From positions 352,001 to 416,000 of the forward strand of contig CAWBMV010000034.1 of NCBI GenBank assembly GCA_963789955.1: a stretch of DNA of 64,000 nucleotides, given 5' to 3'. The DNA comes from an uncultured Candidatus Rokubacteria bacterium. Lineage in GTDB: Bacteria; Methylomirabilota; Methylomirabilia; Rokubacteriales; CSP1-6. Of the stretch, positions 1 to 64,000 are shown piece after piece. The translations under genes were made by a program, and so were the position numbers. Each line of letters begins with the position of its first letter. The stretch's first letter is position 1. The notes below the pieces were generated by a model, which saw only the letters and a list, made by a program, of their open reading frames with translations, was not told the origin of the DNA and ran no database searches.

Positions 1-1026
1 CCACGCTCACGGTCACTGACACGCGGCCTATACCCGGCGTGACCGGTATCACGCCGAGCACGATCGACCTCGCGGATCCGCCGGCCACCTTCACGATTAC
101 GGGCAGCGGCTTCGCGAATCTCGGCTTCGGTCTGCCGGTCGTGAACTTCGTGCGCGGCGGTATCGTGATCGCTCAGGCGCGGGCCACGGCGCTGACCGGG
201 GGCACGACCTTGACGGCGCCGTTCCCGACGCAGGCGACGGCGATCACGCCCAACATGGCCGGGCTGTCGGCGGGCGCGGTGACGGCGCAGGTCTGGCAGC
301 AGACGGCGAGCAGCTCGTTCAGCCTGGTGGGGGCCGTCGGGCTCACGGTCACTGACACGCGGCCTATACCTGGCGTGACCGGCATCACGCCGAGCACGTT
401 CGACCTCGCGAGCCCGCCGGCCACCTTCACGATCACGGGCAGCGGCATCGCGAATCTCGGCTTCGGTCTGCGGTCGTGAACTTCGTGCGCGGCGGTACCG
501 TGATCGCTCAGGCGCGGGCCACAGTGCTGACCGGGGCACGACCTTGACGGTGCCGTTCCCGACGCAGGCGACGGCGATCACGCCCAACATGCCCGGGCTG
601 TCGGCGGGCGCGGTGACGGCGCAGGTCTGGCAGCAGACGGCGAGCAGCCGTTCAGCCTGGTGGGGGCCGTCGGGCTCACGGTCACTGACACGCGGCCCGT
701 CCCCGGCGTGAGCGGTATCACGCCCAGCATGATCAGTCATGCGACGCCGCCGGCGAGCTTCGCGATCACGGGGAATGGCTCGCGAACCTTGGGTTCGGCC
801 TGCCGGTCGTGAACTTCGTGCGCGGCGGTACCGTGATCGCTCACGCGCGGGCCACGCGCTGACCGGGAGCACGACGTTGACGGTGCCCTGCCCCACGCAG
901 GCGACGGCGATCACGCCCAACATGCCAGGGCTCTCGGCGGGAACGGTGACGGCGCAGGTCTGGCAGCAGACCGCAGCCAGCTCCTTCACGCTGATCGGAA
1001 GCGTTACGCTGACGGTCTCGCCCTAG
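1..1026 (+). CDS. C-terminal part of a surface protein with three tandem ~112-aa Ig-like (IPT/TIG-like) repeats; 5'-truncated by the window, frameshifted
   Basis: ORFs 39-479 and 739-1026 encode the same repeated beta-rich unit (ITPS-x-IDL...FTITGSGFANLGFGLPVVNF...VTAQVWQQT...LTV); TAG at 1024-1026. Confidence 0.7.
6..1020 (+). repeat. Intragenic tandem repeat, three units of ~336 bp
   Basis: CTCACGGTCACTGACACGCGGCC begins at 6, 342 and 675 (spacing 336 and 333 bp). Confidence 0.9.
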
Positions 1027-1367
1027 TACGTCGTGTCGCGGCTCGTGAAAACCTTCTGGCGCGATGAGTTCGCAGTGGCACGCGCGAGCCGTTTGCGCTG
1101 CCCGCGCCTCGAAGGTCTCGCTTCGACTCCTGATCCTCGATCCGGCAGCGGTCGTCGCGGTGATCGAGCTCGGATTGCGGCGGCACGCCGCGTCGTTTGG
1201 GCCGCGGACTGCCGCGGTTGTCAATGACGCCGCGCTTTGTGTCACTCGCTAGAGAAGTGGGGGGGCATCGATTCAATGAAATCAGCTACTTGTGCAATGA
1301 GCCAGCGTCCTACTTTCGCCCTCGAGCTGCACCCCTTGCGTCGCATGCTCGTCGTGGTCACCCTCCT

Positions 1368-1535
1368 GTGAACACGCCCTTGACTGGGGCGACCTCGAAA
1401 CTCAAGGTCGCACTGGTTCGTGGACCGGTTGTCTCCACCGCGCGGGCGTTCAACGACGGAGGCGACGCCAGGTCTCGGCCTCGCATACGTGTCCGCCTAT
1501 GTGCGTGCCCACGGGTACGCAGTGACGATCATCGC
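1368..1535 (+). pseudogene. N-terminal fragment of a B12-binding radical SAM protein
   Basis: Reads LKVALVRGPVV...GLGLAYVSAYVRAHGYAVTII, typical of the start of a cobalamin-binding domain; the sequence then breaks off. Confidence 0.6.
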
Positions 1536-1580
1536 CGCCAGGCGAAGGCCCAACCGGAAGCGAGGCTTCGTGAGCCCGGG

Positions 1581-2225
1581 CTAGTGTGAGGGACTGACGT
1601 CGCACACGTCTCGGCGATTAGCGAGAAGTGATGTCTCGGCGTCCGGGACGTGAGCCGGGGAGTAGTTCGAGAAGACGGCCATCCCGGTAGTAGGGGTTGT
1701 GATCCTCCGGAAAGTACATCCAGCACTTGCGCACCGGAGCTCGGTGGGCATCGGGCCGTTGAGGCCCACGCCGACAATGTGGATGTGGCCGAGCTGTGAA
1801 CGAGTGTTCGTGCGGTCTCGCCGCACGTCCGCGGTCAGGGCCGTTCGGCACGACTCGACGAGCAGGTCGAGCGGCGCGTACGGCGTGAGCTCAGCGCGTC
1901 GTATCGCTTGTCCGCGCCGTCGACAAGCGTCACGGTCCGCCCGCTGCTGTCGACGCGGGCGATGCGACGTGATCGCAAGAGCAGACTACCCGGCGCGATG
2001 AGCTCGACGCGCCGCCAGCTCACGCCCTCCCCCGCGTTGGGAAGAAGCGGAATCGATTGTTCGGCCCCCACGAGACGTCGTCATGACCTTCGGCGATGTT
2101 CTTTCGAATCCGCTGGATGTCCGGGACCGCGACGCGCTCGCCCATCCACGAGACGCCCATTCGCTCGGGCGGCACGCCCCAGACCTTGAAGTTGTAGGGA
2201 TACAGGAATAGCCGCCCGATACCCT
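1581..2225 (-). pseudogene. Central/C-terminal fragment of an FAD-dependent oxidoreductase of the eukaryotic-type UDP-galactopyranose mutase family
   Basis: Motifs across frames: LFLYPYNFKVWG, SWMGERVAVPD, HIVGVGLNG, KCWMYFPEDHNPYYR, FSNYSP. Confidence 0.7.
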
Positions 2226-2229
2226 CGCC

Positions 2230-2400
2230 GAACGTCGTGTGGATCCAGCGGAGCTCGCGCTCTACCGGATCTCCTTCATGCTGCTCAACTACATGATCGG
2301 CTACGTGCTGTATCCGTCTCGGATCTGGCGCCGTCCGCGTCGCCGAAGTGGGCGGCCGGTATCGTCGGACGCGTCGCGGCGGCGCGTTCGAGCCCCCGGA
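2230..2400 (+). pseudogene. Probable C-terminal fragment of the radical SAM gene begun at 1368
   Basis: VDPAELALYRISFMLLNYMIGYVLYPSRIWR on the same strand as the 1368 fragment; the assignment is tentative. Confidence 0.35.
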
Positions 2401-3710
2401 GCGCGACCTCCATGTCTTCGCGGTCGAGCCGGATCAGCACGAAGGACATGAGCGAGTGCATTCCGAGTAGCGCGATCACGACAAGTGCGGGACGCGGAGC
2501 GAGGCCGGTTCGCGGTCGAGCCGGTAGAAGATCAGGAAGGGCAGTACCGGAAATCGATAGCGGCCCTGTCCCTGGAAATTGAAGACCCACGACCGGTAGA
2601 CCGACTGCCCCAGCACCAGGCCGGCGAAGACCAGGACGCACAGCAGTAAGAATTGGGCTCGTCGCGGGCCTCGCGCGGCGACCGGCAGGACGAGCATCGC
2701 GAGCAACGCGGCATAGAGGACGGCAAAGACGGCATACATCCACTCGTCGGCCACGAAGCTCATCCAGCCGTAGAGCCCACAGAAGCTGCGGAACGAGAGT
2801 CCCACCCAGTTCAGCGTCGTGAGAACCTGCCACAAGGTAACGCCCTTGGCCCGGAGCGCGATGTAGGGAAATGGGTGAGCGCCCTGACCCGAAGGCTTGA
2901 AGTCGGGCGCCGCCACCCGTTCCGCGTATTCGACGACCCGCTGTCCAGTCTGAATGTTGTTACCCGCTGGAACGGGGTACGGGAACGAAGGCGGCCGCTT
3001 GATCCATAACGACGAGCGCGAGGCGCTTCCCGCGACGCAGACCCAGCTGACAGCACGGCCCAGCCGACGAAGCCGACGCTCACGAGATAGTTCAACTTGG
3101 AGAGCACGAGGAGCCCGAGCAGTGCACCGGCGACAAACACTCCGGGGCTCGGTTTCGGCCGTACACCGCTCAGGAAGGCACGAGCAGAGGAGTCGGGCCG
3201 ACCGAGCTCGACGAGAAGGACCGTGAGGAGCGCGAACGGTAGCGCGTCGCCGTTGATGTACGAAAAGATGTACCAGACTTGCGGTGTCAACAGCAGGAAG
3301 CCCAGCATCGGCGCGAATCTTCGCGCGCGCGCCAGCATCCATGCGAGCAGGGCCCAGTACAGCGACACCTGAAACCACCGCATCGCGAGGGCGGGGTTCA
3401 ACCCGACATAGTTCCCGATGGCCGCGGCCTTGCCGAAGAACAGATAGACGATATCCGCCTCGTCCAGGTAGGAGAACCCCCATCCGCTATACGTCGCTGC
3501 CGTGTCGCGTGCGCCGACCCCCGGAGGCAGCCAGTGTTCGCGAAAGTACAAGCCCGCGACGAGATGAAGCTCCTCATCCGGGTGGGCGTTGATCCGGCTC
3601 TCCACCGCCATGAACGCGACGAGCATGGCCGACGCGAGGAGCTCGAGCACGAGCACCACCACGAGCGCCTGCTGCACGCTGACCGCGGAAACGCGCGCGC
3701 GAGTCTCTCG
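2400..3710 (-). pseudogene. Multi-pass membrane protein, DUF2142/GT-C-like glycosyltransferase, fragmented
   Basis: TM helix followed by NAHPDEELHL (acidic DE motif), many hydrophobic segments and a C-terminal FQGQGRY; spread over ORFs 2811-3812, 2476-3483 and 2285-2833. Confidence 0.6.
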
Positions 3711-3717
3711 TGCTCGC

Positions 3718-3850
3718 GTTCGTGCCAGAGCCACTCGTCGCCGAGCGCGGCATCGAGGACGTCGTCGTAGTACGCGTAGTGGCTGAACTGCACGTGACCG
3801 CCGAGGTCCCACGTGAAGCCCCGCTCGTCCACGACGCTCGTCGCCAGACC
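3718..3850 (-). pseudogene. Internal fragment of the UGM-like FAD oxidoreductase
   Basis: VDERGFTWDLGGHVQFSHYAYYDDVLD...EWLWHERE contains the GGH histidine-loop motif. Confidence 0.7.
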
Positions 3851-3859
3851 ACCGGGAGA

Positions 3860-4415
3860 GGGCGCCGGGATGCCTTCGAAGAGTTCTTGGTCGAACTCAG
3901 GTTGCTGAGCGAGACCGGGAGGCGATCGACCATGGGCTGGAGACGCCGCCGGAGCCAGCGCGGGCAGCCACGACCCGGGAGACGATGCGTGGTAGGGGAT
4001 AGCCCGCGAACAGCGTCGCGCCGTCCCCCGACGAACGTCGGGTGCGATGCGTCGCCAAGCGGCGTCGAGCAGGTCGATTGCTCATCAGATCGCGCGCGAC
4101 GCCGGCGTCGAGAACCTCCTCGTGGTGGTCGGTGCCGAGCGCGCTCGCCACGCGACGGGCGTGCGCGGATTCGTCGAACGAGTGATCTTCGAAGCCGATC
4201 GTGAAGGTCTTGAGACGGCCCCCGACGTGCGGGCGGCGAACGCCGCGACCGTGCTCGAGTCGATCCCGCCGGAGAGAGCCGAGCGGGACGTCGCTGACCA
4301 GCTGCTGGCTCACGGAGCGATCGAGGGCACTGCGGCAGCTTCTCGACCGCCTCCGCGGCGTCGATCGTCTGGGCTGGGCGAAAGTCGACCATCCAGTACG
4401 GCTCCACCTTGACGC
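3860..4415 (-). pseudogene. Fragment of asparagine synthase (glutamine-hydrolysing), AsnB-like amidotransferase
   Basis: YW..., LVSDVPLG, LKTFTIGFEDHSFDESAHARRVA...GTDHHEE and GDGxxLFAGY motifs. Confidence 0.7.
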
Positions 4416-4419
4416 GCCG

Positions 4420-4545
4420 TCGTTTCCCCGCTTCGAGGACGTGAAAGTTGTCGAAGCCGAGCTGCTGGAATCGATAGGCAGCGCCGAGCCCCGTCGGTCC
4501 AGCCCCCAGGATCAGAACGCGACCTGGATCTTGCGTCAACGCCAC
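4420..4545 (-). pseudogene. N-terminal fragment of the UGM-like FAD oxidoreductase
   Basis: RVLILGAGPTGLGAAYRFQQLG...VLEA, a Rossmann GxGxxG motif. Confidence 0.75.
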
Positions 4546-4549
4546 CGCC

Positions 4550-4770
4550 GGCTCGGGCGCGAAGCGCGACGCCGACGGTTTGACCGAACGCGCGCGCCGC
4601 GGCCTTCCAGAAGCGCCATTTGACGATCGAGACCGTCCCCGTCCGTCGCCCGCGGTGCGGAACCCACATCTCGCGCACGCGCAATCCGGCGCGGGCTGCC
4701 AGCCCCGAGATGATCACATCGGCGCGAACGTGTCGTCCGGGATCATCGACAGGATCTCGACCAACGAGGA
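4550..4770 (-). pseudogene. C-terminal fragment of a family 2 glycosyltransferase
   Basis: AGLRVREMWVPHRGRRTGTVSIVKWR resembles the GT2 E-x-P-V-x-H-x-x-R-x-x-G-x-S motif. Confidence 0.5.
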
Positions 4771-4778
4771 CTGACGCA

Positions 4779-5731
4779 TCAGCCGGTACGGCGCGTTGAC
4801 GTCTGTCACGGCATGTCCGGATGTAGTACGTGGGCTTGCGTTGGGTGTCGTAGAAACCGCGGATCACGATGTCGGCGAGAAAGCCGATGAAGAGCGAGAG
4901 AATGCCCGTGATGACGAAGAGCACCATCAAGAAGATGAGTGGTGTCGCCTCCAGGTGTCGCAGGACCAGGGCCCGATAGGCGACGATGGCGAAGGCGAGG
5001 ATACCGAGGGCGAGGTTCAGGAGCCCGAAGCCGCCGAAGATGTAGTTGGGCCGCGAAGAAAAAGTCTCCGATGAACTTCAACGTGATCAGGTCGACGAGG
5101 ACCTTGTAGATGCGAGTCAGGCCGTACTTCGATACGCCCCGAGTCCGCGGATGATGGTTCACGTCCATCACGGTACCCGGCCGGCGACAGCGGCGAGCAC
5201 CGGGAGAAAGCGGTGCATGTCGCCGTAGAGGCTCACGTCCGCGATGAGCTGGCGCGGTACGCCGAGCGAGCGGCGAAGTCGTGGAGGGGCACGCCGCTGA
5301 CGGCGCGGATCAGGAAGTTCGCGATGTTCGAGGGCAGCCCCGCGAGAGAGCCCGAGCCCATTTCGCTGCCGTCGCCACCCTGGACGACGTCGTCGAATCG
5401 CCCCTCGCCTCGAGGAGTCGAGGGATGTCGCGGGGATCGTTCTGGAGGTCAGCATCGAGCGTGACGAGGATCGGATAGCGTGAATGAGCGAACCCTGCGG
5501 ACATGCCGGCGTCTGACCGAAGTTCTTCCGCGTCGGACCAGACGCCCGTTGGAATCGCCCTCGGCGAGCGCTCGAGATACGTCCACGACCCGTCGCGGGA
5601 GCCATCGTCGACGCGAGGAACTCGTAGTCGAGACCAAGGGGCTTGAGCACCTCGACGACGTGCGTGGAGTGGCTCCAGGTGTCGTGCCGTTGACGACCGG
5701 CGACAACCGAGACGCCCTCGGGCTCGACCAT
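4779..5731 (-). CDS. GT2 polyprenol-phosphate glycosyltransferase (ArnC/GtrB/DPM1-like), heavily frameshifted
   Basis: Motifs KNFGQT, LVTLDADLQNDPRDIP, LYGDMHRFLPVLA, VNHHPRTRGVSKYG and two C-terminal TM helices; ATG overlaps the upstream stop. Confidence 0.75.
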
Positions 5732-6447
5732 CACGCCGCCTCCTCGTGGGACTCGCAGCGGACGACGTAGCGCAGCGGGAGCCAACGGAACGGGACGCCC
5801 TCGATATGCGTGACCCGCAGGCCCGGCGGGATCAGAGCGAGCAGCCCCGCGAGATCGAAGACGTGCAGGTGCCACTCGTCGTCCATGCGTTCCGGCATCT
5901 GATAGTCCGCCGCGCGTGAGCCCACCAGGACGCGGTAGAGCCCGCACGTTCGAAGCATCGCCTTCAGCCGGTTGATCAGCCGCTCGTTCGGCACGGAGAC
6001 GACGGCGACGCCTCTCCCCGCGACGATCCGATGCATCTCGGCGAGCGCGGCGGCCGGCGAGGGGATGTGCTCGAGCACCTCGGAGCAGTAAACGCGTTCC
6101 CACGCGCGGTCTCGGAAGGGCAGGTGCTCGGCATCGCCCTGCACGAGGGTGCCGCGCTTCACCAACCGGCGCGCGGCCTTCGCCAGCAACGATTCGGCCA
6201 GGTCGATTCCGAAGCGCCGGGCGCTCGGAACCTGGGCCAGGATGTTCCCGGCGCCGCAGCCGATCTCCAGCACCCGATCCCCGGGGCGTGCGGCGAGCAG
6301 GGCGAGTATACGGCGGACCCGCTTGCCCTCGATGTACCGGATCAGGGGGCTTGGATGGTTGTGGAACTGCTCGACGTCGTACTTCTCGACCATCGCGTCG
6401 TTCCACGACTTGAACTCGCGAACGTCTCGGAAAGCGCGTGCGCTCAC
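5731..6447 (-). CDS. Class I SAM-dependent methyltransferase
   Basis: VLEIGCGAG motif I, GDAEHLPF, CSEVLEHI; GTGA overlap with the upstream stop. Confidence 0.85.
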   Translation of the reverse strand: MSARAFRDVREFKSWNDAMVEKYDVEQFHNHPSPLIRYIEGKRVRRILALLAARPGDRVLEIGCGAGNILAQVPSARRFGIDLAESLLAKAARRLVKRGTLVQGDAEHLPFRDRAWERVYCSEVLEHIPSPAAALAEMHRIVAGRGVAVVSVPNERLINRLKAMLRTCGLYRVLVGSRAADYQMPERMDDEWHLHVFDLAGLLALIPPGLRVTHIEGVPFRWLPLRYVVRCESHEEAA

Positions 6448-7976
6448 TGCCGGGCCGCCTGCCGGGGGAGTGTGTAGATTTCGGCGTGCTCGATCCGCTC
6501 TTTCAGCGTGTAGCCGTTCTGCTGGACCTGCTGACGGATCAGCTCGCCATTCATGGTCCAGTTCGTCCAGTTGCCGAGGACGACGACGTCGACCGTGTGC
6601 TCGCGGAGGTGCCAGAACAGTGCAGGGTAGGACATCAGCTTGAACCGCTGGACCTCGCTTGGCGCGACGCGCTGAGAGTACGTCAGCGCCCAGTGATTCT
6701 CCATGCCTGGCAGGATCGCCGCCTGCGTTTCCACGAAATAGCCAGGCCACAGGCTGATCACCCATTTCCGACCCGGGGACGCCTCACGATCGATCGCCCG
6801 GCCGACCGCTCGGATCGTCGAGAGCTTCCAGTCTGTCGGGCTGTCTCCGGGGCGCATCCACGGGATCATCTGCCCACTGATCGTGTAGCGGACCACGTCG
6901 AGAGGCGACACCACCACGTAGACCACCGCTAGCGATACGAGCAGATGGCGCAGCCGCGGCGTCGCGTTCTCGCGCACGAGCGTCGCGCAGAAGACAACGA
7001 CGCCGACCAAGAGAAAGGGCAGTGGCATGCAGAAGTACTGGGTGTAGACGGGCGTGGGCACGAAGCTCGCGAGGATCAGGAGCACTGCGATCGAGGAGGC
7101 GAGGGACAGGCGCTCCCGCGCCAGGGTGCTTGAGACCCAGGCGGCCAGGCTGCCGAGGAAGAGGAGAATGAACTGCAGGCTCGTCAGGCCCTCGGATTCC
7201 CCGAGCGCCATCAGGACCATCGGTGCGACGGCCTTCTGATACCACCAGCTGAACACCTGGTAGTCGGTTCGAATGAGATGAGTGCCCACAACGTTGTAGA
7301 AGAACGTCGCGGGATCGATGAGCAGGAAGAACTCGGCCGGCAGCAGCGCGGCAACGCAGCCGATTGTGAAGCGTCCGAACTGCATCAGCCGCGCCCGCCG
7401 GTCTGGCTCGGAGAGGTATATCTCGATGAGAAACGCGGGGGCGACGCCGATCACGTAGACGCGGCAGGCGACAGCGAGTCCGAAAAGAAGACCGCTCGCT
7501 ATCCACCTCCATCGTGACTGCGTCGAGAGCACCGCGTAAGCCGCGAACAGCAGGAGCGTCGGGAGCACGAACGTTTTGATGAGCGGATACCAGCCGAATG
7601 CGAGGCTCGAGGTCGCGAACAGGACGACTGCGAGCACCCCCCAGGCGCGGGAGCGAGCCAAGTTCGCAACCTGGCGATAGACGAGGAGCCCCAGGAGGAC
7701 CGAAAAGACGGCGGAGAGCAGGCGGGCCGCGTACCAGGAAAAGCCGACGACCTTCATCCAGCCGCCGTAGACGTACGGGAGGAGGTACATCTGCGGGTAG
7801 TAGAAGTCGTGGTATGGCAGTTGGCCTTCGGCGACAAGCCGAGCCTGGAGCAGGTACGTGCCCTCATCGCCGTCGACAAGCCTGAAGAGAGACATCGGCA
7901 CGAAGACAGCGGCCAGAAGAGCAGCAAGCAATGCGTAGACGACGGCCGGGTGCGCCTGGTCGATTCTCCCGATCAT
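6444..7976 (-). CDS. GT-C fold membrane glycosyltransferase (ArnT/PMT family)
   Basis: TM1 followed by DGDEGTY, GQLPYHDF...Q, many TM helices and a soluble C-terminal domain. Confidence 0.8.
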   Translation of the reverse strand: MIGRIDQAHPAVVYALLAALLAAVFVPMSLFRLVDGDEGTYLLQARLVAEGQLPYHDFYYPQMYLLPYVYGGWMKVVGFSWYAARLLSAVFSVLLGLLVYRQVANLARSRAWGVLAVVLFATSSLAFGWYPLIKTFVLPTLLLFAAYAVLSTQSRWRWIASGLLFGLAVACRVYVIGVAPAFLIEIYLSEPDRRARLMQFGRFTIGCVAALLPAEFFLLIDPATFFYNVVGTHLIRTDYQVFSWWYQKAVAPMVLMALGESEGLTSLQFILLFLGSLAAWVSSTLARERLSLASSIAVLLILASFVPTPVYTQYFCMPLPFLLVGVVVFCATLVRENATPRLRHLLVSLAVVYVVVSPLDVVRYTISGQMIPWMRPGDSPTDWKLSTIRAVGRAIDREASPGRKWVISLWPGYFVETQAAILPGMENHWALTYSQRVAPSEVQRFKLMSYPALFWHLREHTVDVVVLGNWTNWTMNGELIRQQVQQNGYTLKERIEHAEIYTLPRQAARQ

Positions 7977-8338
7977 CGTGACGCTTTCACCGATATGCTT
8001 TCCGGCCTCAGGATTCGACGTGTTCCAGATTGCCTCCTTCTGCGAGGAGGTTGGCGCTTCGACGGCGCCCAGGGCGTCCTCGTGGTTGTCAAGGTGCAGG
8101 CTTAAGTACGCATCACTCTCGTGTCGCCGCGCTCCACTGGAAGAGCCTGGTTGCAAGCGACGAGCCAGCGCCGAGCGTCACGTCAAGCGCGATGAGCTAT
8201 AACCGGCTGATAATAGAGGGAGATTTTGGGACGCGAGCCCGACCCAAGTGCTCCAACGTGGCCATCGTCATCATGCTCAGACAGCATATGACTCCGCCGG
8301 GCCGACGCTTGCCGGACTGTCCCTGACGCACCCTGAGG

Positions 8339-9461
8339 ATGCGCATTACCAGACCGCTACCGTGTGTGCGTGACGTCGAGGCGGCTGCCTCCTCGGACGA
8401 AGAGCACGAAGGCCCCACGGTCACTGGCGATAGCCGATCTCGACAGCGCGGGTACCAAGCGGCTGTCGCTCCCAGAGCTGTGTTCTTGAATAGCGTTCTC
8501 GCTCTGGGATTCGGCACTGCGCTCGTCTCGGTGGCGGTATTTCCGAGCGCGCTTTCGGCCCAGCCGCGGCGGTCCGTCATCATGGCCTCGGGCCCGGTCG
8601 ACGGGACGTACTATCCAATCGCCGGCGCGATCTCACGCATCACGTCGGACGCGAGCGAACTCAAATTCCTGGTCGCCGTCGACTCGTCGGCGGGTTCGAT
8701 CGCCAATGTCCGGCTGCTCAAGTCGGGCGAAGCCGATTTCGCGCTCCTCCAGAACGACGTCGCGTACTACGCCTTCAACGGCATCACGCTCGACGCGTTC
8801 GCCGGGAAGCCGGTGAAGAACATGGCCGGGGTCTTCAGCGTGTATCCCGAGATCGTTCACGTCATCGCCAGAAGATCGGCGGACGTGCGATCGATTCGCG
8901 ACCTCAAGGGCAAGCGGGTCGTGCTCGGCGCTCCGGGTAGCGGCGCGGAGCAGAACGCGCTCCAGGTTCTGAAGGTGCACGGCGTTCTCGAAACCGACAT
9001 CCGCACGATACAGTCGATCGGCCGGATGGCGGCCTTCGGCCAGCTGAAGGCGGGGACCGTCGATGCCGTGTTCGTGTCGACGGCGCTGGGATCACTGCTC
9101 ATCGCGGACGCGATGGCGTCCGGCAAGCTCACGCTCATCGGTATCGGTGACTCCGCCGGCGACGCGCTCCGCCGGTCGTATCCCTTCTACACGGTCGAGA
9201 AAATCCCTGCGAATACCTACCCGGGATTGGAGCATGACGTGACGTCGGCTGGGGTGACGGCGATTCTGGTCGTCCGCTCGAACGTGGCTGACGAGCTGGT
9301 CTATTCTCTGACGAAGGCCGTCTTCGACAACCTGCCTCAGTTTCAAAGCTCGCATCCCGCCGCCCGCCACCTCGCATTACACACCGCGCTCAGCGGGGAT
9401 GGCGCTGCCGCTCCACCCGGGCGCCGAGCGATACTTTCAGCAAAACGGTATCGCGCGGTAA
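8339..9461 (+). CDS. TAXI-family TRAP transporter solute-binding subunit (frameshift near 9395; true start possibly 8481)
   Basis: ASGPVDGTYYPIAGAI, SAGSIANV, LQNDVA, YPEIVH, DLKGKRV..GAPGSG; the expected PLHPGAERY C-terminus lies in the shifted frame ending TAA 9459-9461. Confidence 0.85.
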
Positions 9462-9540
9462 GGGCGCTTGCCGGCGGCTGGCTCATTCCTGGCCATCCCG
9501 GCCGGAAATAGCCGATCAGGAGGGGCTCGCAAAGGACAAT

Positions 9541-9580
9541 AATGTGATTTAAAACATAGACTTATCATTGGTATAGCTCT
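9541..9580 (+). promoter_or_regulatory. AT-rich promoter region with a CRP/FNR-like half-palindrome
   Basis: TGTGA-TTTAAA-ACATA at 9543-9558 in an AT-rich island upstream of the redoxin gene. Confidence 0.3.
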
Positions 9581-9626
9581 TGCCTCGATGATAGGTGCGG
9601 AAAAGAGGTCCGCGAGACCTGAGCGC

Positions 9627-10274
9627 ATGGCGACTCTGACGACCGTGGAGCAGGCGTTCCAGCGTCCCGCCGTCGGCGAGCGAGCGCCCAGCTTCGCGCT
9701 GCCATCGGTCTGCGGCCCGATGGTCGATCTCGTGTCCTACCGTGAGCGCCGAAACGTGATCGTCTGGTTCTCACGCGGGTTCACGTGCCCTTTCTGCCGC
9801 ATCTACACGGACGGAATCCGCAGCAACTACGCGGAGCTCCAGACCGCTGAGACCGAGGTGATCCAGGTCGCGCCGAATCTCCTGGAGAGCGCGCGCCGCT
9901 ATTTCGGCTCGTCGCCGCTCCCGTTCCCGTTCGTGTGCGATCCCGACAAGCGGCTCTTCGCGGTCTACGGCCTCGGGGACCGAGGCGTGCTCGAGGCGAC
10001 TCGTACGGCCGTGGTGAGCTTCGCCCACGCGTTCACGCACGGTGACAGCGTCAACCAGACGCGCGGCGCGTTCTTCGACGTCATGAACCGGAACTTCGTG
10101 CGCCGACTCCACCATCACGCGATGACCGCGCACGAACAGGGCATGTTCCTGATCGACAAGCAGGGCGTGATCCGCAGCGTCATGGTTGTCGGCCCGGTCG
10201 ATCCGGTCCCGAGCGGTGCCGAGCTCGCGCAGCTGGCGCGAACCCGCTGCGGCGAGACCCCCGTGCGGGTATGA
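9627..10274 (+). CDS. Peroxiredoxin-like AhpC/TSA family redoxin
   Basis: APSFALP, FSRGFTCPFC (CxxC), PFPFVCDPD, FLIDKQGVIR; alternative start at 9588. Confidence 0.85.
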   Translation: MATLTTVEQAFQRPAVGERAPSFALPSVCGPMVDLVSYRERRNVIVWFSRGFTCPFCRIYTDGIRSNYAELQTAETEVIQVAPNLLESARRYFGSSPLPFPFVCDPDKRLFAVYGLGDRGVLEATRTAVVSFAHAFTHGDSVNQTRGAFFDVMNRNFVRRLHHHAMTAHEQGMFLIDKQGVIRSVMVVGPVDPVPSGAELAQLARTRCGETPVRV

Positions 10275-11806
10275 GTCAGGCCGAGCGCCTCAAGCGGCTC
10301 AGCGAGATCCTCATCGAGCTGTTCCGTTCGCCGATTCCCACCCATTTCTTTCAGACGCTCGGCGACCACGCGGGAAGTGCGGTGCCGCACGACTACCTCG
10401 CGGTGTGCCTCGCGGATCCCGAGAAGGGCAGCTATCTCGTGCACACGCTCGCCGGCCTCGACGCCGGCGCCGTGAGCCTGCGCGGCTTCTCGCTCTACGA
10501 GGGGCTGCCGGGACGCGCGATGACCACGGGACAGCCGCAGCGAATCGACGATCTGGCGCTCGTTCGCGACGGCGTTCACGATCTCGAGGGGGTCCTGATC
10601 TCGGCGGGCCTGTGCGCGACGTTGGTGGTTCCGATCCGTCGCGGACTCGACGTCCTCGGTGCCTTGCTGTTCGCGAGCCGACCGCCGGTCACCTACGGGG
10701 ACGATGACGCGCAGGTGGCGACCCTGCTCGCGGCGGGGCTTTCGGCCGCGCTCGAGACGTCACAGGCCTATCAGGCTCTCGCCGACGAGCGGATGACGAT
10801 GCTGGGGGTGCTCGGCAGTACCGCGGACGCCGTCATCGCGATGAACCTGGGCGGTCTCGTACTGTTGGCCAACGGAGCTGTTCGCCAGATGCTGGGTTTG
10901 ACGCTGGATGTCATCGAGGGTCGCCCACTGCTCGAGGTCGTCGACTACGGCCCGCTGCGTGAGCTGTTCGTGAAGGGTAAGCCCGGCATCTCGGAGCTGC
11001 CACTGCCCGACGGCCGCATCGCGCAGGCGAGCATGGTCCAGGTCGTCACGCCATTCGGTGAGCCGGTGGGACTGGCCGTCGTGCTCCGCGACATCTCGCT
11101 CTTGAAAAACCTCGAGCAGATGAAGAACGACTTCATCAACACCGTTTCGCACGACCTCAAGAGCCCGATCACGGTCATCGCGGGGCTCGCGGACCTGATG
11201 CGCATGGCCGGCCCGGCCGATCCGAACTTCGAGAAGCACTGCCACGACATCCGCGACACGGCCCAGCACATGGCCGATCTCGTGACCGACCTTCTCGACA
11301 TCGGCAAGATCGAGGCTGGGCTCGATGCGGCCCGCGAGCCGATGGACGTGGTGCCGGTCGCGGAGGAGGCGCTGCGGCTCGTCGGGCCCAACGCCGAGCG
11401 GAAGACGATCGATCTGCGCGCCGACCTTCCCGAGCACGCGATCGTCATCGCCGCGCCGATCCGAATCAGGCAGGCGCTGGTCAATCTCATCGACAACGGC
11501 ATCAAGTACACGTCGTCGGGCGGGCGGGTCACGGTCTCGGCCGCGTTCTCAGCCGGCGGCGACGGCGCGGAGACCGTGACGATCCGCGTGTCGGATACGG
11601 GCCTGGGGATTCCCGCCCGCGACCTGCCTCACGTGTTCGACAAGTTCTACCGAGTCAAGAGCAAGGCCACTCGCGATATCGCCGGAACGGGCCTCGGACT
11701 GGCGATCACCAAGACCATCGTGGAGTCGGTCGGAGGCAGGATTCGCGTCGAGAGCGTCGAAGGCGCCGGCACGACGTTCACCGTCGAGCTGCCGGTCGCG
11801 CGCTGA
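10271..11806 (+). CDS. Cytoplasmic GAF-PAS sensor histidine kinase
   Basis: H-box TVSHDLKSPIT, N-box NLIDNGIKY, G-boxes DTGLGI and GTGLGLAI; N-terminal GAF and PAS domains; no TM segment; ATGA overlap with the redoxin gene. Confidence 0.9.
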   Translation: MSQAERLKRLSEILIELFRSPIPTHFFQTLGDHAGSAVPHDYLAVCLADPEKGSYLVHTLAGLDAGAVSLRGFSLYEGLPGRAMTTGQPQRIDDLALVRDGVHDLEGVLISAGLCATLVVPIRRGLDVLGALLFASRPPVTYGDDDAQVATLLAAGLSAALETSQAYQALADERMTMLGVLGSTADAVIAMNLGGLVLLANGAVRQMLGLTLDVIEGRPLLEVVDYGPLRELFVKGKPGISELPLPDGRIAQASMVQVVTPFGEPVGLAVVLRDISLLKNLEQMKNDFINTVSHDLKSPITVIAGLADLMRMAGPADPNFEKHCHDIRDTAQHMADLVTDLLDIGKIEAGLDAAREPMDVVPVAEEALRLVGPNAERKTIDLRADLPEHAIVIAAPIRIRQALVNLIDNGIKYTSSGGRVTVSAAFSAGGDGAETVTIRVSDTGLGIPARDLPHVFDKFYRVKSKATRDIAGTGLGLAITKTIVESVGGRIRVESVEGAGTTFTVELPVAR

Positions 11807-11822
11807 CGCGCGCCGCCGCGGC

Positions 11823-12995
11823 TCAGCTCAGGTAGGAGGCGACGAACGTGCCGCTCGGCCCCTTCGCATCGAAGCGCCCGAACGCGAACGGCGCCGGATC
11901 GACCGGCGGCGTGGCCCCGGTGATCAGCGCCGCCATCATCTCGCCGACCGCCGGCGATAGCTTGAAGCCGTGCCCGCTCATGCCGGCCGCGATCCAGAAG
12001 CCACGCAGCGGCGACTCGTCGAGAATCGGCATCCAGTCGGGCGTGATGTCGAAGGCGCCGGCCCAGCCACGACGGTAGCGCGCCTCCGCCAGGCGTGGAA
12101 TGGCGCGGCCCGTGCGCTCGAGAACCTCGGTCGCTTCATCGAGGCCGACGTCGGCACCGAGCAGCTCGGGCTCCATCGGATGCTGTGTCTCGTCGTCGGT
12201 GAGCGAGCCGGTGAGGGTAAGTCCGCCGGTCTCGGGCCGCGCGTAGCTCCCGCCCGCGAGGTCGAGATAGACGAGGTGCGGGCGTCCGAAGGAGGCGTCG
12301 CGCTCGACGACGAAGACTGGATGTCGACCGATCACGATCGGCAGCGCGATGCCGGCCAGGTGTGCGACGGCCGGCGACCAGAGTCCCGCCGCGTTGACGA
12401 CCACTGGAGCGTCGATGCGCTCGCCCGACGCGGTGTCGACGCCGGTGACGCGGCCGGCCGCGCTGCGAATCGCCACCACCTCGACACCTTGCTCGATGCG
12501 CACGCCGCTGCGGCGCGCCGCGTCCGCGTAGCCGTTCGTCACCGCGGTGGGATCGCCGTAGCCCGAGTCGGGCTCGTAGAGGATCGCGCCGAGATTCTCG
12601 GGATCGATCCGCGGCTCGACGCGGACGAGATCGCTCGGCTCCAGCACCTCGGCGCGAACGCCGACAGACCGCTGGAGCGCGACGGTCGCTTCGAGCTTCG
12701 GCCGCATCGCCGCCGACACGCCGATCAGCGCGCCGCACGCGACGTAGCCCGAGTCGCCGCCGACTGCTTCACGGAAGCGCTGGAACACGCCGAGCGAGCG
12801 CACCACCATCTGACTGGTCTCTCTCGTCGGATAGAGCTGGCGGACGATGCCGACCGATCGGCCCGTGCCGCCGGACGCCAGTGTCCGTCGCTCGAGCACG
12901 AGTACGTCGCGGACGCCGGCCGCGGCGAGATGAAAGGCGATCGACACGCCACTGACACCCCCGCCGATGATGACGACGGACGCTCGCCGGCTCAC
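11823..12995 (-). CDS. FAD-dependent amine/D-amino-acid oxidase family protein (sarcosine oxidase beta-like)
   Basis: VVIIGGGVSG, SGGTGRSVG, ITPDWMPI, GMSGHGFKLSP. Confidence 0.85.
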   Translation of the reverse strand: MSRRASVVIIGGGVSGVSIAFHLAAAGVRDVLVLERRTLASGGTGRSVGIVRQLYPTRETSQMVVRSLGVFQRFREAVGGDSGYVACGALIGVSAAMRPKLEATVALQRSVGVRAEVLEPSDLVRVEPRIDPENLGAILYEPDSGYGDPTAVTNGYADAARRSGVRIEQGVEVVAIRSAAGRVTGVDTASGERIDAPVVVNAAGLWSPAVAHLAGIALPIVIGRHPVFVVERDASFGRPHLVYLDLAGGSYARPETGGLTLTGSLTDDETQHPMEPELLGADVGLDEATEVLERTGRAIPRLAEARYRRGWAGAFDITPDWMPILDESPLRGFWIAAGMSGHGFKLSPAVGEMMAALITGATPPVDPAPFAFGRFDAKGPSGTFVASYLS

Positions 12996-13492
12996 CGGGG
13001 TGCGGCAGCGCTGAGCTCGGCGGCCTGGACTGCGTCGAGCAGGCGTACCGGGTCGTCGCGACGTATCGGGCCCTCGACGAGCACCCGCGCGTAGACACGG
13101 CTCCAGCCGGGGTGTGTCTTCTGGGACACGCGAGCGATGTCGCCGCCCTTGAAGACGCCTCTGATGGTCTGACACGGAGTCGTGTAGCGCGTCACCTCGA
13201 GCAGGACGCGCTCTCCGAGGAGCACGCGGCGGCCCGGCCCGACGGCGGACCAATCGAGCCCTTTCACCGTCACGTTCTCGCCGATGCTGCCGGGACCGAT
13301 CGAATGGCCCTCGATCCGCAGCCACTCGATCACCTCGATCGAGTAGAGACAGACGGCGCGCTCCTGTCCCCCGTGGTGCCGGTGACGGTGCGCGTCGCCC
13401 ACGAGCCCCTCAGTCGTCACCCACGCCGAGGGGATCGCCGTTTTCGGAACTCCACCGGGCGAGATGCTGATCTGGACGATTCTGACGTCCAC
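12992..13492 (-). CDS. MOSC domain protein
   Basis: GGVPK, HGGQERAVCLY, GENVT, TPCQTI. Confidence 0.85.
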   Translation of the reverse strand: MDVRIVQISISPGGVPKTAIPSAWVTTEGLVGDAHRHRHHGGQERAVCLYSIEVIEWLRIEGHSIGPGSIGENVTVKGLDWSAVGPGRRVLLGERVLLEVTRYTTPCQTIRGVFKGGDIARVSQKTHPGWSRVYARVLVEGPIRRDDPVRLLDAVQAAELSAAAPR

Positions 13493-13950
13493 TACCGAGC
13501 CTCGGCGCGGCGGATCATCCGCTGCACGCGCGCCTCGAGCACCTGTTCACCGCGCTGGTTCAGGACGCGATGGAGATACGTCACGATGCCGCGGTCGGCC
13601 TTCTTCGTCTCGCGCTTGTCGGTGACCTTGATCTCGACGGTCAGCGTGTCGCCCTCGAGCACCGGCGCCGTCAGGCGCATCTCACCGCCGAGGTAGGCCA
13701 TTCCCGTGCCGTGGATGAGCCCGGTCTGCATGATCAGCCCCTCGGAGAGCGCGAAGGTCAGGGCTCCGGGCGCCGCACGGCGCTTGAACACGGACTCGCG
13801 CGCGACGTACTCCATGTCCATGAACAGGGGCTCGGTGAACCCGCACAGGTTGACGAAGGTCACGATGTCGGTCTCGGATACCGTCCGGCTGAGCGTTCGG
13901 AACGTGGCGCCGACGTCGTGCTGCTCGAAGGTCAAGCCTTCACTTCTCAT
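13492..13950 (-). CDS. MaoC-family (hot-dog fold) dehydratase
   Basis: SRTVSETDIVTF, PVLEGDTL, NQRGE. Confidence 0.85.
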   Translation of the reverse strand: MRSEGLTFEQHDVGATFRTLSRTVSETDIVTFVNLCGFTEPLFMDMEYVARESVFKRRAAPGALTFALSEGLIMQTGLIHGTGMAYLGGEMRLTAPVLEGDTLTVEIKVTDKRETKKADRGIVTYLHRVLNQRGEQVLEARVQRMIRRAEAR

Positions 13951-15616
13951 GGCCGGGTCCTTTCATTGGCGGCCGCCGCCCCGCGACGCTCGTAGACGGC
14001 GATCCAGCGATCCGTGACGGGCGTGTAGGCCGCGGCCGCTTCGCCCCAAAGATAGCGCGTCTGCCCGGGCGAGAGCATGTCGACGACGCCGACCCGCTCG
14101 AATCGCTTCTGATACTCGTCGAACCAGCGAAAGATCGTCTGGTCGGATTCCGGGCGCATGAGCCACGAGGTCCACACTCGCACGAAAATCACGAAGCGCG
14201 GCTCCCCGGTCTCGATCTCGCGGATCATCTCCCTCTGCATCGAGACCGCGTACGGCTGAGGCTCCATCAGCGCATAGGTGTACACGTATCCGGTCGCGCC
14301 TCGCCGCTGCGAATAGAAGTAGATCTCGGGCTCGGAGCCGACGATGGCGATGCGATCGTCGGCCGACGTTCGATCTTGGAGATACCGCCCGATCTCGATC
14401 GCCTCGGGAAATGGGTTCATGCCGTACAGAGCCCGGGCCACCTGCCGTGGCGTGGCCGTGAAGAGGATCGCACGCTCCAGATAGACGAGGTGGAGGAGCG
14501 GGACGACGGTGCAGGCGATCGCGACGGCGGCCCGCCTCACCGGATTGCCGCCGACGGCCAGATGCCGCGTGAGTGCGTCGACGGCGACGCCCGCGAGGAG
14601 CGCGACGGCGGGAAGCAGGAGGATGAAGTACTGATTGCGAAAATAGAGTCCCGCCGAGGTCGCGATCAGGCCGCAGAGCAGCAGCATGCCGATCGGAGCG
14701 AAGCGCGCGCGTGCGGGACGATCCCAGACACCCGCCGCGAAGCCGAGCGCTGAGAGGGCGGCCGCGAGGTAGCACGTCGGGAGGATCGAGCCGAGCGCAG
14801 CCCACAGATTGCTCGCGCCCCGAGCCACCGGCTCGCCGGTCCCGTAGTAGTACGCGTACGTGACGGTCCAGAACCAGAAGGAGCCGAAGGCGCCGGTGAA
14901 CAGCATGAACAGACAGAGCATCGCGTACGGCGCCAAGGTGCCGGCCACGAATACCGCGCGCGACCGTTGTCCTCCGACGACTGTCGCTCGGACACGGCGA
15001 GGATGGACAGGAGACCGAACAGGGCGAAGGCGCCGCCGCTCTGCTTCACCAGAAATGCCACGCCGAAGAGGGTGCCGGCGCCGAACGCCGTGATCAGTCT
15101 CTCGGGTCGACTCGATCGGGTGAGCACCAGCATGCCGAGGAGCACGGGCACGAGGACGAAATGCTCGGCGTAGGCCGACGGCGAGAACAGCCGAGGGCTC
15201 AGCGCGAGCGCTGCATACGTCGCGCTGCTCGCGACGCCGCCGAGCGTGCCGATCAGTCGGCGCGCCACCAGGAACATCAGCACGATCGAGATCGCGTTGG
15301 CGATCAGCAGTCCGACGTGGACCGCCGCCGGTGTCTGGCCGAGGGCGGCGAGTATGGTGGCGTACACGACGTAGATGCCGGGCAGCTTGAAGTTGTAGGC
15401 GCTCGCGTACGGGGCAACGCCCTGCAGCAGGAGCTGGCCGAAGTACGCGTACTCGCCCTCGTCGCGGTCGAGCGGCACGTCCAGCAGGCGAACACGGATC
15501 ATCGCGACCGTGGCTGACGATGAGGGCCACGACGATCCAGGCCCACCACGATTCGCGCCGGGACTCCGCGCCCTCGGCGCCTCCCGATCACGCCGGCGGC
15601 GGCGGTCCCTACTCAT
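13947..15616 (-). CDS. GT-C fold membrane glycosyltransferase (frameshift near 14960)
   Basis: LLDVPLDRDEGEYAYFGQ, KLPGIY, multiple TMs, C-terminal GSEPEIYFYS; ORFs 14666-15616 and 13947-15530 join. Confidence 0.8.
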
Positions 15617-17209
15617 TGCGGGCGTGTCCGCTCGAAGACCATCAGCCAGACATCGGACCGCGGTGCGTAGCCGGCCGCCGCGTCACCCCATCGATACACG
15701 GTCTCCTGCTGAGCTGGGATGTCCACGACACCCACCCGTGTGAAGCCGCGCTGATAGGCCTCGAACCAGCCGAAGATCGTCCGATCGGAGCCCGGCCGCG
15801 CGATCCATGAGCGGGTCGCGCTGACGAAGACCAGGAATCGTGGCGCGGCGGCCTCGATCTCCCTGATCATCTCCTGCTGCATCGCCGACGCGTAGGGCTG
15901 CAGCTCCATCAGCGGATACGTGTAGATGTAGCCGGTCGCCGATCGGCGGGCCGAATAGAAGTAGATCTGCGGCTCCGATCCGACGACGGCGACTCGATCG
16001 CCGGCGGCGCTGTGCTCACGAATGTAGCGCGCGACCTCTACCGACTCCGGGAAGGGGTTCCGCCCGTAGATCGCTCGCGAGACCTGCCCCGGCCCGAGCT
16101 CGAAGAGGACGGCGCGCGACGCGTAGAGCGGCTGGGCGAGCGCGACGAGGCCCAGGGCACACGGCAGAGCCCAGCGGAGCGCGCGGGACGGCTGGGTGGC
16201 GAGCAGGCCGCCGAGCGCGACCAGTCCGATACCGGAGAGCACGAGCCAGGGCCGGAACGGCCAGCAAGAAGTAGTGGGGCCTGAACTGCAGACCCATCAT
16301 TGTTCCCAGCAGCGCGGACGCGGCGAACGCGACGACGAAGGTCCGCCGGTCGCGATTCGGGTCGCGGATGACCGAAGCCAGGCCGACGCCGGCGAGGGCG
16401 AGCACCACCGACGTGGACGGCGCCACCGCGCCGAGCGTGCGGACGAGGTTGCTCCAGCCCGTCGCCGGGTCGGCCTGGTAGTAGCGCGCGTACGTGAACA
16501 CCCAGAACCAAAAGGTTCGGAAAGTTCCGGCCGCCCAGAGCGCCAGACACGTGAGCGCCAGCGGCGCGGCAGCGCCGGCAAGAAAAACGGCGATGGCGCC
16601 GAGGCGTCCGACCCGAGGGTGTTCCGCGATGCCGTCGCCACGCGCCACGAGCAGATAGACGACGGCGCCGATGACGAAGAGTGCCGCGCTCTGGCGTATG
16701 AGCAAGCCGAGGCCGAACAGGATTCCGCAGGTGAGCAGGCTGATCGGTCGCCGCTCGCGACCGCCTCTCCACAGAACGACGGCACCCGCCACGACGGGCA
16801 GGAGCGCGAAATGTTCAGCGTAGGCGGCGATGCCGAGCATCTTAGGGTTCAACGACAGGGCCGCGAAGACGGCGGCGGCGGCGACGCCCACGGCCGACCC
16901 GCCGAGTCGGGCGCCGAGCAGATACGTGGCCACCGTGGTGGCCGAGGTCGTCAGGATGAGGCCGGTGCGGATCCCCGCGGGCGTTTGGCCGAAGACGGCC
17001 AGGATCAAGGCGTAGACGCCGTAGATTCCCGGCAGCTTGAGGTTGTAGGCCAGGGCGTACGGTGGGACACCCGCGAGCAGGAGCTGGCCGAAGTACGCGT
17101 ACTCGCCCTCGTCGCGGTCGAGCGGGACGTCGAGCAGCCGGAGCCTGATCGCGGCCGCCACGGTCACCACCGTCGCGACCGCGAGCCAGGCCGGAAGCCG
17201 CGACCTCAG
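15613..17209 (-). CDS. GT-C fold membrane glycosyltransferase, tandem paralog of 13947-15616 (frameshift near 16245)
   Basis: Same LLDVPLDRDEGEYAYFGQLLL and GSEPQIYFYS motifs; ORFs 16016-17170 and 15613-16242 join; start codon uncertain. Confidence 0.8.
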
Positions 17210-18764
17210 GGCCGCGCCTTCTCGTACACGGTGATCTTCGGCCGGTCGCCCGGGTCACGAAATACGTGACGGTCCGGCTCGGGGATGTTTTCCCAGATCG
17301 TATCGACGACCGGCAGATCGATCCGGCGGTACGCGGACTGCGAGATCCCGGTCTTCAAATACTGGAGCGTGCGCTCGGCGTCTTGCTTCGCGGCCGGCGC
17401 TGCGGGCTGAAATCTGAAGAAGTACCGTACGATCACCCAGTCGGGCGGCGGCCAGCCCGCGAGGCTCTGGCAGCCTTGACCGCCGCGGATTTCCAGTCGC
17501 GTATAGAAGCGTAGCGGGAGGTCGCCGTAGGAGATGAAGAGCCGATCTCCAGGTCGCGCCGAGGCGTCGAGAAGGCGGATGATCCCATCGATCGGACCGG
17601 GAACGTGGTGCGTGATCTCGTCGACGTACCTGGCGAGCGTGATCGAGAATCGGCCATGAACCAGATCGGCCCGGTCGGGCAAGAGCGCCAGGAGCAGGAT
17701 CGCGGCGGCGAGCACACGACTTCGCGTGGCCAACGCGCGGATGGCCCAGGCCTGGAGAAGCGCGAAGACGGGCAAGAGCGTGATCGCGTACCGGAAGAAG
17801 ACGAACGGCACGGTGGCGACGACCAGAATGTGGCCCAGCGCGAACGCGACCAGCGCGAGGCACGCGCGGACGCGCGACCGATCCGCACATCGGGCCGCGC
17901 GCGTGTGACCACGGCGAGTGCGATGAGCGCGACGGCGAGGAGCACCGCCGGAAAGGCGTACAGCTCGATGCGCGCCCCGTAGCTTGCGAGATTCGAGACG
18001 AACGATCTCACGGATGCGAGGGCCAGGAGCCGGCCGCTGGTCTGTTCGACGCCGGACCCGAGAAGCCACGGAAGATTCACGATGATGGTGCCCGCGACGG
18101 CGGCGGCGAGCCATTCGAGCACCGCCGCCTGGAGCGCGAGGACCAGCGCGGCCAAGGCCAGGCCGGCGACGGCGCCGAAGAACAGAAGGTGACTCGCATG
18201 CAGGAGGACCGTGAGCGAGAGGGCCAGACCCGCGGCGGCGAGGCGGCGGCGTGTCGGCAGAAGGAAGAAGAAGTAGAGCACCCAGATCGCGGCCAGAATC
18301 GCCACGGCATAGTACCGGCACTGCCGCACGTGCAAGAGGAATGGCACCGACAGGAGCAGTGAGCCGGCGGCGAGCATCGCGGTCGGTCGATCCCCGGAAG
18401 CGCGCCGGGCCAGGAGATACATCGAAGGCACGGCGAGGAGGCCCAGGAGCGCGAAGGGCAGGCGAGCCGTGAAGGTCGAGGTATCGAGCAGCGCGAACGA
18501 GCCGGCCGCGACGTAGATCGGCAGCCACGGCGTCTGGCGCCAGAGATAGTTCGAGTCGTAGTCGGTGCCGCACTCCTGGGAGATGAGCGTGACGCCGTCC
18601 CACGCGAGGGGGACGCCGAAGCGCAAGGTGCTCTTCGCGAGCAGCGCGGTCTCCGCCTCGTCGTCCCAGAGGCGCCGGTCGTCGAGATTGGTGAAGATGA
18701 GCAGCGCGGCGAGGAGCAGGAGCCCCGCGGCCGCGCTATTCGCCCAGATACGCTCGGCGGACAT
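17206..18764 (-). CDS. GT-C fold membrane glycosyltransferase, ArnT/PMT-like (frameshift near 17890)
   Basis: RRLWDDEAETA, ARLPFALLG, RQCRYYA. Confidence 0.8.
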
Positions 18765-19437
18765 CGGCGTTGTCCGACAACTCGGCCGCGGTTCCGGTGA
18801 GCGCGATGGAGCCCGTCTCCAGGACGTACCCGCGATGCGCGATCGAGAGCGCCATGGCCGCGTTCTGCTCGACCAGCAAGATCGTCATGCCCTGGCGGTT
18901 GATATCGATGATCGTGTCGAAGATCTGCTCCACGAGGACGGGCGCCAGCCCCATGCTCGGCTCGTCCAGCAGCAGGAGCCGTGGATTCGCCATGAGCGCG
19001 CGCCCGATCGCGAGCATCTGCTGCTCGCCGCCCGACAGGGTGCCGGCGACCTGGGTGACGCGCTCGGCCAGACGCGGGAACAATCCGAAGACCCGCTCGA
19101 GGTCGCCCGCGATTCCGGCGTCGCTTCTGAGGTACGCGCCCATCGTCAGGTTCTCGCGGACGGTCAGACGGTTGAAGATCCGCCGTCCCTCGGGCACGTG
19201 CGCGACGCCCCGCGCCACGATCGCGTGCGGCGGCACGTCGAGGAGCGACCGGTCCTCGAGGGTGATGGCGCCGCGGGTCGGATGGAGAAGCCCGGAGATC
19301 GTCTTGAGCGTGGTCGTCTTGCCGGCGCCGTTGTTGCCGAGGAGCGTGACGATCTCGCCCTGTCCGACCTCGAGCCCCACGCCCTTGAGTGCTCGAATCT
19401 CACCGTACGACACATCGAGCGACTCGACCTTAAGCAC
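18736..19437 (-). CDS. livF: Branched-chain amino acid ABC transporter ATPase
   Basis: GNNGAGKTT, LSGGEQQMLAI, LLLDEPSMGLAP. Confidence 0.95.
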   Translation of the reverse strand: MLKVESLDVSYGEIRALKGVGLEVGQGEIVTLLGNNGAGKTTTLKTISGLLHPTRGAITLEDRSLLDVPPHAIVARGVAHVPEGRRIFNRLTVRENLTMGAYLRSDAGIAGDLERVFGLFPRLAERVTQVAGTLSGGEQQMLAIGRALMANPRLLLLDEPSMGLAPVLVEQIFDTIIDINRQGMTILLVEQNAAMALSIAHRGYVLETGSIALTGTAAELSDNADVRRAYLGE

Positions 19438-20221
19438 GCGGCTTCGCCCTCGGCCCGGCGCCGCGCTTGCCCAGGTAGGCTTCGATCACGCGTGCGTCGC
19501 TCTGGACCTCGCGCGGCGGCCCCTCGGCGATCTTCTCGCCGTGATCGAGCACGGTGACCCGGTCGGAGACCTCCATGACCACGCGCATGTTGTGCTCGAT
19601 CAGGATGATGGCGATGCCGAAGTCGGCCACGAGCCCACGCAGCAGATGCATCAGGGCGCCCGCTTCCCCCTGGGTCATGCCGGCCGTCGGCTCGTCGAGG
19701 AGCAGCAGCGCGGGCTCGGAGGCGAGCGCGCGGGCGAGCTCGAGCCGTCGCCGATCGCCGTACGGCAGGTTGCGCGCGACGACGTTCGCGCTGACCTGCA
19801 GCCCGACGCGATTCAGCAACGCGACCGCGCGGGCGGCCAGCTCGGATTCGGTCCGGCGGAAGCCCGGGCTGCGCGACAGGACATCCCACAGACGGAGCGA
19901 GATGCGCGAGTTCATGCCGACGAGCACGTTCTCGATCGCCGTCATGTTGGCGAAGAGACGGATGTTCTGGAACGTGCGGCAGATGCCGAGCGCCGTGATC
20001 TGGTCGGGGCGCAACCCGAGCAGCGGCTGGTCGCGGAAGGTCACGCTGCCCTCGTCCGCCGCGTAGAGGCCGGTGAAGATGTTGAAGAGCGTCGTCTTGC
20101 CGGCGCCGTTGGGTCCGATGATCGACGAGATGCCACGGTCGACGGCGAAGTCCACGCCGTGCAGCGCCGTGAGCCCGCCGAACCGTTTCGTGACGCCCCG
20201 GGCTTCGAAGAGGGCCGGCAC
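19430..20221 (-). CDS. livG: Branched-chain amino acid ABC transporter ATPase
   Basis: GPNGAGKTT, RTFQNIRLF, LPYG, IEHNM. Confidence 0.95.
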   Translation of the reverse strand: MPALFEARGVTKRFGGLTALHGVDFAVDRGISSIIGPNGAGKTTLFNIFTGLYAADEGSVTFRDQPLLGLRPDQITALGICRTFQNIRLFANMTAIENVLVGMNSRISLRLWDVLSRSPGFRRTESELAARAVALLNRVGLQVSANVVARNLPYGDRRRLELARALASEPALLLLDEPTAGMTQGEAGALMHLLRGLVADFGIAIILIEHNMRVVMEVSDRVTVLDHGEKIAEGPPREVQSDARVIEAYLGKRGAGPRAKPRA

Positions 20222-20276
20222 GGTCGCGGGCTCTACGACGCCGCCCCGCGCGGTGTCCCAGCGGCGAGCGCCGGCT

Positions 20277-21470
20277 TCAATGAGCGAGCTCGCGCTGGCG
20301 ACGGCGCGCGGGGAAGATCCCTTGCGGGCGGAAGATCATCATGAGGACGAGGATGATGCCGAACACCATCCGCTCGTACTTGGCGGGCTCGAACTGGGTC
20401 GGGAGATCGGCGAGGCTGTAGCCGAAGATCGTGACGCCCGCGTTCTTGAGCTCGTTGAGCCAGAGCGAGAATCCCTTCAGGACCTGAAGATTCAGCACGG
20501 TCACGACGGTGGCCCCGACGATCGCCCCGGGAATCGAGCCCATCCCGCCCAGGATGACCATGGCGAGGACGCCGATCGACTCGAGGAAGGTGAACGACTC
20601 CGGGTTGATGAAGACCTGCTTGGCCGAGAACAGAACGCCCATCACGCCGGCGAACGACGCGCCGCAGGCGAACGCCATGAGCTTCATGCGCACGAGCGAC
20701 ACGCCCATGGCCCGCGCGGCCAGCTCGTCCTCGCGGATCGCCTCCCACGCCCGGCCGATGTGCGAATCCTCGAGCCGGCGGTTGACGATGACGACCGCCA
20801 CCACGATGAGCAAGGCGAGGAAATAGAAGTACTCGCCGTACGGAAGGCCGAACGGCGTCGGAGGCCGCATGATCGGCGTGATGCCCTTGGGGCCGTTCGT
20901 GAGGTTGATCGGCTTGTCGAGGTTGTTCGCCAGGACCCGGATGACCTCACCGAAGCCCAGGGTGACGATGGCCAGGTAGTCGCCGTGCAGCCGCAGCACC
21001 GGCAAGCCGAGCAGAATTCCGGTGGTCGCCGCCGTGGCGAGCCCGACGAAGAGAAAGATGTAGAACCACCAGCCGGCCAGCGGGAACATCTCGCCGCCGA
21101 AGATGACGTTGGCGTGTGGCGAGCCGAGGATCGCCCAGGAGTACGCGCCGACGGCGAAGAAGGCCACGTAGCCGAGATCCAGGAGTCCCGCCAGCCCAAC
21201 GACGATGTTGAGGCCGAGCGCCAGCGCCACGAAGATACCGACCTGGGTCGCGACCTCGAGATAGTAGCTGTTGTAGTACCCGATCGTCGGCATCAGCACC
21301 AGGAGACTGATCGCCAGGAGCGCCCAGCGTAGCCGTTCCGGTATCCGCGCCCTGTAGACGAAGAGCAGCGAGCCCTGGAACAGGAGGAAGATCAGGACGG
21401 AGCGCGGAAACGTGGCGACCGCGACCGCGGACAGCCCGACCAGCGCCACGGCGATCAATGACCAGATCAC
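20277..21470 (-). CDS. livM: Branched-chain amino acid ABC transporter permease
   Basis: GLNIVVGLAGLLDLG, LRLHGDYLAIVTLGFGE. Confidence 0.95.
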   Translation of the reverse strand: MIWSLIAVALVGLSAVAVATFPRSVLIFLLFQGSLLFVYRARIPERLRWALLAISLLVLMPTIGYYNSYYLEVATQVGIFVALALGLNIVVGLAGLLDLGYVAFFAVGAYSWAILGSPHANVIFGGEMFPLAGWWFYIFLFVGLATAATTGILLGLPVLRLHGDYLAIVTLGFGEVIRVLANNLDKPINLTNGPKGITPIMRPPTPFGLPYGEYFYFLALLIVVAVVIVNRRLEDSHIGRAWEAIREDELAARAMGVSLVRMKLMAFACGASFAGVMGVLFSAKQVFINPESFTFLESIGVLAMVILGGMGSIPGAIVGATVVTVLNLQVLKGFSLWLNELKNAGVTIFGYSLADLPTQFEPAKYERMVFGIILVLMMIFRPQGIFPARRRQRELAH

Positions 21471-22438
21471 GCTCGCTCCCGCACCACTTCGCCGAGGAGG
21501 CCCTTGGGCCGGAAGATCAGGATCAAGATCAGCATCGAGAAGGCGAGGATGTCCTTGTACTCGGCGCCGAACGCGCCGCCCGTGAGCAGGGACAAGTAGG
21601 CGGCCGCGAACGCCTCCAGGAGCCCGAGGACGAGCCCGCCGACCATGGCGCCGGGAATGTTCCCGATGCCGCCGAGCACCGCCGCGGTGAAGGCCTTCAG
21701 GCCGGGGATGAAGCCGCTGTACGGGTTGATCAGGCTGTACTGAACGCCGAACAGCACGCCCGCGGCACCGCCCATCGCCCCACCGATCAAGAACGTGAGC
21801 GAGATGATCCGATTGACATCGATGCCCATGAGGCTCGCCGCCGCCTGATCCTCGGCCACCGCACGGATCGCGGTACCGACCTTCGTGCGGTTCACGATCA
21901 GGTGGAGGGCCAGGAGCATCAGCAGCGCCCCGCTGATGACCACGAGCGACTTGACCGAGACGTCGATGTTCTCGGTGATCTCGAAGCGGAGGTTGAGAGC
22001 GTCCATCGTCGGATAGACGAGATTGAAGGCGTTTCGCCAGAGCGACTCGACGAGGCGGATGAGGTCCTGCAGGAAGAAGGAGATCCCGATCGCGGAGATC
22101 AACGGAATCAACCGGGGCGCACCGCGCAGCGGACGGTAGGCGATCCGCTCCACCGTGACGGCGAGCAGCCCGCTGGAGGCCATGCCGGCTACGAGGACCA
22201 GCAAGAGCACGAGCGGCCAGGGAAGACCGTCGAGGAGCCCGATGCTCTTCAGGCCGAGAAGGATCTCGACGCCGACGAAGGCGCCGAAGATGAAGATCTC
22301 GGAGTGCGCGAAGTTGATGAACTCGAGGACGCCGTAGACCATCGTGTAGCCGAGCGCGATGAGGGCGTACATGAAGCCGAGAGTGATGCCGTCGAGAAGT
22401 ACCTGTGGAAAGATCCCGATCAGAAGCTCGACGTCCAT
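21467..22438 (-). CDS. livH: Branched-chain amino acid ABC transporter permease
   Basis: YALIALGYTMVYG...INFAH, KAFTAAVLGGIG. Confidence 0.95.
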   Translation of the reverse strand: MDVELLIGIFPQVLLDGITLGFMYALIALGYTMVYGVLEFINFAHSEIFIFGAFVGVEILLGLKSIGLLDGLPWPLVLLLVLVAGMASSGLLAVTVERIAYRPLRGAPRLIPLISAIGISFFLQDLIRLVESLWRNAFNLVYPTMDALNLRFEITENIDVSVKSLVVISGALLMLLALHLIVNRTKVGTAIRAVAEDQAAASLMGIDVNRIISLTFLIGGAMGGAAGVLFGVQYSLINPYSGFIPGLKAFTAAVLGGIGNIPGAMVGGLVLGLLEAFAAAYLSLLTGGAFGAEYKDILAFSMLILILIFRPKGLLGEVVRERA

Positions 22439-22452
22439 GTTCTAGGCCGCAA

Positions 22453-22545
22453 AGTCGGAGGGGGCGGCCGGGCCGGGGTCCCCCGCAGAACCTGTGTTGT
22501 TTTCAGGTTTCGCGGGGGACCTCGGCCCGGCCGCCCCCTCCGACT
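22453..22545. repeat. Long inverted repeat (34-bp arms, one mismatch, plus an inner AACCTG/CAGGTT stem)
   Basis: AGTCGGAGGGGGCGGCCGGGCCGGGGTCCCCCGC ... GCGGGGGACCTCGGCCCGGCCGCCCCCTCCGACT between livK and livH. Confidence 0.9.
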
Positions 22546-22548
22546 ACG

Positions 22549-23754
22549 CTATTTCTTGGGGGCGGCAGGCGCGGCGATCGCCAGCTGCTTGACGATCTTG
22601 TTGGAGCCCCAGTTCGCCGGATCGTCGCTGGCGACCTGCAACACGAAGTACAGCGCCTTCTTGCGGTCGCCCTTGCCGTCGAACTCGATGTCGCCGGTGA
22701 TGCCGTTGGGCAGTTTGGTCTTGCGGACGGCCGTCGCGACGTCTTCGCGCGTCGGCATCTTGCCGCCCTTCGCCGCCGCCTCGATGCCCTTGAGGGCGAT
22801 CGTGGCCGCATCGTAGGCCTCGGCCGCATACGGCTCGGGATTCTTGCCGAACTTCTTCTTGAACTCGTCGACGAAGGCCTTGGCTCTCGGGAGCTCCGAG
22901 GCGGGGCCGGCCGCCGAGGTGTAATACATCCCGACCACGGCCTTGCCGGCGATCTTCGTCAGATCCGACGAGTCCATGCCGTCGGGACCGAAGAACTTGC
23001 CCTTGACGCCTTTCTCGCGGGCCTGTTTGAAGAACGGCGCCGCCTGGTCGTAGATGCCGCCGAAGTAGATCACGTCCGGGTTCTTCGCCTTCATCGGCGT
23101 GACGATCGGGTCGAAGTTCGACTTCTCCTCGGTGCCCTCGAAGCCGACGATCTTCAGGCCTTTCTTCTCGGCGTCGGCCTTGAAGAACTCGGCGACGCCC
23201 TGACCGTACGGCGTCTTGTCGTGGATGATGTAGACGGTCTTGGCCTTCATCGTGGCGTGCGCGAACTCGGAGCCGACGACGCCCTGGACGTCGTCACGCC
23301 CGCAGACGCGGTTCACGTTCGGGTAGCCGCGGTCGGTCACGACCGGGTTGGTGTTCGCGGGCGAGATCATCGCGAGCGAGACTTCCTTGTAGACCTCGGA
23401 GGACGGAATCGCGACGCCCGAGTTCAGGTGCCCGATGATCGCGAGGATGTCCTTGTCGGCGATGATGTTCTTGGCGTTCGCCACACCGACGTCGGGCTTG
23501 GCCTGGTCGTCGAAGGGCACGAGCTCGACCTTGAAGCCCTGCTTCTCGAGCGCGCCCTTGAATTTCTCGATGGCGAGCTGCGCGCCGAGCTTGATGCCCT
23601 CGCCGAGCGCCGCCTGACCGCCGCTGAGAGGACTCTGCGTGGCGATCTTGATGGTGCCCTTGCTACCTTGCGCCTCGAGATTCGAGGCCGGGAGTAGCCC
23701 CACGGCCAGAATGGCGGCGAGCGCAAGAACGAGAAAGCCCCTGTGACGGATCAT
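22549..23754 (-). CDS. livK: Branched-chain amino acid ABC transporter substrate-binding protein
   Basis: Signal peptide, SPLSG, GHLNSG, SPANTNP, RDDVQG; SD AAGGAGG upstream. Confidence 0.9.
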   Translation of the reverse strand: MIRHRGFLVLALAAILAVGLLPASNLEAQGSKGTIKIATQSPLSGGQAALGEGIKLGAQLAIEKFKGALEKQGFKVELVPFDDQAKPDVGVANAKNIIADKDILAIIGHLNSGVAIPSSEVYKEVSLAMISPANTNPVVTDRGYPNVNRVCGRDDVQGVVGSEFAHATMKAKTVYIIHDKTPYGQGVAEFFKADAEKKGLKIVGFEGTEEKSNFDPIVTPMKAKNPDVIYFGGIYDQAAPFFKQAREKGVKGKFFGPDGMDSSDLTKIAGKAVVGMYYTSAAGPASELPRAKAFVDEFKKKFGKNPEPYAAEAYDAATIALKGIEAAAKGGKMPTREDVATAVRKTKLPNGITGDIEFDGKGDRKKALYFVLQVASDDPANWGSNKIVKQLAIAAPAAPKK

Positions 23755-23822
23755 CGGTGCCCTCCTTAGACGATTAAGGCGCGATTTCGGTCACGTGACG
23801 AGTGCCGGTCGGCGCGGCGACA

Positions 23823-24467
23823 TTATAGCGACGCGCGCCGCGTCAAGTCACGTTCCGCGCGGATCGCCGCGACGAATTCGCGGGTCGCCGCGGCCGGATC
23901 GGAGGCTCCGCAGACCGCCGAGATCACCGCGACACCGTCGGCGCCGGCGCGAATCACCCGGGCCACGTTCGCGCGGGTGATTCCGCCGATCCCGACCAAG
24001 GGCGCCTTGGTCTCCGGCCGAACGGCCCGAAGCAGCTCAGGGCCCACGAGCTCGAAATCAGGCTTGGTTTGCGTCGGAAACATCGAGCCGACGGCGATGT
24101 AGTCGGCGCCGTCCGCCTGCGCCTGCCGGGCCTGAGCGACACTGTGGGTCGAGCGGCCCAGCACCATTCCCGGGCGCAGCAGGGGCCTGGCGGCGCGCGG
24201 GGGCAAGTCGTCCTGGCCGAGGTGAACGCCGTCGGCCTCGACGGCGACGGCCAGGTCGACCCGGTCGTTCACGATGAACGTGACGCCGGCCCGCCGGCAC
24301 CGGTCACGCAGCCGCTCGGCCAACGGCAAGAGGCGACCGGTGGGCCATTCCTTCTCGCGGAGCTGAATCATGCGGCAGCCGCCGGCGATCGTCGCGTCGA
24401 GGATCTCTTCGAGGTCGCGGCCGCGAGCGGCGGCTCGATCGAGGATGACGTACAGCGAGGGGTCCAT
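23823..24467 (-). CDS. thiE: Thiamine-phosphate synthase
   Basis: IQLREK, IVNDRVD, GVHLGQDD, STHS, PTQTK, IGGI. Confidence 0.95.
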   Translation of the reverse strand: MDPSLYVILDRAAARGRDLEEILDATIAGGCRMIQLREKEWPTGRLLPLAERLRDRCRRAGVTFIVNDRVDLAVAVEADGVHLGQDDLPPRAARPLLRPGMVLGRSTHSVAQARQAQADGADYIAVGSMFPTQTKPDFELVGPELLRAVRPETKAPLVGIGGITRANVARVIRAGADGVAVISAVCGASDPAAATREFVAAIRAERDLTRRASL

Positions 24468-25804
24468 CAGCCGCGGCGTCGGACCAGGTCGACCTTGCTG
24501 ACGCGGCCCTCCTGGAAGGCCGGGTCGTCCAGGACTCTCAGATGGAACGGAATCGAGGTCTTGACGCCTTCGAGCACCGTCTCGCGGAGGGCGCGGCGCA
24601 TCCGGTCGATCGCCTCCTCACGGCTGGCGCCCCGGACGATGATCTTGGCGAGCAGCGAGTCGTAGAACGGCGGGACGGCGTAGGGCGCCATCAAGTGGCT
24701 ATCGACGCGGACGTTGAAGCCACCGGGCGGCACCCACATCGTCACGCGGCCGGCGCTCGGGGCGAAGGTCTCGGGATCTTCGGCGTTGACGCGGCACTCC
24801 ATCGCGTGACCGTCGAACCGTACGGCGTCCTGTCGATAGCCGAGTGGCTCGCCGATCGCGATCCGGATCTGCTCGCGGACGAGATCGATCCCGGTGATCA
24901 TCTCGGTCACCGGATGCTCGACCTGGATCCTGGTGTTCATCTCGATGAAGTAGAAGTCGCCTTCTTCGTCGACCAGGAACTCGACCGTGCCCGCGCTGAC
25001 GTAGTTGACGGCCGCCGCCACGGTGAGCGCGGCCTTGCGCAGGCCGTCGCGCGTCCGGTCGGCCAGGAGCGGCGCGGGAGACTCCTCGATGAGCTTCTGG
25101 TGTCGCCGCTGGACCGAGCAGTCGCGCTCCCCGAGATGCACGCGCATGCCGTTGCGGTCGCCGAGCACCTGCACCTCGACGTGGCGCGCGTTCTGGATGT
25201 ACTTCTCGCAGTAGACCTCCGACGAGCCGAACGCCGCGCCGGCCTCGGACTGACAGGCGTCGAAGGCCTGCACGACCTCGCCCCGCTCCCTGACGATCCG
25301 CATCCCGCGACCACCGCCGCCGGCCGCCGCCTTGAACATGATCGGGTAGCCGATGCGATCGGACACCTCGAGCGCCTCGGCGGAGCCCTTGAGCGCCACC
25401 TCGCTGCCCGGGATCACCGGAACGCCCGCCTGCATCGCGATCTGACGCGCCTGCGCCTTGTCGCCCATCAGGCGGATCGCCTCGGGCGAGGGGCCGATGA
25501 ACGTGATCGAGCACGCCCGGCACACCTCGGCGAAGGCTGGGTTCTCGGCGAGAAATCCGTAGCCCGGGTGGATGGCCTCGCTGTCGGTGACGGCGGCGGC
25601 TGAAATGATCGCGGGGATGTTGAGGTAGCTCTCTCGCGCCGAGTCGGGCCCGACGCAGATCGTCTCGTCGGCCAGCCGCATCGGCAACGAATGGGCGTCG
25701 GCCTTCGAGTGGGCGAGCACCGAGCGGATCCCGAGCTCGCGGCACGTGCGGATGATCCGCAGCGCGATCTCACCCCGGTTCGCGATCAGGATCTTGTGGA
25801 ACAC
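24467..25804 (-). CDS. accC: Acetyl-CoA carboxylase biotin carboxylase
   Basis: KILIANRGEIA, HPGYGFLAEN, GGGGRGM, EMNTRIQVEHP. Confidence 0.95.
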   Translation of the reverse strand: MFHKILIANRGEIALRIIRTCRELGIRSVLAHSKADAHSLPMRLADETICVGPDSARESYLNIPAIISAAAVTDSEAIHPGYGFLAENPAFAEVCRACSITFIGPSPEAIRLMGDKAQARQIAMQAGVPVIPGSEVALKGSAEALEVSDRIGYPIMFKAAAGGGGRGMRIVRERGEVVQAFDACQSEAGAAFGSSEVYCEKYIQNARHVEVQVLGDRNGMRVHLGERDCSVQRRHQKLIEESPAPLLADRTRDGLRKAALTVAAAVNYVSAGTVEFLVDEEGDFYFIEMNTRIQVEHPVTEMITGIDLVREQIRIAIGEPLGYRQDAVRFDGHAMECRVNAEDPETFAPSAGRVTMWVPPGGFNVRVDSHLMAPYAVPPFYDSLLAKIIVRGASREEAIDRMRRALRETVLEGVKTSIPFHLRVLDDPAFQEGRVSKVDLVRRRG

Positions 25805-25807
25805 GGG

Positions 25808-27092
25808 TCAGCCGCCGAGGACCCGCCGCCACTGGGACTCGAGCTCGGTCAGGCGCAGCCCGTAGACGCGCGGCATCGCCTCGGCCATGGTCTCGCCGGC
25901 GCCGAGCCGGGCCAGGAGCTCGCGCAGCGGGTCGATCCCGCCGCGGTCGAGGAGATCGCGGACGATCCAGAGCGCGATGTCGTAGCCGGCGCGCGCGCGG
26001 AGGGGATCGGAGTCGCCGGCCAGCGCCTCGACGCCGGCGAGCGTGAGACCGGCCGGAGCCCGGAGGATCGGGTCCGACGTCGCGCCCTCGAGGACCTGAG
26101 CCAGCCCTTCGTGGAGCCAACGAGGCGCGCGGCCCCGCGCCAGCTCGTGAATCGCGGCGTGGGCGTACTCGTGGACCACCAGGCGCTCCAGCTCGTGAGC
26201 CGGCGGGCTGACGCGGCCGACCGGGAGTCGGATCTTCCCGTCGAAGAGCCCGGTCGCCCATGCGTGGACGCGCGTGACGTCGCGGAACTCGCGATACTCG
26301 TACAGCACGACCGTCGTCCGCTGTTGCGGGACGTACGCGAGCGTCCGGCCGACGCGCGCGGCCGCCGCCTCGAGCTGCGCGACGAGCTCACGCCGGACGT
26401 CCGCGTCGAGGGTCTCGCGGTATTTCACGACGAAGCGCGGCGTGATCTCGCGCCGGAAGCCCGCCTCGGCGCGCCACTCCCGCTCGACCTTGTCGAGCAA
26501 TCGGCGCGCGGGCTCGTTGGTCGGCTCGTGCTCGAGCACCGACTTGAGATTGACGACGGCCTGCGCCGGGTTGTCGCGGCGGTCATGCAGATGCGCGAGC
26601 AAGAGCCGGACCTCCGGATCGTACTCCACTCGGGCGGCTCTCTCGAGCGGCGCGAGCGCGTCGTCGGGGCGACCGGCGTGGACCGCGGCGACCCCGAGCC
26701 CTTTCAGGAGCGCCGGATCGTCCGGTGTCTCGGTCAGGCCCTTGGTGAACAGCACGACCGCCTCGTCCGGTCGTCCCTCGCGGAGCTCGTGCCAGCCCCA
26801 GCCCTCGAAGCAGCGGACCACGTCCTGACGTCGCGCCACACTCGCCGGATCGTCCGCGGCGGCGAGGCCGAACTTCTCGCACGCGCGCGGAAATTGCCCG
26901 GTCGCGTACAGCCGGATGGCCTCCTCGGTGACCGCCTGCGCGTCGTGCGCACGAAGGGACGCGAACACGACGGTCCGCTCGGCGCCGCCCCGCTCGTACC
27001 GCCGACCTTCGCGCCAGCCGAGCAGCAGCGCGGCGCCGCCGAGCAGCAGCGCGGCGAGGACGAGCAGGCGGAGGTCGACGGAAGAGGGGCAC
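25808..27092 (-). CDS. Membrane-anchored TPR protein with a zinc peptidase (peptidase MA-like) domain; start uncertain
   Basis: In-frame hydrophobic segment upstream of 26968, TPR-like helices, then HEYAH (HExxH) and PRWLHEGLA. Confidence 0.75.
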
Positions 27093-27100
27093 GCCTGGGC

Positions 27101-27577
27101 TCAGCGCGCGGGATCGATCAGGAACAGAGATTGGCCGAACTCGACCGGGTGCGCGTTCTCGACGAAAATTTTGACGACCCGCCCGGCCACCTTGGACTCG
27201 ATCTCGTTCATGAGCTTCATCGCTTCGATGATGCAGAGGATCTGGCCTTCCTTCACGAGATCGCCTTCGCTGACGTAGGGATCCGCCGTCGGCGAGGACG
27301 CGCGATAGAAGGTTCCGACCATCGGCGCTTCGATCGTCACGCCCGAGGCGGACTCGATCTCGGCGGCGGCCGGCCGCTCGACGGACGCCACGACGGGCGC
27401 GGCGGCGACGACGGGCGGCGCGGACGCGGCCCCCCCGCGCTGCAGGCGCACGCGAACATCACCGACGGTCACGTCGATCTCGGAGAGACCGAGCTCGGTC
27501 AGCAGGGTGCCGAGCTTGCGCGCGAGCTCGACCGGCGCGCCCTCGCCCCCGCCGGGTTGGCGGCGCCGCTTCGCCAT
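27101..27577 (-). CDS. accB: Biotin carboxyl carrier protein
   Basis: APMVGTFY, IEAMKLMNEI. Confidence 0.95.
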   Translation of the reverse strand: MAKRRRQPGGGEGAPVELARKLGTLLTELGLSEIDVTVGDVRVRLQRGGAASAPPVVAAAPVVASVERPAAAEIESASGVTIEAPMVGTFYRASSPTADPYVSEGDLVKEGQILCIIEAMKLMNEIESKVAGRVVKIFVENAHPVEFGQSLFLIDPAR

Positions 27578-28149
27578 CAGGCACCCGCCGTGGCGACGCG
27601 GCCGAGATACTCGCCGGTCCGGGTGTCCACCTTGACCACGTCGCCCTCGCTCAGGAAGAGCGGTACCTGGACGACCGCGCCCGTCTCGAGCGTCGCGGGC
27701 TTCGTCCCGCCCTGGGCGGTGTCGCCGCGGACGCCGGGATCGGTGCGGGCGATCGCGAGCTCGACGAAGTTGGGGAGCTCGACCGCCGTCGGCGAGCCGG
27801 CGATGTAGAGCACGTCCACCTCGGTGTTCTCCCTCAGGTACTCACGCGCCTCGCCGACCTCGTCGGCCGAGAGCGAGAGCTGCTCGTACGTCTCGGTGTC
27901 CATGAAGTTGTAGCGATCGTCCTTGTAGAGGAACTGCATGTGCTTTTCTTCGAAGTCGACCAGCTCGACCTTCTCGCCCGATCGGAACGTGTTGTCGATG
28001 ACCTTGCCGAGCTTCATGTGCTTGAGCTTCGTCCGGACGAACGCGCCGCCCTTGCCCGGCTTCACGTGCTGAAAGTCGACGATCGTGTAGGGGTTGCCGT
28101 CGAAGACGATCCGGAGCCCCTTCTTGAACTCGGCCGTTGACACCTGCAT
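27577..28149 (-). CDS. efp: Elongation factor P
   Basis: FQHVKPGKGGAFVRTK, PGVRGDTA, KVDTRTGEY. Confidence 0.97.
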   Translation of the reverse strand: MQVSTAEFKKGLRIVFDGNPYTIVDFQHVKPGKGGAFVRTKLKHMKLGKVIDNTFRSGEKVELVDFEEKHMQFLYKDDRYNFMDTETYEQLSLSADEVGEAREYLRENTEVDVLYIAGSPTAVELPNFVELAIARTDPGVRGDTAQGGTKPATLETGAVVQVPLFLSEGDVVKVDTRTGEYLGRVATAGA

Positions 28150-28154
28150 CGAAC

Positions 28155-28784
28155 CTAGCCTTTCCGTCTTTGACGCGCGCGGAGCGCAGTCTCGAGCCGG
28201 TCCCGCGCCTCTCGATGATCCGGATTCTTTCGGAGGATCCGGGTAAAGATCTGCGCGGCCTCCTCGACGCATCCCTGCTCGAGGCAGAGCGCGCCAAAGG
28301 TGACCGTCGCGAACGTGTCGTCGGTCAGCACCCGCGCGAGCCCGGTGGCCTCGCCGGACGGCGGCGCCGCCGCGCGCAGCAGCGAGAGCAGCCCCTGCGA
28401 TTCGCGGTCGCTCGGATCGAGGGCGACGGCTGCTTCGAGGTGCCGCACGGCCTCGTCGATGTGGCCCAGCCGTCGCTGGATCTCCGCCGCCAGGCGATGA
28501 CACTGAACGTCCTTCGGACTCATCTCGAGAATCGCCTCGAGCTCGACCTGCGCCGGGGCGAGCTGGCCGTCGGCCACGAGCGCCTTGGCCAGGATCAGCC
28601 GAGCCGTCGTGTAGTGCGGATAGCGCGTGAGCCCGTTGCGACAGAGCGCGATCGCGTCGCGCGTCCGTCCGGCCTTGCGATAGAGGTCGGCGAGCTGCGC
28701 GAAGGCGAGGGAAGCGGGATCCCGCGCCAGCCGCTCCTCTTGCCGGCGGATGGCGCCGACGATCGTCTGATCATCCCCGGGCAT
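28155..28784 (-). CDS. Tetratricopeptide repeat protein
   Basis: DPASLAFAQLADLYRKAG and further TPR-type helices; lies between aroB and efp. Confidence 0.75.
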   Translation of the reverse strand: MPGDDQTIVGAIRRQEERLARDPASLAFAQLADLYRKAGRTRDAIALCRNGLTRYPHYTTARLILAKALVADGQLAPAQVELEAILEMSPKDVQCHRLAAEIQRRLGHIDEAVRHLEAAVALDPSDRESQGLLSLLRAAAPPSGEATGLARVLTDDTFATVTFGALCLEQGCVEEAAQIFTRILRKNPDHREARDRLETALRARQRRKG

Positions 28785-28837
28785 CCCAGCCTGGTTATAC
28801 GGAGCGCAAGTTTCCATTGTCAACCCTGCCTCGTGGG

Positions 28838-29920
28838 TCACGACGCGAGGGAGGCGATCGCCGCGCGGATTTCGGTGGTGGGCACGTCGTAGACGATGCG
28901 GAATGCGCCGATCTGGGGCGCCAGCACGAACGGGACCCGTCCGTCCTTCGCCTTCTTGTCGCGCGCCATCGCCGACACGACGGGCTCGACCTCGATCGCC
29001 GGGGCCCGGACCGGAAGCCCGAGCGTCTCCAGCATGCGCTGCTGTCGCATGGTCGTCTCGTCGTCGGCGATGCCGAGCCGTCGGGCGAGTCGCGCCTCGG
29101 CGACCATCCCCAGGGCGACCGCTTCACCGTGGGCGTAGCGCGCATATCCGGTCGAGGCTTCCAGCGCGTGCCCGATCGTGTGGCCGTAGTTCAATACGTG
29201 GCGAAGCTCGGCCTCGCGCTCGTCGCGCTCGATGACCGACGCCTTGAGTCGGCAGGAGCCCGCGATGATTCGCTCGAGCACGCCGAGATCGCGTGCCGCC
29301 AGCGGGGCCAGGTCGCGCTCGAGCTCGGCGAAGTAGTCGGCGTCCAGGACGATCCCGTGCTTGACGATCTCCGCGAGCCCTGAGCGAAACTCGCGCTCCG
29401 GCAACGTACGCGCGACAGCGGGATCGACCACGACGAGCCGGGGTTGATGGAAGGCCCCGATCATGTTTTTGCCGAGTGGATGGTCGATCGCCGTCTTGCC
29501 TCCGATGGAGGCATCGACCTGGGCCAGCACCGTCGTCGGGAGCTGCACGAAGTTGATCCCGCGCATGTAGGTCGCGGCGGCGAAGCCGGCCACGTCCCCC
29601 ACCGCGCCGCCACCGAGCGCCAGCACCGTCGAGGTCCGGTCGAGGCCTGCCGTCAGAAGCTCATCCCAGCAGTGCCGCGCGACGTCGAGGGTCTTCGCGG
29701 ATTCGCCTTCCGGGACGTCGATCGGGGTGACGTTGAAGCCGGCCGCCTCGAGGCTCGCGACGACGGTCTTACCGTACAGGCGCATGATGGCGGCGTCACT
29801 CACCAGCGCGGCGCGCGAGCCGAGGCGCAGCTCACGCAGGCGCTCGCCGACGCTCTGGAGCGCGCCAGAGGCGACGACGATGCGATACGACCGGCTTCCG
29901 AGATTGACTTCGACGATCAT
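28838..29920 (-). CDS. aroB: 3-dehydroquinate synthase
   Basis: LGGGAVGD, PTTVLAQVDASIGGKT, LNYGHTIGHALE, HGEAV. Confidence 0.97.
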   Translation of the reverse strand: MIVEVNLGSRSYRIVVASGALQSVGERLRELRLGSRAALVSDAAIMRLYGKTVVASLEAAGFNVTPIDVPEGESAKTLDVARHCWDELLTAGLDRTSTVLALGGGAVGDVAGFAAATYMRGINFVQLPTTVLAQVDASIGGKTAIDHPLGKNMIGAFHQPRLVVVDPAVARTLPEREFRSGLAEIVKHGIVLDADYFAELERDLAPLAARDLGVLERIIAGSCRLKASVIERDEREAELRHVLNYGHTIGHALEASTGYARYAHGEAVALGMVAEARLARRLGIADDETTMRQQRMLETLGLPVRAPAIEVEPVVSAMARDKKAKDGRVPFVLAPQIGAFRIVYDVPTTEIRAAIASLAS

Positions 29921-30023
29921 CTGGATTTCCCGGCGTCTCGCCCCGAACGGGCGAAGAGCCGCCCAATCAGGCTACCAGGTTTTCAGGGTGGCGAGATAGG
30001 CCGTCGTCGTGCGGCCGCGAAGG

Positions 30024-30052
30024 CCTCACCGTGGGGTTCGCCCACGGTGAGG
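30024..30052 (-). terminator. Perfect 12-bp hairpin downstream of pilQ (terminator or RNA stabiliser)
   Basis: CCTCACCGTGGG-GTTCG-CCCACGGTGAGG; only a weak U-tract. Confidence 0.55.
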
Positions 30053-30077
30053 GAACCGAAACATCCCGCTCATGCGG

Positions 30078-32288
30078 CTACTTCTTCGGGCTCGGGGGCG
30101 TCGCTTGCGCCGTATCGACTTTCAGGACCGAGGGCGTGATGAACACGACGAGCTCGCGGCCCGTGGTCTGCGAGGCCGTCTGCTTGAACAGCCAGCCCAG
30201 GACTGGAATGTCGCCGAACAGCGGGATCTTCCGCGTCTCGTCCTGGTCGAGGTTCGTCGTCACGCCGCCGATGACGAGGCGTTCGCCTTCCTTGATGAGG
30301 ACCTCGGTCTGCGCCTTGCGCTTGTTGATGACCGGAGGGGCACCGGCGGTGGTCCCGAGGTTCACGGTCGTGTTGCTTCGCGAGTTGTTCTCGATCGTGA
30401 CCTTCATCTTGATCTTGGTGATGTCGCCTTCACGAATGACGGTCGGCACCACGTCGAGTCTGAGCACCGCTTCCTTGAACTGGATCTGCGTACCGGCGGA
30501 GCTGACGGTCGCGTACGGAATTTCCTCACCGAGCGAGATCGAGGCGGTCCCGTTCTCGACGGTCACGACTTCGGGGCGCGCGAGCGTCCGCGTCTTGCTG
30601 AGCAGCCGCAGCGCCTCGAGCGCGAGGTTGATGTTGTACCGGCTGCTGGTGAAGCCGAACGCGATACCACCCGCGCCGGCGGGCACCACGCCGCCACCGA
30701 GCACGGCGGCGATGGGGAGATTGACGAGGTTGCCGCCCAGCGGAAGGCCCGTCGTGCCGCTGACCGGAAGCGTGTTGGGGAAGCCCACCAGGGACGTTCG
30801 GGGGACCGAACACACCCGACATGGGAACGCCGCCCTGCACCCCGAGATTGTTACTGGTGTCGCTGGTGAACCCGCGCCCGACCAGAATCGAGTTCTGGTT
30901 GGCCTGGACGGCGCCGCCGCCGCCCCACTGGACGCCGATCGCGAAGAGGTCATCGCGATCGAGAATCTCCATCCGCGCCTCGATCTTCACCTGCGGGAGC
31001 GGGATGTCGAGCTTCTCGCGGATCAGCGTCTTGATGCGCTCGAGGTCCGCCTCGTAGTGGCGGATGAAGATGGAGTTCGTCGGCTTGTACGGCCGAATCG
31101 TGATGCCTTTCGCCAGGACCTCGGCGGTCGGCGAGGGAGGAGGCGGCTGCGGGATCTGGGGCGCGGTGCCGTAGAGTGCCGAGAACGGTGGCGCGGCGAT
31201 CGGCGGCATCCCCTCGCCGGTCGGCGCGATCTGAGCCTGAATACCGGTCGGGGGAATTCCCAGGATTCCCTGAAGGGTCCTGGCGACCTCGTCGGGATCG
31301 GCGTACGAGAGGCGGATGGTCTCTTCGCGGAGGGGCCCGCGAGCTCTCAGCTCGGCCATCGCCGCGTCGGCGAGGCGCCGCTTGTCGATCGCCTCCTGCT
31401 CCTTGAGCTGCGCCTCCGCGATCTTCGTGCGCACGTCGCTTTCCGCCTTCATGCGCGCTTCTTCGACTCGAGCGGCGGACTCGCGCTCCTTGATCAACTG
31501 CTCGTTGGAGACGATGCGCATCACCCCGTCCTTCTCGATCTTGCGAAGGCCACGCGTCTCGAGGACGGTGTCGAGGGCGAGGTCCCAGGGAACGTTCTTC
31601 AGGGTGATCGACATCTTGCCCTTGACGTCGTCGCCGATGACGACGTTCTTGTTGCTCTCGGCGGCCAGGATGCGGAGCAGGTTCACGACGTCCGCGTCCT
31701 TGAAGTCGAACGAGATCAGCCGCTGCCCGTTGGTCGGAGCCGGCGCGGGCGCCGCCGGCGCGGCCGGTGCGGCCTGGGCCAACTGGACGGGTGGCGGGGC
31801 GATCGCCGGCGACGCATCCTGCGGCACCGGCACCGCCGGCATCGCGGGGCCGTTCCCGACCGCCGCCGTCGCGGGCGGCGCGGCAGTCGGAATGACGATC
31901 GCGAGACCGTCGGACTCTTCGCGGATCGCGTAGCCAACGGAGCGGCTCAGGTCCAGTACGACCCGGGCGACGCCCTGACGGTACTGACTGCCGCGGACCT
32001 GCTTGACCGGATCCTTGCCGACGTTCAGCGGCGTCTTGCGCCACGCGTAGACCGTGTTCTCGAGATCGATGACGAGCCGGCTGGGCGAGTCCACCAGATC
32101 GGCCTTGTATTGCGCCTCGCGCGACGTCTTCACGAACACGGTGACGGAGTCCGAATGCGGCGTCACCGTGACATCGCTGAGCCGCACTGCGTCGTTCTGG
32201 GCCCAGGCACCGTACTCGTCGAAGCCAGCAAGGTCAGCGCGAGGCTCACCACGACCGGCACGATGGGGATCCGTCTGTCAGCGTTCAT
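30078..32288 (-). CDS. pilQ: Type IV pilus secretin with AMIN domain (frameshifts near 32210 and 30810)
   Basis: AMIN (SPSRLVIDL), ISFDFKDAD, LKNVPWDLAL, QVKIEAR, KIPLFGDIPVLGWLF, ELVVFITP. Confidence 0.9.
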
Positions 32289-32750
32289 TTAGTTTGTCGC
32301 CAGTCTGAGAACCACGCGGTTTGACGGCGCGCCGGTCTTGGGCGCCACCACGAACACCACACTGTCGGAGCCGATCTCCAGCAGGCGGCCATCCCCGAGC
32401 GTGTCGCCGGGTTTGAGGATGTACCCGATGCCATCGGGCGCTTCGACCAGCGCGAGCGCCGAGCGATTGCTGCGAACGATACCCGTGAGCCGAGTCGCTG
32501 CCACCGTGAGTCCTCCGGAGCCCTCGCGTACTTCGAGGGTTTCGAATGGATCGCGGCGCCCCTTCGGGTCGTACTTCGGCACCGCGATGACGACTTCGGC
32601 CGGCACCGCCTGTACGGCGGCCGCGGGTTGGGAGGCGGCGGGCGGCTTCGGCGGCGCAGAGGGAGGCGTGCTCCCACATGCGCCCAGCAACACCACGAAG
32701 CCGACCGACATCAGCACCCCCCGGTGTGCGTGCATATGTCTGGTCCTCAC
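32289..32750 (-). CDS. pilP: Type IV pilus lipoprotein PilP
   Basis: Lipobox LGAC, YDPKGRRDPF, ALVEAPDGIGY. Confidence 0.85.
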   Translation of the reverse strand: MRTRHMHAHRGVLMSVGFVVLLGACGSTPPSAPPKPPAASQPAAAVQAVPAEVVIAVPKYDPKGRRDPFETLEVREGSGGLTVAATRLTGIVRSNRSALALVEAPDGIGYILKPGDTLGDGRLLEIGSDSVVFVVAPKTGAPSNRVVLRLATN

Positions 32751-33343
32751 CTTGGCTTCGGCGCCGGCGCCGAGCCCACAGGACGGTACATGTACGTCGC
32801 CAGGACCAGCTCGGCGCGGATCGGGTTGCGCGGCCGGTTGAGACCGCTCAACTTGATCTCCGTGACATTCACGACGCGCGCCAGCTTGGCGACCCGCTCG
32901 AAGAACTCGCCGAGCTGGTGGTAGCTCGCCTCGGCGTTCACGGCGATCGGGATCTCGCTGTAGTAGTCCCGCACCGCCGGTGGCCGAGGCTGGAAGAGCG
33001 AGACGGCCAGCCCCGACGCCGTCGCGGCGTCAGACAGCGACCGGTAGAGGGTCGGGATCTCCTTCTCGCCGGGAAGCCTGTCTTTGAGCGCGTTGAGGCG
33101 GGCTTCGAGCTCCGTGACCTCGCGACGATACTTCAGCAGGTCGGCGACGATCGCCTTGCTGCGCGTGATCTCGCTCTGCAGCGAGCTCAGCTCGGCATGG
33201 AGCTGCGAGACCTGCGCCTGGGCAGGTGCCAGGAGGAGGAAATAGGCGGCGGCCGCGATGACGATCGCTCCCATGACGCCGACGACGAGCTTCTGCGATC
33301 GGGGGGCGTTGACGATCGGGTCGAAGATCGGTGGGAGCGCCAT
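32747..33343 (-). CDS. pilO: Type IV pilus assembly protein PilO
   Basis: TM plus coiled coil, LPGEKEIP, YHQLGEFFERVAKLARVV; position in the MNOPQ operon. Confidence 0.9.
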   Translation of the reverse strand: MALPPIFDPIVNAPRSQKLVVGVMGAIVIAAAAYFLLLAPAQAQVSQLHAELSSLQSEITRSKAIVADLLKYRREVTELEARLNALKDRLPGEKEIPTLYRSLSDAATASGLAVSLFQPRPPAVRDYYSEIPIAVNAEASYHQLGEFFERVAKLARVVNVTEIKLSGLNRPRNPIRAELVLATYMYRPVGSAPAPKPR

Positions 33344-33344
33344 C

Positions 33345-33911
33345 TCAGCCCTCGAACCGGCAGGTGACTTCGAACGTCACCAGTGGCGCCGGACGGCCCA
33401 GGTCCCGGCGGGTCACGACGAGGTCGACGTCCTTGAACTTCCCCGAAGACCGCAGATTGGACATGAAATCGGAGATCGCCGTGGGGGAGAATGCGGACCC
33501 GGTGATCTTGATCTGTCCGCTCCGTTCCTCCAAAGCGGTCACCCAGAGATCGTTCGGGATCACGCTCGCGAAGGCGTCGACGAGCTCGATTTTCTGTCCC
33601 GGAGCCCGGGTGATCGCCTCGATCACGTCGACGCGCTTGCGCAGCTCGGTCGCCAGGTCGCGGACCTTGCTTTCCTGGCCTATCTGCTGCTTCAGCAGGG
33701 CGAGATCCTTCTGCGCCCGATCGATCTCGGCCGTGAGGTTGGCCTGCGTCGCGGCCAGCACCCACCAGTACACGCCGATGAAAAGCAGGAGGCCAAGGTA
33801 GACGACGCCGAACAGCAAGCCCAGATTGAAAGCCGGCAGGCCGATCTTGAATCCCTTGAACCCGGCGCCGCGCCGGCGGCCGCGCTCGGGCGCGAGGTTG
33901 ATCCTGATCAT
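33345..33911 (-). CDS. pilN: Type IV pilus assembly protein PilN
   Basis: MIRINL N-terminus, TM, IPNDLW. Confidence 0.9.
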   Translation of the reverse strand: MIRINLAPERGRRRGAGFKGFKIGLPAFNLGLLFGVVYLGLLLFIGVYWWVLAATQANLTAEIDRAQKDLALLKQQIGQESKVRDLATELRKRVDVIEAITRAPGQKIELVDAFASVIPNDLWVTALEERSGQIKITGSAFSPTAISDFMSNLRSSGKFKDVDLVVTRRDLGRPAPLVTFEVTCRFEG

Positions 33912-34957
33912 TTCGATTTGTCCCCCGGCCGCCGCAGCGCCAGCCCAACAGCCACGGCGAGAGACGGCCCGGCGGCGTGGACTTCGTCCGCGTACCCCGG
34001 ATCGATCTCGATGCGCTGGAACGGCTTGGTGAGCTCGACCGGGATGCCCCAGTTCGACGACAGGTAGTCGCTGAGCCCGGGCAGCTGGGCGCATCCTCCG
34101 GCGAGAACGATCTTTCCAATGCGCTCGGATTCGGCCGTCGACGCGAAATAGTCGAAGGTCCGTTGAACCTCGAGCGACAACTCGCGCGACACCGCTTCGA
34201 GGGCCGGCACGACGGTCTCCCAGCGGACACCGACGTCGCGGCCGAGCTTGGCGGCCTCCGCCTGCTCGAATGGAATCTTGAGCTGCTGCGCGATGGCCTG
34301 CGTGTAGTTGTTACCGCCGAAGGGAATGTCGCGAGCGAAGATCGTCGAGCCGGCGCGGACCACGTTGGTCTTCATGATCGAGGCGCCGATGTCGATGAGT
34401 GCGACCGTCTCTCCGCGATCGCCCGGATAGTTCAGCTCGAACTGATTGCCGAGCGCGAAGCTGTCGACATCGACGATCGAGGGGGTCAGGCCCGCTTCCT
34501 CGACGACGGCGGCGTACTCGAGCACCTTCGACTTCTTCACCGCGACCAGGATCAGGTCGAGGACACCGTTGTGCTGGCCGATGCTCTGATAGTCGAGGAA
34601 CACCTCGTCGATGGCGAAGGGCACGTGATGCTCGGCCTCGAGCTGGACGACGTCGCCGACTTCCTTCGCCGGCACCTCCGGAATCTGCACTTTCTTGATG
34701 ATCAGTTCCCGGCCGCAGACCGCAATGGCGCAGCCCGTGCCCTTGAGCCCGGCCCGGGAGACGGCGCTTCGGATGGCCTCGACGACCGTCGTGGGGTCCT
34801 TGATGGTGCCATCCGTGATGGCATCCGGGGGAAGGGGTGCGACCCCCAGAGAGGTCAGCGTGTGGGACCCGCCCGACTCCTTGACGTGGACGGCCTTCAC
34901 ACCGCTCGACCCGATGTCGAGGCCGAAAATTTCCGGAGACTTGCGGAAGAACGCCAT
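33908..34957 (-). CDS. pilM: Type IV pilus assembly protein PilM
   Basis: GLDIGSSGVK, LIDIGAS, LAGGCA, VAVGLALR. Confidence 0.95.
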   Translation of the reverse strand: MAFFRKSPEIFGLDIGSSGVKAVHVKESGGSHTLTSLGVAPLPPDAITDGTIKDPTTVVEAIRSAVSRAGLKGTGCAIAVCGRELIIKKVQIPEVPAKEVGDVVQLEAEHHVPFAIDEVFLDYQSIGQHNGVLDLILVAVKKSKVLEYAAVVEEAGLTPSIVDVDSFALGNQFELNYPGDRGETVALIDIGASIMKTNVVRAGSTIFARDIPFGGNNYTQAIAQQLKIPFEQAEAAKLGRDVGVRWETVVPALEAVSRELSLEVQRTFDYFASTAESERIGKIVLAGGCAQLPGLSDYLSSNWGIPVELTKPFQRIEIDPGYADEVHAAGPSLAVAVGLALRRPGDKSK

Positions 34958-34983
34958 ATTAAAAGCCTTTCTCCCTGTTGGCT

Positions 34984-35038
34984 ATGTAGTATAGGGCGGC
35001 CCCCGTCGGGGGGGCCAGTATTTTCCCATCTACTACAT
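34984..35038 (-). promoter_or_regulatory. Structured 5' leader of pilM (nested hairpin)
   Basis: ATGTAGTA (34984-34991) pairs with TACTACAT (35031-35038), enclosing GGCCCCC/GGGGGCC (34998-35016). Confidence 0.45.
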
Positions 35039-35230
35039 TCAGGGTCTTACGCAGCCCCGGCCCCCAGACCATGGAACGTTCTGTGCCAGCCTCGCGCCCG
35101 CCGACCAGGCTTCTTGACCCTGCTCGGTACCGCGCGACGCCCGGAATTCGTGACCGCGGGCTCGTCCGACCCCGGGTTCCGGACGTTGGCGACATGGCGG
35201 GATCTTCAGGGTTCCCGGCTCTCATGGCGT

Positions 35231-36578
35231 CTACTGATCGGTCCAGCTCTGCATCGTGACGAATCGGCGTTTGAGCACGTTCTGTACGAGGCCAAGAGCC
35301 TCGTTGCTGTATAAAATGTCGGGTTTGCCTGCGCTGTCGCTCTCGACGTTCGCGACGGCGGCCGGATTGAGCTCATTCACGATCGCGGCGCCGTACACGG
35401 CCTGATTGCCGTCGCCTCGGAAGCGAATACCGACGTTGCGTCCGGTGACGACGATCGGTCCGTTCCAGCGGAAGTTCCCGCTGATCTCCACGACGCTGTT
35501 CTCGACGATGAGAATGCCGGTGCCGGAGCTCGTGCCCGCGAGACTGAGTGACGTGTAGCGTCTGTCGGCGTCGGATAGTGCGCCACGGATGTAGACGATC
35601 TTGGGGTGCGCGCTCGTGCCCCAGCATGTGGAGCTCTCGATATCGGTCCCGCAGGTCGAGCCGATATTGCTGAGTGACGATCCATTGCCCGAGACTGGCG
35701 TTGATCGTCACGTCGGCCGTCGATTTCGCGGCGTCGACGAACTCCGCGACCGCCTGCGACGTCAGCGTGCCGTCGGCCCGAATGGTGTTGGCTCCGCGCG
35801 TCGTCGCGCCGGGGTCAGTCCGGTCCTTGCCGCGGACGTCGATCCGCGGGCCGGCCGCCAATGTCGGTCTCGAGCCGGGCGGCGAGAGCCGGCAGCTCGC
35901 CGTTGACCGCAACGCCATAGACGGCCGTCGCGGCGCCCGTCGGCGCGCCGGGGCGATCGGCGATCTTCGTGTCACGGCCGTCGATCACGAAGCTGGAGAC
36001 GCTGAGGTCCGCCTGCGCGCCGGGGAAGGCGAGCGCGCTGTTGATTGGAAGCGCGGCGGTCTTGGAGATGACCACCACGGTGATCGTGCGTGTGGTCGTG
36101 CCGATCGTCCCGCTGGACGTGACGATGACCTTGCAGTTGCCGTCGTGCGTCGCGTCGCCGGGAGCCGCCGAGTCGCAGCTGCCGATGTTGGTGTCGATCG
36201 CGACGCCGGTCAGCTTGTCGTCGCCAGGCTGGCAGTCGTTGCGGATCCGGACCGTGAACGTGCCGTGCGCGTTGCTGAGACCGGGAAGAGCCGAATTGGG
36301 CACCACCGAGCACCGCACCCTGCGCGCACGTGGCCCCGAGGAGGTAGTCGTTCCACGAGCCCACGTTCGAGGCGAGCGTATCGTACGCATACTCGATGCC
36401 GGCCTCGGCGACGTAGCGGGCGCGAACCGTCTCGCTGTGATTACGGGAGATCTGCGGCTCGAAGGCGCTCGCGGACAGGAACGCCAGCACCAGCCCGGTG
36501 AGGGTCAGCAAGATCATCAGGGCCAGGACGAGCGCCACGCCGTGTTCGTTGTCGATCAGCCGGCTGATTTTGCTGCAT
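35231..36578 (-). CDS. pilX: PilX-like minor pilin (several frameshifts)
   Basis: NEHGVALVLALMILLTLTGL, ARYVAEAGIE; C-terminal GTGILIV / FRWNGPIVV beta-rich region. Confidence 0.7.
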
Positions 36579-36605
36579 GACCTCAGTCGCGCTTCGGCGG
36601 GCGCG

Positions 36606-37046
36606 TCAGCTTCGGGTCACGAGCATGGTGACCACGTCGAGTCGCCGTTCCTGATCGACCTGGCCCCGTCCCGTGACCGGCCGATAGAAGACCGTGACCT
36701 GCACGAGCTTGCAGCTCGCCGCGCACGCGCCCCCGGGACTGTCGGTGATCGTCGTCACGCGCCGGTAGAGCGAGGCGTCGGCGACGGAGCCGTAGCCCTC
36801 CGATCGTGGTGCCGGCCTCCAGGGTCGCGCTCGACCAGTTGGTCAGCGCCATCGCCTTGAGCCATTCGAGCCGCTGTTCGGCGAGGAAGGTGGCGGTCGT
36901 CTCGCCCTTGCCGATCTCGATCGCCGCTGGTGGCGTACTGAAATCCAGTGACGACGCCCACTAGACCGATGGCGAGTACGAAGATCGCGACGAGGACCTC
37001 GCCCGAGACGTGAAGCCGAGCCGGCGTTGCGCATTCGCTGTCTCAT
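36606..37046 (-). CDS. pilV: PilV-like minor pilin (frameshifted)
   Basis: GFT..EVLVAIFVLAIGLVGV, ATFLAEQRLE, CKLVQVTV. Confidence 0.65.
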
Positions 37047-37497
37047 CGCACGCTGACGCGGCCGGTCGCGGCGACGACGACGGTCCTTGTGCGCGTTGCT
37101 CGTCGGGTTCGTCAGCGTGTAGGTGCCGGCCGGGCTGGCAGCGCCCAGGCTCGTGAAGACGACGTTCGCGGTCGTGCTGACGTGAAAGGCGCTCGAGTCC
37201 GAGATCCTGATGGCGCCGACGCGATCGGTCCCGGGTCCGATCCAGACCGTACCGCCGCACCCGCCGGTCTTCAGCCGGAGGTGCGCCGGGGCGGCAACCT
37301 CGACGCACACCGTCGTATTCCGGGAGATCGCGATCTGACGACGCGAGATTGATCGAGGTCGCGAGCTCGCGCGCGGCCGCCTGGAGCGCCGCTGTCCTCG
37401 CATAGCTCAAGAGCGTCGGCGCGACGAAGGTCGCGAGAACCCCGGTGATCGCCAGAACCACCATGAGCTCGGCCAGAGTGAACCCGCGGGCATTCAT
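37043..37497 (-). CDS. fimT: FimT/GspH-like minor pilin (frameshifted)
   Basis: MNARGFTLAELMVVLAITGVL, VVFTSLG, VAATGRV. Confidence 0.75.
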
Positions 37498-38288
37498 CCG
37501 CCCAATCCGCCCACCCACCAGTCGAAGACTCGTTCGCCCCAGAAGAGGGCCATCGCCCCACCCGCGGCAAGGAACGGGCCAAACGGAATAGGATCTTTTC
37601 GGCTACGCAGACCCGCGGCCAAAAGCACGGCCCCGACCGCGCCACCCAAGACGATCGCGACGAACAGAGCGAACAGCAATGCCTTCCACCCGAGAAACGC
37701 GCCGAGCATCGCGCCAAGCTTCAGGTCGCCGCCACCCATGCCGCCCCGGCTTCCGACGATGATCACCAGGAATACACCGCCGCCGACGAGCATGCCGACA
37801 GTCGAGTCGACCCATGAAATGCGCCCTGTCGCGAGGTTGAGGAGCAGCCCGGCGAGGATCCCGGGCAAGGTGATGGCGTCCGGAATGAGCTGATGCTCAA
37901 GATCGATCCCGGTAATCGCGATGAGTGCCGGCAACAGCACGAGCGCGACGACGAAGTTGGCGGTCGCGCCGAGGACGACATACGCCAGGACCAGGACCGT
38001 CGCCGTGATCATCTCGACGATCGGATAGCGCCAGGAGATCGGCATGCCGCACGCCCGACAACGGCCGCGGAGCGCCAGAAACGACAGCACCGGGATGTTG
38101 TCGTACCACTTCAGCAGTGCACTGCAGCCTGGGCAGGCGGAGCCGGGCCGCACGAGGCTGCGCCCCGCCGGGACGCGGGCGACTACGACGTTGAGAAAGC
38201 TGCCGATGGAGAGTCCGAAGAGAGCGACGGCGACAAGAATCCCGGTCGGCCATTCATCAGCGACGGCTCCCAGTTGTGCCACGATCAC
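37494..38288 (-). CDS. pilD: Prepilin peptidase / N-methyltransferase
   Basis: IGSFLNVVVAR, SACPGC, DNIPVLS..LRGRCRAC, MGGGDLKL, IPFGPFL. Confidence 0.95.
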   Translation of the reverse strand: MIVAQLGAVADEWPTGILVAVALFGLSIGSFLNVVVARVPAGRSLVRPGSACPGCSALLKWYDNIPVLSFLALRGRCRACGMPISWRYPIVEMITATVLVLAYVVLGATANFVVALVLLPALIAITGIDLEHQLIPDAITLPGILAGLLLNLATGRISWVDSTVGMLVGGGVFLVIIVGSRGGMGGGDLKLGAMLGAFLGWKALLFALFVAIVLGGAVGAVLLAAGLRSRKDPIPFGPFLAAGGAMALFWGERVFDWWVGGLGG

Positions 38289-40186
38289 CAGGTCGGGAGA
38301 AACGCGGGCCCGAGCGTGCTTGCTTTCTTGGTGTCGAACATCCCGAGGATCCCCCACGCTGTCCGGGCGGCGCGCGAATTTCCCTGGTTGAGGTGGACGC
38401 GGCAGAGCCCGTCCCAGGCCGTCGGCGCGTCGTACTTCAGCCAGATGGCCTGACGGAAGAAGCTCAACGCCTCCAGGTATTCTCGGCGCTCGGCGTGCGC
38501 GAACCCCGCATTGACGTGAGCAAGGACGTGTTCGGGTTTGGCTTTGATAGCGCGCTCGAGGAACACGAGCGCTTCGTCCGGACGCTTCGCGGCGAGCAGG
38601 GTCGCGGCCATGTTGGTGAGCGCGTCGGCATCCTTCGGCTTCCGCTCGAGGTACTGGGTGTAGATTGCAAGCGCGCGGGGATAGTCGCCGAGTAGCGCGT
38701 ACGTGTGGCCCAGGTGCTGCAGGGTCTTGGGTTCGCCCGGTCGGAGTGCCATCACGCGCTCGAATTCGGCCTTGGCCAGCTCCAGATGGCCCTGAGTGGA
38801 GAGCAGCACACCCAGGTTGCCGCGGCAGAGCGCGCAATTCGGCTCGGACTCGATCGCGTACCGCCAGAGATTCTCCGTATCCCTCCAGATCTGGACCTGC
38901 TGAGCGCTCAGATAGGCGAGACCACAGAACCACAGCACGCCGAGTCCCGCCAAGACTTTGAGGAATGGCGGGCGAAGGGCCCCGGTCGCTCCGAGCTGAA
39001 TGACCCCGCCGACAAGGGCACCGACGAGCAACGCGAGCGCCAATCCCGGGAGATAGCTGTATCGGTCATTCGTCAGCTGGTATCCGGAGTGGATGATCCC
39101 GATCACGGGACCGAGCGCAATGGCATAGCAAGCCCAGACCGCGAGGCCCGCCGGCCACCGCTTCCTCAGGACGACCACCGCCGCGGTGATCATCGTCACG
39201 GCGATCGCCGGCACGAGGAACTGTCGGTCCAGCAGGCTCACCCGCTCAGGAAGCTCGTAGAGGGGCGACAGCCCCTGCGGTACCACGGTCTTCGCGAGGT
39301 AGAACCACAGGCTGTAGAACACCATGGCGGGCCGGGCGGACAACGGGTATCGCTCCAGTGGCGTGATGAAGCTGTTCGCGTTCTGTGCGTAGTACCCGAG
39401 GGCGGCACCCAACACGCCGAGGAACATGAACGGAACCTTTTCGAGCCAGACCGTCCGCGCCGCTGCTCCCGTCCACTCTTGCCAGCGACCGCCCAGCCGC
39501 CGGAGCGGGTAGACGTCGAGCACCACGAGCATCAGGGGCAGCACCATCACGCTCGACTTCGAGACAAGAGCCAGCACGTACATGCCGACCGATCCCGCGA
39601 GCAGCCATCTCCGGCGTTTCCCTGCCGCTTCGACGGCCACGAGGTACAGCAGGATGGTCAGAAGAAAGAACAGCCCGGCGAGAACATCGCGCCGCTCGGT
39701 GGCCCACCCGACGGACTCGGCGCGCAGCGGGTGGATGACGAAGAACAGTGTGGCCGCGATCGCCGACACGCGAAGCGTTCCGTCCGCGAAGGCGGTGGCG
39801 TGGCGCAGTATACGTAGCGCGACGAAGTAGAAGACCGGCGCGTTGGCGGCGAAGATGATCAGGCTCGTCAGATGATAGCCGGCCGGATTCATTCCCCAGA
39901 GGACGTAGTCGAGGCCGAGCGTGAGCCAGGTTAGCGGAATCCAATGGCCCATCAGCGTCGTGCTGAACATCCACCGGATCTGCGGCCAGGTGAGGCCCCG
40001 ATACGCCGGGTTTTCCAGAAAATTCATGTAGTCGTCCCACGCGACGAATCCGTTCCAGAGCGTGGGCAGGAAGACCAGGAACGTGACCAGGGCGAGCGCG
40101 GCCGGGATGACCCAAGGACCGATGAGGATGCTCAGTGACGTTGGGAGCGGGCTGTGCTCGGACTTGGTCGGCCGCGCGGATACCAC
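38285..40186 (-). CDS. TMTC-like membrane glycosyltransferase with C-terminal TPRs (putative protein O-mannosyltransferase)
   Basis: FVAWDD, HWIPLTWL, GYHLT, HPLRAESVGWATERRDVL, DRYSYLP, WRDTENLW, then TPR repeats; start may be further upstream (to 40267). Confidence 0.8.
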   Translation of the reverse strand: MVSARPTKSEHSPLPTSLSILIGPWVIPAALALVTFLVFLPTLWNGFVAWDDYMNFLENPAYRGLTWPQIRWMFSTTLMGHWIPLTWLTLGLDYVLWGMNPAGYHLTSLIIFAANAPVFYFVALRILRHATAFADGTLRVSAIAATLFFVIHPLRAESVGWATERRDVLAGLFFLLTILLYLVAVEAAGKRRRWLLAGSVGMYVLALVSKSSVMVLPLMLVVLDVYPLRRLGGRWQEWTGAAARTVWLEKVPFMFLGVLGAALGYYAQNANSFITPLERYPLSARPAMVFYSLWFYLAKTVVPQGLSPLYELPERVSLLDRQFLVPAIAVTMITAAVVVLRKRWPAGLAVWACYAIALGPVIGIIHSGYQLTNDRYSYLPGLALALLVGALVGGVIQLGATGALRPPFLKVLAGLGVLWFCGLAYLSAQQVQIWRDTENLWRYAIESEPNCALCRGNLGVLLSTQGHLELAKAEFERVMALRPGEPKTLQHLGHTYALLGDYPRALAIYTQYLERKPKDADALTNMAATLLAAKRPDEALVFLERAIKAKPEHVLAHVNAGFAHAERREYLEALSFFRQAIWLKYDAPTAWDGLCRVHLNQGNSRAARTAWGILGMFDTKKASTLGPAFLPTW

Positions 40187-40268
40187 CGCTCCGACCTCGA
40201 CGCCTTCGATACGTGACAAGAATTTCCCCTCTCGACCCGGGAGACCGTTCTCAGCGTGCGGGCACAAG

Positions 40269-40303
40269 CACGCGCGGGAAGAGAGTGACTCTTCCCGCGC
40301 GTG
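40269..40303 (-). terminator. Perfect 15-bp hairpin just after pilA
   Basis: CACGCGCGGGAAGAG-AGTGA-CTCTTCCCGCGCGTG. Confidence 0.65.
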
Positions 40304-40321
40304 GGTGCGATGTTTGAGCCG

Positions 40322-40738
40322 TTACGGCAGCGAGACGGACGTGTTGTCGCCGCTCGCGGAGATCACGAAGGTGCCGGCCGCCGTGTCACTGGTGAAGGCA
40401 TACGTACCGGTCCAGCCAGCCGGAGGAGTCGGAATCGTCGCCATGAACGGACCAGCCGACTGGTTGAGGGTGTTCACCGCGACCGCCGTCAGCACGCTGA
40501 GCCCGTTGGAAGGCGGCACGACGCCCATGTGCGCGGAGTAGATCGACACCGCCGACGCGAGGGCACGCGCGTCAGCCTGGGCCTTGGCGATCCGGGCGCG
40601 AGCCTGAACGTTGGCGTAGAGCGGGATGGCGATGGCCGCCAGGATGCCGATGATCGCGACAACGATCATCAGCTCGATGAGGGTGAAGCCTCGCTGGTTC
40701 GCTACCGTGAGCCGCTTTTTGGTCCACCACCGAATCAT
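40322..40738 (-). CDS. pilA: Type IVa major pilin
   Basis: QRG/FTLIELMIVVAIIGILAAIAIP; SD AAGGAGG; own sigma-54 promoter; next to pilR. Confidence 0.9.
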   Translation of the reverse strand: MIRWWTKKRLTVANQRGFTLIELMIVVAIIGILAAIAIPLYANVQARARIAKAQADARALASAVSIYSAHMGVVPPSNGLSVLTAVAVNTLNQSAGPFMATIPTPPAGWTGTYAFTSDTAAGTFVISASGDNTSVSLP

Positions 40739-40798
40739 TGTTGCCTCCTTATTGTGTGCGCTGCACTGAAGCTATTTGTTTCTCGTAACCGGTGAAGA

Positions 40799-40814
40799 TG
40801 CAGCTTCAGTGCCA
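40799..40814 (-). promoter_or_regulatory. Sigma-54 (-24/-12) promoter of pilA
   Basis: Minus strand TGGCAC-TGAAG-CTGCA matches TGGCAC-N5-TTGCW. Confidence 0.75.
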
Positions 40815-40963
40815 CCGCCCCTAGGGCTAGCCAGGCAGCCTTTTCAGTCATTTAGGTCTAAATTTCCGGACAGCCGCAGGTTCTGCCTGACAGGCCGTGG
40901 CAATCGAGGTGACGAAAAGCGACAAGTCGAGGGGCGCGCCCACGGAGTTCACCGGCAGCGGCG

Positions 40964-42341
<1,378 letters not shown>

Positions 42342-42349
<8 letters not shown>

Positions 42350-43958
42350 GGCGGGCCGGCAGGGTGAGCGTGAAGGTCGTGCCCAGGCTGGGCGCGCTCC
42401 GAACGTCGATCTCGCCGCCGTGCTCCTGGACGACACGGTGGACCAGCGCGAGCCCGAGCCCGGTTCCCTCCGACTTGGTGGAGAAGAAGGGCTCGAACAC
42501 GTGCGAGATGTCGGCGGCGGCGATGCCCTCGCCGGTATCGCTGATCGTGACCTCGAGCGTGTCGCCGCGGACGGCGACGGCGACCCGAAGCTCGCCGCCC
42601 TCCGGCATCGCCTCGACCGCGTTCAAGCACAGATTCCAGAGAATCTGTCGGAACTGCTGCGCGTCGACCGGCCACATGACGGACGGCGCGAACTCTCGAG
42701 CCACCTTCAGGCTGCCGGGCGCGGCGCGATGCTCCAGCAGCACCAGCACCTCCTCGGCGGCGGCCGCCACGTCGAAGGTCGTGATCGACAGCGGCGCGGG
42801 CCGCGCGTATTCGAGGAAGTTCTTGATGATGTGGTTGAGCCGCTCGGACTCGCGCGCCACGATCTGCGAGAGCCGCTCGCGGGCGTCCTCGGCGGTGTTG
42901 GGGCTGGTGAGGACCTCGATCGCGCCGGTGAGAGACGCGAGCGGGTTGCGAATCTCGTGCGCGATGTTCGCGGACATTCGCCCGAGCGTCGCCAGACGGT
43001 CGGCTTGCCGCATCCGCGACTCCATGGCGCGAATCGCCGAAAGGTCCTCGCAGGCGCTGATGAGTCCCAGCCGCTCGCCCTCGCCCGAGCGCAGGGCCGA
43101 AAAGGTCATGCGCACGGGGACCGTCGAGCCGTCGGGCCGGCGTAGCGCCGTCTCATGCCGCATCGACGCGCGCGGGTTGCCGTCGATCGTGGCCTCGATC
43201 GAGGCCAGGGGCACCGCCGCGCCGATCAGCGCCGGCCAATGGCTGCCGATCGCCTGGGCGGCCGTCACGCCGATGATCTCCTCGGCGGCGCGATTGAACG
43301 CGGTGATTCGATGCGCGCGATCGAGCGCGATCAGGCCGGTGCCGGCGGACTGAAAGATCAGGTCCTTGAAGGCCTGCAGGTCGCGCAGATCCTTCTGCCG
43401 GGTCTCGAGCTCCTGGCTGGTGGCGCGGTATCGCTCGCCGAGGCCGCCGGCGACGATCGCGACGACGAGGAGCGTCGCCGCGTTGAGAAACATCGTCACC
43501 AGCTCGAGCGCCGTCGTCTCCTGGGGCGCGTCGAGGAACAGCGTGAGCGGCAGCACGGTGCGCGCGATCACGATTCCGGTATAGAGCACGCTGCAAGCCG
43601 CCGCGATGGCGAGGCCGCGCGTGCGGGACAACATCACGCACGCGGCGGTGACCGAGAGCACGTACAGGAAGGCGAAGATCGACCGCGAGCCGCCGGTGGC
43701 CGCCACCACCGCGGTGATGAGCGCGGAGTCGAGCAGGCAGATGAACCACGCGAGGCGGCGCGGCTGGGCCGGCGGGCCGAGCAGCAGCATCGCGCTCGAT
43801 GACGCGAGCGCGATGATCAGCGCGGTGGCGAGAATCTGGCTCTCGCCCGGCATGAGGCCGGACGGCACGAACGGCGCGAGCGCCAGGAGGACCAGCGAGA
43901 CCCCGAGCCGCGCCCAGGCAAATCCCTGGAGCGGCCCGCCGACGGTGAGCGCTTTCAC
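42342..43958 (-). CDS. pilS: Sensor histidine kinase PilS
   Basis: Multi-TM N-terminus with TGGSRSIF, PAS, AHEIRNPL, GTGLGL. Confidence 0.9.
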
Positions 43959-43962
43959 TACG

Positions 43963-45165
43963 TCACTTCATTATGGTGACCAGACGGAAGATCGGAAGGT
44001 ACATCGCGACCACGAGGCCACCGACGACGACGCCCAGAAAGACGATCATGATCGGCTCGAGCAGCGACGTGAGCGCCGTGACCGCGGTATCGACCTCGTC
44101 ATCGTAGAAGTCGGCGATTTTCGAGAGCATCTGGTCGAGCGCGCCGGTGTTCTCGCCGACGCTGATCATGTGCACGACCATGGGCGGGAAGACGGTGCTT
44201 CCCTTGAGCGGCTCGGAGAGCGTCCGGCCCGAGGTGACGGCGGTCCGCGCCTGCATGACCGTCCGCTCGACGACGCGGTTGCCGGCCGAGCGCGCGGTGA
44301 TGAGCAGGCCTTCCAGGATCGGAACGCCGGAGGAGATGAGCGTGCCGAGCGTCCGGGTGAAGCGCGCGACGGCGACCTTACGAATGAGCATGCCGACGAC
44401 CGGCACTTTCAACAGGAACGCGTCGATCACGTTGCTGCCCTGGTCGGTGTTGTAGTAGCGCTTGAGCGCGTAGATCATGCCGGCGCCCACGCCCACCATG
44501 ATGAGCACGTACTTCTGCGTGAACTCCGAGATGAACATGACGATCTTCGTGGGCAGCGGGAGATCGGCGCCGAGACCCTGGAACATCTTGGCGAAGGTGG
44601 GGATGACGAAGATCATCATGAACACGATGACCAGCACCGCCACGCTGATGATCGTGATGGGGTAGACCATGGCCCCCTTCACCTTGCTCTTGAGCTTGGC
44701 GGCCTTCTCGATGTAGCCCGACAGACGCTGGAGGACGACGTCGAGCACACCGCCCGACTCACCGACCTGCAGCATGTTCGTGAACAGATCGTTGAAGACC
44801 TTGGGGTACTTCCGAAACGACTCGGCCAGAGTCGCGCCGCCTTCGACCTCGCGCGCGATCTTGCCGGTGACTTCCCGTAGACTCTTGGAGTCGCTCTGCT
44901 CCGACAGGATCGCGAGGCATTGCGCGATCGGGAGCCCGGCGTCCACCATCGTGGAGAACTGCCGCGTGTAGATCGCCAGGTCCTTGTCCTTGACCTTGCC
45001 GCCGATCTTCTTGATGCCGACGGGCTTGGCCGTGCGCTCCTGCACCGAGGTGGCGACGACGCCCCTCGCCCGCAGGGCCGTGACGGCGGCGGGTCGGTCG
45101 TTCGCTTCGATCTCGCCGGAGACGACGGCTCCGCCGGATCGGCCGCGAAACGCGTACATGGCCAT
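43963..45165 (-). CDS. pilC: Type IV pilus platform protein
   Basis: TRQFSTMVDAGLP, GAMVYP, ARFTRTLGTL, LLEP. Confidence 0.95.
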   Translation of the reverse strand: MAMYAFRGRSGGAVVSGEIEANDRPAAVTALRARGVVATSVQERTAKPVGIKKIGGKVKDKDLAIYTRQFSTMVDAGLPIAQCLAILSEQSDSKSLREVTGKIAREVEGGATLAESFRKYPKVFNDLFTNMLQVGESGGVLDVVLQRLSGYIEKAAKLKSKVKGAMVYPITIISVAVLVIVFMMIFVIPTFAKMFQGLGADLPLPTKIVMFISEFTQKYVLIMVGVGAGMIYALKRYYNTDQGSNVIDAFLLKVPVVGMLIRKVAVARFTRTLGTLISSGVPILEGLLITARSAGNRVVERTVMQARTAVTSGRTLSEPLKGSTVFPPMVVHMISVGENTGALDQMLSKIADFYDDEVDTAVTALTSLLEPIMIVFLGVVVGGLVVAMYLPIFRLVTIMK

Positions 45166-45179
45166 GATCTGCGCTCCTC

Positions 45180-46298
45180 CTACCGTTTGGCGAACGGTGA
45201 AGCGCCGGCGCCCGCACTGGCAGTGGCGGCCGGACCTTCGTGCGCGAGAAGCTGCAGAAGCTCCTCGACCAGCGTCGATCTGTTCAGCGCGTCTTCCTTG
45301 GTGATCAGGTGGCGCTTCGTCAGATCAGCCAGGGACTGATTCATCGTCTGCATGCCGAACTTCTGCCCGGTGGCGATCGCCGAGTACACCTGGTGGATCT
45401 TCTCCTCACGGATGAGGTTCCGGATGGCCGGCGTGGCCACCATGATCTCGAGCGACATCACCCGCCCGCCGCCGACCTTGGGAATCAGAGTCTGGGAGAG
45501 CACGCCCTCCAGCACGAGCGCCAGCTGGGCCCGCACCTGCGCCTGCTGCGCGGTCGGGAACACGTCGATGATTCGGTTCATGGTCTGGGCGCACGAGTTC
45601 GTGTGCAACGTGCCGAACGTCAAGTGGCCGGTCTCGGCGATCGTCAGCGCCGCCGCGATCGTCTCGAGGTCGCGCATCTCGCCGACCAGGACGACGTCCG
45701 GGTCCTGACGGAGGATCGACTTGAGCGCCTTGGTGAACGATTGCGTGTCGGCGAAGACCTCGCGCTGGTTGACCAGACAATTCTTGTGGGGATGCACGAA
45801 CTCGATCGGATCCTCGATCGTCATGATGTGGTCGTGGCGCTCGCTGTTGATCTTGTCGATCATCGCGGCGAGTGTCGTCGACTTGCCGGACCCGGTCGGT
45901 CCGGTCACGAGGATCAGCCCCTTCGGCCGGTCGGCCAGCTGTTGCACGATCTGCGGCAAGCCGAGCTCGTCGAACGAGCGGATCTTGTACGGAATGACGC
46001 GGATCGCGCAGCCAACCGCGCCGCGCTGCCGATAGACGTTACAGCGGAAGCGCGCGAGGCCCTGGATACCGAACGAGAGGTCGAGCTCGTTCTCTTCCTC
46101 GAACTTCTGCTTCTGACCTTCGTTCAGGACGCTGTACGACAGCCGCTGGGTGTCCTGCGGCGTCAGGACCTCAAACTGGGTGAGCTGGTTGAGTCGACCG
46201 CTGACGCGGATCTGCGGATACGTCCCGCTCGTGATGTGCAGGTCCGACGCGCCACGGTCCACCATAAGCTGCAGAAGATCGGCCATGTTGGCGGCCAT
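45180..46298 (-). CDS. pilT: Type IV pilus retraction ATPase
   Basis: GPTGSGKSTT, EDPIE, GEMRD, AIRNLIRE. Confidence 0.97.
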   Translation of the reverse strand: MAANMADLLQLMVDRGASDLHITSGTYPQIRVSGRLNQLTQFEVLTPQDTQRLSYSVLNEGQKQKFEEENELDLSFGIQGLARFRCNVYRQRGAVGCAIRVIPYKIRSFDELGLPQIVQQLADRPKGLILVTGPTGSGKSTTLAAMIDKINSERHDHIMTIEDPIEFVHPHKNCLVNQREVFADTQSFTKALKSILRQDPDVVLVGEMRDLETIAAALTIAETGHLTFGTLHTNSCAQTMNRIIDVFPTAQQAQVRAQLALVLEGVLSQTLIPKVGGGRVMSLEIMVATPAIRNLIREEKIHQVYSAIATGQKFGMQTMNQSLADLTKRHLITKEDALNRSTLVEELLQLLAHEGPAATASAGAGASPFAKR

Positions 46299-46325
46299 CG
46301 TGCCTCCCGACGGAAATGCCCCTGT

Positions 46326-48068
46326 TTAAGACAGGGTAACTCTGAGGACTTCCTCGATCGTCGTAGTTCCTTCAATGACCTTCATGAGGCCGGCTTGCCG
46401 CAGAGACCTCATACCCGCCGTCTCGGCGATCGACCGCAGCTCGGCGGTCGAAGCATTCTTGAGGATGGCGCTGCGGAGCTCCTCGCCGACCGGCATCACC
46501 TCGTAGATCGCGACGCGGCCCTTCATTCCCGTGAAGTTACAGGTCGCGCAGCCCTTGCCCTTGTAGAACTGCATCTTCCCTTTCCCGGTCGGGACGTGGC
46601 CATATTGCACGAGGCTTTCCTCGTCGGCGTCGTAGGGCTCCCGGCACTGTTTGCACACCTTGCGGCCGAGGCGCTGGGCCAGGACGAGCAGCAGCGACGA
46701 CGCCACCAGGAACGACGGGATCCCCATGTCGAGGAGCCGCGCGATCGTCGAGGGGCAATCGTTGGTGTGCAGGGTGGAGAAGACCAGGTGGCCGGTGAGC
46801 GCGGCACGGATGCTGATCTGCGCGGTCTCGAGGTCGCGCGTCTCACCGACGAGGATGACGTCGGGGTCCTGACGCAGGAAGGAGCGTAGCGCGGCGGCGA
46901 ACGTCCGGCCGACGCCCTCGTTGATCTGGACCTGGTTGACGCCCTTCAGGTTGTACTCGACCGGATCCTCGGCGGTCATGATGTTCACGTCCGGCGAGTT
47001 GATCGTGTGGATCCCCGAGTAGAGCGTGGTCGTCTTGCCGGAGCCGGTCGGTCCGGTGATCAGGACCATCCCGTAGGGCTGGTGGATCGCGGCGCTGAAC
47101 TTCTCGAGGCTCCATTCGTCGAAGCCGAGCTGCGTCATGTCGAGCTTCAGCGCTTCCTTGTCGAGGATTCGGAGAACCGCCTTCTCGCCGAAGATCGTCG
47201 GCAGGGTCGAGACACGGAAGTCGATCTCGCGGTTGTTGTAGCGAAGCTTGATGCGGCCGTCCTGCGGCAGCCGGCGCTCGGCGATGTCGAGGTTCGACAT
47301 GATCTTCAGGCGCGAGAGGATCGCCGACTCCAGCCGCTTCGGCGGCGCCAGCATCTCGTGCAGGACGCCGTCCATGCGGAAGCGGATGCGGAAGATCTTC
47401 TCGTACGACTCGAAGTGGATGTCCGAGGCGCCCTTCTGGATCGCATCGACCAGCACCATGTTGACCAGCTTCACGACCGGCGCTTCGTCGGCCGACTCCT
47501 TCAGCTCGAAGACGTCGACCTTGGCGCCCTCTTCGCCTTCCTCGACAACCTCGACGTTGGAGAGGTCGGTCTGCATGTCCGACAGGACGCTGGAGATGGC
47601 CTCGGTCTTCGACTCGTAGTTCCGGTCGACCGCCTTCTTGATCGCGGTCTGTGAGGCGACCAGCGGCAACACCTGGAGGTTCGTCATGAACGAGATGTCG
47701 TCCAGGGCGAAGACGTTGGTCGGATCGGCCATCGCGAGCGCGAGGGAGTTGCCCATCCTCCGGACCGGGATCACCTCGTACTTCCGCGCGATGGGCGCCG
47801 GCACGAGCTTCAAGACGTCCGGATCGATGTCGAGCTGGCCGAGCGTGATCGATGGGACGCCGTACTGTCGCGACAGGAATCCGATGAGTTGATCTTCGTT
47901 GACGAAGTTCAGCCGGATGAGGACCGAGCCGAGCTTCTCGGGCGAGCCCTTCTGCTCCGCGAGCGCCTTCTTGAGCTGCTCGGCGGTGAGAAGGCCGTCC
48001 GCGACGAGGAGGTCCCCGAGACGGCGGTTGACAGGCTGCCCAAGCTTCACCTGTTGCTGCTGAGCCAT
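46326..48068 (-). CDS. pilB: Type IV pilus extension ATPase
   Basis: RLGDLL MshEN-like N-terminus, ERRLPQDG, GPTGSGKTT, CKQC/CATC zinc motif. Confidence 0.97.
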   Translation of the reverse strand: MAQQQQVKLGQPVNRRLGDLLVADGLLTAEQLKKALAEQKGSPEKLGSVLIRLNFVNEDQLIGFLSRQYGVPSITLGQLDIDPDVLKLVPAPIARKYEVIPVRRMGNSLALAMADPTNVFALDDISFMTNLQVLPLVASQTAIKKAVDRNYESKTEAISSVLSDMQTDLSNVEVVEEGEEGAKVDVFELKESADEAPVVKLVNMVLVDAIQKGASDIHFESYEKIFRIRFRMDGVLHEMLAPPKRLESAILSRLKIMSNLDIAERRLPQDGRIKLRYNNREIDFRVSTLPTIFGEKAVLRILDKEALKLDMTQLGFDEWSLEKFSAAIHQPYGMVLITGPTGSGKTTTLYSGIHTINSPDVNIMTAEDPVEYNLKGVNQVQINEGVGRTFAAALRSFLRQDPDVILVGETRDLETAQISIRAALTGHLVFSTLHTNDCPSTIARLLDMGIPSFLVASSLLLVLAQRLGRKVCKQCREPYDADEESLVQYGHVPTGKGKMQFYKGKGCATCNFTGMKGRVAIYEVMPVGEELRSAILKNASTAELRSIAETAGMRSLRQAGLMKVIEGTTTIEEVLRVTLS

Positions 48069-48077
48069 TGTAATCTT

Positions 48078-48614
48078 CTACTGTACCCCACCGAGTCGTT
48101 TCAACGTATCGGTAAAGGCCTTGTACGCATCGTCCTGATAAAGAACGAAAACGACTCGTTTCAGGCCCGTGGGGCTGCCCTTCAAATGAGACACCACAGC
48201 GTTCAACATCGCGTTCGCCGACACGGCCGGAGGGACGTGTCCGACTCCGGTGCCGAGTGCGGGGAGCGCCAGGGACGTGATGCGATGCTTGGCCGCGAGC
48301 GCCAGCACCGCGCGGGTCGTCGTCGCGATTTTCTCGCCGTCCGTCTGGAGGTCGGGGCCCATGACCGCCGCGTGGATCACGTGCGTCGCGGCGAGGTTGC
48401 CGCCGGTGGTCAAGACGGCCTCGCCGACTTCGACGGGGCCCTGTCGCATCGCCTCTTCCTCGATGATGACGCCGCCTTTTCGCTTGATGGCGCCGGCGAC
48501 ACCGGTGCCCATGGCGAGCGTCGAGTTCGCCGCATTGATAATCGCGTCGACTTCCCAGTCGGTGATGTCACCGCGCTCGATTGCGATGGATGATTGACCG
48601 ATCCTGAGCCTCAT
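48078..48614 (-). CDS. Macro domain protein (ADP-ribose binding/hydrolase)
   Basis: GDIT, AIINAAN, GTGVAGAI, VIHA, PALGTGVG. Confidence 0.9.
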   Translation of the reverse strand: MRLRIGQSSIAIERGDITDWEVDAIINAANSTLAMGTGVAGAIKRKGGVIIEEEAMRQGPVEVGEAVLTTGGNLAATHVIHAAVMGPDLQTDGEKIATTTRAVLALAAKHRITSLALPALGTGVGHVPPAVSANAMLNAVVSHLKGSPTGLKRVVFVLYQDDAYKAFTDTLKRLGGVQ

Positions 48615-49420
48615 GACCGTTTCTCGCCGCGCTCTCCAGCTTTCGCCGCCTCCCACGACCGCTCCAGCTCATCAGGCGTCACCGCGCTGACCGACGTCCC
48701 GCGCGCGGTCAGCTCCGCTTCCATGCTCGTGAAGCGCCGGCGGAACTTCTCGATCGCGCCGTGGAGCGCGTCGTCGGCGTCGAGCGCCGAGAGCCGCGCG
48801 ACGTTCACGAGCGAAAAGAGCGCGTCGCCCAGCTCGTCGCGGATGCGTCGCGCGTCGCCCGAGGCCAGCGCTTCGCCCGCTTCACGAATCTCCTCCTCGA
48901 CCTTGGTCCACGCCGCGCGCGCGTCGGGCCAGTCGAAATTCACGCGTGCGGCCTTGCTCTGAACTCGCTGCGCGCGCAGCAACGACGGGAGCGCGCGCGG
49001 GACACCGTCCAGAAGCGATCGCCGCTGGCCTCGCTCCTCGGCCTCACGCTGCTTGATCGCTTCCCACTGAACGAGCGCCTCGTTCGCGGTGCCGACCGCG
49101 GCGTCGCCGAAGACATGAGGGTGACGGCGAATCATCTTGTCGATGAGTTGCCCGAGCAGGTCGGTCATGGTGAAGTCGCCGCGCTCCTCGGCGAGGCGAG
49201 CATGGAAGACGACTTGAAACAGCAGGTCGCCCAGCTCCTCGCGCACGGCCGCGCTCCGGCCGGACTCGATCGCTTCCAAGACTTCGTACGCTTCCTCGAT
49301 GAGAAAAGGCTTGAGTGATGTGGGCGTCTGCTCGCGATCCCATGGGCAGCCACCGGGTTCGCGGAGTTGCTTCATGACGTCCAAGAGCCGTTGAAAGAGA
49401 ACACCGGGGGAGTCGGTCAT
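48611..49420 (-). CDS. mazG: Nucleoside triphosphate pyrophosphohydrolase
   Basis: GCPWDREQT, EEAYE, EELGDLLFQV, KMIRRHPHVF, ELGD. Confidence 0.95.
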   Translation of the reverse strand: MTDSPGVLFQRLLDVMKQLREPGGCPWDREQTPTSLKPFLIEEAYEVLEAIESGRSAAVREELGDLLFQVVFHARLAEERGDFTMTDLLGQLIDKMIRRHPHVFGDAAVGTANEALVQWEAIKQREAEERGQRRSLLDGVPRALPSLLRAQRVQSKAARVNFDWPDARAAWTKVEEEIREAGEALASGDARRIRDELGDALFSLVNVARLSALDADDALHGAIEKFRRRFTSMEAELTARGTSVSAVTPDELERSWEAAKAGERGEKRS

Positions 49421-49441
49421 TTCCGTTCCTGGGGCTAACCG

Positions 49442-49475
49442 ATTATACAGCAAGGGTTTTCGCCTGTGCTAGGCT
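49442..49475. promoter_or_regulatory. Divergent sigma-70-type -10 elements for mazG and the DUF1844 gene
   Basis: TATAAT on the minus strand at 49442-49447; TGcTAGGCT on the plus strand at 49467-49475. Confidence 0.5.
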
Positions 49476-49482
49476 CACCCTG

Positions 49483-49866
49483 ATGGCGCCGGGCGAACCC
49501 GAAGACGTATTCAAGGTCACCGACAGACGTCGCCGGCTGGACGATGACGACGCCCCGCGCCCGGCGCCGGCCGCCGCCGAGCCACCACAAGTTGCGCCAG
49601 TCGATTTGAGCCCTGCCGGCGAGCGGAGCCTGGCGGGGCTCTTCATGATGCTCGCAAGCTCGGCGGTCGTCGCGCTGGGGGAGGCGCCCGATCCCCTCAC
49701 GGGCCAACGTCAGGTCGACCTGGCTCAAGCCGCAGACGCGATCGATCTGCTGATCTTGCTACGAGAGAAGACCGAAGGAAACCGGTCACCCGAAGAGAAC
49801 CGGATACTGGAGGAAGTGCTGTACGACCTCCAGCTTCGCTACGTCCACGCTACGAAGACGTCTTGA
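49483..49866 (+). CDS. DUF1844 domain protein
   Basis: FKVTDRR, ALGEAPDP, IDLLILLREKTEGN, LYDLQLRY. Confidence 0.85.
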   Translation: MAPGEPEDVFKVTDRRRRLDDDDAPRPAPAAAEPPQVAPVDLSPAGERSLAGLFMMLASSAVVALGEAPDPLTGQRQVDLAQAADAIDLLILLREKTEGNRSPEENRILEEVLYDLQLRYVHATKTS

Positions 49867-50500
49867 TCACGACGGCCCCAGGGTCAATCGTGAGCCCCTC
49901 CACGGACTCCGGCATCCGCCACCGCAGCAGAGCCTGAACTGCCGGGTTCGGCAGGAGCCTCAGGAACGTGGCCGGTAACGGCTGGCGCCCGATCGCGAAG
50001 CGCAGAACGTCGAAGCGAAGGTAACGACGCTGGCTCCGGGTGGCTCCTAGTTCCAGGCTGGCCCTGGCGTTGAGATGGAGCCAGACCCGGCGCTCGAGCC
50101 ATGCGGCCGGGACGAGGTTCTCGAGCGACATCAAGGGCGAGGCCGAGAGGAGATCGCGGAGCGGCAACAAGCCCTTGAATTCGACGACTCCATCCCCGGC
50201 CAAGCGAAGCGCCCGAACCGCGAAGGGCATCTTCGCGACCTCGACAAGGTTCTTGGACAGGAAGCGGTTCAGCTCGGCCTCGGTCATGACGACCTGATGT
50301 GGCCGGCTCCGGGATCTCGAGTCTTCGCCGCGGATCAGCTCGAAGATCTTCTGTTGAGCCCGTAGACCGTCTTCCGGAGACCCCTGGACTGCGACCACGT
50401 CCGGCTCCTGGGTGAGCCTCGAGCCTACCCACAACGCTGCGCCACCGACTCCCAGAAGCGCGACGATGCCGCCGATGACCAGGACGCACCCGGAGCGCAC
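49850..50500 (-). CDS. Hypothetical membrane-anchored protein
   Basis: N-terminal TM followed by a TEAELN motif; coding-like composition. Confidence 0.65.
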   Translation of the reverse strand: MRSGCVLVIGGIVALLGVGGAALWVGSRLTQEPDVVAVQGSPEDGLRAQQKIFELIRGEDSRSRSRPHQVVMTEAELNRFLSKNLVEVAKMPFAVRALRLAGDGVVEFKGLLPLRDLLSASPLMSLENLVPAAWLERRVWLHLNARASLELGATRSQRRYLRFDVLRFAIGRQPLPATFLRLLPNPAVQALLRWRMPESVEGLTIDPGAVVIKTSS

Positions 50501-50559
50501 CGGCCAACCCTACCACCGCCAGGTTCAAGTGCCTTACTTCGTTAGATTCTATCCATGAT

Positions 50560-50604
50560 TTGACAGTCTGATAACTCAGATGATATATAACTTGCGTACT
50601 CAAG
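50560..50604 (+). promoter_or_regulatory. Heat-shock operon promoter with two HAIR-related palindromes (candidate HspR operator)
   Basis: TTGACA at 50560-50565, TATATAAC at 50584-50591, TCTGATAACTCAGA at 50567-50580, CTTGCGTACTCAAG at 50591-50604. Confidence 0.65.
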
Positions 50605-50656
50605 AGATGCCGGGACCCACAAGGGGCCGGCCGAGAGCCACAGGAGGGCTTTTGAA

Positions 50657-51121
50657 ATGGCGATTGAGCGTTGGCGTCCGTTCGTGTCCGTCGAGAGATG
50701 GGATCCGTTCCGGAACATGTCCGATATGCAGGGAGAGGTGAACCGACTCTTCGACAGCTTCCTCGGGAGACCCGCGGCCTCGGTACCACGCACCTGGGCG
50801 CCTGTTCTGGATATTCACGAGACCAAGGATGAGCTCGTTCTGAACTTCGAGCTTCCAGGCGTCACCGACAAGGATGTGTCCCTGTCGATCACCGGAGATC
50901 TGCTGACCCTGAAGGGGGAGCGCGCGGCCAACCGAGACGTCAAGGACGAGAGCGTGCATCACGTCGAGCGCGTCTACGGGAAGTTCGAACGCAGCGTGCA
51001 GCTGCCGATGCCCGTGCAGGCCGATAAGGTGAAGGCGACGTACCGCGATGGGGTGCTCGAGGTGAAGCTTCCGAAGGTGGAAGAGGTAAAGCCCAAGGCG
51101 ATCAAGATCGACATCATCTAG
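50657..51121 (+). CDS. Hsp20/alpha-crystallin small heat-shock protein
   Basis: WAPVLDI, ELPGV, ERVYGKFERS, ATYRDGVLEV; SD AGGAGG. Confidence 0.95.
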   Translation: MAIERWRPFVSVERWDPFRNMSDMQGEVNRLFDSFLGRPAASVPRTWAPVLDIHETKDELVLNFELPGVTDKDVSLSITGDLLTLKGERAANRDVKDESVHHVERVYGKFERSVQLPMPVQADKVKATYRDGVLEVKLPKVEEVKPKAIKIDII

Positions 51122-51144
51122 TCGATCGAGCTGTGTGGAGTGAC

Positions 51145-51174
51145 GCGACGGAGCGGATCGACCCGCTCCGTCGC
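51145..51174 (+). terminator. Perfect 12-bp hairpin between hsp20 and dnaK (stabiliser or attenuator)
   Basis: GCGACGGAGCGG-ATCGAC-CCGCTCCGTCGC; no U-tract. Confidence 0.45.
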
Positions 51175-51206
51175 CATAGAAAGACCAAGGAGAAGGGGGA
51201 TTCGAC

Positions 51207-53127
51207 ATGGCGAAGGTGATCGGCATTGACCTCGGGACGACCAACTCAGTCGTGGCGGTCGTCGAGGGCGGCAATCCCACGGTGATCGCGAACCAGGAGG
51301 GCAGCCGACTGACGCCCTCGGTCGCGGGATTCACGAAGGAAGGCGAGATTCTCGTCGGACAGGTCGCCAAACGGCAGGCGATCACGAATCCCGAGAACAC
51401 CGTGTTCTCGATCAAACGATTCATGGGGCGCCGCTACGACGAGGTGCTCCAGGAGACCAAGCTCGTCCCGTACAAGGTGGCCAAGGCCGCGAACGGCGAC
51501 GTCCGGATCGAAGTACGGGGCAAGCAGTATTCCCCGCCCGAGATCTCGGCCATGATTCTGCGAAAGCTGAAGGAGGCCGCCGAGGCGTATCTGGGTGAGA
51601 AGGTCACCCAAGCCGTCATCACCGTGCCCGCCTACTTCAACGACAGCCAGCGGCAGGCGACCAAGGACGCCGGCCGCGTGGCCGGTCTCGAAGTGCTGCG
51701 CATCATCAACGAGCCGACCGCGGCGGCGCTGGCCTACGGTCTCGACAAGAAGAAGGACGAGACGATCGCCGTCTACGACCTCGGCGGTGGAACCTTCGAC
51801 ATCTCGATTCTCGAGATCGGCGAGGGAGTCTTCGAGGTCAAGGCGACCAACGGCGACACCCACCTGGGCGGCGACGACTTCGACCAGCGCGTGATGGACT
51901 GGATCGCCGGGGAGTTCAAGAAGGAGCACGGGATCGATCTGCTGAAGGACCGGATGGCCCTTCAGCGGTTGAAGGAAGCGGCCGAGAAGGCGAAGTGCGA
52001 GCTCTCGACGACCTTGCAGACCGAGATCAACCTGCCCTTCATCACGGCCGACGCGAGCGGGCCCCAAGCACCTGGTGCTCACACTGACCAGGGCCAAGCT
52101 CGAGGCCCTCGTGGCCGATCTCGTCGAGCGCACCCTCGGCCCGTGCCGACAGGCGATGCAGGACGCCGGCGTGAGCCCGAAGGACATCAACGAGGTCATC
52201 CTCGTGGGTGGTCAGATTCGGATGCCGAAGGTTCAGGAGGCCGTCAAGCAGCTCTTCGGCCGCGAGCCCCACAAGGGCGTCAACCCGGACGAGGTCGTGG
52301 CGGTCGGCGCGGCGGTGCAGGGCGCGGTGCTCACGGGCGAGGTCAAGGATCTCCTGCTCCTCGACGTCACGCCGCTCTCGCTCGGAATCGAGACGCTCGG
52401 CGGCGTGATGACTCCGCTGATCACCCGCAACACGACGATCCCGACGAAGAAGAGCGAGGTCTTCACGACGGCGGCCGACAACCAGACCTCCGTCGAAGTC
52501 CACGTGATGCAGGGCGAGCGACCCATGGCGCGTGACAACCGGACGCTCGGGAAGTTCCACCTGGTGGGCATCCCACCGGCGCCGCGGCAAATGCCGCAGA
52601 TCGAAGTGACGTTCGACATCGACGCGAACGGCATCCTGAACGTCGCCGCGCAGGACAAGGCGACGGGCAAGCAGCAGAACATCACCATCACCGCGTCGTC
52701 CGGCCTGACCAAGGACGAGATCGACCGGATGGTGAAGGAAGCCGAGGCGAACTCCGCCGAGGACTCGAAGCGGAAGCAGGAGATCGAGGTGCGCAACCAG
52801 ACCGACTCGCTCGTCTACTCGACCGAGCGGACGCTCGGTGAGCACGGCGCCAAGCTGGCCGAGAACGATCGCAAGGCGATCGACGACGCGCTGGCCGAAG
52901 CGCGCGAGGCGCTGAAGGGCGAAGACATCGAGCGGATGAAGCGCGCGCAGGAGGGCCTGAGCCAGGCGTCGCACAAGCTCGCGGAGATCATGTACCGCGA
53001 GGCGCAGGCGCAGGGTCAGCCGGCCGGCTCGGGCGCGGCCAGCGGGCCGAGCCAGGGCGCGCCGGGTCCCAAGGAAGGCGAAGTGGTCGACGCCGACTTC
53101 GAGGATCTGGGCGACAAGAAGAAGTAA
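51207..53127 (+). CDS. dnaK: Chaperone DnaK (frameshift near 52063)
   Basis: [47 protein letters not shown]. Confidence 0.97.
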
Positions 53128-53133
53128 CGGGTC

Positions 53134-54021
53134 ATGCGTCGCGACTACTACGCGGTTCTGGGAATCGCGGCGACGGCTCCGCCGCGCGAGGTGCGCCGAG
53201 CGTACCAGCGCCTCGCGCGGCAGTATTCCCCCGACGTCAATTTCTGGGACGAGCGGGCCCGCGAGCTCTTCGAGGAGATCGCCGAGGCGTTCAGGGTGCT
53301 CAGGGACCCCACCGCGCGTCAGATGTACGACCAGTATGGGCACGCGGTGGGCGCCGACGCCGCGCTGGCCGAGGGCCGGCGTGGCGACGACGTCCACGCC
53401 GTCGTCGATCTCTCGTTCGCCGAGGTCGTTCGGGGTACGAGCGTCCGGCTCGACGTCCAGCGATTCTCGGCGTGTTCGAGCTGTGGGGCCAGCGGCGCCG
53501 GCCGAGAAGGGCGATGCTCGGCCTGTATGGGGCGCGGCGTTCGCCGCGTCGTTGAGCCGGTTGGCGTCGTGGTTCCCGCCGGAGTCGATTCCGGCGCGCA
53601 GATCCGCGTGGGCGGCGAGGGCAATGCCGGCCCGTTCGGCGGACCGCGGGGCGATCTCCTCGTGAGCACGCGCGTCGGGGAGCACCCGTTCTTTCAACGC
53701 AAGGGCGATAACGTGCATTGTGACGTTCCCATCAGCGTGTGGGAGGCCCTGCTCGGCGCCCGTATCCGCGTCCCGACGCCGTCGGGAGAGGCGGTGCTGG
53801 TCGTGCCACCCGGAACGACCGGAGGGCAGGTGTTTCGCCTGCGCGGCCAAGGGCTGCCTCGATTGACCGGCGAATCGACGGGCGACCTCTATGTGACGGT
53901 CCGCGTCGAGGTTCCGACCGGTCTCGATGCGCGGACGCACGAGCTGGTTCGCGAGCTCGCGCGGCTGATGCCGGTCGAGACACGGACCGCGCTGGAGCGT
54001 TATCGGGGAGGTGCGGAGTGA
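53134..54021 (+). CDS. DnaJ-like protein with a non-canonical SPD motif and a reduced zinc finger
   Basis: RDYYAVLG...LARQYSPDVN, CSSCGASG and CSACMGRG, DnaJ C-terminal domain (LRGQGLP...GDLYV). Confidence 0.85.
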   Translation: MRRDYYAVLGIAATAPPREVRRAYQRLARQYSPDVNFWDERARELFEEIAEAFRVLRDPTARQMYDQYGHAVGADAALAEGRRGDDVHAVVDLSFAEVVRGTSVRLDVQRFSACSSCGASGAGREGRCSACMGRGVRRVVEPVGVVVPAGVDSGAQIRVGGEGNAGPFGGPRGDLLVSTRVGEHPFFQRKGDNVHCDVPISVWEALLGARIRVPTPSGEAVLVVPPGTTGGQVFRLRGQGLPRLTGESTGDLYVTVRVEVPTGLDARTHELVRELARLMPVETRTALERYRGGAE

Positions 54022-54416
54022 GCACAGTGACCGATCGCGGTAAACCGCTCTACATGATCGGGGTGGTCGCCGACATGCTCAACGTCCACCCGCAGACGCT
54101 CCGCTTCTACGAGAAGAAAGGGCTCGTGCGTCCCAGCCGGACCGTGGGTCGGACGCGCATGTACTCCACCGAGGACGTCGACGAGCTCGCGCGGTTGCTC
54201 AGGCTCACGCGTGACCTCGGTGTGAATCTCGCCGGCATCGAGGTCATCTTAAAGATGAGACGCCGGATGATCGAGATGCAGAAGCAAATCGAGGATCTAG
54301 TCACCTACCTCCGAGAGGAGGGGGGCGAGACGACGGGTCAGAGCCGGGCGCAAGAGCCGCGAGAGGCTCTCGTCCGGGCAGCCTCCGGCCAGCTCAAGCC
54401 CGTCGATCTGTTCTAG
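54018..54416 (+). CDS. hspR: MerR-family heat-shock repressor
   Basis: LYMIGVVADMLNVHPQTLRFYE, LTRDLGVNLAGI; position after dnaK and the dnaJ-like gene. Confidence 0.85.
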   Translation: MSTVTDRGKPLYMIGVVADMLNVHPQTLRFYEKKGLVRPSRTVGRTRMYSTEDVDELARLLRLTRDLGVNLAGIEVILKMRRRMIEMQKQIEDLVTYLREEGGETTGQSRAQEPREALVRAASGQLKPVDLF

Positions 54417-54432
54417 GTTCGAAAGGAGAACC

Positions 54433-56831
<2,399 letters not shown>

Positions 56832-56907
56832 TTTCGAGGATTTGCGAGATTTCCGGACGCGGCGTTCTGCCTTGATGGGGGAGCGCCGCGTCAGCTAACA
56901 TAGCCCT

Positions 56908-57585
56908 ATGTCTCGCCTCGGGGTTTTCCTGGGCGTGATGTCTACGGTCCTTCTCCTATCGACCTCGGCCGGAGCCCAGGTGTACCGGCTCTTCGGGGGC
57001 GACGGGACGGTCCATTTCACGAACGCGCCGACCGATCCCCGCTACAAGAACCTCGCCGGCTACTCGTCCGGCACTTCCGCCGGCTTCTTGCGTCTCGCGC
57101 GTCCCGACACGGCGCGGTACGCCGCGGAGATCAAGGCCTCCGCCGAGCGCTACGGCGTTCCCGAGCGGCTCGTCCAGGCCGTCATCCGCGTCGAGTCGGC
57201 GTTCAATCCGCGCGCGGTTTCGATGAAGGGCGCTCAGGGGCTGATGCAGCTCATGCCCGAGACGGCGACGATGTTGGGGGTTCGCAACAGCTTCGACCCG
57301 CAGCAGAACATCGACGGCGGCGTCCGGCATCTTCGCGGGCTGATCGACCGCTTCGGGAACGATCTGCCGCTGGCGCTGGCGGCGTACAACGCGGGCGAGA
57401 AGGCGGTGGTCGCGAATCGAGGGATCCCGCCGTACCCGGAGACCCGAGACTACGTGACGCGGGTAATGTATTACTACGATGGCACCACGAACGGCGCGCC
57501 GAGCCCGCCGACGACCGTATACCGGACCGTCGGCGACGACGGGGCGATCGTCTACACGAACATCCCGCCGCGCGGCCGCCGCTAG
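56908..57585 (+). CDS. Secreted SLT-family lytic transglycosylase with a DUF4124-like segment
   Basis: Signal peptide, DGTVHFTNAP, VES, GAQGLMQLMP, AAYNAG, YPETRDYV. Confidence 0.9.
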   Translation: MSRLGVFLGVMSTVLLLSTSAGAQVYRLFGGDGTVHFTNAPTDPRYKNLAGYSSGTSAGFLRLARPDTARYAAEIKASAERYGVPERLVQAVIRVESAFNPRAVSMKGAQGLMQLMPETATMLGVRNSFDPQQNIDGGVRHLRGLIDRFGNDLPLALAAYNAGEKAVVANRGIPPYPETRDYVTRVMYYYDGTTNGAPSPPTTVYRTVGDDGAIVYTNIPPRGRR

Positions 57586-57590
57586 TCCGT

Positions 57591-58320
57591 TTACTTCGGT
57601 AGTCGCGAGTTCTTTTCGAGCCAGCTGCTGACCACGGATCCAATCCTCGGAAGTACACGGCGATTCAGAACCAATCCCCAATGCGTGTCGCCGTCAGCCT
57701 CGAAGCGATCGGCCGAGAACGGAAGATCGTCGTACCGCTGCCTGGGCCACTGCGTGTCGGCCGTGCCGGTGACGACCAGCATCGGGCACGCGTCGGCGGC
57801 GATGACGATGCCGGCCTTGCGCTCATCACGTGCCATGCGGGATTCCAGGCCTGGCAATCCGAGAGCCACCGCACGCTCGTCGCGATCGAGGTCTGCCATC
57901 GAAGGCTGATGGTCGGGATCTCGGCCGGCGATCCCGTACTCTTCCGGGCCGAAGACGCCGGTCCTCAGCGCGACGCCTACGCAAGCCCGTGCGTTGCAGA
58001 GCATCGCCGCCATCATCGCCACGAGCCCGCCCATGCTCCAACCGACGAGCACGGGAGCCTGCCGTAGGGTGCGGGCGAACTGCGATCACGTCCTCGGCGT
58101 AGTCGGCCATCCGCGTGATGCCGAGATCGGCGGCCGCGCTCGCGCCGTGACCGCGGAGGTCGATGGCGTGCGAAGACCACCCGTGGCGGGCGAACTCGTC
58201 CTGCCAGAAGGTCCAGACGCGCCCCGAGTTCGCGGCGCCGTGCACCAGGATCACCGGAGGCCGATCGCCGCCACCGCCGACCAGCAAAGTGTGCGCCCGT
58301 AACGTCGGCATCGCGGACAT
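57591..58320 (-). CDS. Alpha/beta hydrolase (frameshifted)
   Basis: ILVHGAANS, IDLRGHG, GWSMGG nucleophile elbow, HWG. Confidence 0.8.
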
Positions 58321-58396
58321 TCTAAGACTGGTGGCCGATCGTCAGGCATGCTGGAATCCAAAGGCCCGATCGAGACAATCAAGAGCGGAGACAGCG

Positions 58397-59101
58397 GTGA
58401 CGATCGGCAACTGTGCGGGGGCGATGACGGTCGCAATCCTGGCTTTACTGAGCCAGGCCAGCGACGGTCGGCGCGAGACGTCTCGCCCTGCGGGTAGCGC
58501 CACGGTTTCGGAGAACACCCGCCCCGAACCGATCCCGGCGAAAGAGGTCGGTCCGCGCCCGAAACCTTCTCAGCTGACCGCTCCACCGACTCCAAGGCCG
58601 CCCATGACGGCTGCGAAGCCGCCTGCTGTAGCCGCCGGGCCGCCGGCGTCTCGGCAGAACGAAGCACCCCTGGCGGAGCCCGTTCCGCAGCAGAGCCCAC
58701 CCCTGGAGAAGAGCCAGGCTCCGTCGGAGAGCCCGCCGCCGCCGTCAACGGAGACCGCGTCGCCACCGGAAACTGCGGCACCAGAGCCCGCGAAACAGAC
58801 GGCCGCGACCCTCGACCTGACCACTCTCGAGCAGCGCCTGCGCGACACCGAGGCGATTGGAATCTTCACCAAGCTATCGCTCAAGAACCAGGTCGACGAC
58901 CTTCTGGCCGAATTCCGTGAGTTTCATCAAAAGCGTGATCAGACCATGCTGGCGAGACTGCGGCAGGCGTTCGATCTGCTCGTCCTGAAGGTGTTGTCGC
59001 TTCTGCAGGACGAAGATCCAACGCTCGCCCGCGACGTTTCGTCGTCACGCGAGGCGCTCTGGAACATCTTGATCGATCCCAACAAGTTCCAGAATCTCTG
59101 A
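58397..59101 (+). CDS. Hypothetical Pro-rich exported protein with a helical C-terminal domain (start uncertain)
   Basis: Hydrophobic N-terminus, Pro/Ala linker, LDLTTLEQRLRDTEAIGIFTKLSLKNQVDDLL...SREALW. Confidence 0.65.
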   Translation: MTIGNCAGAMTVAILALLSQASDGRRETSRPAGSATVSENTRPEPIPAKEVGPRPKPSQLTAPPTPRPPMTAAKPPAVAAGPPASRQNEAPLAEPVPQQSPPLEKSQAPSESPPPPSTETASPPETAAPEPAKQTAATLDLTTLEQRLRDTEAIGIFTKLSLKNQVDDLLAEFREFHQKRDQTMLARLRQAFDLLVLKVLSLLQDEDPTLARDVSSSREALWNILIDPNKFQNL

Positions 59102-59120
59102 ACGCTCTGAAGGAGGCGCG

Positions 59121-59375
59121 ATGAGCAGGCGAATCAAGGTCGCGGTGCTGGTCGTGTCGATGGCGACTCTTGTCGCCGGCCGCTCGCCGGCCGCCGACGA
59201 TCCGGCGGTGTTGAAGGATTTGACGGCGGTCATCGCGCTGCAGGGGCAGCCGTGTGGGCAGGTCGTCACGGCCACGAAGCAAGGCGACAACGACTACATC
59301 GCGGCGTGCAAGGACGGGAGCCGCTATCGAGTGTTCGTGAACGCGGAGGGTCGGGTGGTCGTGCAGAAGCAGTGA
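59121..59375 (+). CDS. Small secreted protein with two cysteines
   Basis: SD AAGGAGG, signal peptide, PCGQV...ACKDGSRYRV. Confidence 0.75.
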   Translation: MSRRIKVAVLVVSMATLVAGRSPAADDPAVLKDLTAVIALQGQPCGQVVTATKQGDNDYIAACKDGSRYRVFVNAEGRVVVQKQ

Positions 59376-59383
59376 GCGGTCGC

Positions 59384-60905
59384 TCACGCCCGCCACTGGC
59401 GGTCGAGCCCGCGATACTGGATCGCCTCCGCGCAGTGCTCGGCGGTCAGCGCGTCCGCGCCGGCCAGATCGGCGATCGAGCGCGCCACCTTCAGGACGCG
59501 ATCGTGGCCGCGAGCCGAGAGCCCCAGGCGCGTCATGGCCGCGGCGAGCAGGCGCTCGGCATCGCCGGACACGGCGCAGAAGCGTCGCACCTGGCGCGGA
59601 CTCATCGCGGCGTTGACGCGGATGCCGCCGGCGCGGAAGCGATCGCGTTGCCGCCGGCGGGCGACGTCCACGCGCGCGCGAATCGTCTCGCTCGCGTCCC
59701 CTGAATCGCCGGCGTGCACGTCCCCCGGCGCCAGCGCCGGCAGCTCGACCTGTAGATCGATGCGGTCGAGGAGCGGGCGGGATATGCGGCCGAGGTATCG
59801 ATTGCGCTCGGCGGGCGTGCAGACGCACGCGTCGAGCGAATGGCAGCCTCGACGGCACGGGTTGGCGGCGGCGACCAGCTGGAAGCGGGCGGGGAAATCG
59901 CTGACGCCGCTGGCGCGAGCGATCGTGACGCGGCCGTCCTCGAGCGGCTGGCGCAGCGACTCGAGGACGTGCTGCTGAAATTCCGGGAGCTCGTCGAGGA
60001 AGAGGACGCCGAGATGAGCGAGCGTCACCTCACCGGGATGCGGTGGGCCGCCCCCGCCGATGAGACCCGACACCGAGATCGTGTGATGAGGGGCGCGGAA
60101 CGGCCGTCGGCTCATCAGCTCGCCGTGCCTCGGCAGCAGCCCGGCGACCGACCAGATGGTCGAGGCCTCGATCATTTCGTCGCGGGTGAGCGGCGGAAGG
60201 ATCGCCGCCAGCCGTCGCGCCAGCATGGTCTTGCCGCCTCCCGGCGGGCCCACGAGCAGCACGTTGTGCGCCCCGGCCGCCGCGATCTCGAGCGCGCGCT
60301 TGGCATGGGCTTGGCCCCTCACGTCTGAGAAGTCGAGATCGTCAGCGGCGGCGGCGGGAGGCCTGGGCACAGATGGCGCGACCAACACTGGATCCCCTCC
60401 GTTCAGAAGGCTGACGGCGTCACGCAAGGTCGGCGCGGCAAGCACCCGGAGGCCGTCGACCGCCTGCGCCTCGCCGTGGTTCGCCAGGGGAACGACGAGG
60501 GTCTCGATGCCCTGGCGCCGGCACGCAAGGCCCACGGCGAGCGCCCCGCGGACACCCTGGATCTGGCCGTCGAGCGCCAGCTCGCCCACGACCGCGAACA
60601 GGCCGATCTGTCCGTTCCTTACGGCGCCCGTAGCCGCCAGGATGCCGAGCGCGATGGGCAGATCGAACGAGGTTCCCTCCTTTCGGACGTCGGCCGGTGC
60701 CAGGTTCACCGTGATCCGATCAGACGGAAAGGCGAAGCCGGCGTTGCGGATGGCCGTTCGGACACGCTCGCGACTCTCGCGAACGGCCGAGTCCGGAAGT
60801 CCAACCGTCGTGAAGGCAGGTAAGCCCTGGAGCCACGTCGACTTCCACGCGGACCAGCGCGGCCTCGACACCTACGAGCGCTGCGGAAAGGACCCGCGCG
60901 ATCAC
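59384..60905 (-). CDS. comM: YifB/ComM family Mg-chelatase-like AAA+ ATPase (frameshift near 60830)
   Basis: VGLPDSAVRESRER, NLAPAD, GPPGGGKT, PFRAPHH, LFLDELPEF, ARSIADL. Confidence 0.9.
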
Positions 60906-61032
60906 GAGACGATTGTTCGACCGACTCGGGTGACTCGTCAATGTCACGGATCGGGAACACTCGAATTCTATTCGGATATTGCTCGGCTCAGGTCACCGCG
61001 AGGCTGAGCACGATTGGTGCTAGAGTCCGGGA

Positions 61033-62407
<1,375 letters not shown>

Positions 62408-62408
62408 A

Positions 62409-62460
62409 CGCCCAGCTACTGGGCGCCCAGTAGCTGGGCGCGCCGCACAATCACTGGGCG
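62409..62460. promoter_or_regulatory. Three 17-bp inverted repeats CGCCCAG-N3-CTGGGCG (candidate enhancer/UAS)
   Basis: 62409-62425, 62424-62440 (these two form a perfect 32-bp palindrome) and degenerate CGCACAA-TCA-CTGGGCG at 62444-62460. Confidence 0.7.
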
Positions 62461-62547
62461 CAGCGCTAACGAAGACGGTGACAACTCACATGAGATTCGC
62501 TATCGAGAAACAGGAACTTGGACGCGAATCGTCCTCGTCGATCGCGG

Positions 62548-62564
62548 CTGGCGGTGGAATTGCT
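62548..62564 (+). promoter_or_regulatory. Sigma-54 (-24/-12) promoter
   Basis: CTGGCGGTGGAATTGCT: TGGC-N7-TTGCT with exact GG-N10-GC spacing. Confidence 0.75.
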
Positions 62565-62632
62565 TTCCGGAATCGCGGTTTCTTCTTCGGGCCCTCATGG
62601 GGAGAGCCCGTCAACCGTCGAGGAGGAAAGCA

Positions 62633-62776
62633 ATGGCGAAAGTGTGGACCGGAATCGTCGTGGTGGCCGCGGTGGTGACGTCGTTCCTGCTCGTGGCCCC
62701 GGTGATCGAGTCGGGAACGTCGGGCTCCACGCAGTTCTTCCAGGCGGTTGGTACCGCTGACGGTGGCGCGGACTAA
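62633..62776 (+). CDS. 47-aa putative exported peptide precursor (below the ORF-track cutoff)
   Basis: SD AGGAGG at 62621-62626, 6 nt before the ATG; MAKVWTGIVVVAAVVTSFLLVAPVIESGTSGSTQFFQAVGTADGGAD, TAA at 62774-62776. Confidence 0.75.
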   Translation: MAKVWTGIVVVAAVVTSFLLVAPVIESGTSGSTQFFQAVGTADGGAD

Positions 62777-62819
62777 CTACTTCAGCATTCCAGACTGGAT
62801 GAGAACGAAGGGGGGCGGT

Positions 62820-64000
62820 ATGCCCCCCTTCAAACTCGTCCTCCTGCTCGGCGTCGTCATCGCCGGCGCTGCAATGACCTTGTTGCTTCTCATCGGCCCT
62901 GCGAGCGTTCGCTCGGGAGCCCAGATCTCGGCCCAGGAGCCGCCGGTGCCCGCAGCCGCCGGGACATATCGGCGGCCGCTGGGCAACGACCCCGAGACGC
63001 TCGACCCGGCGCGCATCAGTGATACGTACGGTCGGTCCGTGTCTCAGCAGATCTTCGATGGTCTCGTACAGTACGACCAGTCCCTGACCATCAAGCCCGC
63101 GCTGGCGCAGTTCTGGCGGGCCACGCGCGACGGTCTCACCTGGACGTTCGAGCTGCGGAAGGGCGTCAAATTTCACAATGGGCGCGAGGTCACGTCCGAC
63201 GACGTGGTCTATTCGTTCACGCGCATCCTGGATCCCCGGACGCGGTCCAACGCGAACGAGTCGTTCCAGCACATCAAGGGCGCGCGTGAGTTCCGCGACG
63301 GTCGCGCCAAGAGCGTGTCCGGCCTCGTCGCGCTCGATCGCTACACGGTGCAGGTCGCCCTCACACAGGCGAACCAATCCTTCGCGTCGGTTGTGGCGAT
63401 CGGCCACGCCAAGATCCTGCCGCGGGACGTGGTCCAAGCGCAGGGAGACGCATTCGGCGCCCAGCCGATCGGGACCGGCCCCTTCCGATTCCTCCGGTGG
63501 GATCGCGGCAAGGAAATCGTGCTCGAGGCCAACGCCGACTACTTCGACGGCGCGCCGCGGCTGAGTCAGCTCGTCTACCGGATCTTCCCGGGCGAGCAGC
63601 ACGACGCGATGTACGAGGAGCTGCTGAAGGGCAATCTCGAGGACGCGCCGGTGCCGCCGCGCGCCGACCGGCGCGCCCTGGCGGCGGATCCAAGCCGGAT
63701 TTACGTGAAGCGTTCGATGATCAGCTGTGCGTTTCTACGGGTTCAACACGCGTACCAAGCCCTTCGACGATCGGCGCGTGCGCCAGGCCATCGTGCTCGC
63801 CATCGACCGCGAAGCGATCATCGACGGCGTGTATTTCGGTCAAAACACGTTCGCGCGCGGAATCCTCCCGCGCGGGATGATCGGCTACAACCCGAAGCTC
63901 GAGGGATATTCGTACGATCCGCAGAAGGCGCGCGAGCTCTTGACCGCCGCCGGGTATCCGGGCGGGCGCGGCATGCCGCCCGTGGCCATCTGGTCCGCGG
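62820..64000 (+). CDS. Family-5 (OppA/DppA-like) peptide-binding protein; runs off the window, frameshift near 63727
   Basis: N-terminal hydrophobic segment, NDPETLDPA, IFDGLVQYD, PALA, LRKGVKFHNG, PIGTGPF, FNTRTKPFDDRRVRQA; alternative start at 62799. Confidence 0.9.
   Translation, partial: MPPFKLVLLLGVVIAGAAMTLLLLIGPASVRSGAQISAQEPPVPAAAGTYRRPLGNDPETLDPARISDTYGRSVSQQIFDGLVQYDQSLTIKPALAQFWRATRDGLTWTFELRKGVKFHNGREVTSDDVVYSFTRILDPRTRSNANESFQHIKGAREFRDGRAKSVSGLVALDRYTVQVALTQANQSFASVVAIGHAKILPRDVVQAQGDAFGAQPIGTGPFRFLRWDRGKEIVLEANADYFDGAPRLSQLVYRIFPGEQHDAMYEELLKGNLEDAPVPPRADRRALAADPSRIYVKRSMISCAFLRVQHAYQALRRSARAPGHRARHRPRSDHRRRVFRSKHVRARNPPARDDRLQPEARGIFVRSAEGARALDRRRVSGRARHAARGHLVR

Follow-up and report, generated by a model that had tools for sequence, protein, structure and literature searches.

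A likely peptide quorum-sensing cassette of Rokubacteria, with a predicted code linking precursor tails to a binding-protein pocket

A gene for a 47-amino-acid precursor peptide on the forward strand of the window (the whole stretch of 64,000 nucleotides that was analysed, from contig C34 of an uncultured Candidatus Rokubacteria genome, G000) likely belongs to a peptide quorum-sensing loop with strain-specific alleles, as judged from comparative sequence analysis. The tail of this precursor, defined here as the residues after A42, is very probably the ligand of an OppA/DppA-type periplasmic binding protein (SBP) encoded by the adjacent gene, and the mature signal of the source genome is likely DGGAD, one of 52 tails. 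What is new here is this likely ligand, together with a likely code between tail and pocket. The cassette reads, in order, NtrC-type regulator, enhancer boxes and sigma-54 promoter, peptide gene (one to five copies), permease-less OppA/DppA-type SBP and kinase, and its parts in G000 are as follows, in window coordinates unless C34 is named.

61033..62407, forward strand: NtrC-type sigma-54 activator with receiver, AAA+ (GAFTGA) and HTH, from domain matches; frameshift near 62214
62410..62459, forward strand: three palindromic enhancer-like boxes, GC[AC]CA-N5-TG[GT]GC, at 62410, 62425 and 62445, from a motif scan
62508..62520, forward strand: weak IHF-like site between enhancer and promoter, with an AT-rich block in the same place in relatives
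62549..62565, forward strand: sigma-54 -24/-12 promoter TGGCGGTGGAATTGCTT, TGGC-N7-TTGC, from its motif
62621..62626, forward strand: Shine-Dalgarno sequence AGGAGG
62633..62776, forward strand: precursor peptide gene, 47 aa, from translation, profile searches and dN/dS
62633..62713, forward strand: basic n-region, hydrophobic helix and L-x-x-x-P-x-x-E motif (residues 1-27), from AlphaFold and conservation
62738..62758, forward strand: F36-x-x-[VI]-G40-x-A42, predicted processing site with a cut after A42, from conservation; no SBP partner above controls at the positions tested
62759..62773, forward strand: predicted mature signal D43-G44-G45-A46-D47, 433 Da, from covariation with the SBP pocket
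62807..62831, forward strand: 10-bp hairpin GAAGGGGGGC/GCCCCCCTTC after the stop codon, overlapping the likely SBP start, from folding and homologues
62820..64000, continuing to G000:C34:416470, forward strand: SBP_bac_5 peptide-binding protein, from a domain match; frameshift near 63725
About C34:416464-418357: sCache-HAMP-PAS-HisKA kinase, directly 3' of the SBP gene, from a domain match

The small reading frame, which a preliminary description of this DNA had proposed as an unannotated precursor gene, is real, as indicated by its ribosome-binding site, its sigma-54 promoter, a dN/dS of 0.18 (15 genes of the genus) and its spread across Methylomirabilota. Translation of 62633-62776 on the forward strand gives 47 residues with the C-terminal end QFFQAVGTADGGAD, the perfect AGGAGG reported earlier does lie at 62621-62626, 6 nt 5' of the ATG, and the peptide is indeed the first gene behind the sigma-54 element, which starts at 62549. 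Among the same 15 genes, mismatches by codon position amounted to 0.15/0.09/0.39. The gene occurs as a single copy in G000, and its profile matched 123 of the 251 genomes of the phylum, while a broader profile matched 133/251, four of them weakly (E>1e-4), that is about 129/251; these tallies take in two unpublished genomes (G233 and G115). An all-protein search with the peptide returned 82 clusters, and NC10 was the sole taxon named among the 10 divergent clusters checked. No family match was obtained in Pfam and NCBIfam, and the Atlas gave matches to unnamed clusters only. A search of viral contigs with the peptide pattern produced seven matches, none of which was confirmed.

The peptide and its putative receptor travel together. 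The order regulator, peptide, SBP, kinase is kept in 60 long loci, as far as contig and blast match extend, and the peptide is present in 114 of the 119 genomes that have an SBP orthologue; in the other five, the SBP gene lies at a contig end (three genomes) or 120-550 nt from one (two). Both genes are jointly absent in genera g25 and g26 and in family f8, as well as in g22 and f13 save for three weak peptide matches. In the loci examined, no permease was found downstream of the SBP, and no modifying or processing enzyme between regulator and kinase. A hybrid kinase-receiver follows the sCache-HAMP-PAS-HisKA kinase in the source genus. The regulator is intact as a 457-aa reading frame in G004, and a base is absent at 62214 in contigs of relatives from three of four metatranscriptome runs; the frameshifts in the regulator, SBP and kinase of G000 are likely assembly errors. 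More widely, the Lon, alpha/beta hydrolase, regulator, SBP and kinase genes look frameshifted across 54433-64000 of the window, and those compared are intact in relatives.

The ligand assignment is derived from covariation between the tail and the SBP, numbered here after L035:5793-7271. A list of pocket positions was set before the column test from a DppA sequence alignment rather than from a model of the complex, using contact residues of DppA. MI-APC over 66 cassettes gave as its top three couplings tail position 2 with Y392 (Z 10.9), position 1 with R22 (9.3) and position 3 with Y395 (4.9), all within the pre-set list, against control maxima of 5.0 in the periplasmic domain of the kinase and 4.3 in the regulator. 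In tables of 91 cassettes, from which rows lacking the relevant SBP column were left out table by table, Asp at tail position 1 stood with R22 in 56/57 and another residue with non-Arg in 32/32 (88/89 in total); Gly at position 2 stood with Y392 in 53/53 and non-Gly with non-Tyr in 29/29 (82/82), an acidic residue there always being opposite Arg at 392 (13/13); Ser at position 3 accompanied H395 in 7/8; and Ala or Ser at position 4 accompanied G/A343 in 22/22, with 61/61 for the others (83/83). In a tree of 81 SBP sequences, computed with two pocket segments excluded, tail position 1 and SBP position 22 changed 11 times each and tail position 2 and SBP position 392 12 times each, every change being coincident, and both states recur inside 5-7 genera. 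No comparable SBP partner was found for the peptide positions tested before A42. Kinase and regulator columns reached at most 0.87 for the tail1-D, tail2-G and tail4-G states, and no kinase column predicted these states better than lineage did (at most 0.85).

The code was then applied to held-out loci, 40 lying outside the training sets; dropped were four duplicates, one locus lacking SBP data and one lacking a peptide. Within the order, 24/24, 19/20 and 20/21 calls were right (63/65 in total). In nine loci of other orders, tail position 2 was called correctly in 9/9, position 1 in 5/9 and position 4, with the rule as written, in 1/9; eight of these loci encode tetrapeptides whose last residue is M, P or N, and the four failures at position 1 are the tetrapeptides EGGM/EGGP paired with R22. 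The code is thus firm for Rokubacteriales, at the level of sequence comparison, and transfers only in part beyond this order. Single misses of the code occurred in G110, G188 and G027. Tetrapeptide tails in families f7 and f10 (L242-L250) comprise EGGM, EGGP, DGGM, DGGN and DSGM, and six SBPs of f7 carry Arg at 344, near the carboxylate-binding Arg of DppA in the alignment. A Mantel test on whole-protein distances detected no covariation of peptide and SBP (partial r -0.02, p 0.54); whole-SBP distance saturates within a genus (0.26, versus 0.16 for the kinase and 0.11 for the regulator), and variability in the pocket segments did not exceed that of the remaining SBP (0.219 vs 0.221).

The SBP is predicted to adopt the OppA/DppA fold (pLDDT 92; TM-score up to 0.89) and belongs to PF00496, with scores far under the cut-offs of the named NCBIfam models. 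W394 is conserved in 80 of 82 sequences and D397 in 80 of 82, the other two having Glu, and D397 aligns with D436 of DppA. The latter residue binds the amino group of the peptide, according to the part of the DppA study used here (PMC12136057). Because the SBP retains this Asp, a free amino terminus at residue 43, produced by a cut after G-x-A, is the simplest reading, and cleavage at A42|D43 appears quite probable. In G000 the SBP has R22, Y392, A343/A344, W394 and D397, matching DGGAD. This agrees with the earlier proposal that the last 5-10 residues are the mature signal, given that pocket partners in the SBP were found only for residues after A42.

Residues 1-27 are predicted to form an export signal or membrane anchor, AlphaFold placing a helix at 2-27 with pLDDT 94-96 across residues 1-20. 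E26, G40 and A42 are invariant in 47 divergent peptides and K3, L19, P23 and F36 nearly so, and the distance from the last K/R to the Glu is 18 aa in 79 of 98 peptides and 22 aa in 16. Regional dN/dS was 0.26 for the n/h region, 0.06 for SFLLVAPVIES, 0.23 for the linker, 0.10 for FQAVGTADG and 0.18 for the last residues. SFLLVAPVIES, omitted from the preliminary description, is therefore the most conserved segment of the peptide, and the suggestion that the leader drifts must be abandoned, its c-region being the part that changes least; conservation is at the same time not confined to the helix, as the value of the FQAVGTADG core indicates. The L-x-x-x-P-x-x-E motif is likewise highly conserved. 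The GTAD-GGAD doublet is present in the source sequence as described, while the tails of relatives are GG-rich and 4-9 aa long, so that the doublet is not conserved among them and a functional G-x-A-D repeat is not supported. Tested positions in the F36-A42 segment had no SBP partner above controls. Two other products were considered and rejected. Cleavage by signal peptidase at IES|G to give the mature N-terminus is disfavoured because the residue following the Glu varies among divergent members (I, L, Y, T, H or G), and because linker residues have no pocket partner; no single signal-peptidase site after PxxE is conserved across the peptides. FLLVAPVIES as the ligand is nearly invariant while the SBP varies, and thus cannot account for the alleles. 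One variant, P0183, is an 88-aa protein in which the linker is long and a core-like segment occurs twice.

The alleles are numerous and appear to be exchanged together with the receptor. The 91 cassettes carry 52 distinct tails of 5-9 aa, 77/91 being at or below 600 Da, the size limit of porins; such Gly-rich tails would suit porin passage. Genus g1 alone has nine tails in 15 genomes, and the mosaic structure of its SBPs goes with the tail. Divergence of the SBP in the genus is unusually high (pN 0.151 vs 0.061 and 0.086; pS 0.50 vs 0.39), and the protein is mosaic, a block being exchanged between close relatives: in the pair G003/G010, identity is 95-97% in the regulator, the kinase and the 5' half of the peptide gene and 77-81% in its 3' half and most of the SBP, the divergent tract beginning within the peptide gene. 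Across 22 disjoint close pairs (background at least 86%, drawn from 313 within-genus pairs), excess divergence of the SBP tracked the 3' half of the peptide gene (rho 0.64, p 0.001) and not the 5' half (0.11). The SBP lost at most 5.3 points of identity against background in the 10 same-tail pairs, compared with -0.4 to 19.9 points in the 12 different-tail pairs (p 0.0005). The five clearest breakpoints include two inside the peptide gene, one ambiguous and two at or after its end (G005/G007 and G056/G061). Physical linkage alone would carry the 3' half along with the SBP and could explain part of this mosaic pattern. Tandem copies have a common tail in 10 of the 12 multi-copy loci, the two exceptions being an S/C variant and a frameshifted locus, and their leaders often differ. 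L046, L051, L121 and L085 have three to five tandem copies spaced about 215 nt apart, and in G036 Ser replaces Cys at tail position 1 in one of four copies. Tails beginning with Cys are frequent in genus g14, where dimerisation or modification of the peptide is conceivable.

Regulation of the cassette appears to be directed at the cassette itself. The enhancer-like boxes stand at -139, -124 and -104 relative to the -24 box and are likely binding sites of the upstream NtrC-type regulator, as the motif counts suggest: the pattern occurs in 18 of 73 cassette promoters (shuffle mean 0.4, maximum 2), chiefly in the source genus, and related TGCAC-N-GTGCA boxes were seen, uncounted, in the same position in other lineages. 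The site at 62508..62520 was matched to the IHF consensus. G000 has one rpoN, and the boxes were found at only one of its 258 sigma-54-like sites, the promoter of the cassette, so the loop looks self-directed; a regulon scan of this genome found neither a second target of the regulator nor an output gene of the loop. Downstream of the peptide gene, the hairpin at 62807..62831 is likely a leaky terminator or mRNA stabiliser, and similar hairpins with changed pairs lie 3' of many homologues (z<-2 in 39/99, 80-nt window).

Contigs from relatives span the peptide reading frame in four of four metatranscriptome runs (region compared, 62380-63000). In run X11, contig depth reached 160-369 over 62612-62775 versus 0-25 in the flanks, and the deep RNA contigs stop at 62775, before the hairpin; this hints at a short transcript, with the proviso that contigs give no ranking of genes and that this same stretch served to find the runs. 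A first metatranscriptome comparison was dominated by unrelated sigma-54 activators, and the run search yielded small shares only, so no habitat is claimed.

A related arrangement was found in delta-proteobacteria, where locus L132 has a sigma-54 promoter followed by an S8 subtilase, an SBP (43%) and an sCache kinase. The subtilase (L132:2684-4273) contains tandem DGGSG repeats, and 26 of its 27 homologues P0213-P0239 have at least two DGG/EGG units in tandem blocks. These repeats are of the type [DE]GG[SA][GA] and lie at the likely propeptide junction and/or in the loop after the GNHSNW motif, the first block often following L-Q-A-[VI]-x-A, which resembles FQAVGTA|DGG. The homologue P0225 is labelled by its source as Desulfonema magnum, a cultured species. 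Repeat-bearing subtilase genes occurred in 2/401 and 5/401 genomes of two samples (G251 in both), and homologous SBP and kinase genes were near them in 6/6 genomes and 7/11 loci (L132, L287-L293, L382-L385); several of these loci sit behind sigma-54 promoters, and the SBP is within a few kb in 7/11. In the neighbouring SBPs, position 22 is M/V/I and position 392 is Ala, so that, by the code, the repeats would be read in the register [GA]-D-G-G-[SA]. That Gly/Asp repeats are independently paired with this receptor type supports, on sequence grounds, the assignment of the ligand and suggests a subtilase as the processing enzyme of the rokubacterial precursor. Common descent of the two precursor forms may be inferred, and the rokubacterial precursor may derive from a subtilase propeptide junction. 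A metagenome scan for repeat-bearing subtilases returned mostly generic subtilases, L293 alone being examined. In G000, the four S8 matches are free of DGG repeats and there is one S26 peptidase, so no dedicated protease was identified; nor was a conserved protease gene found beside the cassette or a shared peptidase among 17 flanking proteins scanned.

Available information makes the following between-cell, allele-specific mechanism probable. The precursor would be exported, presumably by Sec, and cut after G40-x-A42, with a subtilase-type enzyme as the protease lead, to free DGGAD, and this pentapeptide would cross the outer membrane, as suggested by Gly-rich tails that are mostly at or below 600 Da (77/91). 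It would bind the adjacent OppA/DppA-type periplasmic SBP, tail position 1 being held as a free N-terminus by D397, and the liganded SBP would dock on and act through the adjacent membrane kinase. The kinase would pass phosphate to the NtrC-type regulator, which would drive the sigma-54 promoter of its own operon towards more peptide, in a feedback whose sign is on balance taken to be positive. G000 encodes Omp85 and LpxC, and the cell is therefore diderm, so the peptide could also remain in the periplasm; covariation cannot separate between-cell from within-cell signalling. A sensor of the latter kind, with the tail clipped and read in the periplasm of its own cell as a report on protease activity, export capacity or outer-membrane leakiness, is an unlikely alternative. 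It would fit the diderm envelope, the restriction of enhancer-bearing sigma-54 promoters to the cassette's own, the location of the delta-proteobacterial repeats within a protease and the peptidases that adjoin distant SBP-kinase modules, but it would have no obvious need for 52 tail alleles, nine of them in one genus, for the swapping of SBP alleles among close relatives or for low-mass Gly-rich tails.

It is quite improbable that the whole 47-aa protein instead stays in the inner membrane, its helix and PxxE contacting the kinase and its tail serving as a tethered feedback ligand of the SBP, given that SBP covariation starts at residue 43 and is absent at the upstream positions tested. The SBP also retains the Asp for a free amino terminus, the tail covaries with the SBP while no kinase column beats lineage for it, and the related subtilase repeats have no anchor of their own. 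Such a role would resemble that of MgrB, which the peptide matches in size and topology as given in the consulted portion of PMC2789325, and it would accord with the helix end SFLLVAPVIES being most conserved, with K-to-E spans of 18 or 22 aa that differ by one helical turn and with the lack of a universal signal-peptidase site after PxxE; comparison with Pfam, NCBIfam and the Atlas revealed no homology to a named small-protein family. Still more improbable is that the SBP senses external nutrient peptides, with the small protein as an accessory subunit and the tail-pocket match as a product of ancestry or linkage. Peptide-less SBP-kinase-regulator modules beside dipeptidases in other phyla, the adjacency of the peptide and SBP genes and the negative whole-protein Mantel test speak for it; however, it is opposed by 11-12 separate coincident changes, chemically matched (Asp-Arg, Gly-Tyr) and recurring within 5-7 genera, and by 63/65 correct held-out calls, and ancestry or linkage would not pick out three pocket columns. 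The between-cell loop, generalised to a family, would be a diderm form of peptide quorum sensing in which an orphan OppA-type protein recognises unmodified, Gly-rich and porin-sized tetra- to nonapeptides by a code of tail 1/2/3/4 to SBP 22/392/395/343, with dozens of pherotypes in soil Rokubacteria and a second, delta-proteobacterial polyprotein form in which many signal copies are part of a secreted subtilase that likely also releases them; for this wider statement we see about equal grounds for and against.

Several known systems share parts of this design. In Vibrio, LuxP-LuxQ-LuxO combine a periplasmic binding protein, a sensor kinase and a sigma-54 activator into a quorum-sensing receptor chain, and the ligand, AI-2, is made by an enzyme. 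The present cassette likewise encodes an orphan periplasmic binding protein with a sensor kinase and a sigma-54 activator, whereas its predicted ligand is gene-encoded and allelic and its reader is of the SBP_bac_5 type, LuxP belonging to another family; matches to the LuxQ and LuxO models were far below cut-off. DppA/OppA, PrgZ and AapF serve ABC import. They resemble the SBP in fold (TM-score up to 0.89) and in the W-x-x-D motif, and some of them bind signalling molecules, while the SBP described here is followed by a kinase and scores far under the NCBIfam cut-offs. Staphylococcal agr transmits a peptide signal through a two-component system and has specificity groups. For ComQXPA, pherotypes have similarly been described: a two-component system senses the peptide, and close relatives fall into polymorphic specificity groups (PMC4408185). 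Alleles among close relatives occur likewise in genus g1, as its tails indicate; unlike here, the ComQXPA and agr peptides are enzyme-modified, bind the kinase directly and act in monoderm cells, whereas the cassette has no modifying enzyme and its variable block is tail plus SBP.

The Rap-Phr systems of Bacillus, in the part of the account drawn on here, start from a pre-pro-protein of about 44 residues that undergoes export and a second processing step to give a C-terminal pentapeptide, with an OppA-type protein en route (PMC3814332). The layout of the short precursor and the covariation of its tail would fit such a scheme, with a predicted export leader and a predicted C-terminal mature peptide; yet Phr enters the cell through the Opp permease to bind cytoplasmic Rap (PMC3814332), whereas the cassette has no permease or RRNPP receptor, specificity would lie in the SBP, which a membrane kinase follows, and the cell is diderm, with its output through sigma-54. 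No RRNPP TPR receptor was found next to the peptide, its neighbours being the NtrC-type regulator, the SBP and the kinase. MgrB is comparable to the peptide in its 47 aa, its N-terminal hydrophobic helix and its expression under the system it likely regulates, but acts on its kinase, PhoQ, in the membrane with no binding-protein partner mentioned in the available portion of the report (PMC2789325), the partner here being the SBP pocket. A density-induced peptide of Thermotoga maritima has likewise been proposed as a peptide quorum signal outside Firmicutes, with no receptor named in the part of that source considered (PMC4187201). By analogy, then, the precursor would be Phr-like, the receptor LuxPQ-LuxO-like and the alleles ComQXP-like, and membership fails in each case.

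The consulted text of PMC4187201 treats peptide quorum sensing as, in general, a trait of Gram-positive bacteria, and that of PMC11364881 mentions the phylum solely for its smORF density. A literature search, with subscription papers and bioRxiv supplements outside its scope, found no account of the cassette or of a receptor made of an orphan SBP, a kinase and a sigma-54 activator. If true, the proposed loop would mean widespread peptide quorum sensing in a diderm, uncultured soil phylum; it would open a first way into the social behaviour of Rokubacteria and yield a set of orthogonal pairs of peptide and receptor, and the repeat-bearing subtilases would extend the system to another phylum. 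Ligand and pocket code are legible from genomes and hence testable without culturing.

Individual loci show further variations in gene content. At 59384-60871 of the window, a gene for a ComM-like Mg-chelatase ATPase is divergent from the regulator and syntenic in many genomes of family f1. A YcaO-TfuA pair lies directly 5' of the regulator in G021 (L047:12399-15007). No peptide was found in the distant modules L146, L149, L157, L169, L177 and L198, which have the order sigma-54 promoter, SBP (29-35% identity), sCache kinase and NtrC-type regulator; an M19 dipeptidase is the upstream gene in L149 and L157. In G059, a second SBP orthologue (L246), upstream of which no peptide was found, is possibly an orphan or eavesdropping receptor. 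The locus of G028 (L125:4579-7763) combines the tail NGGG with two tandem SBPs, both having Q/I at position 22, and an HtrA gene upstream.
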